Source: a virus. From it: DNA of 48,220 nt. The position numbers and the translations under genes are program-made. Shown here in pieces: positions 1 to 48,220 of this stretch (within the stretch, counting starts at the first letter, position 1; each line of letters starts with the position of its first letter). The stretch is taken from the IMG/VR virus record IMGVR_UViG_3300009285_000016, positions 1 through 48,220 of that record, one strand, 5' to 3'. A model generated the notes under the pieces. The model had not been told where the DNA came from, made no database searches, and was given only the letters and a program-made list of their open reading frames with translations.

Positions 1-77
1 CCCTTCAACAGGCACTTGTAAAACCTTAATGTCACGCTTATTCTATCCCACATGGGACGAATTTCAAGGTGGGAAAC
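1..77. repeat. 77-bp terminal direct repeat, copy 1 (identical to 48144-48220); most simply a circular-assembly overlap
   Basis: Bases 1-77 (cccttcaacaggcacttg...ggtgggaaac) match the last 77 bases of the window exactly when read by eye. Confidence 0.9.
16..44 (+). promoter_or_regulatory. Putative sigma70-like promoter (TTGTAA-17 nt-TATTCT) placing the transcription start at or next to the ATG at 52 (leaderless mRNA candidate)
   Basis: -35-like TTGTAA at 16-21, 17-nt spacer, -10-like TATTCT at 39-44. The ATG at 52 is only 7 nt downstream and has no SD sequence. Confidence 0.3.
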
Positions 78-252
78 GAAGAGTACGAAGCCACACAGAG
101 CTACCGGCAAGCCGCGTGGGAGACCTACAAAAACCCTACTGAAAGAATTACAAGCTGCCGTTTACGCAGCGCGGCAAGTCAACCGCAATAAGGCTGTAAA
201 GCTTGAGCTTTATGAGCAGTTACTTCAACAAAAAACACTCTCAAAAACCTAA
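52..252 (+). CDS. Small basic protein (66 aa) with an AT-hook-like GKPRGRPTK motif; putative DNA-binding regulator
   Basis: ORF track entry. The N-terminal half is rich in K/R and contains PRGRP, the core of the AT-hook motif. It lies in the control region facing the iteron array. Confidence 0.5.
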   Translation: MGRISRWETKSTKPHRATGKPRGRPTKTLLKELQAAVYAARQVNRNKAVKLELYEQLLQQKTLSKT

Positions 253-358
253 ACTTTTCCGCTGAGTGTGTAAATACGTCCTATCGCGACATAGGGACAA
301 CGGGCCGTGCCACCTTATAGGTACCCCCTGAAGGTAACATGCTGTAGAGAGTGAGGTC

Positions 359-407
359 TAGAGTCTACATGTGGTGTAGAGTCTACATGTAGACTAGAGT
401 CTACATG
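359..407. repeat. Iteron-like array: three exact 13-bp direct repeats TAGAGTCTACATG at 18-bp spacing, plus an embedded 14-bp palindrome GTCTACATGTAGAC (381-394)
   Basis: Copies at 359-371, 377-389 and 395-407. Degenerate GAGGTCTA half-sites flank them at 353-360 and 408-415. Confidence 0.85.
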
Positions 408-503
408 AGGTCTATATACATCATAACGCATTGCGTAGAACCAAGGCACATAGCCGCTTCGCTGCGACGGTAAACCACGTTGCGGTAATAGCGAGGTTCT
501 ATC

Positions 504-533
504 GAGCGTAGTAACTTTGCAGCTACTACGCTC
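504..533. other. Perfect 10-bp stem / 10-nt loop inverted repeat (GAGCGTAGTA...TACTACGCTC) just downstream of the minus-strand gene ending at 548
   Basis: Read directly from the sequence. There is no U-tract on either strand, so it is not a canonical intrinsic terminator. Confidence 0.6.
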
Positions 534-547
534 TGTAGAATACCGCG

Positions 548-1024
548 TTACGCGGGTGCTGCGATAAGAGCGCCAACTTGCTCAGCCGTTGCTCCTAACG
601 TAGGAGCATTGCTTACCTTGCGCTGGCGGCGCGTTTGCCGCGTCAAAGTGTCCGCTGCAAGCGCTTGCTGCACTGCGCTGGCTACTGCTTTAGCAATTTC
701 CGTTTGCAGGTCAATAACAGGGCCGCTCTTTTGTGCGGTTTCGCTCTTGGGCTTGCTGGTATCATACTGTGTTGCGATGCTTGCTGCTTTGATAAGTGCG
801 TTACCCAATGGACCAGCCTCGAGCGCAGCAATACGCCCGAGGTCACCGAACCATTGGGAACCGTCCTTGCGTGCGCCTACACGCTTACACGATACCTTAG
901 CGCCTCCGCCATTATACTCGCGCACTTCGACAACAATCTTAGTAGACGCGCTTCCAGGGAGTTCCGCAATAGTGTGGAGTAGAACATCTTTCGTTGCATC
1001 ATAACTACCTTTTCTCTGAAACAT
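548..1024 (-). CDS. Putative PC4/YdbC-like ssDNA-binding protein (158 aa)
   Basis: Internal ATG at 1024 is preceded by AAAGGAGCAACACAAAATG, a good SD. The segment IAELPGSASTKIVVEVREYNGGGAKVSCKRVGARKDGSQWFGDLGRIAALE resembles the PC4/YdbC beta-sheet-helix pattern. The 306-aa form in the ORF track runs through the divergent control region and into the next gene. Confidence 0.45.
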   Translation of the reverse strand: MFQRKGSYDATKDVLLHTIAELPGSASTKIVVEVREYNGGGAKVSCKRVGARKDGSQWFGDLGRIAALEAGPLGNALIKAASIATQYDTSKPKSETAQKSGPVIDLQTEIAKAVASAVQQALAADTLTRQTRRQRKVSNAPTLGATAEQVGALIAAPA

Positions 1025-1142
1025 TTTGTGTTGCTCCTTTGGCGCCGCGAAATTGTGGCGTTCGGCATTCGTGTACTGCAAGCGACGTGCCGACATTATT
1101 ACAGCACATAAGTACTCAGAATTACGTAGTGGCACGTGTTTT

Positions 1143-1208
1143 GCTTTTGCGTAAAGCGTTTCGCGCTTGTGCGAAACAAAATGCGCGCTTTTGCGTAAAG
1201 CGTTTCGC
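1143..1208. repeat. Two exact 22-bp direct repeats GCTTTTGCGTAAAGCGTTTCGC (1143-1164, 1187-1208) enclosing an inverted repeat GTTTCGC-N6-GCGAAAC (1158-1177); operator-like
   Basis: Read directly. Located in the divergent intergenic region between the genes starting at 1024 (-) and 1337 (+). Confidence 0.8.
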
Positions 1209-1290
1209 ATAAGCAAGTAGTGTGCCAGTAAACAATTTCGCGGGGTTACGTTCTGGCACGCCTTGTGCAACGAGGGTTTCTCGCCAAACG

Positions 1291-1315
1291 GTGTGCCGCA
1301 TGGTGCGGCAAACAC
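1291..1315 (+). promoter_or_regulatory. Inverted repeat / 5' leader hairpin GTGTGCCGCA-TGG-TGCGGC(AA)ACAC immediately upstream of the SD of the first rightward gene
   Basis: 10 bp of pairing with an AA bulge. The SD AAGGAG at 1321-1326 follows. Confidence 0.5.
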
Positions 1316-1336
1316 CTGATAAGGAGACTTTTTATC

Positions 1337-1519
1337 ATGGAACCCAATTACACAATCTATGCACGCTGGGTAACAGGAATGGTTGAAAAAGTAGACGAAG
1401 CAGAAACTAAGGAAGAGGCGCGCTACCTTGTACGTGAATATCGTTTTGCATACGGAGAACATGCGCACGAAGTTTGGCTTGAAAAGAAGTGTGGCAACAC
1501 TTTTGCGGAGGCAACATGA
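1337..1519 (+). CDS. Hypothetical early protein (60 aa)
   Basis: ATG at 1337 lies 10 nt after AAGGAG. It is the first gene of the rightward operon. Confidence 0.6.
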   Translation: MEPNYTIYARWVTGMVEKVDEAETKEEARYLVREYRFAYGEHAHEVWLEKKCGNTFAEAT

Positions 1520-1716
1520 CTAAGAAAGATTACATTAAACTTGCAAAGGCCATTGCCGCCCCTCAAAACTGGATTAACCAAAGTGAACACGCCAGAGTAC
1601 GTGTAGCGGTGCGAGTTGCTGATGTATGCCAAGAGGATAATCCACGTTTTAATAGGGCCCTTTTTCTAGAGGCATGTTGGCGCACTGAAGAACCCAAAAA
1701 GGAAACAAAAACATGA
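1516..1716 (+). CDS. Hypothetical early protein (66 aa)
   Basis: ATG at 1516 follows GGAGG and overlaps the upstream stop by 4 nt. Confidence 0.6.
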   Translation: MTKKDYIKLAKAIAAPQNWINQSEHARVRVAVRVADVCQEDNPRFNRALFLEACWRTEEPKKETKT

Positions 1717-2042
1717 AAACACTTTATAAATTACACATTGGCGGAAACGTAGAAGGAAAGCCTTGTTTTAGTTGTGAAGCAATTGAAAACCACGTTAAAG
1801 CGGCGCTATATCGCAGCCATATAGACGCAGCAACACTTACTCACTGCGCAGGTGTTTGGCGTGGCACCTCTGAACCTTCAGTTACCGTAGAGATTATAGA
1901 AACTCCACAGGTTGCGGTAACTAGAATACAGGTTGTGGACGTTTGTCGGCAATTACAAGCAACGCTTCGTCAAGAAGAAATTTTGGTCACAGTACAACAG
2001 CTTGATGAAGTTTTGCTCAACACGAAAGGCGGTACATTATGA
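1713..2042 (+). CDS. Hypothetical protein (109 aa), possibly DUF3574-like
   Basis: ATGA overlap with the upstream gene. The pattern GVWRGTSEPSVTVEII...LRQEEILV recalls the DUF3574 family; this is from memory only and was not searched. Confidence 0.55.
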   Translation: MKTLYKLHIGGNVEGKPCFSCEAIENHVKAALYRSHIDAATLTHCAGVWRGTSEPSVTVEIIETPQVAVTRIQVVDVCRQLQATLRQEEILVTVQQLDEVLLNTKGGTL

Positions 2043-2890
2043 AAGCAATAACTTTATACAAACTTACAAACCAAAACCTGCAAACACATGGTGGTTATCA
2101 ATGGGAACTTGGAGTATGGAAAAGTGCGCCCGGAAATGGGGAGCTTTGTTCTACTAGCTGGCTGCATGCTTATGAATCGCCAGAATTGGCAGTACTACTA
2201 AATCCAATTCATGGTCGAATAAAGAATCCGTTACTGTGGCGTGCAGAAGGTAAGGGGAAGGGTTTAGACGATAACGGGCTGAAATGTGGCGTTACTAAAT
2301 TGCGCTTGCTGGAACAAGTAATCATGCCTGTTTACACGCCAGTGCAAAAAGCAGCTTTTAGTATTTATTGTGCACTATTTGTTTTTCAGGACAAAAATTT
2401 TATAGCATGGGCAGAAGCTTGGCTCGCTAGAAAAAACAGAACTGCTTACGCTGCTGCTGCTGCTAATGCTGCTGCTTACACTGTTGCTGCTGTTGCTACT
2501 AATGCTGCTATTGCTTACGCTAATGCTGCTGTTACTGCTGCTACTGCTTACGCTGCTGCTACTAATGCTGCTAATACTGCTGCTACTGCTACTAATACTG
2601 CTACTGCTTACGCTGCTGCTGTTACTGCTGCTACTGCTTACGCTACTGCTGCTGCTAAGGCTGCTGCTAATGCTGCTGCTAATACTACTGCTGCTGTTAC
2701 TGCTGCTACTGCTTACGCTGCTTACGTTGCTACTGCTGCTGCTACTGCTGCTGCTGCTAATACTGCTGCTAATACTGCTACTAATGCTGCTAATGCAGCT
2801 TCCGTTGCTAATGCAGTTTCCGCTGCTGTTACAACAGAAGCAGCATTTATACTGCAATTAGCTGCGGAAGCTGCAAAGGATATAACATGA
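2039..2890 (+). CDS. Two-part protein (283 aa): globular N-terminal domain plus an approximately 130-aa Ala/Thr/Asn/Tyr low-complexity repeat region
   Basis: ATGA-coupled start. The N-terminus reads YKLTNQNLQTHGGYQWELGVW...LCSTSWLHAYESPELAVLLNP. The C-terminal half is A-A-x-A-A-type repeats, with AAVTAATAYA present three times. Confidence 0.7.
   Translation: MKAITLYKLTNQNLQTHGGYQWELGVWKSAPGNGELCSTSWLHAYESPELAVLLNPIHGRIKNPLLWRAEGKGKGLDDNGLKCGVTKLRLLEQVIMPVYTPVQKAAFSIYCALFVFQDKNFIAWAEAWLARKNRTAYAAAAANAAAYTVAAVATNAAIAYANAAVTAATAYAAATNAANTAATATNTATAYAAAVTAATAYATAAAKAAANAAANTTAAVTAATAYAAYVATAAATAAAANTAANTATNAANAASVANAVSAAVTTEAAFILQLAAEAAKDIT
2441..2831. repeat. GCT-rich coding low-complexity/tandem repeat region; an exact 30-mer gctgctgttactgctgctactgcttacgct occurs 3 times (2525-2554, 2615-2644, 2690-2719)
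   Basis: Read directly. All three forward/reverse frames stay open here (Ala-, Leu- and Ser-rich ORFs in the track), which is typical of a trinucleotide-biased repeat. Confidence 0.85.
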
Positions 2891-3078
2891 ACTTTACAGG
2901 AGAAAGCCAAGCGGAATTTCTGTTTAGAAGACTTGTTCTTGTACGTAATATGGTTCAAAACGCAGTTACTTACTGCGGTTTAGACAAAGATAACGTAGGA
3001 CAATTTCTTTTAGAGAATATCTTGCGCATTGTAGACGAAGGCTTGCGGATTGTGAAAAGCGAAGACAACATCAAATGA
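2887..3078 (+). CDS. Hypothetical early protein (63 aa)
   Basis: ATGA overlap with the upstream gene, same strand, dense packing. Confidence 0.5.
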   Translation: MNFTGESQAEFLFRRLVLVRNMVQNAVTYCGLDKDNVGQFLLENILRIVDEGLRIVKSEDNIK

Positions 3079-3263
3079 CACCAAACACTAAACAAAAAAT
3101 TGATGCTACACTCGCGAAGTTTCGCGTACAGCGTTGGAAAACTCAAGTTTTTACAACGCAGCTTGAAGAACTGAAAAAGCGTCTTACGATACGCTACCCA
3201 ACAGCACCGAAGGAATTTATCACGCAAAAAGCAAAACATTTACTTTACCGCGTTAGTAATTAA
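3075..3263 (+). CDS. Hypothetical early protein (62 aa), basic
   Basis: ATGA overlap with the upstream gene. Confidence 0.5.
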   Translation: MTPNTKQKIDATLAKFRVQRWKTQVFTTQLEELKKRLTIRYPTAPKEFITQKAKHLLYRVSN

Positions 3264-3287
3264 CGCAGAGAATTAAGGAGGAGGCTT

Positions 3288-5024
3288 ATGAGTTCTGTAG
3301 AGATTACAGCCAAAACACAGAAAGCACGCGGAATTCAAGCTTTGTTAACCGACCCAGTACTTAAATACTTCACTCCATACATAATAGTTAGACCAGCCGC
3401 ATCAAAAAAAGCTTTAACGCATTTTGAGGGCTTTCCGAGCTTTGTCCGTCCGTGTCCTAAAATACCTAGACACGGTTTTGTAGATAGTCGAGTTGTAAAT
3501 ACTTTAGAAGAATTTGAGACCTTACGGCAAGAAACACTGCGTGAAGATGTTGATGCTGAACTTTTGTTCATGACCGAGATACAGGCTGTTGCTTCGGCAA
3601 TTTTTCTACCCGAACAAGGTTACCTCATTCTTGGACCAAGCAACGACGGTGCAACAAAGGGTTATGAAACGAAAATTTTATCTCTCGTTTCAACACAGCT
3701 TTCAAGTAGTTTAAAAGAAAAAGCTGGAATTACGCAAACTCCTTTCTTGGAAATTGTTTACTCGTTGGAAAAACCATATTTTGTTCAGTTACGTGATGGG
3801 CCTACGCCACCGCTTGAAACGTCTTTAGATTTTATACCCCACAAAACACGTATTGCGGAGATAGTGGCGCCTGGAGATGATTTGTTGGCTTTTGAAAAGC
3901 TTGCAGTAAAACTTAAAGGGCGTCGAGATGTAGTTGTTATGCAAGTCGGAGCTTCTCTTGCGTGTCATGCGGCAATTCATTGCGTGATAAATGCAATTCC
4001 CTTTGTGTGTTCACGAAAAGTAGTTATAGGCGAACAGTTACTTCCTACGCGACGTAGAAAAGTTGTGAAAAAGCTAGTACGCACTGAATTGTATGCTGGA
4101 ATTGATTTTGCACAAACGCAATTAAGAACTAATGTTAATAAAAACGCTTTATTCTGGTTTGTTACTGCTGTTTTACATAATTGGGCAGCACTACGAGAAA
4201 CTGAACATGGGGCACGTTTACTAGCAGCAGCAGTTACTATTTTTCTTGCGTACGGTGCAGCGTCTTGTATAGGCGAACTTCGTCATTCGAAGAAAAAAAT
4301 AAAGCCTCTAACGCGCTCTTATTACTATGAAGAAGTTTTTGCTAATGCAGTAAAATCTTGGCGTGGTTTTTCAGGATGCAGCAAAAAGTTTGCTGACGGA
4401 ACTTTGTGGAGCAACGGTTATGGTGGGGCTACCTGGCTAGTTTGTAGTATGGCGTGTACTACAATTTTAAAAGCATTTTCCGTTTTGGTTAATAGTAAAG
4501 CAACTTCATTTTCTAGAAAAAAGCTTGATAAGGTGGCGAGTACGCTTAATAACGCTGTAAATCTTGCACATAATAATGGTTGGTGGCTAAACAAAATTGT
4601 TTCAGATTCACAGTTAAATTTTGTAGCAAAGCACGCTGGTTTGCATGCGGCTAATAATGGTGCACAACTTTTTAAAGCACTTACACATACAGACGCGCCT
4701 GTAATTAAAGTACCATGTGTAAGAAACTTTAAAAAGCTTAAAGTTGCAACACGTAAACTTATTGCTGCGCAAGTTCGTATTCTTAGCCCAGACAAGCTAC
4801 GATTTCAGTTGCGCTTTTCTAACTCTTCGTGGGAAGAAACAGATTTTACTGTTTCAAGGCCGTTATCTAACTTGCTTTTTACAAACGTAGAAAAAAGTTT
4901 TGCAAACACAAACCAACTTTACACGTCTTGTGTACTCAGTACATACGGAATTTTTCTACAACAAATCCTTTTGATTAGTTACGAAGAACTTTCTCTAAAA
5001 CTTGGTTTTTCAGTGGAGGTTTAA
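3288..5024 (+). CDS. PEP-utilising-enzyme-like phosphotransferase (dikinase-like, 578 aa): ATP-grasp (PPDK_N-like) N-terminus, phosphohistidine swivel motif, novel C-terminal domain
   Basis: Strong SD (AAGGAGGAGGCTTATG).
- FVRPCPKIPRHGFVDSRVV, LLFMTEIQAVASAIFL...GPSNDGATKG and YFVQLRDGPT parallel the vRSSa..ED..sFAGq, vlVQ.mv...SGV...GlGe.vV.G and ilQ.RP.T blocks of PPDK_N.
- GRRDVVVMQVGASLACHAAIHCVINAIPFVCS matches the GG.tSHaAIvaRe.giPaVvg swivel motif; the putative catalytic His227 codon is at 3966-3968.
- Residues from about 250 to 578 show none of the PEPS/PPDK TIM-barrel motifs I know. Confidence 0.6.
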   Translation: MSSVEITAKTQKARGIQALLTDPVLKYFTPYIIVRPAASKKALTHFEGFPSFVRPCPKIPRHGFVDSRVVNTLEEFETLRQETLREDVDAELLFMTEIQAVASAIFLPEQGYLILGPSNDGATKGYETKILSLVSTQLSSSLKEKAGITQTPFLEIVYSLEKPYFVQLRDGPTPPLETSLDFIPHKTRIAEIVAPGDDLLAFEKLAVKLKGRRDVVVMQVGASLACHAAIHCVINAIPFVCSRKVVIGEQLLPTRRRKVVKKLVRTELYAGIDFAQTQLRTNVNKNALFWFVTAVLHNWAALRETEHGARLLAAAVTIFLAYGAASCIGELRHSKKKIKPLTRSYYYEEVFANAVKSWRGFSGCSKKFADGTLWSNGYGGATWLVCSMACTTILKAFSVLVNSKATSFSRKKLDKVASTLNNAVNLAHNNGWWLNKIVSDSQLNFVAKHAGLHAANNGAQLFKALTHTDAPVIKVPCVRNFKKLKVATRKLIAAQVRILSPDKLRFQLRFSNSSWEETDFTVSRPLSNLLFTNVEKSFANTNQLYTSCVLSTYGIFLQQILLISYEELSLKLGFSVEV

Positions 5025-5831
5025 ATGTCAACACAGGAAATTGGTTTTCAAAGTTATTTAAACAACAATAATGTTGCGCCTTATAAGCGCGAAAATTATC
5101 AACAATGGGAGCCTATCAAAAAGTGTCTTCACACGCCAACGCTTTTGTTTTCTAGAGAGCATGTAAATTACTACATTGCAGCAAAACCAGACAGATTAGA
5201 TAAAGCACCAAAAAATGCTGTGTATGTTTCGTTCTGTGGTGATTATCTCAATAACCATCCTGTTGTCGTCGTACATGACGCACGCTTTTTAGGGTTAGAA
5301 GAACAGAGCGTACAGTACAGCGTACCTGCCTTGTGTGTAGATTGGTCAGATTTTGATGTTCCAGCGTTGAAAAAAACTTTTTGGCGTGTGTTGCACGAAA
5401 AGTTGGCTGCGCTTGACCCAAAAGAGGTTAATGTGGTTTTCTACTGTGCGGGTGGTCATGGGCGTTCAGGCACCGCAATAACTGCTATGTTGATAGACGG
5501 AACTTGGAACACTGACGAAGCTTTGGAGTATGTAAGAAAAGGGCATTGTAAAAGCACGGTAGAAACTTCAATACAAGAAGATTATCTTTACCAATTAGAT
5601 TTTGAACTAAATGGGAGAAAAATTCCGAAAAAGGAATCTGTTGTAACAACATATTCTACAACTCCTTCTAGCCCAACACATAAGTTAACAAAGCGTGAAA
5701 AGAAAGAACGTAGAAAGTTGTTGTGTGAGCAGTGGAATGGCAATAAAACGGAGCCGGCTTTTACTGTCGACTTAGATGGAGGCGTAACAGATTCAAACCA
5801 TTACAATGCCCCTGAATGGTGGCGGGAGTAG
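5025..5831 (+). CDS. Cys-X5-Arg phosphatase (PTP/dual-specificity phosphatase superfamily, 268 aa)
   Basis: The signature VVFYCAGGHGRSGTAITAML is the C-x2-G-x-G-R-S-G-T P-loop (Cys141 codon at 5445-5447, Arg147). A candidate general-acid region DWSDFDVP lies about 30 aa upstream. The start ATG abuts the upstream TAA (TAAATG), with GGAGG inside the upstream gene. Confidence 0.75.
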   Translation: MSTQEIGFQSYLNNNNVAPYKRENYQQWEPIKKCLHTPTLLFSREHVNYYIAAKPDRLDKAPKNAVYVSFCGDYLNNHPVVVVHDARFLGLEEQSVQYSVPALCVDWSDFDVPALKKTFWRVLHEKLAALDPKEVNVVFYCAGGHGRSGTAITAMLIDGTWNTDEALEYVRKGHCKSTVETSIQEDYLYQLDFELNGRKIPKKESVVTTYSTTPSSPTHKLTKREKKERRKLLCEQWNGNKTEPAFTVDLDGGVTDSNHYNAPEWWRE

Positions 5832-5835
5832 AAAC

Positions 5836-6270
5836 ATGAAGAAAGCAGAGTTAGAACTTGCAAAACTTGTTGTAGATGTGCCCTCTACGGAACTTTCACA
5901 GAATGTGGTGAAACTTGTTTTAGACATGGCGTTATTAACGACTTTACTGTCTGGAGCAGAAAGCTACTGTAAAACGGCTATTAAAACGACAGAAAAACTT
6001 TGTAGCGTTGCGTCGGAAAAGGACCGCATAGTGCTACAAAGTTTTCTTGAAAATTTAAGGTTTGTCACTACCTTAATCAAAGAAGCTTGGTTTACAATAG
6101 TTACTGACTACACCGAAACTTTCGGTTCGCTTTCAGCACCTTGCGAATGTATTTCACTAAGTTATACAGAAGCACTAATAAACTTTTTGTCAAAGAAAGA
6201 GGTTCAAGAAAACGTTGTAAACTGCGGTTTAGATGCTTATCAACTTAAAAGAGAGCTTGATAGTAAGTAA
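5836..6270 (+). CDS. Hypothetical helical protein (144 aa), third gene of the dikinase/phosphatase cassette
   Basis: ATG at 5836 after GGGAG, only 4 nt after the phosphatase stop. No recognisable motif. Confidence 0.55.
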   Translation: MKKAELELAKLVVDVPSTELSQNVVKLVLDMALLTTLLSGAESYCKTAIKTTEKLCSVASEKDRIVLQSFLENLRFVTTLIKEAWFTIVTDYTETFGSLSAPCECISLSYTEALINFLSKKEVQENVVNCGLDAYQLKRELDSK

Positions 6271-6430
6271 AGATTTTCAAACTCTTTACCGCAGACAGGA
6301 CAAAAATGTTTTCCCTCTTGCAGTTCGATGATTACTATAACAAAACTGTGCTTACAGAAATCACAGCACCATTGAACTGCAAGTTGAGGAATCACCACAC
6401 AAATTTTATCGTTTAAGGAGACATAAAGCA

Positions 6431-6610
6431 ATGCAAACTTATCCGCGTTATAAAAATTCTGCCCCGGCGCATATCCTTTGTACTTGTCCGCCAGATAGCT
6501 ATAAAAGGTTTCGACAAAACGTACCTCAGCTAGAAACGGTAGAAAACAACAAACCCGTCTCCAAAATTGTGGTGCCTTTGGCTACGTTTTGGGACCCAGA
6601 ATACTACTAA
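6431..6610 (+). CDS. Small hypothetical protein (59 aa; below the ORF-track cutoff)
   Basis: Hand translation gives MQTYPRYKNSAPAHILCTCPPDSYKRFRQNVPQLETVENNKPVSKIVVPLATFWDPEYY*. The ATG is preceded by AAGGAG at a 10-nt spacing. Confidence 0.5.
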   Translation: MQTYPRYKNSAPAHILCTCPPDSYKRFRQNVPQLETVENNKPVSKIVVPLATFWDPEYY

Positions 6611-6621
6611 AAGTGCAGACC

Positions 6622-6801
6622 ATGACTAAGCTTAAATTTAAACCAAAGATTGATACAGCGCACCTAAAGCGTTGGTTGCGGAAAGCAAAAGCATTGACAA
6701 GAAGGTTCGATACCGAGGAATGTACTATTTTGGGTCAGAACCTTGCTTATGACATCATAAAAATACTTGCCCAGAAAGGATGGGAAAGCCGTTATGATTG
6801 A
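6622..6801 (+). CDS. Hypothetical protein (59 aa)
   Basis: First ATG in the 6589-6801 ORF (the track start is TTG). SD is weak and the start is uncertain. Confidence 0.45.
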   Translation: MTKLKFKPKIDTAHLKRWLRKAKALTRRFDTEECTILGQNLAYDIIKILAQKGWESRYD

Positions 6802-7081
6802 AACTACAAAAAGAGTGAACTGGATACGTGAATGCGCTTTGAGTTGTCAAGAGTGTCCACATGATGAGACTGGCTGTACTGACTTATGTCAAATGTTAGG
6901 AGCCTATGATTTTGTGAAAGCAAAGTACTACGGCATGCAGGACCGCGCAGAGCAAGCAGAGGCTGAACGTGAGGAGCTGGCTGAGATATTGGAGGATTTA
7001 ATTACAGAAGCGGCGGAAGTATTGCCAGATAACTGTGAAGCGCTCAAGGTCGCGCTTACTGCGGTGAGTAAGAAGCCATGA
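6794..7081 (+). CDS. Hypothetical Cys-containing protein with an acidic C-terminus (95 aa)
   Basis: ATG at 6794 follows AAAGGATGGGAAAG. The track start at 6767 is TTG. Confidence 0.5.
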   Translation: MIETTKRVNWIRECALSCQECPHDETGCTDLCQMLGAYDFVKAKYYGMQDRAEQAEAEREELAEILEDLITEAAEVLPDNCEALKVALTAVSKKP

Positions 7082-7362
7082 AAACCCAAGTTTCAAAGCG
7101 TTTAGGGAAGACGGCCCAAGACCACGACCACATAACATGGAAGCCAGTGCAGCTTTCAAATGGTAAAGTAATTTCTTGTGGTATCTGTACTTGTCTTAAT
7201 TTTTGGAAAGATTTACATGGCGAGGATGAAAAAACTCGTGCATGGTGGCTAGGATTTAATCCGCCGCGTAAATTGCGTCTTGCAACAGAAAGTATTGTAA
7301 AGCGTATAGAACGACGCAAGAAAAGAAAGGAAGCGCGAAATGACAGGCCGAGAAGCACGTAA
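7078..7362 (+). CDS. Hypothetical basic protein (94 aa)
   Basis: ATGA overlap with the upstream gene. Confidence 0.5.
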   Translation: MKTQVSKRLGKTAQDHDHITWKPVQLSNGKVISCGICTCLNFWKDLHGEDEKTRAWWLGFNPPRKLRLATESIVKRIERRKKRKEARNDRPRST

Positions 7363-7519
7363 GTGTTATGAGGAAATTTGTCAGCAAGCAAAACTTGAAT
7401 ATGAAGACCGTCTTGAACGTGCTGTAGATAAATATAAAGCAGCACTTTCAAATGCCTGGGAAGTTTACAAACAAAACTCGCTTCAGATAAAGGAGGAACC
7501 AGATGAAAAACTTGTTTAA
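7340..7519 (+). CDS. Small hypothetical coiled-coil protein (59 aa; below the ORF-track cutoff)
   Basis: Hand translation gives MTGREARKCYEEICQQAKLEYEDRLERAVDKYKAALSNAWEVYKQNSLQIKEEPDEKLV*. AAAGGAAG lies upstream. It fills an otherwise empty 140-bp stretch. Confidence 0.45.
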   Translation: MTGREARKCYEEICQQAKLEYEDRLERAVDKYKAALSNAWEVYKQNSLQIKEEPDEKLV

Positions 7520-7823
7520 ATTTGTGCTGTTATATTCTTTAATGGCGGTTGTTTTTATTTTGCCACTAGGTGTTGTGCTATTCTTTTCATATCTTACGCC
7601 ATGGGCGCTGCTAGCATTACTAATTGTACTTCCTTATACAGTAGGCGTGCTTGTGTGGTGGGGCAGGGTACCGCCTAGTAAGAAGCCGCTATTGTCACAA
7701 GTTTATTTCTGTGTAGAGTGTCAAGGCGTTGTGCCTGATATTGCTAAACGCGGTAAAGACCCTGTTTACAGCGCATATATTTGCACCTGCACGCAGATTT
7801 ACAACGATTTGCAGTACAAATAA
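7503..7823 (+). CDS. Membrane protein (106 aa, two predicted TM helices) with a C-terminal Cys cluster
   Basis: Strong SD (AAAGGAGGAACCAGATG). Hydrophobic stretches FVLLYSLMAVVFILPLGVVLFF and WALLALLIVLPYTVGVLVWW. Confidence 0.65.
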   Translation: MKNLFKFVLLYSLMAVVFILPLGVVLFFSYLTPWALLALLIVLPYTVGVLVWWGRVPPSKKPLLSQVYFCVECQGVVPDIAKRGKDPVYSAYICTCTQIYNDLQYK

Positions 7824-7978
7824 TGGTGTATTGGCAATGGTACTTGTTACTTTTGTTTGCTGTACCGCCCGTTAGTCTCTTTACTGCCGGGTTTCTTTAT
7901 GGCTTTTTACAAGGATTGGAGAAAGCATGGACTTTTTATCAGAAGAAGCTTTTAGAAGAGGAGAAGAAAGACATGTAG
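7823..7978 (+). CDS. Small membrane protein (51 aa)
   Basis: TAATG overlap with the upstream stop. Hydrophobic segment WYLLLLFAVPPVSLFTAGFLYGFL. It overlaps the next ORF by 52 nt, so confidence is moderate. Confidence 0.4.
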   Translation: MVYWQWYLLLLFAVPPVSLFTAGFLYGFLQGLEKAWTFYQKKLLEEEKKDM

Positions 7979-8328
7979 TAGGTACGAAGAAACGACACAT
8001 ACTCACCTACAAAAGTCTCGCTCTGGACGATTCAGACTCATATATAAATAAACACGGAAAAGTACGTACTCTTAAAGATATGTCGAGCACCGAAATAGCA
8101 GCGCTGGAAGTTCAATACGGTTGTAAAGTGCTACCAAAAACGTTTGTGGCGAAAGCCCCCAAGAAACAGCGGATTGTTGCGTGTTCAACTTGCGGCAAAG
8201 CTTTCGCGCGACAAAATGTCTATAATACTTGGATGGGCAATTCAAAAGATTGTGCGTCGTGTAGAGGGAAGAAACAACACGCAAAACGAAAGGGGAAGGC
8301 TTATGACCGCACTGCTAATCGCCTTTAG
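7927..8328 (+). CDS. Hypothetical protein with a C-terminal CxxC...CxxC zinc-ribbon-like motif (133 aa)
   Basis: GGAGAAAGCATG start. Motif CSTCGKAF...CASCRGK. Confidence 0.55.
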   Translation: MDFLSEEAFRRGEERHVVGTKKRHILTYKSLALDDSDSYINKHGKVRTLKDMSSTEIAALEVQYGCKVLPKTFVAKAPKKQRIVACSTCGKAFARQNVYNTWMGNSKDCASCRGKKQHAKRKGKAYDRTANRL

Positions 8329-8452
8329 AGATTTTCTAGACGCTAACAACAGCTTTGTATTGCTGTTTGTTTCTGTAATCTTTGGTTTTGCTATGGGGAA
8401 GTGTAACGAAAATATTCCGCGTCTCTGTAGGAAATGTCGTGAAGATAGGTGA
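8303..8452 (+). CDS. Small membrane protein (49 aa), tentative
   Basis: ATG at 8303 after AGGGGAAGG. TM-like segment SFVLLFVSVIFGFAMG. This is the internal start of track ORF 8144-8452. Confidence 0.35.
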   Translation: MTALLIAFRDFLDANNSFVLLFVSVIFGFAMGKCNENIPRLCRKCREDR

Positions 8453-9461
8453 AATTATAGTTCCGAAGAAGTTTGTGTGGCCGCCACCACTTCTTGAGGA
8501 TTGGTGTGCTCAAGTAGACTCTGAACCAACTCCAGAGTGGTTACTAAAGAATCTTGTTCCAGCAGATGCTGCAATTATTATGTCGGGCATTCCCAAGCTT
8601 GCATTCAAGACCTGGTTTGCGTTTCAAATGGTGCGTGCGTTAGCGTCTGGACAAAAATTGGCTGCTTTAGAGCCCGTTAAACCTGTGCGTTGTCTCATCT
8701 TAGAACTTGAAGGTCCGCGAAAACAAACGCGGTCGCGATGGCGGCTTTTAGAAAATGGGGACGGGTTAGGTATACCGCCTGGTATGATTTATTTTGTGCA
8801 CCGTTACCCAATTATGTTGGATAATATAGATTGGTGCCAAAAAATCTGTCAGCTTGTAGCGGAAAAGGAAATCAAATTTGTCGTGATTGATACTCTTGCG
8901 CGCGCTAACGCAGGTGATGAAAATTCTGCACAAGACATGAGCATTGTTATGCGTGCCCTGGACCAAATACGCTTGGCGTCTATGGGTTGTAGCGTGATGT
9001 GGTTGCACCACCTTACAAAAGAGGAATGGAGTCGTAAAACAGGTAAGCCTATTGATAAGGACATCGACCAAGAAGTACGTGGTAGTACTGTTTTGATGGG
9101 TGGCTATGACGTTCACTTTGCGTTTCGTCGTAAGGTAATTGACTCACGTGCTTTGCTGCTTACAGTACGTCACAAAGATGACGAAGAGTGCTACTTTAAT
9201 GTGTACTGGGATTTTGAAAAGGAGACTGCTGCCGCGCAGTTAAAAATGGTGGCACTTAATCCCAACGTTCCAGACCAACAAATGCTTGAACATTGTTGCG
9301 GATTGTTACTTCCAGACCAAGAGTACACAATGGGGCAACTTATTCAACAATGGGAAGTGCCACACAGCATTGCCGCCGCTATGATACGTAAGTTACTTGA
9401 AGATGGGTTGATGAAACAAAAAGGAAAAAACTTCTTTTTAGAGGAAGAGGAGGAGCCGTGA
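8439..9461 (+). CDS. RecA-fold ATPase of the RepA/AAA_25 type (DnaB-like helicase-loader class) with an atypical P-loop
   Basis: Walker-B/sensor region KFVVIDTLARANAGDENSAQDMSIVMRALDQI and VMWLHHLTKEE match the AAA_25 pattern (lvviD.l....gdeN / vllvHHt.K). The P-loop position reads SGIPKLAFKT (8583-8612) instead of GxxxxGK[ST]. Start is uncertain: GTG at 8439 after AGGAAA, versus TTG at 8382 in the track. Confidence 0.6.
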   Translation: MKIGEIIVPKKFVWPPPLLEDWCAQVDSEPTPEWLLKNLVPADAAIIMSGIPKLAFKTWFAFQMVRALASGQKLAALEPVKPVRCLILELEGPRKQTRSRWRLLENGDGLGIPPGMIYFVHRYPIMLDNIDWCQKICQLVAEKEIKFVVIDTLARANAGDENSAQDMSIVMRALDQIRLASMGCSVMWLHHLTKEEWSRKTGKPIDKDIDQEVRGSTVLMGGYDVHFAFRRKVIDSRALLLTVRHKDDEECYFNVYWDFEKETAAAQLKMVALNPNVPDQQMLEHCCGLLLPDQEYTMGQLIQQWEVPHSIAAAMIRKLLEDGLMKQKGKNFFLEEEEEP

Positions 9462-9838
9462 AACAAGTAAAAATTTGGTCACGTTCATATTTAGAACATG
9501 CGGCAGGTACGAGTTATTCCCATGTAGATGTTCCGGCTTGGGGACCGTGGAATTACTTTGTTCAAGTGGATGACGGCACTCCAGGAGAAAAGTATTGTTT
9601 TGTAAAGGGATTACCTATTTCTAAAGACGAGCAGCTTTGGGAACGTAAAGTGCTTATCAACTTATTTTTTGGTAATCTTCATAACTCTAAATTTTGGGAA
9701 GACGTTATTTCAAGCGTTATATTACCAGACATTCCTCCAATGCACACTAAAGATAATAAGAAAGAAGTTGGTTGCCGTTGTGACATCTCACAACTTTGGA
9801 ACGGCTTTGGACACAATGAAGGTTGCTCCGAAAGGTAG
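9458..9838 (+). CDS. Hypothetical protein (126 aa)
   Basis: GTG start after GGAGGAG, overlapping the upstream stop. Confidence 0.55.
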   Translation: MKQVKIWSRSYLEHAAGTSYSHVDVPAWGPWNYFVQVDDGTPGEKYCFVKGLPISKDEQLWERKVLINLFFGNLHNSKFWEDVISSVILPDIPPMHTKDNKKEVGCRCDISQLWNGFGHNEGCSER

Positions 9839-9840
9839 AC

Positions 9841-10209
9841 GTGCCTTACAGTTGTGAAAAATGTGGTTTAAACTTTGCTATAGGCTTCTGCTTTACGTGT
9901 GGACCAAGTGCCACAAGAAAGATTTTGCCAATGTACGATTCGATTAATCATCCTTTTCACTACACTTCAACAGCGTTTGAGGTTATTGATGTTATCGAAA
10001 ACTTTAGTCTTGGTTTTTGTCTTGGGAATGTCATGAAGTACATCCTACGTGCCGGAAAGAAAGTACATGTTAACGAGATTGAAGACTTAAAAAAAGCGGC
10101 GTGGTACCTACAAAGGCACATAGAACAGCGTAGTAAAGAGTTAAAAACCGCTTTTTACCGCGTTGACGATACAGAATCGACAGCAAACGAATTGCTTTTA
10201 CGTCGTTGA
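9841..10209 (+). CDS. DUF3310 (SaV-like) domain protein with an N-terminal zinc ribbon (122 aa)
   Basis: INHPFHYTSTAFEVIDVIENF...GNVMKYILRAGKK...EDLKKAAWYLQRHI matches the conserved hPsHY...id.ie...gn.iKYl.Rag.K...eDl.KA.wYl pattern of DUF3310. CEKCG...CFTCG lies at the N-terminus. GTG at 9841 follows AAAGGTAG. Confidence 0.65.
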   Translation: MPYSCEKCGLNFAIGFCFTCGPSATRKILPMYDSINHPFHYTSTAFEVIDVIENFSLGFCLGNVMKYILRAGKKVHVNEIEDLKKAAWYLQRHIEQRSKELKTAFYRVDDTESTANELLLRR

Positions 10210-10239
10210 GATGCTAGTTTAATTGTGGGTGCTAGGTGT

Positions 10240-10291
10240 GGAGACAGTTCACACAAGACTTTGATTAAATTCCCTTAGGAACTTAGTCTCC
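10240..10291 (+). other. Long imperfect inverted repeat (GGAGACAGTTC ... GAACT-TA-GTCTCC) inside the 120-bp gap between operon segments
   Basis: Read directly: 11 bp of pairing with a 2-nt bulge and a 28-nt loop. The loop contains a possible TTGATT-17-TAGTCT promoter. Confidence 0.4.
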
Positions 10292-10329
10292 CTCCTTGCG
10301 CCCTACCTTTCGTTTCACGGGAGGTTGCT

Positions 10330-10575
10330 GTGGCAAAAGAAAAGCAGAAGAATCCTTATGTGCGACAAAGCATGTCCGTTGCACTATCGCGTAAGGAAAT
10401 TGACGCAATACGTTTAATGGCTGACCGTGCTAAGCTTTCAGTGAGTGATTTTATCCGTCGCTGTATAGATATGGCAGGACACAGAATTAGCGGTATTGAA
10501 CATGAACCACTGGCTTATCGTGGACCACGAGAAGAAGTTAAATCAGAACTCGAAAGTGAATGGGAGTTGCTATGA
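10330..10575 (+). CDS. Ribbon-helix-helix (CopG/MobC-like) DNA-binding protein (81 aa)
   Basis: GTG start after GGGAGG. MSVALSRKEIDAIRLMADRAKLSVSDFIRRCI fits the RHH beta-strand/helix/helix pattern (v.ls..e...l...A...g.s.SdfiR). Confidence 0.6.
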   Translation: MAKEKQKNPYVRQSMSVALSRKEIDAIRLMADRAKLSVSDFIRRCIDMAGHRISGIEHEPLAYRGPREEVKSELESEWELL

Positions 10576-11474
10576 ACGTTTCTGGTTACCCTAAAGTTTG
10601 GAACGTGGGGCACGGCGAGCTTGTTAAGTTACTGTTTGATGACGTTCTTGTTGAAGAAAAGATAGATGGCTCACAATTTTCGTTTTGCAGGAGCGGCGAA
10701 GAACTTTTTATGCGCAGCAAAAATGCGGAAATTTTTGTGGATGCGCCAGAAAAGCTCTTTGCCAAAGCCGTAGAAACTGTAAAAGAGCTTGCGCCGCTAC
10801 TTGTTTCAGGCTGGGTTTACCGTGCAGAGTATTTAAGAAAGCCGAAGCATAACGTATTGGCTTACTCTAGAACGCCCTTTAAGAACCTTATTCTATTTGA
10901 CGTAGAAGACAAAACTAGATTTTGTTTACGCGGGCCACAAAAAGCCGAAGAAGCTGCGCGTCTTGGACTAGAATGTGTGCCCACGCTCTACTACGGAAAA
11001 CTTAAAAGCATTGAAGAGCTTAAGGTGCTGCTTGAAAAGGAATCTATTTTAGGAGGCGTGAAGCTTGAGGGTGTCGTTATCAAGAACTACACATGCTGGG
11101 GAAGAGACGGAAAGTTCCTTGCAGGTAAGTATGTTTCAGAGGCTTTCAAAGAAATTCATACCGAAGAATGGAAGAAGCAGAACCCACAAAAAGCGGACGT
11201 AGTTCAAGCCCTTATCGTCAAATTTAGCTCTGAAGCTCGGTGGCAGAAAGCTGTTCAACATCTAACAGAAACGAGCAGACTCGAAAACTCTCCGCGTGAC
11301 ATTGGCAAGTTAATGCTTGCTGTACAACAAGACGTGGAAGAAGAATGTACAGAAGAGATTATGCAACGCTTGTTTGATTGGGCGTGGCCACAAATAAAGC
11401 GTGCCGTGTGTGGCGGTTTGCCACAGTGGTACAAAGAACAGCTTCTTAAGAGCCAGTTTGAAAAACCACAATGA
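10572..11474 (+). CDS. ATP-dependent RNA-ligase-like nucleotidyltransferase (Rnl2/PF09414-type, 300 aa)
   Basis: - N-terminal YPKVWN.
- Motif I EEKIDGSQ (Lys30 codon at 10659-10661), which is the KxDGS RNA-ligase form rather than the DNA-ligase KxDGxR form.
- Motif III-like WVYRAEYL, motif IV EGVVIKNY, motif V LAGKYVSEAFKE. Confidence 0.65.
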   Translation: MNVSGYPKVWNVGHGELVKLLFDDVLVEEKIDGSQFSFCRSGEELFMRSKNAEIFVDAPEKLFAKAVETVKELAPLLVSGWVYRAEYLRKPKHNVLAYSRTPFKNLILFDVEDKTRFCLRGPQKAEEAARLGLECVPTLYYGKLKSIEELKVLLEKESILGGVKLEGVVIKNYTCWGRDGKFLAGKYVSEAFKEIHTEEWKKQNPQKADVVQALIVKFSSEARWQKAVQHLTETSRLENSPRDIGKLMLAVQQDVEEECTEEIMQRLFDWAWPQIKRAVCGGLPQWYKEQLLKSQFEKPQ

Positions 11475-13012
11475 AGCTTATTACGTTTTCTCAAAATGTA
11501 GAAAAACCGTGGCTTTGGCACGTAGCGCCACCGCTGAACACATTGCCACAGATTATTGCGCCCGACGCGCCGGGAGTAAAGCATTATAAGTACAACAGTG
11601 TGGTTCCGGCGGAATACATACAGACAGTTGCAAAGCAAATTCGAGCAACAAACACGAGCGCTGAATATCGGGCTACGGGAATTGCGTTGCGTGTAGCACA
11701 ACTAAAATTAGACACTCTTCACGAATATCAACAAGGTGCTGTTAGTGCTGCTGTAACTAGTGGGCACGGTAGATGGTTGTTCAACGACGACACAGGTCTT
11801 GGTAAAGCGGCACAAAGTTTACGCGCAGCGTTAGCATTATGTGGTTCCTCCGCAAGACTGCTGGTTGTATGTCCCGCGATGGTACGCGAAGCGTGGCGGA
11901 ACGAAGTAATACGTTGGTTTTCGCCAGACGTTAGCGTCGGTATAATAGACACGGGACCAGTGAGAAAGCTTAGTAAGAAGCAGCACATTGCTCGTGAACA
12001 AGCTTATAACACGCAAGTTGCTGTTATTTCCTACAACTTACTGCATCACCTTTTGTTACGCGAGTTTGACGTAATTATTTGGGACGAAGTACACAAATTG
12101 AAGAACGTAGAAACTGACTATCATAAAACCGCTAAGAAGTTTGCTTCTGTTCAAATACAGTTTGGTACGTCGGCTACTGCAATGCCCGACAAACCCGTAG
12201 ATTTTTACGGTATTGGAGAAATCCTTTATCCTGGCCGTTACGGTACGGAGTTTGAATTTAAACAGTATTATGCAGACGTTTTCAACAACGGATTTGGTTG
12301 GCAATACAAAGGTATAAACGAGAAGCACGCTGATGACTTGCGTTTTCGTCTTTCACAGTGCAGTTCACGAACAGTTCGACAGGAGGTAGCACATTTGCTT
12401 CCCGCGATAGACATAAGTGTCGCGAAATTGTCTAAAGATTTTAATGCGGGCGTGTTGGAGTGGGCACGCGATGCAGCAGAGTGTGTTTCACACTTTGCTT
12501 TACTTACACACCTACGTGAAACCGCGTGGTGCTGGCAGGACATTTTGCAACGCGCTGGCGTACAGAACGTGCTGTGCTTAACGGGAGACGTAAGCACCGT
12601 CAAACGCGCTACAGCATTAAATATTCTTCGTGGACAACGAGAGGGCGTGCTTATAGCCACGATGCATAGCGTCGGAATCGGCATTGACTTGACATTTTGT
12701 CAACGCGTTTTGCTTATTGAGCTTGATTACACTACTGAAGCCATCATTCAGGCGCTTGGGCGGTTTTCTCGTCTGTGTGGAAAGCTGCCATCACACGTTA
12801 CAATTTGCGTGCGCAATGGACGTGAGGAGATGAAAGCACACACACTCTCCAAAAAAATCGCTGCTATCAACAAGGCAATAAAGAATAGCGAAATATCTAC
12901 GAAACTTTGTGCAGCGCTTGCTTCAGGAAGCACGGTTGACATGAAGCATTTTCTAACTGCTATTGACGCGGGTGAAGACGACCCTTATTTTGAAAACATT
13001 AAGGAGGAGTGA
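11471..13012 (+). CDS. SNF2-family DNA helicase/translocase (513 aa)
   Basis: LHEYQQGAV, DDTGLGKAAQSL (motif I), VIIWDEVHKLKN (DExH), GTSATAMPDKPVDFY (motif III), and a C-terminal helicase lobe LIATMHSVGIGIDL...QALGRFSR. Confidence 0.85.
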   Translation: MKLITFSQNVEKPWLWHVAPPLNTLPQIIAPDAPGVKHYKYNSVVPAEYIQTVAKQIRATNTSAEYRATGIALRVAQLKLDTLHEYQQGAVSAAVTSGHGRWLFNDDTGLGKAAQSLRAALALCGSSARLLVVCPAMVREAWRNEVIRWFSPDVSVGIIDTGPVRKLSKKQHIAREQAYNTQVAVISYNLLHHLLLREFDVIIWDEVHKLKNVETDYHKTAKKFASVQIQFGTSATAMPDKPVDFYGIGEILYPGRYGTEFEFKQYYADVFNNGFGWQYKGINEKHADDLRFRLSQCSSRTVRQEVAHLLPAIDISVAKLSKDFNAGVLEWARDAAECVSHFALLTHLRETAWCWQDILQRAGVQNVLCLTGDVSTVKRATALNILRGQREGVLIATMHSVGIGIDLTFCQRVLLIELDYTTEAIIQALGRFSRLCGKLPSHVTICVRNGREEMKAHTLSKKIAAINKAIKNSEISTKLCAALASGSTVDMKHFLTAIDAGEDDPYFENIKEE

Positions 13013-13836
13013 TGACTGAACCACAACCTGTTCTTTACGTTGAGAATACGGGCGGAAGTGGGCGTGGCATTAGTTTCTACAGTGAAGCCGCATTGTGTGG
13101 ACGCAGAGCTAAACTAAACTCGGAGTTTGAAAATATACCGGGAGAAGCCGCAGCAGTTGGAATTGTCTTTCATAAGCTCGCTGAGTTGTACCACAAGGGA
13201 GAAGATGTGCCGCAAGTTGTGCTTCCTTACAACAACTTTAGTGCAGACGCTGTACAGGAAGGGCTGCGTCTATTCGGTGCTTACCGGCAACGCTACCGTC
13301 CTGACGCTTTTGGAAAAGTAATCGACACGGAAATCCTGTTACCCAAAGGCGGGCTCGACGCAGCACCAGAAGAACAAGAGCGCGTTCTTGCGGCAGTCGG
13401 TGTGTGGCCTTTTACGGCACGAATAGACGCGGCTGTACGTCTAGAAACCGCGCGACAAATCAGTGGCTATACTTTAGAGCCAGGGGTGTATCTTATTGAC
13501 CACAAGACCAAAAAGCGGAAAGACCCGGACGCAGAAACAACCTACCGTTTTAGTTTGCAGATGTTATCTTACCAAGTGCTTTGGAACGCGCTGCATCCTG
13601 AAACACGTTGTAGTGGCTTTATCATCAACATTGTCGTTGCCCACAAAAAGCTGGACGAAAATAGTTTCGAGCAACTATTTGTTCCCCCTCCGACCGAGAT
13701 TGAAATCGTCGGCTTCAAAACGTGGTTACAAGACGCAGCGTTGAAAGCGCAACTTAATGTAGCTAACCTAGCCCGTTGCACGTTGGGTTACGGCTTATGC
13801 CCACACCTGCTAAACGGCGCGTGTTCTAGAAACTAA
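13012..13836 (+). CDS. PD-(D/E)xK nuclease, Cas4/RecB-like, with an Fe-S-type Cys cluster (274 aa)
   Basis: GIVFHKLAELYH, IDAAVRL and VYLIDHKT (D...D/ExK), QMLSYQ. One N-terminal Cys (ALCGRR) plus a C-terminal C-x7-C-x8-C (RCTLGYGLCPHLLNGAC). Confidence 0.65.
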   Translation: MTEPQPVLYVENTGGSGRGISFYSEAALCGRRAKLNSEFENIPGEAAAVGIVFHKLAELYHKGEDVPQVVLPYNNFSADAVQEGLRLFGAYRQRYRPDAFGKVIDTEILLPKGGLDAAPEEQERVLAAVGVWPFTARIDAAVRLETARQISGYTLEPGVYLIDHKTKKRKDPDAETTYRFSLQMLSYQVLWNALHPETRCSGFIINIVVAHKKLDENSFEQLFVPPPTEIEIVGFKTWLQDAALKAQLNVANLARCTLGYGLCPHLLNGACSRN

Positions 13837-13845
13837 GGAGATAGT

Positions 13846-14712
13846 ATGGCGAAGCTCGAAGAAATTAAACCGACTGAGAAAGTAGACTTTAGCAGTTTTT
13901 TGAAAAAGAGCAGCGATGTGATTTTAGATAAAGAAAGAGTTTTACTTGTCGGACCGCCTGGACACGGTAAGACTACTGCTGCTATGACATGCAGTAAATA
14001 CATTACGGAAGGTTTCCCGCTCAAGAAGCCCGGCGTTCCGGTTGCTCTTACAGATGTATATTACGTCATGCTCGATAATACTGGATTAGATTGTATTCAC
14101 GGCACGGGAGTTTATTTACCGGAAGGGCATGTTATTGACCTTCAAAATGTAACAGGTGGTGCGTTGAAGAAAGCGCTTGTAGATACGGTAGATTATCTTA
14201 AACCGCGCGTAACCAAAACTGACTACGTAATTGTAGACAGTGTAACGGCGATTGACGCCGCGCTCTCTGGTTGGAAGTCAGATATTGAAGGTTGGGGCTT
14301 TATGCGAGCAGTCGGGCGCGAGCATTTAGACCTATTTCTGAAGTTTCGCGAGCTTCCGTGCTGGATTATCTATACTTGCCATGTTAAAGCTCGTTATGAA
14401 GCTTCGACAGCGGATACTCCGGAAGCTAAACAGCAAAAAGATACAGTGAAGCGAGCGTCCGGTGCAGAAACAGCAGAATTAATCATGGCTCTCACTGGAC
14501 AAACGGTTACGCAGCAGTATCGTAATAATGCGTCGTTCATTATTCCGACGTTCGCTTTGGGAAGCGGAAGTAGTAGAAAGTTTCGTTTCTATCCGCACGG
14601 TAAATTTGGAATTGAAGCTAAAAATCGTTTTGGGAGATTTCTCGCAGAGGAAGAGCCGGCCCACCTTAGCGAGATGTTTAAAAAAATCAGGGCCGTAGGA
14701 GAAAACGTATGA
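13846..14712 (+). CDS. AAA_24/Sak4-like RecA-fold ATPase (recombination mediator, 288 aa)
   Basis: Strong SD. Walker A VLLVGPPGHGKTT and Walker B YVIVDSVTAID. The position next to a DUF669-like gene is the usual arrangement. Confidence 0.65.
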   Translation: MAKLEEIKPTEKVDFSSFLKKSSDVILDKERVLLVGPPGHGKTTAAMTCSKYITEGFPLKKPGVPVALTDVYYVMLDNTGLDCIHGTGVYLPEGHVIDLQNVTGGALKKALVDTVDYLKPRVTKTDYVIVDSVTAIDAALSGWKSDIEGWGFMRAVGREHLDLFLKFRELPCWIIYTCHVKARYEASTADTPEAKQQKDTVKRASGAETAELIMALTGQTVTQQYRNNASFIIPTFALGSGSSRKFRFYPHGKFGIEAKNRFGRFLAEEEPAHLSEMFKKIRAVGENV

Positions 14713-15359
14713 CAGATTATTCTGACGTACAGTATGACGAAGGAATGGCAGAGGAGCTTGGTAAGTTTCCCTTACTTAAAGCCGGAATCATGCGCTTTGT
14801 GGTAAAGAAAGCTACTGCTGGGGACGGACTAGGGATTCTCGGTAAGCGCTGCGTAGGTGGGAACGAACAGTACATGAATGACCTTATGGTCGGGCTTGTC
14901 CTTAGTCCGCTAGATGACGCAGGTCGGGCCAGCGGAGTCACGGTGTCTATTGAGCTTCCTGTACCGATTTATAACCCTAAAGTGCAGGGTCATACCTTGG
15001 GTACAGAGAGGTTGCAGACATGCAACAAGCTGTGCGGTAGGTTTGCCAAGGCAATCTACAAGGACTTTCCTTGGTACGCCCGTTCCAACAAGGAACAGCC
15101 CGGTACCTACACAACGCTGACTGGCGAGACTGTAGATAGGACCAAGAATGAGGAAATTCGCAAGGAGGTTGACCTTGCGATTGGACGTTCAGCAGCTAAG
15201 TGGGTACGTGAGCCCAAGCAGTTGTTGAACGAAACGTTTTACGCAGAAGTTACACATAGTGAAAAAGGCGGCAAAACCTTTGCGAACGTAAACGCCTTTT
15301 CTGTCAGTGCCACGCCGCCAGAGGACAGGGAAGTTGTAAGCAGCAATTTTACTGAGTAA
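14709..15359 (+). CDS. DUF669-like protein (putative ssDNA-binding partner of the Sak4-like ATPase, 216 aa)
   Basis: ATGA-coupled to the ATPase gene. The N-terminal FPLLKAGIMRFVVKKAT resembles the f.piPeG.Y...i..a DUF669 start. The call rests mainly on synteny. Confidence 0.4.
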   Translation: MTDYSDVQYDEGMAEELGKFPLLKAGIMRFVVKKATAGDGLGILGKRCVGGNEQYMNDLMVGLVLSPLDDAGRASGVTVSIELPVPIYNPKVQGHTLGTERLQTCNKLCGRFAKAIYKDFPWYARSNKEQPGTYTTLTGETVDRTKNEEIRKEVDLAIGRSAAKWVREPKQLLNETFYAEVTHSEKGGKTFANVNAFSVSATPPEDREVVSSNFTE

Positions 15360-15369
15360 GTAAGGTTTT

Positions 15370-15741
15370 ATGACGGTGCCGGGCAATGCAAGCGGTAGAT
15401 GGGAAAGGGGTGTCCTCTTACCCCGTTTGCACCCCGGTGTTGTCTTCAAAGAGAGGTTGCTGTGGTTGTTTGTAATTGTGATATTGGGCATCGCCGCCCT
15501 ACACTATCGGGCAGAGGCATCGACACAATTGGAGAAACGTCTCGACGAGTTGATGCAGCTTGTATACCTACAGAAAGAAGTGCTGCTAAGTCAGAAAGAG
15601 ATTGTAAAGACTGCGGAGACGGCTGTAAATGTAGCAGCGCAAGGTAGGTTGGACTGTGCCGAGAGTCTGGAAGCTCTACAGAAACACCAGAACATGATTG
15701 AACACGGACTTGGAATCGACGGTCTTTCACGGAGGCATTAG
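15370..15741 (+). CDS. Membrane-anchored coiled-coil protein (123 aa), i-spanin-like architecture
   Basis: One TM (LLWLFVIVILGIAALHY) followed by a heptad-rich segment QLEKRLDELMQLVYLQKEVLLSQKEIVK. Confidence 0.55.
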   Translation: MTVPGNASGRWERGVLLPRLHPGVVFKERLLWLFVIVILGIAALHYRAEASTQLEKRLDELMQLVYLQKEVLLSQKEIVKTAETAVNVAAQGRLDCAESLEALQKHQNMIEHGLGIDGLSRRH

Positions 15742-15745
15742 CATC

Positions 15746-15916
15746 ATGAGATACGCAACGCTAGCTCTTGGTGTGGTGCTTGCCGGAGCGCTGCTGCTTT
15801 CTCTTTGGGGATGGTACGAAGCTCATGCACGCGTAACGCGTTACGATAAGCTTGTCAATTTCTGTGTGGTGAGTTGGGGCAAAACGCTTGAAGAGAACGA
15901 AAGGTTACGAAAGTGA
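15746..15916 (+). CDS. Small N-terminally anchored membrane protein (56 aa)
   Basis: ATG at 15746 after GGAGG. TM segment ATLALGVVLAGALLLSLWGW. Confidence 0.5.
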   Translation: MRYATLALGVVLAGALLLSLWGWYEAHARVTRYDKLVNFCVVSWGKTLEENERLRK

Positions 15917-16641
15917 AAAGTGGAAGTAGCTCTGAGAACTGTACAGTAATGTACAGCAAAGAGGTTGTCAGAAACACAACGCATGTGTTCGGGGTTGCGA
16001 CGGGAGATAAACCGTGTTGCAAGCCTGCTAAGGGTTCGAGTCCCTTACTTCCACTTTTGTATTTTCTCGTCGGCATGTTTGTGTTACTTGTTTCCTGTGC
16101 TGCGCCGCAAAAAGAAGTTGAAAAACCACAGCTTTTCAACAGCGGTAAACTGATTCTACAACTTTGTGAGGTTCCGGTTGTTTACTTTATTGATTCGTCT
16201 TTGGGCAAAGACGCAACTGCGATTCAAAAAGGCTTTGAAGTCTGGAACGTTATCGCAAGTAGAACCCTCTTTGAATACGGAGGAGAACTTAACTTTGCAG
16301 GAGATTACCCGCCACTTCCATTTATGGCCGTAGAAGCAAATGACCTTACTACAGCTTGTGGACACACTTCGATGTTGTTTTTAGATACGCCTGCAAGTAA
16401 CCGCTGTATTATCAAAGCAAAAATGGTTTTGGGGGCTGATTGCCGTCTGACTCCGACACTAATTACTGCTGTTATTACACATGAAGCGGGGCACCTTTTT
16501 GGTTTTACTGACGTGTACGACCAGGATTATACGGGAGTGATGTATTTTAAGATACGCCCTCCGCTCAACAAGTCGCCAAGCATAGTGGAGCAGAAATACG
16601 TACAGTTTCGTTACGGAAAGACCGAAGCCAGGGCGCCCTAA
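15913..16641 (+). CDS. Putative lipoprotein zinc metalloprotease (matrixin/M10-like HExxGHxxG motif, 242 aa)
   Basis: Motif VITHEAGHLFGFTDVYDQDYTGVMY (HExxHxxGxxD...Met-turn-like VMY). Hydrophobic leader LLPLLYFLVGMFVLLVSC ends in a lipobox-like LVSC (Cys62). The true start is uncertain; the track start is GTG at 15913. Confidence 0.6.
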   Translation: MKSGSSSENCTVMYSKEVVRNTTHVFGVATGDKPCCKPAKGSSPLLPLLYFLVGMFVLLVSCAAPQKEVEKPQLFNSGKLILQLCEVPVVYFIDSSLGKDATAIQKGFEVWNVIASRTLFEYGGELNFAGDYPPLPFMAVEANDLTTACGHTSMLFLDTPASNRCIIKAKMVLGADCRLTPTLITAVITHEAGHLFGFTDVYDQDYTGVMYFKIRPPLNKSPSIVEQKYVQFRYGKTEARAP

Positions 16642-16643
16642 CC

Positions 16644-18992
16644 GTGAGTAAAGCGCCGCACGCTAGGTGTGAAGATTGTCCATTTCGTACAAATGCTGTC
16701 GTCCCACCTAGCACAAATCCCGCCGCAAAGCTTATTGTCATAGGAGAAGCTCCCGATAAATGGGAAGTTAAAAGGCAGCAACCTTTCGTGTGGAAAATGG
16801 GGAATGTTGTCTGGAGGTCGTTGCATAAAGCCGGATTCTCGCGTGATGATTGTCACGTTACCAACGCTGTACTGTGCTTTCCAGACCGACAAGTAACACC
16901 TGCGGAATGGCGCCAAGCTTTGGATTGCTGTAAACCACGCTTGGAAGCAGAACTCTCGGCAGTAAACTGTAACACGATTCTTTCGCAAGGAAGTAAAGCA
17001 CTACAAACTTTGACTGGCCGAGCACAGATTATGAACTGGTGCGGTTCTCCGCAGAGGATAAGCTTCTCGAATCGAGAATACAACCTGCTTCCTAACATAC
17101 ACCCTGCGAACGTAATACGCGGTAAAACGGCGTTGCTTCCTATTAATGCATTTTGGAATCGCCGCGCTGTTCGTATGGCGAAGGGAGAGTTAGAATTTGA
17201 TGCGTGGCAGGACATCTATACTACATACGGTAACGAGATGTTTGCTGCTTTACTACGTATTTGTAGTAGTAATTCTGTAGCGCTCGACGTAGAGACTGCT
17301 GGGTTGGACCCAATGCAGGACCCACTGTTGTGTGTGGGAATTGCAGATGAAACTGAATCGTGCTCCGTTCCTTATCCATTCAATGAAGAAACGCGCCTGC
17401 TTTTTACCCGCGTACTGTGCGCCGAAACTACAGAGAAGATTTTTCATAACGCACAGCATGACCTGCTTTCCCTAGAAGCTGCCGGCTTTAAAGTTCGAGG
17501 AGACATTTTTGATACTATGCTGGCGCACAATGTTGTCGCGCCCCAACTTCCTCATGATTTGGGTTTTGTGGCAGCGACACTTACCACGCTAGAACGCTGG
17601 AAAAGTATCTTTCGTGTAACCGGAGATGCCAAGGGATTAGCTTCGTTTACGTCACGCCCAGCCGAAGAATTGCGCCGCTACAATGCAAAGGATGCAGGGG
17701 CTACTTGGCTTATTGCACAACGTCTTAAAAAACAGGTAATGCAAACGCATTGTGGAGACAGCCTTTTTAAGGAGATTACAAAGCTATCTGCAATTGCCCT
17801 TAATATGAAGCGTATTGGAATGTCCATCAACAGCATCGCGATACAAGAGCACCGCAAAGTTTTACGTGCCCGTAAAGCAAAGAAAATATGCCTGTTCCGC
17901 GCAGAGATATTAGCGCTTACCAACTCAAGGCGCTCCTTTAAACTTGGCAAATCAGGGCAACACCCTAATTTACGAAAATTATTCTTCGACAAGTTGCACT
18001 GCATTCCGTTTAGGTACAGCGAAGAGACACGAGAACCTAAACTAGATGCACTTACTCTTGAGCAGTACTCTGCTGAAGGTACACCTGAGACGCGGCGCCT
18101 CGCTAGACTTACGCTAGACTATCGCAAAGATGCAAAGCTGCTTTCAACCTACATCGAGGGTTTGCCAATTTCAAAAGACGGTTGCGTACATGTATCTTAT
18201 AAGATACACGGACCGATTACGGGAAGGTGGTCAGCTTCGCCTAACATTCAAAATCAGCCTCCTATTATGCGCAACATTTGGTCGGCGCGCCCAGGGAAAT
18301 ATCTAGTGTCGGGAGATTACTCCCAGCTCGAACTGCGCATCTTAGCCTTTTTTTCTGGCGATAGAAACCTACTTAAATGGTTTGCCGAAGGCCGTGATGT
18401 ACACGCAACACTTGCGGAGGCTGTCTTCAAAACTAAACCGACAAAACGTTTACGTGATATCATGAAGCGTATTGAATACGGTTTAATCTATGGCGGACAA
18501 CCCGAAACAATTTGGCGTGTAATTGCTTCTCAATACCCAGAAGTCAGTTTTAGTGAGGTTTTGGACGGCTGCCAGATGCTCAAAGAAATTCTTAGCGATG
18601 CCACGGCTTGGCAAGAAGAACTCCTCAACGCAGCGCGTAAAAACAAGTTTGTGGAGGAACCACTTTCTGGACGTAGAGAGTATTTTTACGAAGGCTTTAT
18701 CGAGCCAACAAAGGTTGTAAACTTTCCGATTCAGGGTGCTGCAGCCAAGATTATGAATGATGCTGTACAACGGCTCCACGCTGCGCTAGACTATACACAA
18801 GAGGCTTTGCTATTGCAGGTTCATGATGAGCTTGGTGCAGAGGGTCCCGATAAACAGGCGCTTATAGTTAAAATAAAAACAGCTATGGAGCACGAAGTTG
18901 TGTTTAATGGAAGACAGACAGTCTTTCCTGTTGACATGAAGGTAAGTAAGTTAGATGGTAACTGGGGCAAAATGGAAGCGGCTATTGACTAG
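16644..18992 (+). CDS. polA: Family-A DNA polymerase with 3'-5' exonuclease and an N-terminal family-4 uracil-DNA-glycosylase-like domain (782 aa)
   Basis: - UDG-like: CEDCPF..., KLIVIGEAPDKWEVKRQQPFVWKMG, HVTNAVLC, IHPANVIRG.
- Exonuclease: ALDVETAGLDP, HNAQHDLLSL, YNAKDAGATW.
- Polymerase: motif A SGDYSQLELRILA, motif B KRIEYGLIYGG, motif C LLQVHDELGAE. Confidence 0.9.
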   Translation: MSKAPHARCEDCPFRTNAVVPPSTNPAAKLIVIGEAPDKWEVKRQQPFVWKMGNVVWRSLHKAGFSRDDCHVTNAVLCFPDRQVTPAEWRQALDCCKPRLEAELSAVNCNTILSQGSKALQTLTGRAQIMNWCGSPQRISFSNREYNLLPNIHPANVIRGKTALLPINAFWNRRAVRMAKGELEFDAWQDIYTTYGNEMFAALLRICSSNSVALDVETAGLDPMQDPLLCVGIADETESCSVPYPFNEETRLLFTRVLCAETTEKIFHNAQHDLLSLEAAGFKVRGDIFDTMLAHNVVAPQLPHDLGFVAATLTTLERWKSIFRVTGDAKGLASFTSRPAEELRRYNAKDAGATWLIAQRLKKQVMQTHCGDSLFKEITKLSAIALNMKRIGMSINSIAIQEHRKVLRARKAKKICLFRAEILALTNSRRSFKLGKSGQHPNLRKLFFDKLHCIPFRYSEETREPKLDALTLEQYSAEGTPETRRLARLTLDYRKDAKLLSTYIEGLPISKDGCVHVSYKIHGPITGRWSASPNIQNQPPIMRNIWSARPGKYLVSGDYSQLELRILAFFSGDRNLLKWFAEGRDVHATLAEAVFKTKPTKRLRDIMKRIEYGLIYGGQPETIWRVIASQYPEVSFSEVLDGCQMLKEILSDATAWQEELLNAARKNKFVEEPLSGRREYFYEGFIEPTKVVNFPIQGAAAKIMNDAVQRLHAALDYTQEALLLQVHDELGAEGPDKQALIVKIKTAMEHEVVFNGRQTVFPVDMKVSKLDGNWGKMEAAID

Positions 18993-19254
18993 CGTCGCAT
19001 TGATTATGTCGTGCACTGCTGCTGCAAACACTAAACCAAAATGTACTGAACCGCCAGTTAGGGTTCTAAAAGATATGCAGAGGCTATCGTGTCACGAACA
19101 AGATGGTGCTACGTGTTGTGGTTATTTACGTAACATAAATGAGGCCCGCGCTTGTGTAGTCGTGCTCTGCAAAAATAGTTGTGAAGAACCGTTTCTTCTG
19201 GAGGATGCAGATTGTTTCGAGAAGCGTGAGGCAACAAAAACCCAATCTTTTTAA
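18955..19254 (+). CDS. Small Cys-rich putative lipoprotein (99 aa)
   Basis: Signal-like MVTGAKWKRLLTSVALIMSC with a lipobox-like IMSC (Cys20). The predicted mature part carries 9 further Cys after the lipobox Cys20. The start overlaps the polA end by 38 nt. Confidence 0.5.
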   Translation: MVTGAKWKRLLTSVALIMSCTAAANTKPKCTEPPVRVLKDMQRLSCHEQDGATCCGYLRNINEARACVVVLCKNSCEEPFLLEDADCFEKREATKTQSF

Positions 19255-19265
19255 CGGAGTTTAAC

Positions 19266-19610
19266 GTGAGCGAAACGACAGTTTTTCTCGGCCCTTTTAA
19301 GCTTTCGGTTAGTATCATCCCGCGTAAAGATGTGTTTGAAGAGCGTGATGGTTGTTTTGGTAGTAAAGGCTGCACAATACAGATTGCCGACGACCTAAAG
19401 GGTGTAGATTTTGTCGCATGTTTACTGCATGAATTTACTCACGCAGTGTTTTATTTTTACGGAATTGACGAACTTCTAGGCGACGAAAAAGAGGAACTAA
19501 TTACGTTCGCGTTGGCAAACGGCTTAACGCAGATGCTCATTCCGTTTCTTGGATTCGCACAGGAAGTTAATCCGTCTGTAGTGCTGGAGTCTACAACGCC
19601 CGCAGCTTAG
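19266..19610 (+). CDS. Small HExxH protein (114 aa), putative metallopeptidase-like (ImmA/IrrE- or SprT-like size class)
   Basis: GTG start after GGAG. Motif ACLLHEFTHAVFYF. It is the last gene of the rightward arm. Confidence 0.45.
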   Translation: MSETTVFLGPFKLSVSIIPRKDVFEERDGCFGSKGCTIQIADDLKGVDFVACLLHEFTHAVFYFYGIDELLGDEKEELITFALANGLTQMLIPFLGFAQEVNPSVVLESTTPAA

Positions 19611-20346
19611 TTCTTTGTGCAGTACTTGAACCTGGCGCCTTGTAAGGCATAACCTCGCGCATCCAACTTCCACAGTTCGCACAACAAATACGACGATATT
19701 TAAAAGCCTCGGTTATCCGCCAACCGTTGCTCTTCAAATCTGCACTCCCACATTTTGGGCAAACAACACCTTGGTTCCAGTGCCCCTGATTTGGGTGCCG
19801 GTCAATCCACGGTAATAGTGCTCTATAAAGCGGTTCCATGAGAGCCGTGTCTTGCTTGTTGTATTCTTCCATGTGCTTTAGTGCGGTTTTATCGCCGTCC
19901 ATACAAAGTCGCCATAACTCAAAACCCTCGTGCTTCATCTTGGCACCAATTTTGAGTAGCGGAGCTACGTGAGCTAGCTTGTTGGAAATAAAGTGTGCTT
20001 TACGCGCCACCACATCTTTTAAATCAATTTCTGGAATGGGAGGCGTGCGGTGCATGCGCTCGACCATGAACTCCCCGTTGAGCCATGGGATGTCAAAATG
20101 GGAGCCAAAGTAATGACACACCGCGTCGGCTTCTGAGAGTAGACGATGCGCCGCCTTAAGCATTCCTTTCCGTCCGTGTTGCCACTCGGAAAAAAACTGT
20201 ATTTGTTTTGCACCTTGCCACTGAGCAGCAAAACATGCAATACGTGGCGGTTTAACGATTTGTTCAACGCCTACGTTTTCCTTAAAAACACCCCAAACAT
20301 AGACCAGCGCCGGAAAGGTTTCGATGTCAAGGAAAAGTAAATTCAT
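19591..20346 (-). CDS. DEDD (DnaQ/RNase H-fold) 3'-5' exonuclease with a C-terminal zinc ribbon (251 aa)
   Basis: LFLDIETFP (DxE), YFGSHFDIPWL, YNKQDTALMEPLY (YxxxD), and C-terminal CPKCGS...CANCGS. Confidence 0.7.
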   Translation of the reverse strand: MNLLFLDIETFPALVYVWGVFKENVGVEQIVKPPRIACFAAQWQGAKQIQFFSEWQHGRKGMLKAAHRLLSEADAVCHYFGSHFDIPWLNGEFMVERMHRTPPIPEIDLKDVVARKAHFISNKLAHVAPLLKIGAKMKHEGFELWRLCMDGDKTALKHMEEYNKQDTALMEPLYRALLPWIDRHPNQGHWNQGVVCPKCGSADLKSNGWRITEAFKYRRICCANCGSWMREVMPYKAPGSSTAQRTKLRAL

Positions 20347-20355
20347 GCGGTTAAG

Positions 20356-20574
20356 TTAATAACCGTTTCCCATGTTGCCAACACGACGTTCCATCATTAC
20401 ATCATTGCTTGTCGGCATCTGCATTCCCATTGGATTCTGACGGTCCTGCATTCTACGTTGCATAAGAAGGCGCAACATAACCTGACGTAGTTGACTTCTA
20501 ATTCCTAAATCCATCCCCATCATACCCTGTTGGGGCATGTCTTGAGGCATCTGTGACAGCATATCTTGAGGCAT
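20356..20574 (-). CDS. Met/Gln/Arg-rich microprotein (72 aa, 16 Met)
   Basis: AGGAA lies 6 nt upstream of the ATG. Sequence MPQDMLSQMPQDMPQQGMMGMD...NPMGMQMP...VMMERRVGNMGNGY. Confidence 0.5.
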   Translation of the reverse strand: MPQDMLSQMPQDMPQQGMMGMDLGIRSQLRQVMLRLLMQRRMQDRQNPMGMQMPTSNDVMMERRVGNMGNGY

Positions 20575-20582
20575 TGCAATTC

Positions 20583-21155
20583 CTATTTTAGCGGCATCGA
20601 GCCACCCGGTTTAAATGGTATAGTTACTTTCGGACCTAAAACTTGTGTGCCCGCTTCGGCAAATTCTGCGGGTAATGCAAGACGCGGTGTACCTAGTTTT
20701 GCACGTAGAATTTCCCACCGCTCTGCTTCAGATAGAAACTTAGCGCCGCCTTTGATACGGTCTACATCATATAGAGAATGCGGGTACACATTTCTCAGTT
20801 GTTCTTGTTCCATAACCATGTCTCCTCCTGATTTGTAGTTTCCTCTCCATCTACGAAATGCCGTAGCTTCAACAGGTTCTGCCCACCCTACGCCTCTTGT
20901 TGGAGCGCTGCCCTTAAGTAGTGGTGCGGCAGCCAGCATGAGATTTGCCACCGCCATAAGCTGTTCACGAGTCTTAGGAGAAGCATCGTAAACACGTAAA
21001 GGCGCAAAGTCTTCGTGGCGCTGCATCTCTGCATTTGCTTCTGGAGTTTGCTGACGCGGATAAAGCTGCATTTGTGCATGCTGTTGCAACGTGTCCATCA
21101 TCATGACTCTGTTGTTGTTATAAGCATCAACAGGATTTTCGTAACTCTTAGACAT
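20583..21155 (-). CDS. Hypothetical protein (190 aa) downstream of the endolysin
   Basis: ATG at 21155 (MSKSYENP) is preceded by AGGAAA and overlaps the amidase stop by 8 nt. The longer track start at 21200 lies inside the amidase gene. Confidence 0.55.
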   Translation of the reverse strand: MSKSYENPVDAYNNNRVMMMDTLQQHAQMQLYPRQQTPEANAEMQRHEDFAPLRVYDASPKTREQLMAVANLMLAAAPLLKGSAPTRGVGWAEPVEATAFRRWRGNYKSGGDMVMEQEQLRNVYPHSLYDVDRIKGGAKFLSEAERWEILRAKLGTPRLALPAEFAEAGTQVLGPKVTIPFKPGGSMPLK

Positions 21156-21642
21156 AGGCCAATGTTTCCTGTGTGATATAACCCTCTGCGGTTTTATCAC
21201 GGAGTTTCTTGAGGTCCAAGCCGGTTCCAGGGCAAATCTTATTCGCTTCCGTTGAGGCCCCCGGCATCTCAGTATGCCCTACGATTTGCAGTCTTCCGTA
21301 AAGCTTAAACAACAATCCACAAATACTCTCAAGCGCGCTTTGCTGCTCCACGGTAGGTTTTTTTGAAAAACGAAAGTCTCCCGTCAAAGCGATTTGAATC
21401 CCACTGTCGTTGTAAAGAAGTGCACCGGGGGCAGCTCTGTTTAAAGGAACACACTGCACAGTTGTACCAGAAGAAAAAATAACAATGTGGTAAGGGAACT
21501 TGCCGCCAGTACCAATAGAAATGTCTTGAAAGAGCACGTTAAGTTCAGCAAGAGATTTCTGCGCTGTGCGGTGAATTACAAGTTTATCTATAGCCGCACG
21601 ACGTAGGCGAATATTGTTACCTATGTCATGCCGCAAATGCAT
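21148..21642 (-). CDS. N-acetylmuramoyl-L-alanine amidase endolysin (Amidase_2/PGRP, T7-lysozyme-like, 164 aa)
   Basis: LVIHRTA (Zn His), FPYHIVI, ALLYNDSGIQIALTGDF, PTVEQQSAL and IVGHTEM...ICPG (Zn His/Cys) follow the Amidase_2 pattern. Confidence 0.8.
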   Translation of the reverse strand: MHLRHDIGNNIRLRRAAIDKLVIHRTAQKSLAELNVLFQDISIGTGGKFPYHIVIFSSGTTVQCVPLNRAAPGALLYNDSGIQIALTGDFRFSKKPTVEQQSALESICGLLFKLYGRLQIVGHTEMPGASTEANKICPGTGLDLKKLRDKTAEGYITQETLAYV

Positions 21643-22050
21643 CTAAAGAAGGCTTTTTCCTGATTTCGGAATGTTGGATTCTACAAGCGTAACAATATAA
21701 CTATCCACGAGCGCGGCATCCATTCCGAGCAGTCTAGCAAGCTCCGCAAGTCCTTTCGGCCCAACGTAGGAGTTAATCTTTATCAAAGCCTCGGCGCGTA
21801 TTTCAGCAGCGTCTTCGGCAGTCAGTCTACCGTCCGCGCTACGCTTCTTTAACCCGTCCACGACAGTCTGTTGCAACTCACGCACGACGCTGCGTACCGT
21901 ATCTTCAAGCCTGTAAATCAAATCACTAAGATATTCCGACTTGGTTTTTCGGTGCAGCTTTTTGATAAGAAAGCCAAGAGCCACCGAAAGCAGCGAGCCT
22001 ACAATAGTCGCAAGTGAAGGTGCCGCAGCACGTAAAAGGTCGTTAAACAT
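21643..22050 (-). CDS. Holin, LL-H-like (superfamily 6) architecture (135 aa)
   Basis: A single N-terminal TM (LATIVGSLLSVALGFLI) is followed by a long helical tail ending in ...AALVDSYIVTLVESNI, as in Holin_LLH. It lies directly upstream of the amidase. Confidence 0.5.
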   Translation of the reverse strand: MFNDLLRAAAPSLATIVGSLLSVALGFLIKKLHRKTKSEYLSDLIYRLEDTVRSVVRELQQTVVDGLKKRSADGRLTAEDAAEIRAEALIKINSYVGPKGLAELARLLGMDAALVDSYIVTLVESNIPKSGKSLL

Positions 22051-22051
22051 T

Positions 22052-22294
22052 TTAGTAATCCTCCTGGTTCAATATACCACAACTTTTGGTGATAAGACAA
22101 TTCTCAATTCTTTCGAGGCGAACGCGTATATCGAGCAGCAACACACGCTGGTCCAATTCTAACTTTTCGTAAATTTCTGAAGCGTGCGTTCTTGTCTCCC
22201 ACGGGGTGAACGCAAAGCCTAGCGTTTCAAAGCCTACTAAAACGCCCAAAACAACGCCTGCTCCGGCAAGAATTTTTAAAGTCGTTTTCCACAC
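22052..22294 (-). CDS. Small membrane protein (80 aa): N-terminal TM plus coiled coil; lysis-cassette member (holin/antiholin or spanin-like)
   Basis: GTG at 22294 lies 8 nt after AGGAG. TM segment ILAGAGVVLGVLVGF. The track start at 22324 would overlap the tail-fibre gene. Confidence 0.5.
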   Translation of the reverse strand: MWKTTLKILAGAGVVLGVLVGFETLGFAFTPWETRTHASEIYEKLELDQRVLLLDIRVRLERIENCLITKSCGILNQEDY

Positions 22295-22305
22295 GTTAGT
22301 AACTC

Positions 22306-23211
22306 CTAGGCAGTTCGTTTCCACATATAAACCACAATGTAAGGTTGAAGATTGTTGTGGGCACCGCCGCCGCCGGCATTCTGATTAACAGCTGTAGCTG
22401 TTTGATTAGTGGCCGTAGTGCTTCCCGACACTTTAGTACCAAGGGTTGAAGAGGTATCAGTAGACAAGGCGATGTTTGTTGTAGCGCCACCCGTTGTGGC
22501 ATCTCGCAACTGAGTTAAAACGTGGCTGTGTGCATCTTGCGTGTGATTATGGCTATCTTGAATGTGTGTGTGCGCGGGTATCTCAGACGTAGTTAACGTG
22601 TGAGTTTTAGCTCCACCTGTCTCTTCTGCTGTGTCAAAATCAGTGTCACCACTATTTAATCCTATGAGAACACGTCCGGCACCGAAGGCTGCCCAAGTGC
22701 CATAACCCAATAAAGTGGCTGGGGCTGTAGCAACTACTGCTATAAAAACGGCGCCAACAGGGAAAGCCTCACTACCCCCAGGCACAGAGGCAAAAGAGCC
22801 GTCTGCGCGCAAAAAGGTGCTAGTACCCCCAGGGTACTTTTGCATTAGACCATGTGCCGATGCGCTAGCATTCAAAGTGGTCACATCAGTGGGGGCGGCT
22901 AGCTCATCCAATTTTACAGCGTCACTACCGCCGGACTTGTGACTAGTTGCGTGAGTTGTGGCAGCTTTAGCATCTAAAGCTGTTTGTAGGTCTGTCTGAG
23001 CGCTTAATGTTCCGGTGATATCACCCCACGCTGAGGCGCCTCCGGGTGGCGTGGCCCAAGTCCTGTCGCCACGTAGGAACTTGGTAGAATCGGCTGTCCC
23101 ACTACCTAATGTGGTGGCGGCAATTAATCCAGACGAAAGTTCAGGCAATAGATTGCCGGTAGGGCCAAGCACTCCTTGGCCGACACACCCAATTTGATAT
23201 TCACCAGCCAT
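22306..23211 (-). CDS. Tail fibre protein with a C-terminal tail-collar-type domain (301 aa)
   Basis: FLRGDRTWATPP and FLRADGSFASVP fibre repeats. The collar-like FPVGAVF...LLGYGTW...GRVLIG...GGAKTHTLT..EIPAHTH...H.H...GGGGAHNNLQPYIVVYMWKRT matches the Collar/MdpB pattern. Confidence 0.75.
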   Translation of the reverse strand: MAGEYQIGCVGQGVLGPTGNLLPELSSGLIAATTLGSGTADSTKFLRGDRTWATPPGGASAWGDITGTLSAQTDLQTALDAKAATTHATSHKSGGSDAVKLDELAAPTDVTTLNASASAHGLMQKYPGGTSTFLRADGSFASVPGGSEAFPVGAVFIAVVATAPATLLGYGTWAAFGAGRVLIGLNSGDTDFDTAEETGGAKTHTLTTSEIPAHTHIQDSHNHTQDAHSHVLTQLRDATTGGATTNIALSTDTSSTLGTKVSGSTTATNQTATAVNQNAGGGGAHNNLQPYIVVYMWKRTA

Positions 23212-23213
23212 GA

Positions 23214-24491
23214 TTAACCGTTAGCTGAGCGTGACTGTTCAACCCAAACAAGTGCAGCGGCAGCTCCGACAGGCAGATACACGAGTGTAATAGTGGAGCA
23301 GACTCCACTTGTAAAGTTACCGTTGAGACAGAGTTGCCCAACGGTAGCACCAGCTACAGCCGTATCGGTTAAAGTGATGCCGGTAGTAGTGCTGCACAAA
23401 ACGAGTTGCATGCCACTAACGCCACCAGTGATGGTAGTAATTGTGCTAGTACCGCTTGTTTGTGAAATAGTGTGTAAACTTCGCGTAATAGCAAACGTAG
23501 TATCAGTGTTGGCGATAGAAATCGCGCTGGTAGTATGACTAAATTTGGTGGTATTTACTAGAGTACCATTGGCACTTAGAGCACCAGTAATAGCCACCGT
23601 AGAAGACATTGCGACGTGATTACTAAAAGTCCAAGAAGAACCTGAAGGACCGACAAAAGTGTTAATGCCTGTGCCGGCAAGTAAAATATAAGACCCTAGG
23701 ACTGGTCCACTACGAATATAGACATCCCCATTAGCGCCAGCGGTAATAGCTCCTTCTTCCGCGCCCATGGTGGTAGCTATGCTCAATTGCCACGTTGTGG
23801 GGTCAGCAACCACTGAGACAACAGCCCCAGAAGAAGTGGCACTAATACCAGCTAGTGCGTTTAATGCCGCAGCGAGACTTGTAGCAGTGGCGGTGGTTGA
23901 AGTATCAGTGCTCCATTGATTGGCGCCAGCAGCCCCGGCCACAGCAGTTTGTGCGGTCAAAGCAGTGCCGTTAACTGAAACAGTTACGGTGTCAACACTG
24001 TCATCAATGGCGTCATTATCTACAATAGTAATAAAGCGGGTGCCAATGCCAGCAGCTAATGTAAGTGTACTTCCAGTTTGATTGGTGCCAGTTCCCGCTG
24101 GAGCACTATTGGGTGCTTTTATCAAAAGGTCTGGTGGGTCGACATCTGTCGTAGGGTCACGGCCACGTACTTCATTATGAGTCAATAAAAGTGCTTGATA
24201 TGGTTTAGTGGCATCAGCACTTTGAATATCTATTGTGGGGTCTGTTTGAGCCGGAAGCGCAAAGTCAGTTTGCATGTCCGCTTTTTCACAGACAACTAGC
24301 GTATTACTGTCGCTACTCACTCCAAGCTTGAGGGTATCCGGCGTATTCGCTGTATCATACTCAAGAGCCGCGTCACTCCCTGTACCGAAAACAAGCTGTT
24401 TATCATCTTGCAGCGTAGTGTTACCACTTAAAGTTCCGCCCTCAAGCGGTAAACCACTAGACTGTGGATTGATTGTCAGTAGCTTAGGCAT
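23214..24491 (-). CDS. Tail fibre / tail spike-like protein (425 aa), Thr/Ala/Gly-rich
   Basis: Position between virion internal proteins and the collar fibre. Beta-rich low-charge composition. N-terminus LPLEGGTLSGNTTL...LVFGTGSDAALEYD is typical of fibre adaptors. Confidence 0.55.
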   Translation of the reverse strand: MPKLLTINPQSSGLPLEGGTLSGNTTLQDDKQLVFGTGSDAALEYDTANTPDTLKLGVSSDSNTLVVCEKADMQTDFALPAQTDPTIDIQSADATKPYQALLLTHNEVRGRDPTTDVDPPDLLIKAPNSAPAGTGTNQTGSTLTLAAGIGTRFITIVDNDAIDDSVDTVTVSVNGTALTAQTAVAGAAGANQWSTDTSTTATATSLAAALNALAGISATSSGAVVSVVADPTTWQLSIATTMGAEEGAITAGANGDVYIRSGPVLGSYILLAGTGINTFVGPSGSSWTFSNHVAMSSTVAITGALSANGTLVNTTKFSHTTSAISIANTDTTFAITRSLHTISQTSGTSTITTITGGVSGMQLVLCSTTTGITLTDTAVAGATVGQLCLNGNFTSGVCSTITLVYLPVGAAAALVWVEQSRSANG

Positions 24492-24898
24492 TAGAGCACC
24501 GCGAGCTTGGCTTTAAGCGTTAACAAGTCCGTAGTTCCATCTGTCATTGTTACCTTAAGCCGCATAAAGCTGTAGTTCACGCCGAGAGAAACAGTAAAGT
24601 TTTCTGAAGCTGTAACTGTGCGCTCCCACTGGAATTGTGTCAAAGTTGACACACCAGCCGCAACAGACTCGGACGCAATTCTGTGCCAAGTCGTGCCCTT
24701 GTCGTCACTGTACTCAGGGATGATGGTGATTTTACTGGACGCTACCCAAGTCAATGCACAACTCAGCGTCAACTCGTTGTAACCACTAACGTCAAAGCTG
24801 CTGGAAGTGGTTGTGGAACTGCCTGTTATAGCGCTGAGTCCAAGGAGACCGGCGCTAATGTCTGCCTGTCTAATATATTGCTGCGGACCTAATGACAT
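24491..24898 (-). CDS. Virion-associated beta-rich protein (135 aa)
   Basis: Synteny within the tail module. No motif. Confidence 0.45.
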   Translation of the reverse strand: MSLGPQQYIRQADISAGLLGLSAITGSSTTTSSSFDVSGYNELTLSCALTWVASSKITIIPEYSDDKGTTWHRIASESVAAGVSTLTQFQWERTVTASENFTVSLGVNYSFMRLKVTMTDGTTDLLTLKAKLAVL

Positions 24899-24902
24899 TT
24901 TA

Positions 24903-27900
24903 TTACCTCAATTCATAAGAACGTTCGTAAAGTTTTTCTACGCGCTCTTGTTTACGTTTTGTTCTAACAGCTTCCGGTTGATATGCTTCTGGCGAAATCC
25001 CTATTGCCGGAATTGGCATACCTTTTTGTTCATCAAAGGGTATCCAAGCCAAACCCAACGCTCTTGTTGCCGCAAGACGTAGCCGCGTTTCCAAAAAAAC
25101 GTCAAGATTTCCAGCTTCTTTGAACATCTGTGCGATACCGCCAAACCTAGATTGCCGCCAATCGTCTACACTACCAACAAGGGCACGCGCGGGCCTGGGT
25201 GTCATGGTTTTCAAAAAGTCCTTACCCGCTTCAGCCAAATCTTTGTCGTGCCAATCTAGTACAAACATTACAAGTGGTCCAAGCTGGTTTGACAAGCTAT
25301 CGTCCATATCATACTTGATTCCCGCAGTCTTTTCAAGAGCATCCAGAAAGTATAATCCCATGGCCGCAGGCGTCTCCATCTGCATACGAACAAACTGTTC
25401 GGAACCCGGTTCAGGAAGATTTTTTAGGCTGCCGCCCGCCCACTGCTTCAAAACTTGACGTATTGTTTTGGGCTGGGCTGCGAGCGGAGCAGTGAAACTG
25501 GATGCTTCACCGCGCACAGGAGTTCCGGCTTTTTTCACTGGTGCGTACTGCCCCCACTCACGTTCAAATGCGGCGCGGACTTTCTCAAAGTTCGCCATTC
25601 GCACAGGATTTTCAACCAACGATTTAATTGTTAGTGGAACGATAAAACGGTTCCAAGCGTAAAATGGTGCGGCTTCTCGTAAGAAAAAGCGCTCTGTTTG
25701 TGTCATAGCCCGATAGTCACCAGCAAACTTCCGCGTTAATTCCCACGCTTCGCGCCGCGCTACATGTGAAGCCGGGTCTTTAAGAACGTTCATGTAGACA
25801 AGTAGATGCTGGAAATTATCAGATGCTGTCGCAATGTTTTGTAAAGAAGCTCTACCGCCAACATGTCCAAGTGCTTCAGAAGCATCAGCAATGAGTCCTA
25901 ACGGATTCACAAAATCTGCTTTTCCAGCACCATCAAGCGCGGCTCTAAATTCAAACTGATTGATAATGCCGTCAGTTTCCGCAGCTTTTAAAATGTTGCG
26001 TAACGGAAACTTTTTGCCAGAAGCGGGCAGCGTCCACGCAGCATTCAACGCTTTTTCACGAGCGCCTTTAGGCAGCCATTTCGCGCCTATAAGTGTAAGT
26101 GCCGCTGCACCTGGCGCACCCTTGTAAGCTTTTGTACCTGAAGCAAGATAACCTAGAGACAGTGCGCCCCCAAGGTTCTTCGTCCAAAACAGAGGGTTTG
26201 GTACAGTACTCCAAAAACGAAAGTTACGTAAAATAGGGCGCGCTAGATAAGTGTTGAGCCCGCGTAAATAACCACCTACTGCCTCGGGGTCTTTGTAACC
26301 AACGATAGGAAGCAGTTGCTTCAAGCGCTCCGCAACAGGTACGGGGACCATCGTAATTTGCGTACCACGTTTAAAACCGGGCGTACCTGTAATTCGTGTG
26401 TAAACCTCATTAAGCTCTTGATTAAGCTCTGTGAACTCTACACCGTGCTTTTCAAACAACCTCTGTTTTAATTTCGGTAGCTGCGCTGCCAACGCTTCTT
26501 GTGACTTTACATTGGGAGGGTGGTATTCTTTGATAAATCCCAACCCAATTCCCGATTCACGAATCCCTTTAATCTCAGTAGCTTTCTGCGCTTGGCGTGT
26601 AAAGCTCTTTGGCGCAAGAAGGGACATCTCCTCAATCCACTGTTCTTTTAAATTGGGAACGAAAGCTTCAAGAGGAGCACCTTTACGCTCTAAAGTTGAA
26701 CCAGGCAGGAGGCGCGCAAACTTTCTACGAACACCTTTGGTTACGTTTTCGCCGGCTATGGTAGCCGCGTATTCTGGTGTCAATAAACGGTGCGGCGCGT
26801 ACTGCTCAAGCTTCAGAGCTGCTGCGCTTTCAAGTGTCCCTTCGCTAGAGAATTTCTGTCCCACGCCCGTAACTTCACGCAAACCTTGGTGCACAATCTC
26901 CAAGGAATGATGTGCTTCGTAGGCAGTTTTCAGTGCTTCTGGTTGTTTTGCAGCTTTTAATGCTGCTTCATATTCTAGTTTACCATTTGCAAGAAGCCAC
27001 AAAAGTCCTTCGTCATCTTTATGCACCTTACCAAGAACAGCTATTGTGCTCTCCATGGCACGGTGCGCGGCCTTACGTGTTGCGTAAGACTGAATGTAAT
27101 TGTATTTCAATTCTTTAACAAAGGTTGTGCCACGCTCTCCGGCTTTCAAGAGGTCGTCGTAAATCGAACCAAAACGCACAGCCTTTGTTGCTTTACGTCC
27201 TAAAGCAACAATCTTCTCAGCAACTGCTGAAACCCCCGGAATTTTCTTCACGAATTTGGCCGCAGGAAGCAATGGTGCGGCGTTTAACGGGTCCAAAAAC
27301 ACTTCTGAAATAAATTGCGCAGCGTTTGGATGTTCCACCATAACAGCACCAAGGTCACGCGAAAGCTTATCTTTGTAAATGCGCGCGTTTTCCTCGAAAA
27401 ATTTCTCGCGAATCTCTACCGGAGACGGGGGTGCAGACTGTGTATTTTTCCACGCCCGCGCAGAATCTAAAGCCTCTTTAGTTGCTGCGGTACTATATTC
27501 TTTTTGCGCTTCTTCAAAGTATGTCTGGAGCGGCGCGGCCTGTTCAAAAGTTTCCGGTGAAAAAGCTTGTTTACCAGAAGTTACGATGCGTCCTATCGAC
27601 CGCCGAAAGCGTGTCATTGCAGGAAGCTTTTCATACTCTGGAGTTCCTGGTTCCGGCTCGAGATTCGTAAAAGGCTGCGTTGTAGATTCTTTGGTCGGAG
27701 CGCCCTTAGCTTCACGGAGCGCACCCGCGACAATTCCAGTACTCCAACGTCCAGGCGCAGCCATCGCCCGCATCACTTTAGCAGCGCGTGAAACTGGTTG
27801 TTTTAATGGTGGTTTTTGTTCTCCGCGAAGGATTTTTTCCCATTCTTTACCAGAAGCTGCTGTGTCAGAAGACCGCGTTTTTATTTCTTCGCCGCCCTCT

Positions 27901-28223
27901 TTCAGTGCACGCAACATTCCCTCTGATTTTTGTTCTGCTTCAATTGCCTTGCGGTCACGAATTTCTTTGCGTCGCTTGAAATCCGCTTTTACCTTCATAG
28001 AGTATTCTGGGTCTTTTTCATCGAAAGCTTTTACAGCGTCAAGTGCCAATTCTTCGTCGGTAGCAGCACGATAAAATTCTGCTTCACCTGCTGTTCTACG
28101 TTGTTTCGCCTTAAACTTTTGAAGCTTTTTTTCCGCAAAAACTTCACGCATCCGTGGATTACGGCGCGTTATCTCGGCTTCGATTTCCGGAATTTCAGGT
28201 ATATAATCGTACTGACTGGGCAC
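24903..28223 (-). CDS. Large internal virion/ejection protein (T7 gp16-position, 1106 aa)
   Basis: Largest ORF. It lies after the nozzle and small internal proteins and before the fibres, as gp16 does in T7-like genomes. The N-terminus is a charged coiled coil. I see no lytic transglycosylase motif. Confidence 0.5.
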   Translation of the reverse strand: MPSQYDYIPEIPEIEAEITRRNPRMREVFAEKKLQKFKAKQRRTAGEAEFYRAATDEELALDAVKAFDEKDPEYSMKVKADFKRRKEIRDRKAIEAEQKSEGMLRALKEGGEEIKTRSSDTAASGKEWEKILRGEQKPPLKQPVSRAAKVMRAMAAPGRWSTGIVAGALREAKGAPTKESTTQPFTNLEPEPGTPEYEKLPAMTRFRRSIGRIVTSGKQAFSPETFEQAAPLQTYFEEAQKEYSTAATKEALDSARAWKNTQSAPPSPVEIREKFFEENARIYKDKLSRDLGAVMVEHPNAAQFISEVFLDPLNAAPLLPAAKFVKKIPGVSAVAEKIVALGRKATKAVRFGSIYDDLLKAGERGTTFVKELKYNYIQSYATRKAAHRAMESTIAVLGKVHKDDEGLLWLLANGKLEYEAALKAAKQPEALKTAYEAHHSLEIVHQGLREVTGVGQKFSSEGTLESAAALKLEQYAPHRLLTPEYAATIAGENVTKGVRRKFARLLPGSTLERKGAPLEAFVPNLKEQWIEEMSLLAPKSFTRQAQKATEIKGIRESGIGLGFIKEYHPPNVKSQEALAAQLPKLKQRLFEKHGVEFTELNQELNEVYTRITGTPGFKRGTQITMVPVPVAERLKQLLPIVGYKDPEAVGGYLRGLNTYLARPILRNFRFWSTVPNPLFWTKNLGGALSLGYLASGTKAYKGAPGAAALTLIGAKWLPKGAREKALNAAWTLPASGKKFPLRNILKAAETDGIINQFEFRAALDGAGKADFVNPLGLIADASEALGHVGGRASLQNIATASDNFQHLLVYMNVLKDPASHVARREAWELTRKFAGDYRAMTQTERFFLREAAPFYAWNRFIVPLTIKSLVENPVRMANFEKVRAAFEREWGQYAPVKKAGTPVRGEASSFTAPLAAQPKTIRQVLKQWAGGSLKNLPEPGSEQFVRMQMETPAAMGLYFLDALEKTAGIKYDMDDSLSNQLGPLVMFVLDWHDKDLAEAGKDFLKTMTPRPARALVGSVDDWRQSRFGGIAQMFKEAGNLDVFLETRLRLAATRALGLAWIPFDEQKGMPIPAIGISPEAYQPEAVRTKRKQERVEKLYERSYELR

Positions 28224-28229
28224 GTTACA

Positions 28230-29063
28230 CTACTCTTCAAGTAATTTACGCAACGCCTCTTCTTGTGCAGAAGAAAGTCCATCTTCACGCGGTCCTAAAG
28301 TATCGCCAGACGCTTCCTCTTCACCTTCAAGCCCAGTTACTGATAGCGCTTTAATACTACGCTGCGCAATTTCTTCTGCGAGTTGTGGATTCACCACGTT
28401 GAAACTCATGAGTGTAGCTGCGGCAAGCTTCGCCGCATCAGCAGGTTTCCAACCACCATTCTTCAACTGAAAGCTAACTTCTGCTGCTGCCATACGCGCC
28501 AATGATTGTTCTTTTGTGGTCTTTGCCTTTATATATGGCGTCATAACATCTTCAAGAAATGCTCCGCGTTTCCCACTCAGTTTTGCCGAAGCAAGCCGTT
28601 GCTTCTCTAAAGCACTACGCACACCAGATTCCGCCGCAAGTTTTGTGCCAAGAAGTCCTTCGCGGCCAGAACCTTTTATCTTTTCCATACTCTGCATCTG
28701 CTCAAATTTGGCCTGCATCTCGGCCAGGTCTGAGGCCCCGCTAAGTGAACCAGTCAACATGGCATCTTGCTCGCGCGCACCTTCAGGAGCTTCAAAAGCG
28801 GGCACTTCGCCACCCATCCCCTGAATAATAGATGCACTGCGCCCGCGCGAAGTGGCCTCTTTCATGGCCTCTTCTTTTTGCATCAAAGCCAATTTAGAGG
28901 CTTGGTCTATTCCTTGACCCACGCTTTGCGCAAGTTCTCGCTCACGCATTAAACGCCGGTCTTCGTCTGCGCGAGCATAGTCCTGCAAACGGTTCATATA
29001 ACCGAGACGTTGTGCAAACAGCGTATTCAAAAGCTGTTGCTGTGGTAAATTACCGTTGGCCAC
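28230..29063 (-). CDS. Internal virion protein candidate, helical/charged (277 aa)
   Basis: Synteny. GTG start. Confidence 0.45.
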   Translation of the reverse strand: MANGNLPQQQLLNTLFAQRLGYMNRLQDYARADEDRRLMRERELAQSVGQGIDQASKLALMQKEEAMKEATSRGRSASIIQGMGGEVPAFEAPEGAREQDAMLTGSLSGASDLAEMQAKFEQMQSMEKIKGSGREGLLGTKLAAESGVRSALEKQRLASAKLSGKRGAFLEDVMTPYIKAKTTKEQSLARMAAAEVSFQLKNGGWKPADAAKLAAATLMSFNVVNPQLAEEIAQRSIKALSVTGLEGEEEASGDTLGPREDGLSSAQEEALRKLLEE

Positions 29064-29066
29064 GAA

Positions 29067-29585
29067 TTAGCGTCCGCCTGAACCCAACATAGAAATCGAA
29101 GGTGTTGGAGCCATATTCATTGAAGGTGCATAGCCGCCGCGACCGGGAAGGACTGAAGCACGTGGCCCTCCAACGGGTCCGCTTTGACCACTTGCACCGC
29201 CTTGTCCATAAAGATAGTACATCATAAGGGACTGTGGAATCTGTCCAAACATCTGTTCTTGCATGGGACCGGGCGTGTAGTCTCCTCCAGCCATTCCTCC
29301 ACTTAGCGTACCGCCAAGTGCACCGCCTAGAGAATAACCTGCCATAGCACCCATTGGGCCACCAGCAAAGGCTCCTAACGCTGCGCCGCCAAGACCACCG
29401 ACAAGGCTACCAATTGTTCCCCAACCGCTCTTTTTCTTTGCGGCGTTGGCAGCTTTCTCCTGTTGTCTTTGATAGGCGTGCACTTGTGCTTCCCATTTAG
29501 CACGTTCCGCTTCCATTGTTTGTCTGTTAGACCGACTTGCTGCAATAGCAAGTGAGGTTAATCGTTCTGAACCTGGTGTTGCCAT
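29067..29585 (-). CDS. Gly-zipper-rich internal/membrane-active virion protein candidate (172 aa)
   Basis: GWGTIGSLVGGLGGAALGAFAGGPMGAMAGYSLGGALGGTLSGGMAGG is a GxxxG-type glycine-zipper tract. Confidence 0.45.
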   Translation of the reverse strand: MATPGSERLTSLAIAASRSNRQTMEAERAKWEAQVHAYQRQQEKAANAAKKKSGWGTIGSLVGGLGGAALGAFAGGPMGAMAGYSLGGALGGTLSGGMAGGDYTPGPMQEQMFGQIPQSLMMYYLYGQGGASGQSGPVGGPRASVLPGRGGYAPSMNMAPTPSISMLGSGGR

Positions 29586-29589
29586 TTAT

Positions 29590-30597
29590 TTATCCTGCGG
29601 CTTCTCGCCTTGTTTGTAAACCAGCGCGATGTGCCATATCAACAATCACATTGCTTGGCGGCATAACTCCGGTTTCAAGATAATACTTCTTCATTGCGTC
29701 CCTGAGAGCCTGATATTTTCCCTTGTTTTCCGACGTATTGAATAGTGCAATATCAGCCTTTACCAACATTTGGTCAAATGATTCCTTGTCAACAACTGCT
29801 GCGTTCCACTTTGCGTCATTTTCTTGCTGAGAACTACTTTTTCCGGTAATTCCTAAAAATTGTTCTTCAGTAATCTCACCACTCTTAAGCTTTGCAAGCG
29901 CGTTTTCAGGCGTTAAATCTTGCAGATAAGCACGCTCTTCAGCTTCTTGTCCGTGTGTGATGTCTTCTTGACGCTCACTACGGCGCGTCTTTTCAAAGGC
30001 GATTCGTTCCATCAAACCAAGTCGAGCGTTATTATATTGTCCGCGCGCTTGCACGAGATTCTGTTGTCCTGCTGCAAAAGCGCCGCCAAACGCGCCCGCA
30101 AATCCTCCGGCTACAGCAGTCCCCATAGCGCCTTGCATAGCCATTGCACGTCGTTGCATTGCAGCATTTTGTGCCTGCACAAGCCCTTGAGTATCACTCC
30201 AACCCTGCTCTTGTTTCTGCATTAAACCTTCATAAAGCTGGTCTAATTCATTCTGAGGCGCGTTATCAACACTCTTTTGAAAACCCTCCGCTGAAGCCAT
30301 TCCCGCGCCAGTAGCAGAAGAAGGTGCAGCAGCTACATTAGCCGGTCCCGTTCCCTGCTTTCCTGCAAGCATTGATTGATAGACGCCTTGAGGTTGTGAT
30401 TGCTGTGGCTGCGCTAAAGTGCCGCTGCTTGTCGCATTAGGAGCAGGAGCTTGATTTGTCAGACCACCATTTTGAAACACCTGCATAGCATTAGAAGTAG
30501 GTTGTGCAGGAGGGGCTGCCTGCGCCGCACCCTGTGCAGGAGCATGAGCTGCCGCAGTTTCGAGGCGTTTGCGACCAAATGGCATAAAAGAAGACAT
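29590..30597 (-). CDS. Gln/Ala-rich internal virion protein candidate (335 aa)
   Basis: Low-complexity N-terminal half and an AMGTAVAGGFAGAFGGAFAAG tract. Synteny. Confidence 0.45.
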   Translation of the reverse strand: MSSFMPFGRKRLETAAAHAPAQGAAQAAPPAQPTSNAMQVFQNGGLTNQAPAPNATSSGTLAQPQQSQPQGVYQSMLAGKQGTGPANVAAAPSSATGAGMASAEGFQKSVDNAPQNELDQLYEGLMQKQEQGWSDTQGLVQAQNAAMQRRAMAMQGAMGTAVAGGFAGAFGGAFAAGQQNLVQARGQYNNARLGLMERIAFEKTRRSERQEDITHGQEAEERAYLQDLTPENALAKLKSGEITEEQFLGITGKSSSQQENDAKWNAAVVDKESFDQMLVKADIALFNTSENKGKYQALRDAMKKYYLETGVMPPSNVIVDMAHRAGLQTRREAAG

Positions 30598-30598
30598 A

Positions 30599-31222
30599 TT
30601 AAGCTCGTAATCCTGAAGTACGTTTAAGTTTTATCGTTACTGTAAGCGCACTATAAGCAGCACTTAACGCATTAGCCCCAACAGTTGTTAAAAACAACGC
30701 CAAAAATCTTGGTTGAGAAGCATGTAATGTCAAAGCATTCGTAGTTATCGTAGGCGTAAGCTGCTCCATTGCATTGGCCGTAGTAGATGTAAACACACCG
30801 TTTGCGGTAGAAATGATAGTAGATTGTTGCGTCCACGTATTAGCTGCACCAGTAAAATTTCCCCACTCCACTTTAAATACTGTGGTCGCAGCCGCATCAC
30901 CACTGTCTATTAAAGCTGCTGTTGCTGAAAGTATCCCATAACCAACACCATCTGAAGTGCTTCCCGGCAAACCACAAACCGCAACCGGAACTGTAGTTGA
31001 CGTGCCTGGCGCTACGGCTGTAGTTGGTTTTATTTCTAAATTTACCACAAACTCGTAAATAGAATTTGCCAATTGCGCATTGAGAATTCCCGCAGAAGAG
31101 CTTAAATCAGCCGTCGTAATTCCAGCAGCAAACTTGTTCTTAACGTTCGTAAAATTGTCGTTGAGATTGGCTGCGGTAAGAATATCGCCAGTAGCCCAAG
31201 TTTTTGTAAGTGTAAGAGGCAT
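30599..31222 (-). CDS. Virion structural protein (207 aa)
   Basis: The N-terminus TWATGDILTAANLNDNF is a common phage fibre/structural start. Synteny. Confidence 0.45.
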   Translation of the reverse strand: MPLTLTKTWATGDILTAANLNDNFTNVKNKFAAGITTADLSSSAGILNAQLANSIYEFVVNLEIKPTTAVAPGTSTTVPVAVCGLPGSTSDGVGYGILSATAALIDSGDAAATTVFKVEWGNFTGAANTWTQQSTIISTANGVFTSTTANAMEQLTPTITTNALTLHASQPRFLALFLTTVGANALSAAYSALTVTIKLKRTSGLRA

Positions 31223-31833
31223 TAGTAAATCCTAGACGCTTCCATTGTAAAGTATACTACAATTATGGGTGTTCTACCAGCACCAGAAGATAAGAGAGGT
31301 TTATTAAAAATTGCCGGTAATTGCTCGGTGGCTGTTTTAACAAACCACAAATCCGTCAGCGCTTGGTAACTATTTTGACAAGCATAGGCCGCTACGTTAT
31401 CTGACGTACCCGACACAAGAAAATACGGTTGGCGAGAAGGTAGAATTTCTACGGGTTTTGTCAAAGCTACACGCACTGTTCCTGTAGCATCGGTGGGAAA
31501 TTGTACAGCAGTACCAGGAACCAAATCAAATCGTGCTCCCTTTTCTGTGTAACGATAAATCCCTGCACGCGCATAATTTGCAGCGCTGAGTGTAGTAACT
31601 TGAACTGTGGCCCCAACAAGTTTTAATTGTTCATACACAAACAACGGTTGAACAAACCAACGTAAATAATTTGGTATGTTTGCTATACCAGAAGTAATAG
31701 CGCCTCCAGCAGAAAGAAACCAATTCTGTGTTTTGGGAAGTTGTTCTTTTCGCTGACGATAAAATTCTGCTTCAAGAGCGGATGGGCTCTTACCAGAAAA
31801 CACGTCGCCGCCCGGCAAACGAAAATTAACCAT
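31222..31833 (-). CDS. Virion structural protein (203 aa)
   Basis: 1-nt overlaps with both neighbours. No motif. Confidence 0.45.
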   Translation of the reverse strand: MVNFRLPGGDVFSGKSPSALEAEFYRQRKEQLPKTQNWFLSAGGAITSGIANIPNYLRWFVQPLFVYEQLKLVGATVQVTTLSAANYARAGIYRYTEKGARFDLVPGTAVQFPTDATGTVRVALTKPVEILPSRQPYFLVSGTSDNVAAYACQNSYQALTDLWFVKTATEQLPAIFNKPLLSSGAGRTPIIVVYFTMEASRIY

Positions 31834-33920
31834 TAACGCCTACCTAACGGATAAAAACCGTGCGCTACATTCCACAACTTCAAACGAACATTCTTTGTGG
31901 TGTTGGTGATTTTGGTTTGAAACCAGTTGCCTACAGAACGAAACGGAATCGAAATGTTACGCTGTTTCTGTGCTGAAACTTTTGTTGTGTCCATTACAAA
32001 AGAGTCCAGTCCTATCGGGTCGTTAGCGTCCGTAAAATCTGCGGTTGTGGAAACCGCCGTATCATTATCATCTGCGTTGTTTGTTACCGTAAGCGCAGAG
32101 ATGTCAATGTTTTCAGCGTGTACTGAAACTTCACGTAGTTCTTTAGTAATACGATTGTCTTCTACACCAGCACCCACACGGTGAAATATTACATAACTTG
32201 TAATAGTCCCACCATGGTCTGTGTCTCCCACGCCAAGTTGAAACACTCTGTCTGTAAAATCTCCAAAGTAGATTGTCTGCTCGTCGTATTCACCTTCGTC
32301 CACAATCCAGGTCACAACCTCAATGTCGTCCCAAATCCACCAACTACCATTCTTATAGTCGTAAACCAAAACTGTATTGTTGTTTGCCGCACCGTCAAGA
32401 GAAACCGCAAGAAGATAGCAATTAAACTTTCGCCAGTGACAAGCTGCGCTCCACTTACGTAAACCCGGAGTTATCTTGCGTATTGTATCGTCAATCGCTG
32501 AAGACAACTTTGAGATTTCAGAGCCATTGAAACTATAGATTCCATCTTCCGCAAGAAAGACGAGCATTCCGTTTATTTCCACAATCGAAGAATTACTAAC
32601 ACAGCCCACGCCAGAACCCGGTGCCATCTTCGTGGGTACATATGTATTCAAATCTCCTTGCACTGAACTTTGTCCAGTGTGAAGCATTCTCCAGATTGAA
32701 TCTTGTTTGAAAACGGCAAGATGCTCACCGAAAGCACGCATTCCTGTAATTGGAGAATTATCGTTCTCCATAATCTCTTCGTAACTCTCTAATGGCCACA
32801 CTTTGTATGCGGGCTGTGGAGCGCTCCATTGAATACGATAAGAGGCGCCAAGAATTCCTGCGGCAAAGAGTTGCCCATCAAAAAACTCAACATAATTTGC
32901 ACGCGGAAATTCGGCTGCTTGTGGGACAAAATCAGGATGGTAAGTAGATTTAATTCCCTGTACAGTACCGACCCAAACCGGGTCTGTTTCTACAACCGTT
33001 TCTGAAAGGTCGGTTGAAGTGGGTTGTGCTTTTGAAACAGTAATAAAATTGTTTTGTGCAATGTAAACTTCACCAAATTGTGGAATAACTGCAAATGATG
33101 CAAGTTCAGCGACGCTGTAGGTTAAAATGGACTGACTGGTAATAGAAACCTTGTCACTAGACAATATAGAAGATGTAGACTGTAAAACTTTGCCTCCTGC
33201 TATTGATTGAATATAACGCTTTATGCCCGGAAACTGTGCCACAAAAAACGACGAGGCATAAGTAAATGCCTTTTTTTGTGTTGTACTAACGTCGACATCA
33301 ATTTCTGTTCCAGCAGAAATGTTTTCTTCCAAAAGCTCAAATCTAATCCAGTAAGCACTAGTACTATCTACAGTTTTAAGTGTCCAATCTTTAGGCACAG
33401 CCCAAATAAATGTACTTGCGTTAGCACCCATGAACGGTGTCGTTAAATTGACTCCTGCACTTGTCATTGCTTGTACGAGTAGATACATCCACGCACTACC
33501 ATTCCAATATTCTGCTTTAAAACCTGTAGCAGCAGTGTTTTGCGTAGTTATTGTTATTATAAATCCTGGCCACGTAGCACTGTGCCCAATATAAACACGT
33601 CCACGAGCGCCACCGTCAGTAGCTCTCCCTACAAGTCCAGCGAGAGAAAGTAATCCGGTTCCATCTGGAGATGTAAATGTACCATCATCAGCTCCAGCAG
33701 CTACAACTTCTGTGCGCGCAGAAAAGATTGTTGTGCCGCCGCCCTGCAGCAAACCGTAAGCAGTAACACCTACGTAGCCAGGACGCTGTTCAAGTAACCC
33801 GCGCGGAGCCCAAACGTTACGCGCATCAAACACCTGGTTTGGCTGCGCGTTTGTTTGAAACTCGTTTATACCGCCGCGAAAATCGCCTTGTCGATAATAT
33901 AGATACTTATCGCGCCCCAT
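31833..33920 (-). CDS. Tail tubular protein B / nozzle-like protein (T7 gp12-like, 695 aa)
   Basis: N-terminus DFRGGINEFQTNAQPNQVFDARNVWAPRGLLEQRPGY parallels T7 gp12 NLKGGISQQPDILRYPDQGSRQVNGWSSETEGLQKRPP (recalled sequence). The internal FFDGQLFAAG...ITGMRAFGEHLAVFKQDSIWRM parallels FFFRNRLGFLSG...AVPFSEELLIWSDEAQFVL. Confidence 0.55.
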   Translation of the reverse strand: MGRDKYLYYRQGDFRGGINEFQTNAQPNQVFDARNVWAPRGLLEQRPGYVGVTAYGLLQGGGTTIFSARTEVVAAGADDGTFTSPDGTGLLSLAGLVGRATDGGARGRVYIGHSATWPGFIITITTQNTAATGFKAEYWNGSAWMYLLVQAMTSAGVNLTTPFMGANASTFIWAVPKDWTLKTVDSTSAYWIRFELLEENISAGTEIDVDVSTTQKKAFTYASSFFVAQFPGIKRYIQSIAGGKVLQSTSSILSSDKVSITSQSILTYSVAELASFAVIPQFGEVYIAQNNFITVSKAQPTSTDLSETVVETDPVWVGTVQGIKSTYHPDFVPQAAEFPRANYVEFFDGQLFAAGILGASYRIQWSAPQPAYKVWPLESYEEIMENDNSPITGMRAFGEHLAVFKQDSIWRMLHTGQSSVQGDLNTYVPTKMAPGSGVGCVSNSSIVEINGMLVFLAEDGIYSFNGSEISKLSSAIDDTIRKITPGLRKWSAACHWRKFNCYLLAVSLDGAANNNTVLVYDYKNGSWWIWDDIEVVTWIVDEGEYDEQTIYFGDFTDRVFQLGVGDTDHGGTITSYVIFHRVGAGVEDNRITKELREVSVHAENIDISALTVTNNADDNDTAVSTTADFTDANDPIGLDSFVMDTTKVSAQKQRNISIPFRSVGNWFQTKITNTTKNVRLKLWNVAHGFYPLGRR

Positions 33921-33926
33921 AACCGA

Positions 33927-34826
33927 CTACCGCTCAATCGGCGCCTCGAAATCAACCGGATGGAAAGTTACGGGCGGAACGAAGGCTTCATCTTCTTCAG
34001 CCACTTTACGTGTACCTTTTTTCACAGCAGCCTTTTTCGTACCTACAGCCACATCAAATTCTGACTTAGAAGGTAGACGATATTTGCTATCCACTAAGCG
34101 GAAGTAGATTCGTCGCCAGCAAAGCAGTGACGCGTCCCGCAACGCGGCTTCAGCAGCATCCTCATCTTCAGCGTTAGCGGTATGAATCTCTACTTCAGTC
34201 GGTCCTAAGGTTGCGTTTGGGTCGGCTAACTGTAGATAAGCCCGCATGTCATCTAAGCTCCAGTCAATATCGGGTTCAAAGTTGTGCGGAGGGCGGCACT
34301 CAATTGCCTTTACTACCCTGGAATCACCGCTGCTCGGTGTTGAAAGATAACAGCGATTCAAGAACCAAAGTCCAATTCCTTCGTCCATCACGGCTCGGGT
34401 ATATGGAGGCACAGACACAGCTCGCGCTACCATATTAAACGCAGCGGGATACCCGTACTTGTCAGTGTACTCAGTTTGTGGCCCCTCCAGCATTTCCGTC
34501 AGTTGCATAGGCGTTTTCAATGCATTCGGCTCGCCGTGTGAACCCCAACGTTTGTTTTCCCACACACGTACTTCAATAGTGCCGGGAGCGTCAGGATTTC
34601 CTGTCATATTGGCAATGTAGATTCTACGCCGTTTAACTTCAGTCTCGACAACTTTACCAATACGCTCTTTCGACACGTTGATAATTGCAGGCGCAAGACG
34701 CTCCAAAAATGCTTCCGCAAGTGGGGCGTCAAACAAGCCCTCTTCATGCGCTTGCATTACGATTTGCTTGTTCTTCCAAACAATTGCTTGCTTCTCACCC
34801 GTGGTATTTCTGATTCTTAATTGCAT
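33927..34826 (-). CDS. Virion structural protein (299 aa)
   Basis: Synteny between the putative adaptor and the nozzle. Confidence 0.45.
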   Translation of the reverse strand: MQLRIRNTTGEKQAIVWKNKQIVMQAHEEGLFDAPLAEAFLERLAPAIINVSKERIGKVVETEVKRRRIYIANMTGNPDAPGTIEVRVWENKRWGSHGEPNALKTPMQLTEMLEGPQTEYTDKYGYPAAFNMVARAVSVPPYTRAVMDEGIGLWFLNRCYLSTPSSGDSRVVKAIECRPPHNFEPDIDWSLDDMRAYLQLADPNATLGPTEVEIHTANAEDEDAAEAALRDASLLCWRRIYFRLVDSKYRLPSKSEFDVAVGTKKAAVKKGTRKVAEEDEAFVPPVTFHPVDFEAPIER

Positions 34827-34835
34827 GTTGTTCTC

Positions 34836-35483
34836 CTAGAAGTTTATGTAGTCTTCTCGTCCAGCTTCAATGTCGTAAACACGAGGCACATCGTCCATCG
34901 GTTTGCCCTTAGACAAAAACTTGTATAAATCTATCCGCATTTCATTTTGCAACATAACCCAGTTTTGGGGCGGACTGTCAGCAATTGTACGCAACCACAC
35001 TGCCGCGCTAAGTGCGATGAGGTCGTGAAACCCCTCAGGAACCAAGTCAGGCTCGTCACCATCTTTATCTAACGGAGTAGGTTCAGCGAAAAACAATACT
35101 TGTAGCGTGCGTGCAGACGACGGTCCCTGTGAACCCCACTGTATGGTGTTGCGGTCTTTCCAGAACATACCCCCACGGAAACCAGTTTCATCAAACAAAA
35201 CTTCTGGCCCAGGGTCGCTCGAAGTAATATCTGTTATACGAATGAGTCCCTTTTGTGAAAGCGCAGGTGGCATTTGTAGTGTTACAACACTAATTGCCCA
35301 GGATAGATTGGTTGTCGACATAAACCAACGCCTAGAGCCCTCGCCTACAGCACGCCGAACCTCGTCCCGATATGCAAAGTTAATTGCTTGTTTTGTACGT
35401 GCAGCCGTGAAAGCAGCCCCCGTAGCTGACGTATCATTGTTCAAGTAGAAATCTACTTGGTTTTTGATGTCGAGATACAGCAC
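34836..35483 (-). CDS. Putative head-tail adaptor (T7 gp11-position, 215 aa)
   Basis: Position and size. Loose resemblance of ...INFAYRDEVRR... and ...VPEGFHDLIALSAAVWL... to adaptor proteins. Low certainty. Confidence 0.35.
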   Translation of the reverse strand: MLYLDIKNQVDFYLNNDTSATGAAFTAARTKQAINFAYRDEVRRAVGEGSRRWFMSTTNLSWAISVVTLQMPPALSQKGLIRITDITSSDPGPEVLFDETGFRGGMFWKDRNTIQWGSQGPSSARTLQVLFFAEPTPLDKDGDEPDLVPEGFHDLIALSAAVWLRTIADSPPQNWVMLQNEMRIDLYKFLSKGKPMDDVPRVYDIEAGREDYINF

Positions 35484-36085
35484 TACATACCTCGCGTATG
35501 GAAATCTTTAAGTTGTGCTGCGTTCTCACGCTGCTTTTCCCAGGTACGCATTGCCATTGAGTTATCTACAACCGTGCTTGAAGTGTCGCTAACGTAATCC
35601 GAGGTATTAGCCTTGCTCCAAAGATAGTCAGTGGCTTCGTGCGCAATGTCTTCCGCGTTAGTCTGTAGTTGCCGCCCAGCTTCTACGCGAGAATCCAACA
35701 AACGTTTTTTTAACGGTTGCAGCCAGCGCCGCATGATGGGAATAATTCCGCCACCCATAACCTGATAGTTGGTAATATGATACTCACCCAAATCCGCAAT
35801 GAAAATAGCGTGGTATCCAGACCACGGCCAATCCGGCGTAGTCCCGCCATATCTATTGAAAATTGGACCGCGTTCAATGCACACAGTCGAGATGATGTTG
35901 CCTTCACGAAGACGGCAAGTAGTCGCCCAAAACTCATAGGCTTTAGACTCTGCGCCCGGTTTACCTACATCAGTTTCATGCATAAACTGAATCAACGCAA
36001 ACGTTTCGGTTTCGCCGTGCCAGGCTAAACGTACTCGCTTGTGCATGTTGTAAATCGCTTTGCAAACAAAGGACGGCGGATTCAC
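35483..36085 (-). CDS. Hypothetical virion-module protein (200 aa)
   Basis: GTG start 5 nt after AGGAGG. Confidence 0.55.
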   Translation of the reverse strand: MNPPSFVCKAIYNMHKRVRLAWHGETETFALIQFMHETDVGKPGAESKAYEFWATTCRLREGNIISTVCIERGPIFNRYGGTTPDWPWSGYHAIFIADLGEYHITNYQVMGGGIIPIMRRWLQPLKKRLLDSRVEAGRQLQTNAEDIAHEATDYLWSKANTSDYVSDTSSTVVDNSMAMRTWEKQRENAAQLKDFHTRGM

Positions 36086-36144
36086 GAAAACCTCCTAAAA
36101 ATTGTGAGCAACGGGCAACCGCTGTCTGGACGGCTGTCCCCAGT

Positions 36145-36165
36145 TAAAAAGCCTCTAGTGGCTCA
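36145..36165 (-). terminator. Weak intrinsic-terminator-like hairpin plus U-tract (GAGCC-ACTAGA-GGCTTTTT on the minus strand)
   Basis: A 4-5 bp stem followed by TTTTT, inside the 128-bp gap after the capsid/decoration gene block. The stem is short, so termination would be partial at best. Confidence 0.3.
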
Positions 36166-36213
36166 CCAGGTTGCATAGCCCGTCGCTCCCAGACAGAACA
36201 CAACTATTATATT

Positions 36214-36549
36214 TTAACTAGTAATCCCTCCAGACGCTTGTGCACGATATCTCGCGCGCACAAGAATCTTAGCCCCGTCGAGGGCACCGCCAACTGGAGT
36301 GTTGAAAGTTACGGCAAACGTATCGTTCGCTGTACTATCATCATCCGGGTCATGAATCATAGTGATTGTAGAGCCGTCAGTCGGCGTATTAATCACTTCC
36401 ATAGTCACTTCATCAGGAGCCACGCCAGTTGGCGCACCCGTCGGAGTCAAAGTTTCCTTCAACCCAGACGTGCAAGAACTCAACCGCAATTCGCAGGTGA
36501 GCACCGGGTCCATCTGAACTGGCTTATTACTATCTACAGTTGCAGCCAT
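36214..36549 (-). CDS. Small beta-rich virion protein (111 aa), decoration-protein candidate
   Basis: Synteny downstream of the capsid gene. Thr/Asp/Pro-rich. Confidence 0.45.
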   Translation of the reverse strand: MAATVDSNKPVQMDPVLTCELRLSSCTSGLKETLTPTGAPTGVAPDEVTMEVINTPTDGSTITMIHDPDDDSTANDTFAVTFNTPVGGALDGAKILVRARYRAQASGGITS

Positions 36550-36562
36550 TTTTCATTCTCCT

Positions 36563-37309
36563 TTAGAGCAAACCGCATTCATAGGTTAACAATTCAACCT
36601 TTTCAGTGCCAGCAGCCGTACTCACAAAAATCATGTGAGGAACCAAGACCTTAGCAGTGGTCAAAGTAACTGCCGCTGTACCTACAAGAACATCAGTAGT
36701 TGCATCGACAAGTACAGAAACAACGCGCCCAGCCGAAACACGCACTTCCCAAGTCACGGCGGTTGCCGTTACGTTAGGAGTGGTTGTTGGCGTAGTACTG
36801 GTATCGCTTCCCGCAGCCGTTGAACTGTAAAGGCGGTTTACACCCGCGTTACTCTGAACACCAAACAAAGCTTTATGGTCATAATCCGTCAAAGCCGTTG
36901 CTGGAGTCGTGGTAACCTGGGTCGTACCTGCCTCACGAAAACCGACCATAACAACGTCAGTGTCCGCAAGAACGGTCTGCATCAACTTCACTTTCATGAA
37001 AAACGCATCAGTTCCCGTAGTAAACTTATTTACAGTGGCAGCCTCATCCAGCGAACCCTGACAAATTGCTAGTCCATTGCCATCTGTAGCACCAATTGGC
37101 AAAAGCCAACCAGTATCCGCTGGAGTAAACGCTGTACTTGCCGCAGCGCCAATCTGCAACATCTCAAAGTGCCCAGCACCCGGAATGTGAAGAGTATTAA
37201 TCTGCGCATCAGCCGCAGTCATAACAGCCGACAAATTCTTCTGAATAATCGGTGGCTGTGGAGTAGACGTAAAATCTACATACGTATATCTTTTCTTACT
37301 CAAACTCAT
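36563..37309 (-). CDS. Virion protein (248 aa), Thr/Ala-rich beta protein
   Basis: Own SD (TAGGAGATTTTTAGAATG) after a 99-bp gap. Confidence 0.5.
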   Translation of the reverse strand: MSLSKKRYTYVDFTSTPQPPIIQKNLSAVMTAADAQINTLHIPGAGHFEMLQIGAAASTAFTPADTGWLLPIGATDGNGLAICQGSLDEAATVNKFTTGTDAFFMKVKLMQTVLADTDVVMVGFREAGTTQVTTTPATALTDYDHKALFGVQSNAGVNRLYSSTAAGSDTSTTPTTTPNVTATAVTWEVRVSAGRVVSVLVDATTDVLVGTAAVTLTTAKVLVPHMIFVSTAAGTEKVELLTYECGLL

Positions 37310-37408
37310 TCTAAAAATCTCCTAGTTAGTGTATTTAAAGTACTGTTGCCGACGCACTAACCAACGCTCAATCGGAACAGCACCGAGCAAAATGCTCTTA
37401 AGCCTTTC

Positions 37409-38071
37409 TTAAACCGTAACGTAATACCTAAAGCAGAAAATAATTTTTCCTGCTGTAAAAGCTTGGGTTGCCGTAGTTACGACAATCAACCGCGCACCCG
37501 TAGTTTTAACTGCGAGCGGCGTGGCTGCTGAACCAAAATGCATTCCGGAATCCCAAGGATTTGTACCGTCATTAATTGCAATAGCGGTACTCAAATCTCC
37601 ATCAGTGGCCAAACCCACTTTAAGTGTTCCTGTATCACCCGCACTCGTACACGTAGTTAGCACGTCATACGAATCCAAAGTCACGCAAGCATTATCTGGA
37701 ATAGTACTCGCTGAAGTCAATGTAATTGCGCCTGGCGCTCCCCCACCGTCAGTAGAGAAGTCATAAAGCGCATACGCATACTTAGCAACATGCAAAGCTG
37801 AAACTCCAGCACCATCAGCAACTTTACTTTCAGTCACCTTATCGGCACCAATTGTAACAGCTCCTGTAGACGCCATTGTGGCATCGCCGGACATAGCGAC
37901 TGAAACACCCGTTGTCCCACTATCCACTAACATATTTCCAGCAGTGGCTCCCATATCCAAAGCAGCTGCTACACCGCTTGAATTACCAATGAGAATCTTG
38001 CCCTCAGCAAGTGCCACATCACCAGCCGCAAGACTTCCGTCCAAGACGGTCCATTTAGTTGGCATTACCAT
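37409..38071 (-). CDS. Virion protein (220 aa), Gly/Ala/Thr-rich, head-fibre/decoration candidate
   Basis: Segment LAEGKILIGNSSGVAAALDMGATAG...AMSGDATMASTGAVTIGADKVTESKVA is a pattern I associate with phage surface fibre/decoration proteins. Confidence 0.45.
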   Translation of the reverse strand: MVMPTKWTVLDGSLAAGDVALAEGKILIGNSSGVAAALDMGATAGNMLVDSGTTGVSVAMSGDATMASTGAVTIGADKVTESKVADGAGVSALHVAKYAYALYDFSTDGGGAPGAITLTSASTIPDNACVTLDSYDVLTTCTSAGDTGTLKVGLATDGDLSTAIAINDGTNPWDSGMHFGSAATPLAVKTTGARLIVVTTATQAFTAGKIIFCFRYYVTV

Positions 38072-38075
38072 TTGT

Positions 38076-38483
38076 TTAAGCCTTCACGCAGTAAATGTGC
38101 ATATCAAAACTCGTTACTGCCGTTGTTGCAGTTTTAACAATTTTTAATGTGGCCCCTTTTTGCAACGTTGTGTAAAGGTCATTATATGACGAAAACTCAA
38201 AGCTGTCATTATCAGAACCCGCTGAATAATCGGCAGTGTCTGTAATGTTGTTGGTGCCATCAGTAAGCTTCACGTCTTCCGAATCTGCCGCAGCAGCCTC
38301 AGTTAACGTAAATTGTGCCCTAAGAATTTTCAAAGCAAAGGGACAATTACCACTAAAAATGGTGTCTGTATTGGTAGTGCCCGTAGACGTGCTGCTATTG
38401 TAGCGAAGCACGAATAATGGCGCCCCATAAAAATTCGCTTCATGGGCCAGCGCTTTACCGCTAATGCCTCTCATATCACTCAT
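38076..38483 (-). CDS. Small beta-rich virion protein (135 aa)
   Basis: Immediately downstream of the capsid gene, with SD GGAGGAAC. Confidence 0.5.
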   Translation of the reverse strand: MSDMRGISGKALAHEANFYGAPLFVLRYNSSTSTGTTNTDTIFSGNCPFALKILRAQFTLTEAAAADSEDVKLTDGTNNITDTADYSAGSDNDSFEFSSYNDLYTTLQKGATLKIVKTATTAVTSFDMHIYCVKA

Positions 38484-38511
38484 AAGTTCCTCCTACCGCC
38501 TTTATATGAGC

Positions 38512-39732
38512 TTAGTACATCGACACAGGAGCTTCACGCAGGTCGTCAATGCGGCCTGAAGTGTGGCGTCCCTTAATATACAACTCCGCAATCTCCATTG
38601 CGGTAGCAGTCCACACGCCCGAAACATCTGAACGCTTGAAAATCTGCCCGCCCTGACGCCGCCACGAAAGAGGCATCTGAGTTGCACGATAGATTTCGTT
38701 GAAGTCCACTGCAAACAGCGTGTTATAGAGAGCGTCGGTATCAACTATAATATTGATTTTACCAAGTGCACTCTGGAAACTCGCTACCGCAATACCGGCT
38801 ACCGTAGAATCAGGAGTTAAACGAAGGTCGCCTTCATACAACTCTTCAACGTTCAAAGCCGTCCAAGAGTTAGTAAGACAGGACAAACCCTTCGCAGGCT
38901 TTTCGTTACCAGACTTCTGAGACAACCCGGCCAAAAGCTGTCGAAACAGCGTTGGGGTCAGGTCACGCAAAGTAGCGCTGTTTGACAGTACCAACGAAGT
39001 ATAGCGCGGGAAACTCGTGGTCGAAATGTTTTGAAACGTAGTAGCCGAATCATCAACCAACTTTTTCAAGCCAGTGATGGCACGGTTTACCGAACCACTC
39101 CAAACAATCTTGTCAGTAGACGTAGTACCGCTGGGCACGGTCGCCGTAGTGGTTACCGTCGCGTAGTTACTCGCAGTCGGCGCATTGGCCACACGACTAA
39201 TAGTCAACGTACCACGATTAGTAGTCAACGTTGAGTCATAAACATCGTAGGTACCTCCATCCCAGAGAAAGCGTGCGTCATCTACAAGCAACGTAGTACC
39301 CGAAGTACCAGTCTGCACCGTAGCTACTGAACCATCGCCGTTTCGATAAAACATGCCGTTCTCAAACTTAAGCATGTTATTCATCAAACCTTCGACTTCC
39401 GAAGTGATAACGTCTTTGGCAACGTTCTTAGACTTTGAAGCCGTGGCCATCGCACCGTCCGTGAGTTGAATACTTCCAACCACGAACTTACGATAGGCTT
39501 TAGCTGCCTGATAGTCTTGCTTATCAGCAACGGGGAACGCCCCACCATCCTCTACGTATCCAAGAGCAGTACTACGTGCCGTGTGCACACGCCACTCAAT
39601 ATTAGCGCCGGTCCAAGCATCATCCTTACGAACCAAAGCGCGTCCTTTTGAAGTATCGTTGAGAGTTTGAACAACCCCCGACAGATATCTAGTAAACGTC
39701 AAACCGACGTTTGAAATATTTACACCAGCCAT
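38512..39732 (-). CDS. Major capsid protein (HK97-fold class, 406 aa)
   Basis: Strong SD (TAAGGAG). The size and the position after the scaffold gene fit. The composition and N-terminal arm are typical of HK97-like capsid proteins. Confidence 0.8.
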   Translation of the reverse strand: MAGVNISNVGLTFTRYLSGVVQTLNDTSKGRALVRKDDAWTGANIEWRVHTARSTALGYVEDGGAFPVADKQDYQAAKAYRKFVVGSIQLTDGAMATASKSKNVAKDVITSEVEGLMNNMLKFENGMFYRNGDGSVATVQTGTSGTTLLVDDARFLWDGGTYDVYDSTLTTNRGTLTISRVANAPTASNYATVTTTATVPSGTTSTDKIVWSGSVNRAITGLKKLVDDSATTFQNISTTSFPRYTSLVLSNSATLRDLTPTLFRQLLAGLSQKSGNEKPAKGLSCLTNSWTALNVEELYEGDLRLTPDSTVAGIAVASFQSALGKINIIVDTDALYNTLFAVDFNEIYRATQMPLSWRRQGGQIFKRSDVSGVWTATAMEIAELYIKGRHTSGRIDDLREAPVSMY

Positions 39733-39747
39733 ATTAAATAAGGCTCC

Positions 39748-40782
39748 TTAACCTTTTAGTGCGGGCTCTCCAGCACGCATCCATTGAACGTGATTGCTAT
39801 AACCTGCTTTACGCAAGGCTTCGACAGAAGGCATCGGAATACCGTTTGCCGGTCTACGTCCTGCTCCAGCAGATTGTGGAATCTGGCGTGTCTGCTTTAG
39901 CTTTGCACCAGAATTTTTAGTACGACGTGCGATATCCATTTGGGAATACGCATCGAGAAACTTCTTCAAACGTGGTGCAGCTTCACTAGGCTCAAGCCCA
40001 AAAGCAGCAGCATAAGTTAGTACCATCTCATCGGCGGCACCGCCCCAAGCACGTTTAAATTCGGGTTCGGCTCCAGTAAACAAAACCTCTTCGCGAGCTT
40101 TTGTAGTAAGGTCATTATACTTACGAAAAAGCTGTTGCTGATTCTGTTCTTTTGTGAAGGCTTCGCGATATTGGCGTTCTTCTGCAAGCTGTTGTTTAAC
40201 AGCATTCAGCTCCCCACCTAGCTCAGACTTCATACTAGTTTTAGCACGCGCGTCCGCTTCCTTCAGAATTTGACGCTTGTAAATCTCCATCGGAGATAGA
40301 TTACTAGTGTCTTCTTCTTTACTTGAAGAAAGCATTTCCAATTGTTTCTGAAGAACCGCTTGCTGAGATTTTAATTCAGAAAGTTGCCGTTCAGATTCCA
40401 ACTTTGCTTGTGCCAAAGACGCTTGCAACTGCCGCTCATAAAGCGCGTTGGTTTGCGTCATCCGTTCCTGTAATTCTCGCTTTTCTTTCGCCAACGCCTG
40501 AATACGCCGCTGTGCGCGGGTACCAGTTTCAATTGGCGGTTCCGTATCACTTTCCAAACTTGCATCTTCCAGGGCACTACTGTCCACTGAAAGACCGCGC
40601 TTGTCGTCAGAGTCTGACTGATTTTTATCCAGAACTTCACCGACCATCTCGTCCATCAAGGACGGGCCGGCATCTGAAGTTTCGTCTTCGTTGGCTTCTT
40701 GTTCCAACGGTTCCTCGTCTTCAGAGAATGGTTCTAGTTCATCCAAACTTGTACCATCTGAAAATCCTGCACTTGCAGCCAT
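39748..40782 (-). CDS. Scaffolding protein (344 aa)
   Basis: Acidic N-terminus, long Q/E/K/L coiled coil, basic C-terminus. It lies between portal and capsid. Confidence 0.7.
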   Translation of the reverse strand: MAASAGFSDGTSLDELEPFSEDEEPLEQEANEDETSDAGPSLMDEMVGEVLDKNQSDSDDKRGLSVDSSALEDASLESDTEPPIETGTRAQRRIQALAKEKRELQERMTQTNALYERQLQASLAQAKLESERQLSELKSQQAVLQKQLEMLSSSKEEDTSNLSPMEIYKRQILKEADARAKTSMKSELGGELNAVKQQLAEERQYREAFTKEQNQQQLFRKYNDLTTKAREEVLFTGAEPEFKRAWGGAADEMVLTYAAAFGLEPSEAAPRLKKFLDAYSQMDIARRTKNSGAKLKQTRQIPQSAGAGRRPANGIPMPSVEALRKAGYSNHVQWMRAGEPALKG

Positions 40783-40860
40783 TGTTCCTCCGCACGCTTA
40801 TCGAGCGTGACTCGTTTAAGATACCTTTAAGGCACATTGCTTACGGCATGACTCGAAGCC

Positions 40861-40944
40861 CATAGATATCTATGACATTATGTCAAAAGTACGCATTTTG
40901 TGACAGAATGTCAAGGAAATTTTAACGTTTGTGACAAAATGGCA
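40861..40944. promoter_or_regulatory. Operator cluster: a 14-bp perfect palindrome CATAGATATCTATG (40861-40874) plus three TGACA-N3-TG(T/G)CA inverted repeats (40873-40885, 40901-40913, 40932-40944)
   Basis: Read directly. Two sites are perfect in both arms and the third has one mismatch. Confidence 0.7.
40886..40914 (-). promoter_or_regulatory. Sigma70-like promoter for the scaffold/capsid genes (TTGACA-17 nt-TACTTT on the minus strand)
   Basis: Perfect -35 TTGACA (40914-40909), 17-nt spacer, -10 TACTTT (40891-40886). The resulting leader of about 95 nt ends in a CACGCT-CGATA-AGCGTG hairpin (40793-40809) next to the SD GGAGG. Confidence 0.5.
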
Positions 40945-40950
40945 CGAGGG

Positions 40951-48220: not shown

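Follow-up and report, generated by a model that had tools for sequence, protein, structure and literature searches.

Which reaction do the three genes packed head to tail in this 48,220-nt stretch of viral DNA (hereafter the window) carry out, and on which substrate? An earlier note, made from the sequence alone, had read them as a dikinase-like enzyme, a Cys-X5-Arg phosphatase and a helical partner forming one phospho-cycling cassette. The ORF calls agree with the packing it described (Table 1). The strong Shine-Dalgarno sequence AAGGAGGAGG lies immediately 5' of the ATG at 3288, genes 1 and 2 are joined as GGAGGTTTAAATG (TAA followed by ATG without spacer, and with a GGAGG inside the junction), and genes 2 and 3 are separated by 4 nt (GGGAGTAGAAACATG). 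For gene 3, an alternative ATG at 5806 would yield 154 aa. The motif positions are equally accurate. In gene 1, FVRPCPKIPRHGFVDSRVV starts at residue 52, LLFMTEIQAVASAIFL at 92, GPSNDGATKG at 116 and YFVQLRDGPT at 164, and these blocks coincide with invariant columns of the family alignment (73 sequences). Because the swivel signature VVVMQVGASLACHAAIHCVINAIPFVCS begins at residue 215 of gene 1 and the P-loop at residue 140 of gene 2, the numbering of His227 and Cys141 is correct.

Table 1. Features of the locus and of a possible partner gene in the window.
Feature	Position	Strand	Basis
Shine-Dalgarno sequence AAGGAGGAGG of gene 1	3275-3284	+	sequence reading
Gene 1, 578 aa, dikinase-like phosphotransferase, unannotated family	3288-5024	+	ORF, at least 143 homologues, AF2 model
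Gene 1, residues 1-185, compact ATP-grasp nucleotide-binding domain	3288-3842	+	Foldseek, BFVD, hhalign
Gene 1, residues 186-262, swivel-type phosphohistidine domain	3843-4073	+	hhalign, invariance
Gene 1, His227 codon	3966-3968	+	
Gene 1, residues 263-470, basic all-helical domain, presumed phosphate-acceptor (substrate) site	4074-4697	+	model, pI
Gene 1, residues 471-578, small beta-rich C-terminal region	4698-5021	+	pLDDT, alignment extent
Gene 2, 268 aa, Cys-based PTP-type phosphatase, obligate partner of gene 1	5025-5831	+	Pfam, profile, adjacency
Gene 2, P-loop YCAGGHGRSGT (Cys141 codon 5445-5447)	5442-5474	+	
Gene 3, 144 aa, acidic small protein outside the conserved module	5836-6270	+	relatives, loci comparison
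RNA ligase (PF09414), possible, unproven partner if the pair heals ends	10560-11474	+	phrog_548, PF09414

Gene 1 matches no annotated dikinase family. The Pfam check proposed in the earlier note gave no match to PF01326 (PPDK_N) or PF00391 (PEP-utilizers), even at E <= 1, and the kinship with dikinases is therefore a distant one, for which profiles, fold and motifs are the evidence. Gene 1 has no sequence match in Pfam, NCBIfam, PADLOC or the PDB, its family profile finds none in the PDB by sequence, and none of at least 143 homologues carries a relevant Pfam domain. The ATP-grasp fold, on the other hand, is recovered from the AF2 model (pLDDT 86.6). With Foldseek, the N-terminal domain retrieves D-Ala-D-Ala ligase, synapsin and CPS from the PDB over about 180 columns (E about 1e-4, probability 1.0), and its BFVD matches are ATP-grasp proteins only. 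The top PDB matches are ligases (Ddl, CPS, VanA, PsnB, MdnC, synapsin) and include no dikinases. Residues K12, R54, E155, Q167 and R169 are invariant across 73 sequences. hhalign places E155..Q167-x-R169 on the EW..VQARP block of PpsA (E = 0.056 local, 9e-4 global), and the 12-residue spacing of E155-x11-Q167-x-R169 equals that in the Haloarcula, Rhodococcus, Bacillus and Ilyobacter sequences. Their counterparts in Clostridium symbiosum PPDK are E323, Q335 and R337, which serve there as Mg/phosphate ligands. The domain measures about 185 aa, compared with about 340 aa in PpsA.

The proposed swivel histidine gains support from the same type of comparison. Residues 192-243 align with the swivel domain of PEP-utilizers, with His227 opposite the catalytic His421 of the PEP synthase PpsA (hhalign score 33.6; E = 0.0029 when compared with a single sequence, 3e-4 with seven). 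The hhalign probabilities are modest (23-40%). In the controls, 60 column shuffles peak at a score of 18.2 and the reversed alignment reaches 9.8. Gene 1 and PEP synthase share the pattern V..V...D..WE....(G/A)xV..GG..(S/C)H.AI.A.L.IP around His227, which is invariant in the 73 sequences, as is His231, and the segment directly follows the VQxR strand of the ATP-grasp domain, collinear with PpsA. No swivel domain was retrieved by Foldseek with residues 181-482. Gene 1 seems to belong, as a compact and distant relative, to the dikinase-type phosphotransferases, which combine an ATP-grasp domain with a swivel histidine. Like PEP synthase and PPDK, it has an N-terminal ATP-grasp domain that ends in an E...Q-x-R block and is immediately followed by the swivel domain, in which the motif GG-x-x-(S/T/C)-H-A-A-I matches the His227 region residue for residue. 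Unlike these enzymes, it escapes both Pfam models, has an ATP-grasp domain of about half the size and a basic helical domain without PDB match instead of a PEP/pyruvate TIM barrel, is encoded by phages and is always accompanied by a PTP.

The absence of the TIM barrel had been noted before and holds; the C-terminal part of gene 1 is a helical domain. Its sub-model (residues 263-470) has a pLDDT of 92.6, yet Foldseek finds nothing in the PDB better than E = 0.28. This domain is basic (family median pI 9.3 versus about 6 for the other two domains), with E330, G379, G380, W383, H428 and N429 invariant in 73 sequences and H297, R332, H333, R343, N421 and K436 nearly so. Residues 471-578 are poorly conserved and partly of low confidence (pLDDT < 50 at 530-563), and the alignment of most homologues stops at about residue 450. 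In rifampin phosphotransferase (RPH), HpeHI and phenylphosphate synthase, an ATP-grasp domain and a swivel His likewise work with a substrate domain that is not a TIM barrel; a hydroxyl is phosphorylated, and AMP + Pi are released (PMC4844700; PMC12167813). The three-station logic proposed for gene 1 resembles that of RPH and of the two-component small-molecule dikinases HpeHI and phenylphosphate synthase, but the domain order differs from RPH, in which the swivel is C-terminal and follows the RIF-binding domain. Moreover, the acceptor domain is unrelated in fold to this class as far as Foldseek tells, and RPH, HpeHI and phenylphosphate synthase have no phosphatase partner. Another dikinase scaffold in new use, as gene 1 appears to be, is VadK (Rv1127c) of M. 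tuberculosis, a PPDK-derived regulatory kinase that autophosphorylates on histidine and has lost the metabolic third reaction (PMC13400623). Unlike gene 1, VadK is a recognizable PPDK homologue in a cellular genome, again without a phosphatase partner.

The assignment of gene 2 to the PTP/DSP-type phosphatases is confirmed by Pfam, by the family profile and by its invariant catalytic residues. It scores 21.2 bits against Y_phosphatase (cut-off 20.9), and the family profile matches SsoPTP, ShufPTP, DUSP23 and RPTPs in the PDB at E about 1e-12, with Cdc14 also among the nearest solved relatives. Invariant residues are C34, D109, W120, C141, H145, G146, R147, G149, C175, E180 and Q184, which include the WPD-like general acid (Asp109) and the Q-loop glutamine (Gln184). 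Based on these residues, gene 2 is predicted to be a catalytically complete Cys141/Asp109/Gln184 enzyme of the tyrosine-phosphatase type. It shares the HCX5R(S/T) P-loop, the upstream general-acid Asp and the ET..Q motif with small archaeal and bacterial PTPs and DUSP23/VHZ. Different from these and from PTP-SAK are the family loop C-x-G-G-H-G-R-T-G and the extra invariant Cys34 and Cys175. PTP-SAK (PF22784) is the top Pfam model for 36 out of 38 family members; gene 2 of the window stays under its gathering score (19 versus 27 bits). 'SAK' refers to Swiss-Army-Knife RNA-repair proteins (PF18143 description; PMC9503650, section 3.7.3).

Phages and integrative elements carry genes 1 and 2 as an obligate module of two. 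Conservation of the gene pair, the refutation test that the earlier note had set for itself, was found in 50 of 51 loci, where the phosphatase adjoins the gene 1 homologue, mostly directly downstream with a 4-nt overlap; in the one remaining locus, the contig breaks off within gene 1. No other neighbour family of gene 1 is conserved. The two genes diverge in step, to as little as about 25% identity (Mantel r = 0.73; none of 2000 permutations as high). The gene 1 family comprises about 957 clusters at 50% identity (E <= 1e-30), resides in phages and integrative elements, and is nearly absent from cellular genomes. The pair occurs in early/replication neighbourhoods of phages, but also in integrase/PRTRC mobile elements. 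The 144-aa protein does not qualify as the third cassette member that had been suggested: gene 3 (pI 5.0) has no family match, is known only from relatives with 82-86% identity and is absent from all other loci compared. It is a local add-on, translationally coupled here, outside the module. As the earlier note surmised, no description of a phage system with this composition was found in the searchable literature, and the pair appears to represent a previously undescribed dikinase-class variant in obligate pairing with a phosphatase. We consider it fairly probable that the enzymology outlined here and the obligate pairing hold jointly.

Beyond the folds, motifs and invariant residues observed in both genes, and beyond their obligate co-occurrence and co-divergence, we infer phosphohistidine catalysis, a direction of transfer and a shared substrate. 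ATP would be held by the ATP-grasp domain through K12, R54, E155, Q167 and R169, and His227 on the small swivel domain would become (pyro)phosphorylated. Phospho-His227 would then deliver the phosphate to the basic all-helical domain (E330, R332, H333, R343, W383, H428, N429, K436), where a hydroxyl of an anionic substrate may accept it, with AMP + Pi as the expected products. Gene 2 would act as a phosphatase of this pathway. The most sensible site is another position of the same substrate, because the pair would otherwise merely burn ATP. Expression is expected from the early/replication operon, with a probable role in host take-over or counter-defence.

Our leading, though speculative and in itself unlikely, guess for the substrate is a nucleic-acid end: the pair may heal broken RNA or DNA, with 5'-OH kinase and 3'- or 2',3'-phosphate phosphatase activities, as a non-orthologous stand-in for T4 Pnkp. 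The healed ends would supply the phage RNA ligase encoded 4.3 kb downstream in the window (phrog_548 E = 1e-22; PF09414 E = 2.9e-11). T4 Pnkp is an obligate phage kinase and phosphatase acting on different ends of one substrate, and the window similarly combines a kinase-like gene, a phosphatase gene and an RNA ligase gene. Pnkp, however, fuses a P-loop kinase and a HAD (DxDxT) phosphatase in one protein, whereas neither fold occurs in genes 1 and 2, and the ligase linkage is sporadic across the family. An RNA ligase, a CCA-adding enzyme, an AAA_33 kinase and Band_7 do lie near the pair in one jumbo-phage group (L063, L065 and L066), but there the AAA_33 kinase already stands beside the ligase. 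Among other viral loci, only about 1 in 40 has an RNA ligase within +/-6 kb of the pair, and MW202742, a complete genome of 41 kb with the pair, has none in its annotation. Integrative-element copies adjoin a ubiquitin-like cassette rather than RNA-repair genes, and the closest relatives of gene 2 with a solved structure are protein tyrosine phosphatases rather than enzymes of the RNA 5'-triphosphatase type.

These relatives (SsoPTP, ShufPTP, DUSP23, receptor PTPs, Cdc14), together with a WPD-like Asp and Q-loop as in classical PTPs, would also fit a protein kinase and protein phosphatase directed at host (or phage) proteins, a reading that we hold to be improbable. Gene 1 would phosphorylate Tyr, His or Ser of the host machinery in the style of T7 Gp0.7, and the PTP would limit, reset or redirect the modification, or strip phosphotyrosine made by the host. 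The dikinase class can phosphorylate a phenolic OH, as HpeHI does (PMC12167813), VadK illustrates the turn of a PPDK descendant into a regulatory autophosphorylating kinase (PMC13400623), and the early gene position is consistent with such a role. Nonetheless, strict adjacency and deep co-divergence are unexpected for enzymes with independent protein targets, and a kinase and a phosphatase on one site would constitute a futile cycle. Nor were protein-interaction domains recognized, and the acceptor domain is strongly basic throughout the family.

A small molecule or polysaccharide, as suggested by the earlier note, is a still more doubtful target. It could be a nucleotide of immune signalling, a metabolite derived from NAD/ADP-ribose or an antibiotic-like compound, or else glycogen or an envelope glycan in a GWD/SEX4-like cycle of phosphorylation and dephosphorylation. 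RPH and GWD are dikinases with a non-TIM third domain that act on small molecules or glucans. To our knowledge, GWD with SEX4/LSF2/laforin is the only well-known case in which a kinase of the dikinase class and a CX5R dual-specificity phosphatase act as a pair on one substrate. In GWD, the His domain precedes a C-terminal ATP-grasp domain, and the genes, from plants and animals, are not physically linked; in the phage-borne, adjacent genes described here, the ATP-grasp domain is N-terminal to the His domain. The glucan analogy of the earlier note found no supporting feature: neither a carbohydrate-binding module nor another ligand-domain match was detected in the two proteins or in 70 homologues. 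HpeHI belongs to the characterized non-TIM dikinases that use such substrates too (PMC12167813). A small phosphorylated ligand would suit the Gly-rich loop (G379, G380) that starts a helix and the conserved Arg, Lys and His residues. In a few homologues, the N-terminus bears a hexapeptide-repeat (LbH) domain of the kind usual in sugar-nucleotide/acyl transferases. NAPRTase, NAD synthase, nicotinamidase and ADP-ribosylglycohydrolase genes (NAD salvage, ADP-ribose) abound around the jumbo-phage copies, but these neighbours are confined to that one related group. The helical domain also resembles neither the RIF-binding domain nor anything in the PDB by Foldseek, and the need for an obligatory phosphatase in signal inactivation is not evident.

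Quite improbable is a part for gene 2 in the phosphotransfer itself, either in a His-to-Cys relay like that from EI to EIIB of the sugar PTS, with gene 2 handing the phosphate to whatever target its variable extensions bind, or by hydrolyzing the gamma-phosphate or resetting phospho-His227. Relays from a swivel His to a Cys exist in the PTS, and absolute co-occurrence, translational coupling and co-divergence are as expected of the subunits of one enzyme. Gene 2 homologues range from 147 to 552 aa, with varied extensions of up to about 480 aa, as if bearing specificity, and the ATP-grasp domain of gene 1 is unusually small. Yet the invariant Asp109 and Gln184 are hallmarks of hydrolysis rather than of a relay, and no fusion of genes 1 and 2 occurs among 120 homologues. 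Finally, gene 1 could be a carboxylate-amine or peptide-modifying ligase of the ATP-grasp type, its helical domain unrelated and its resemblance around His227 convergent, but this is very improbable: the Foldseek preference for ligases, the lack of Pfam matches to PPDK_N and PEP-utilizers and the lack of a Foldseek match to a swivel domain are in line with it, but the sole hhalign match to PpsA sits exactly on the catalytic-His segment, far above shuffles and collinear after the VQxR strand, His227 and its GG-x-x-S-H context are invariant, and an obligate phosphatase partner suits a phosphotransferase more than a ligase.

Gene 1, which encodes the dikinase-like protein, and gene 2, which encodes a PTP-type phosphatase, form an obligate adjacent and co-diverging pair, and this is the main new result of the analysis. 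Across 48 IMG/VR loci plus three contigs located through protein identity, most gene 1 homologues are immediately followed by a CxGGHGRTG protein, in many cases overlapping by 4 nt. A six-frame HMM search recovered the phosphatase in 50 of these 51 loci, which bears out the conservation in relatives that the earlier note had set as a test. The sole locus without it (L025) is on a contig whose end cuts through gene 1. In L001, the closest relative at 51% identity, gene 1 is followed by a truncated ORF that is 64% identical to gene 2. The module likewise occurs in the complete GenBank genome MW202742, and all additional contigs that were inspected carry it. Its order is sometimes reversed (L017) or divergent (L039), and no gene 1-gene 2 fusions were found. 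Between the two proteins, pairwise distances are strongly correlated (Mantel r = 0.73; 0 of 2000 permutations) in a set of 38 non-redundant loci, across which the median identities are only 28% and 25%. Adjacency and distance correlation together imply that the module has been inherited and exchanged as a unit over a very long time. An all-versus-all clustering of the neighbours at 49 loci revealed no other conserved neighbour family or third gene. The 144-aa product of gene 3, previously counted as a partner within the cassette, is not part of this module, as only relatives of 82-86% identity carry it. No description of the pair was found in the literature on phage dikinases and phosphatases, PTP-SAK, DSP-PTPase or PRTRC; the gene pairing has not been described before, while gene 1 is a variant within a known enzyme class. 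One contig (IMGVR_UViG_3300005077_000007; 108,596 nt; loci L035 and L039) contains two diverged kinase copies that are oppositely oriented and separated by about 9 kb, and it has more than one ORF of the phosphatase family.

By Pfam criteria, gene 1 belongs to no named family. The PF01326 (PPDK_N) and PF00391 (PEP-utilizers) matches for which a search had been proposed are not there: hmmscan against Pfam-A returned 0 families at E <= 1, and both domains are absent from the precomputed annotation of 120 homologues. No model from NCBIfam or PADLOC and no functionally annotated PHROG matched, nor did any PDB sequence, whether gene 1 was used alone or as a 73-sequence profile. Among GenBank phages, the cassette has no blastn match, and tblastn retrieves only four near-identical Manatee Spring podoviruses, in which the proteins are annotated as 'hypothetical protein'. 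A word-indexed search yielded 143 homologues, mostly with 25-35% identity over residues ~6-450 and none with a relevant Pfam domain, and an exhaustive profile search at E <= 1e-30 yielded 957 clusters (50% identity). The alignment of 73 sequences contains 28 invariant columns (Q11, K12, F52, R54, P55, C56, P57, P60, H62, G63, F64, S67, E91, G116, G121, T123, G125, E155, Q167, R169, H227, H231, E330, G379, G380, W383, H428 and N429). Extra domains are fused to some family members, the only informative ones being an occasional hexapeptide-repeat region and zinc ribbons.

The earlier note had assigned an ATP-grasp/swivel fold to gene 1. Of this assignment, the ATP-grasp part is supported by structure comparison and the His227 segment by profile alignment, while the swivel fold found no match in Foldseek. 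The AlphaFold2 model (pLDDT 86.6, pTM 0.83) matches ATP-grasp structures in the PDB over ~180 N-terminal residues (E about 1e-4, probability 1.0), with ligases and other ATP-grasp enzymes on top, i.e., D-Ala-D-Ala ligases, synapsin and carbamoyl-phosphate synthetase. Against BFVD, the full model retrieves generic ATP-grasp proteins only and no full-length viral relative. The profile of the gene 1 family was aligned with hhalign to E. coli PpsA and to seven plasmid-borne PpsA, RPH-like and PPDK-like proteins. A single region aligns with PpsA: residues 192-243 fall on the swivel segment, and His227 pairs with the catalytic His421 (E = 0.0029 with a single reference sequence, 3e-4 with seven). 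The real alignment scores 33.6, whereas 60 column-shuffled controls do not exceed 18.2 (mean 13.4) and the reversed alignment scores 9.8. Both families share the pattern V..V...D..WE....(G/A)xV..GG..(S/C)H.AI.A.L.IP, and His227 is invariant in 73 sequences. A GG-x-(S/T)-H-A-A-type swivel with its putative catalytic His is therefore recognizable in gene 1 at the level of remote homology only, the assignment resting on remote profile homology together with invariance. Just upstream of the swivel, E155-x11-Q167-x-R169 aligns weakly (E = 0.056 locally, 9e-4 globally) with the 'EW...VQxRP' block of PpsA, collinear with the position where this block closes the ATP-grasp domain. Its counterparts would be the Mg/phosphate ligands E323/Q335/R337 of C. 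symbiosum PPDK. The equivalences of K12 with GGK and of R54 with VRSS follow from motif order only, without hhalign support.

The C-terminal part of gene 1 was predicted to lack the PEP/pyruvate TIM barrel (PF02896), and this holds: Pfam reports no match, and the model is all-helical over residues 263-470 (sub-model pLDDT 92.6), followed by a small beta region. Foldseek matches of residues 181-482 to the PDB are no better than E = 0.28, so that the swivel fold is without structural confirmation and the helical domain without a solved analogue. The helical domain is basic family-wide (median pI 9.3 versus about 6 in the other two domains) and harbors all invariant residues located outside the ATP-grasp and swivel domains. 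Conservation is low over the last 108 residues, some of which are modelled with low confidence. Gene 1 is thus probably a compact, highly divergent ATP-grasp plus swivel-His phosphotransferase with a new acceptor domain.

Mechanistically, gene 1 is likened to PEPS, PPDK, RPH and HpeHI (PMC4844700; PMC12167813), and VadK offers a parallel case of re-use of the dikinase scaffold (PMC13400623). As far as sequence can tell, gene 1 falls outside all of them and its predicted substrate domain is new. PEP synthase and PPDK proper end in the TIM barrel that gene 1 lacks. Rifampin phosphotransferase is ordered as ATP-grasp, RIF-binding domain and C-terminal swivel (the B. cereus RPH-like protein, of 868 residues, has its His motif at residue 822), whereas the swivel of gene 1 directly follows the ATP-grasp domain.

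Gene 2 carries the PTP/DSP P-loop recognized before, YCAGGHGRSGT at residues 140-150 with Cys141 as the nucleophile. Its Pfam match to Y_phosphatase (21.2 bits) is just above the cut-off of 20.9, with weaker matches to DSPc, PTP-SAK and Tc-R-P. The segment DWSDFDVP aligns with WPDFGVP, the WPD loop of PTP10D. In 38 homologues taken from the neighbourhoods of gene 1 relatives, C34, D109, W120, C141, H145, G146, R147, G149, C175, E180 and Q184 are invariant. As nucleophile, general acid, P-loop Arg and Q-loop Gln are all among them, gene 2 is, by its residue content, a hydrolytically complete PTP. A search of the PDB with the family profile retrieves SsoPTP-like archaeal PTPs, DUSP23, receptor PTPs, Cdc14 and PRL with E-values down to 3e-12 (3e-12 to 5e-12 for DSP-family, ShufPTP and RPTP-epsilon chains). 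For the family, the best Pfam model is PF22784 (PTP-SAK), which 36 of 38 members match at E <= 1e-3 (best 4e-11); gene 2 of the window itself scores 19 bits versus a gathering threshold of 27, and several neighbours are listed with unmarked PTP-SAK matches. The name PTP-SAK stands for the phosphatase domain found in RNA-repair proteins of the 'Swiss Army Knife' type (PMC9503650, section 3.7.3; the name is also confirmed by PF18143). Besides the catalytic Cys141, C34 in a 'CHH'-like motif and C175 in 'YC..AVE' are conserved in 38/38 sequences, which suggests a metal site or redox switch, atypical of small PTPs. The best-matching PHROG (phrog_17568; E = 1.8e-11) is labelled 'thymidylate synthase', for which gene 2 shows no domain evidence; the label looks like an annotation error inherited from a database record.

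The pair is carried by phages ranging from ~40-kb podoviruses to jumbo-phage-like contigs of 290-480 kb. A search of one-genome-per-species bacteria and archaea with a single narrow peptide pattern located only five cellular loci, from Acidobacteria, a Chloroflexi MAG and a Salinarimonas MAG. Most viral neighbourhoods were seen to +/-6 kb only; the phage neighbours are early/replication genes (PD-(D/E)XK nuclease, AAA_25 helicase-primase, Sak4 and ERF). In three integrative/mobile elements, the pair adjoins a PRTRC ubiquitin-like cassette (Prok_Ub, Prok-E2_D, ThiF/E1 and PRTRC_E), and in one of them (L074) it lies inside this cassette, between the Prok_Ub gene and the remainder. This proximity may mean that pair and cassette are functionally linked, or that both share a 'leading-region' location. 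A jumbo group of three loci (L063, L065 and L066) surrounds the pair with a CCA-adding enzyme, RNA ligase, AAA_33 kinase, Band_7, DHH and NAD-salvage genes. This densely packed block also encodes aminoacyl-tRNA synthetases and peptidyl-tRNA hydrolase, and its NAD and ADP-ribose genes include those for NAPRTase, NAD synthase, nicotinamidase and ADP-ribosylglycohydrolase. These contigs measure 177-481 kb and are probably jumbo phages; one was deposited as a Promethearchaeota MAG contig.

In the proposed mechanism, ATP at the ATP-grasp domain would load His227, after which the swivel would bring the phosphate to the basic helical domain for phosphorylation of a hydroxyl of an anionic substrate, and the PTP would take off a phosphate within the same pathway. 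A kinase and phosphatase acting on the same site would just hydrolyse ATP; it would therefore be most economical if each acted at its own position on a common substrate. Among phages, the textbook example of a kinase plus a phosphatase is the end healing of broken RNA by T4 Pnkp. A Pnkp-like healing of RNA ends by the pair is a tentative reading with a low probability, and the likeness would be one of functional logic alone, as the P-loop polynucleotide kinase and HAD/DxDxT 3'-phosphatase domains of Pnkp are both missing from the pair. Gene 1 would then be a dikinase-type (phosphohistidine, AMP-forming) polynucleotide kinase and gene 2 a PTP-type 3'-/cyclic-phosphate phosphatase, an assignment that we consider doubtful; equally speculative is the further step that phages and integrative elements would use such an end-processing pair, with its fold-novel basic acceptor domain, to undo the damage by host anticodon or other defence nucleases. 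End healing is favoured by the ligase encoded in the window, by the contexts in jumbo phages and by the affinity of the gene 2 family to PTP-SAK, but the linkage to ligases is sporadic (one RNA_lig_T4_1 match among 142 neighbour proteins from ~40 other viral loci), the complete carrier genome MW202742 has no annotated ligase, and the jumbo phages of the group above already have a P-loop kinase beside their ligase. Among solved structures, moreover, those most closely related to gene 2 are protein phosphatases, and protein targets of the pair are a further candidate to which we would give a similarly modest chance.

Small-molecule or glycan targets appear somewhat less probable still. The glycan option had been modelled on glucan water dikinase (GWD) with SEX4 or laforin from plants and animals, to our knowledge the only known partnership of a dikinase and a CX5R phosphatase, of which carbohydrate-binding modules are, as far as we know, the defining feature. 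No such module (CBM20/45/48) occurs in gene 1, gene 2, the 38 phosphatase homologues or 32 long gene 1 homologues, which leaves the glucan analogy unsupported. A role of gene 2 in a His-to-Cys relay or reset seems improbable. Set against the PpsA alignment, it is very improbable that gene 1 is not a phosphohistidine enzyme. DNA hypermodification through phosphorylation of hydroxymethyl-pyrimidines was set aside, as neither a thymidylate-synthase-like gene nor one for a hydroxymethylase was found among the scanned ORFs of the window.

The gene 1 family, whose roughly one thousand clusters at 50% identity come almost all from phages or mobile elements, has so far been without Pfam, NCBIfam, PADLOC or functional PHROG annotation. 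Two 'hypothetical proteins' would now become a defined module with named, mutable residues of predicted catalytic function (His227 in gene 1; Cys141, Asp109 and Gln184 in gene 2). Should a product of host defence, a broken RNA or a host protein turn out to be the substrate, the pair would represent a new counter-defence or take-over mechanism, and dikinase-class chemistry would be extended as well. Under the end-processing reading, it would constitute a third, non-orthologous route to RNA/DNA end healing.

The window is an entire metagenomic contig of 48,220 nt from a podovirus-like phage. Besides the genes listed in the table, its early block encodes an SNF2 helicase, a PD-(D/E)XK nuclease, a Sak4-like ATPase and a family A DNA polymerase. 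The layout described for the cassette could be read in the sequence in full, i.e., three ORFs behind the strong SD AAGGAGGAGG, a TAAATG junction and a 4-nt gap, and each quoted motif was found at its residue, including His227 and Cys141. Promoter and terminator signals around the cassette do not exceed the shuffled expectation.

Coordinates of the features discussed (positions in the window unless a locus is named)
Feature	Location	Strand	Remarks
Early/replication block	~1-19.6 kb	+	cassette near its start
283-aa ORF	2039-2890	+	
SD	3275-3284		
Gene 1	3288-5024	+	578 aa
Segment of lower G+C	4001-8000		cassette and next small early genes
Gene 2	5025-5831	+	268 aa
Gene 3	5836-6270	+	144 aa
Primase-helicase	8382-9461	+	
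128-aa protein	9823-10209	+	
RNA ligase	10560-11474	+	PF09414; phrog_548
tRNA-like gene	40948-41023	-	directly downstream of portal gene
Structural block		-	terminase, portal, major head protein, tail genes
PRTRC-adjoining locus L062	10001-17331		bacterial genomes incl. Acidicapsa ligni (L062, L067, L074)
PRTRC-adjoining locus L067	10001-15944		
PRTRC-adjoining locus L074	9597-15894		
Jumbo-group locus L063	1-21917		
Jumbo-group locus L065	1-21905		
Jumbo-group locus L066	1-21788		
Phosphatase-family ORFs of L039	2393-3265 and 3253-4371		contig IMGVR_UViG_3300005077_000007

No Pnkp-type kinase or phosphatase is recognizable among the scanned ORFs of the window, and the gene 1/gene 2 pair is a candidate source of ligatable ends for the RNA ligase. 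The 128-aa protein matches the C-terminal part of many 'nucleotide kinase' PHROGs (phrog_236, E = 5e-28), a match that spans just their small non-kinase domain, so that this label is probably misleading. ARAGORN reports the tRNA-like gene as 'tRNA-???' with anticodon 'gg'; it may be spurious or an unusual tRNA. The 283-aa ORF has an N-terminal match to DUF7666 (E = 5.7e-5, below threshold) and a tail of ~150 residues of Ala/Thr/Asn-rich low complexity (AAANAAAYTVAAVATNAA...), which gives rise to long spurious ORFs in the other frames and on the opposite strand. Finally, the G+C content is 0.39-0.41 over the segment that includes the cassette, versus 0.45-0.50 in most of the genome.
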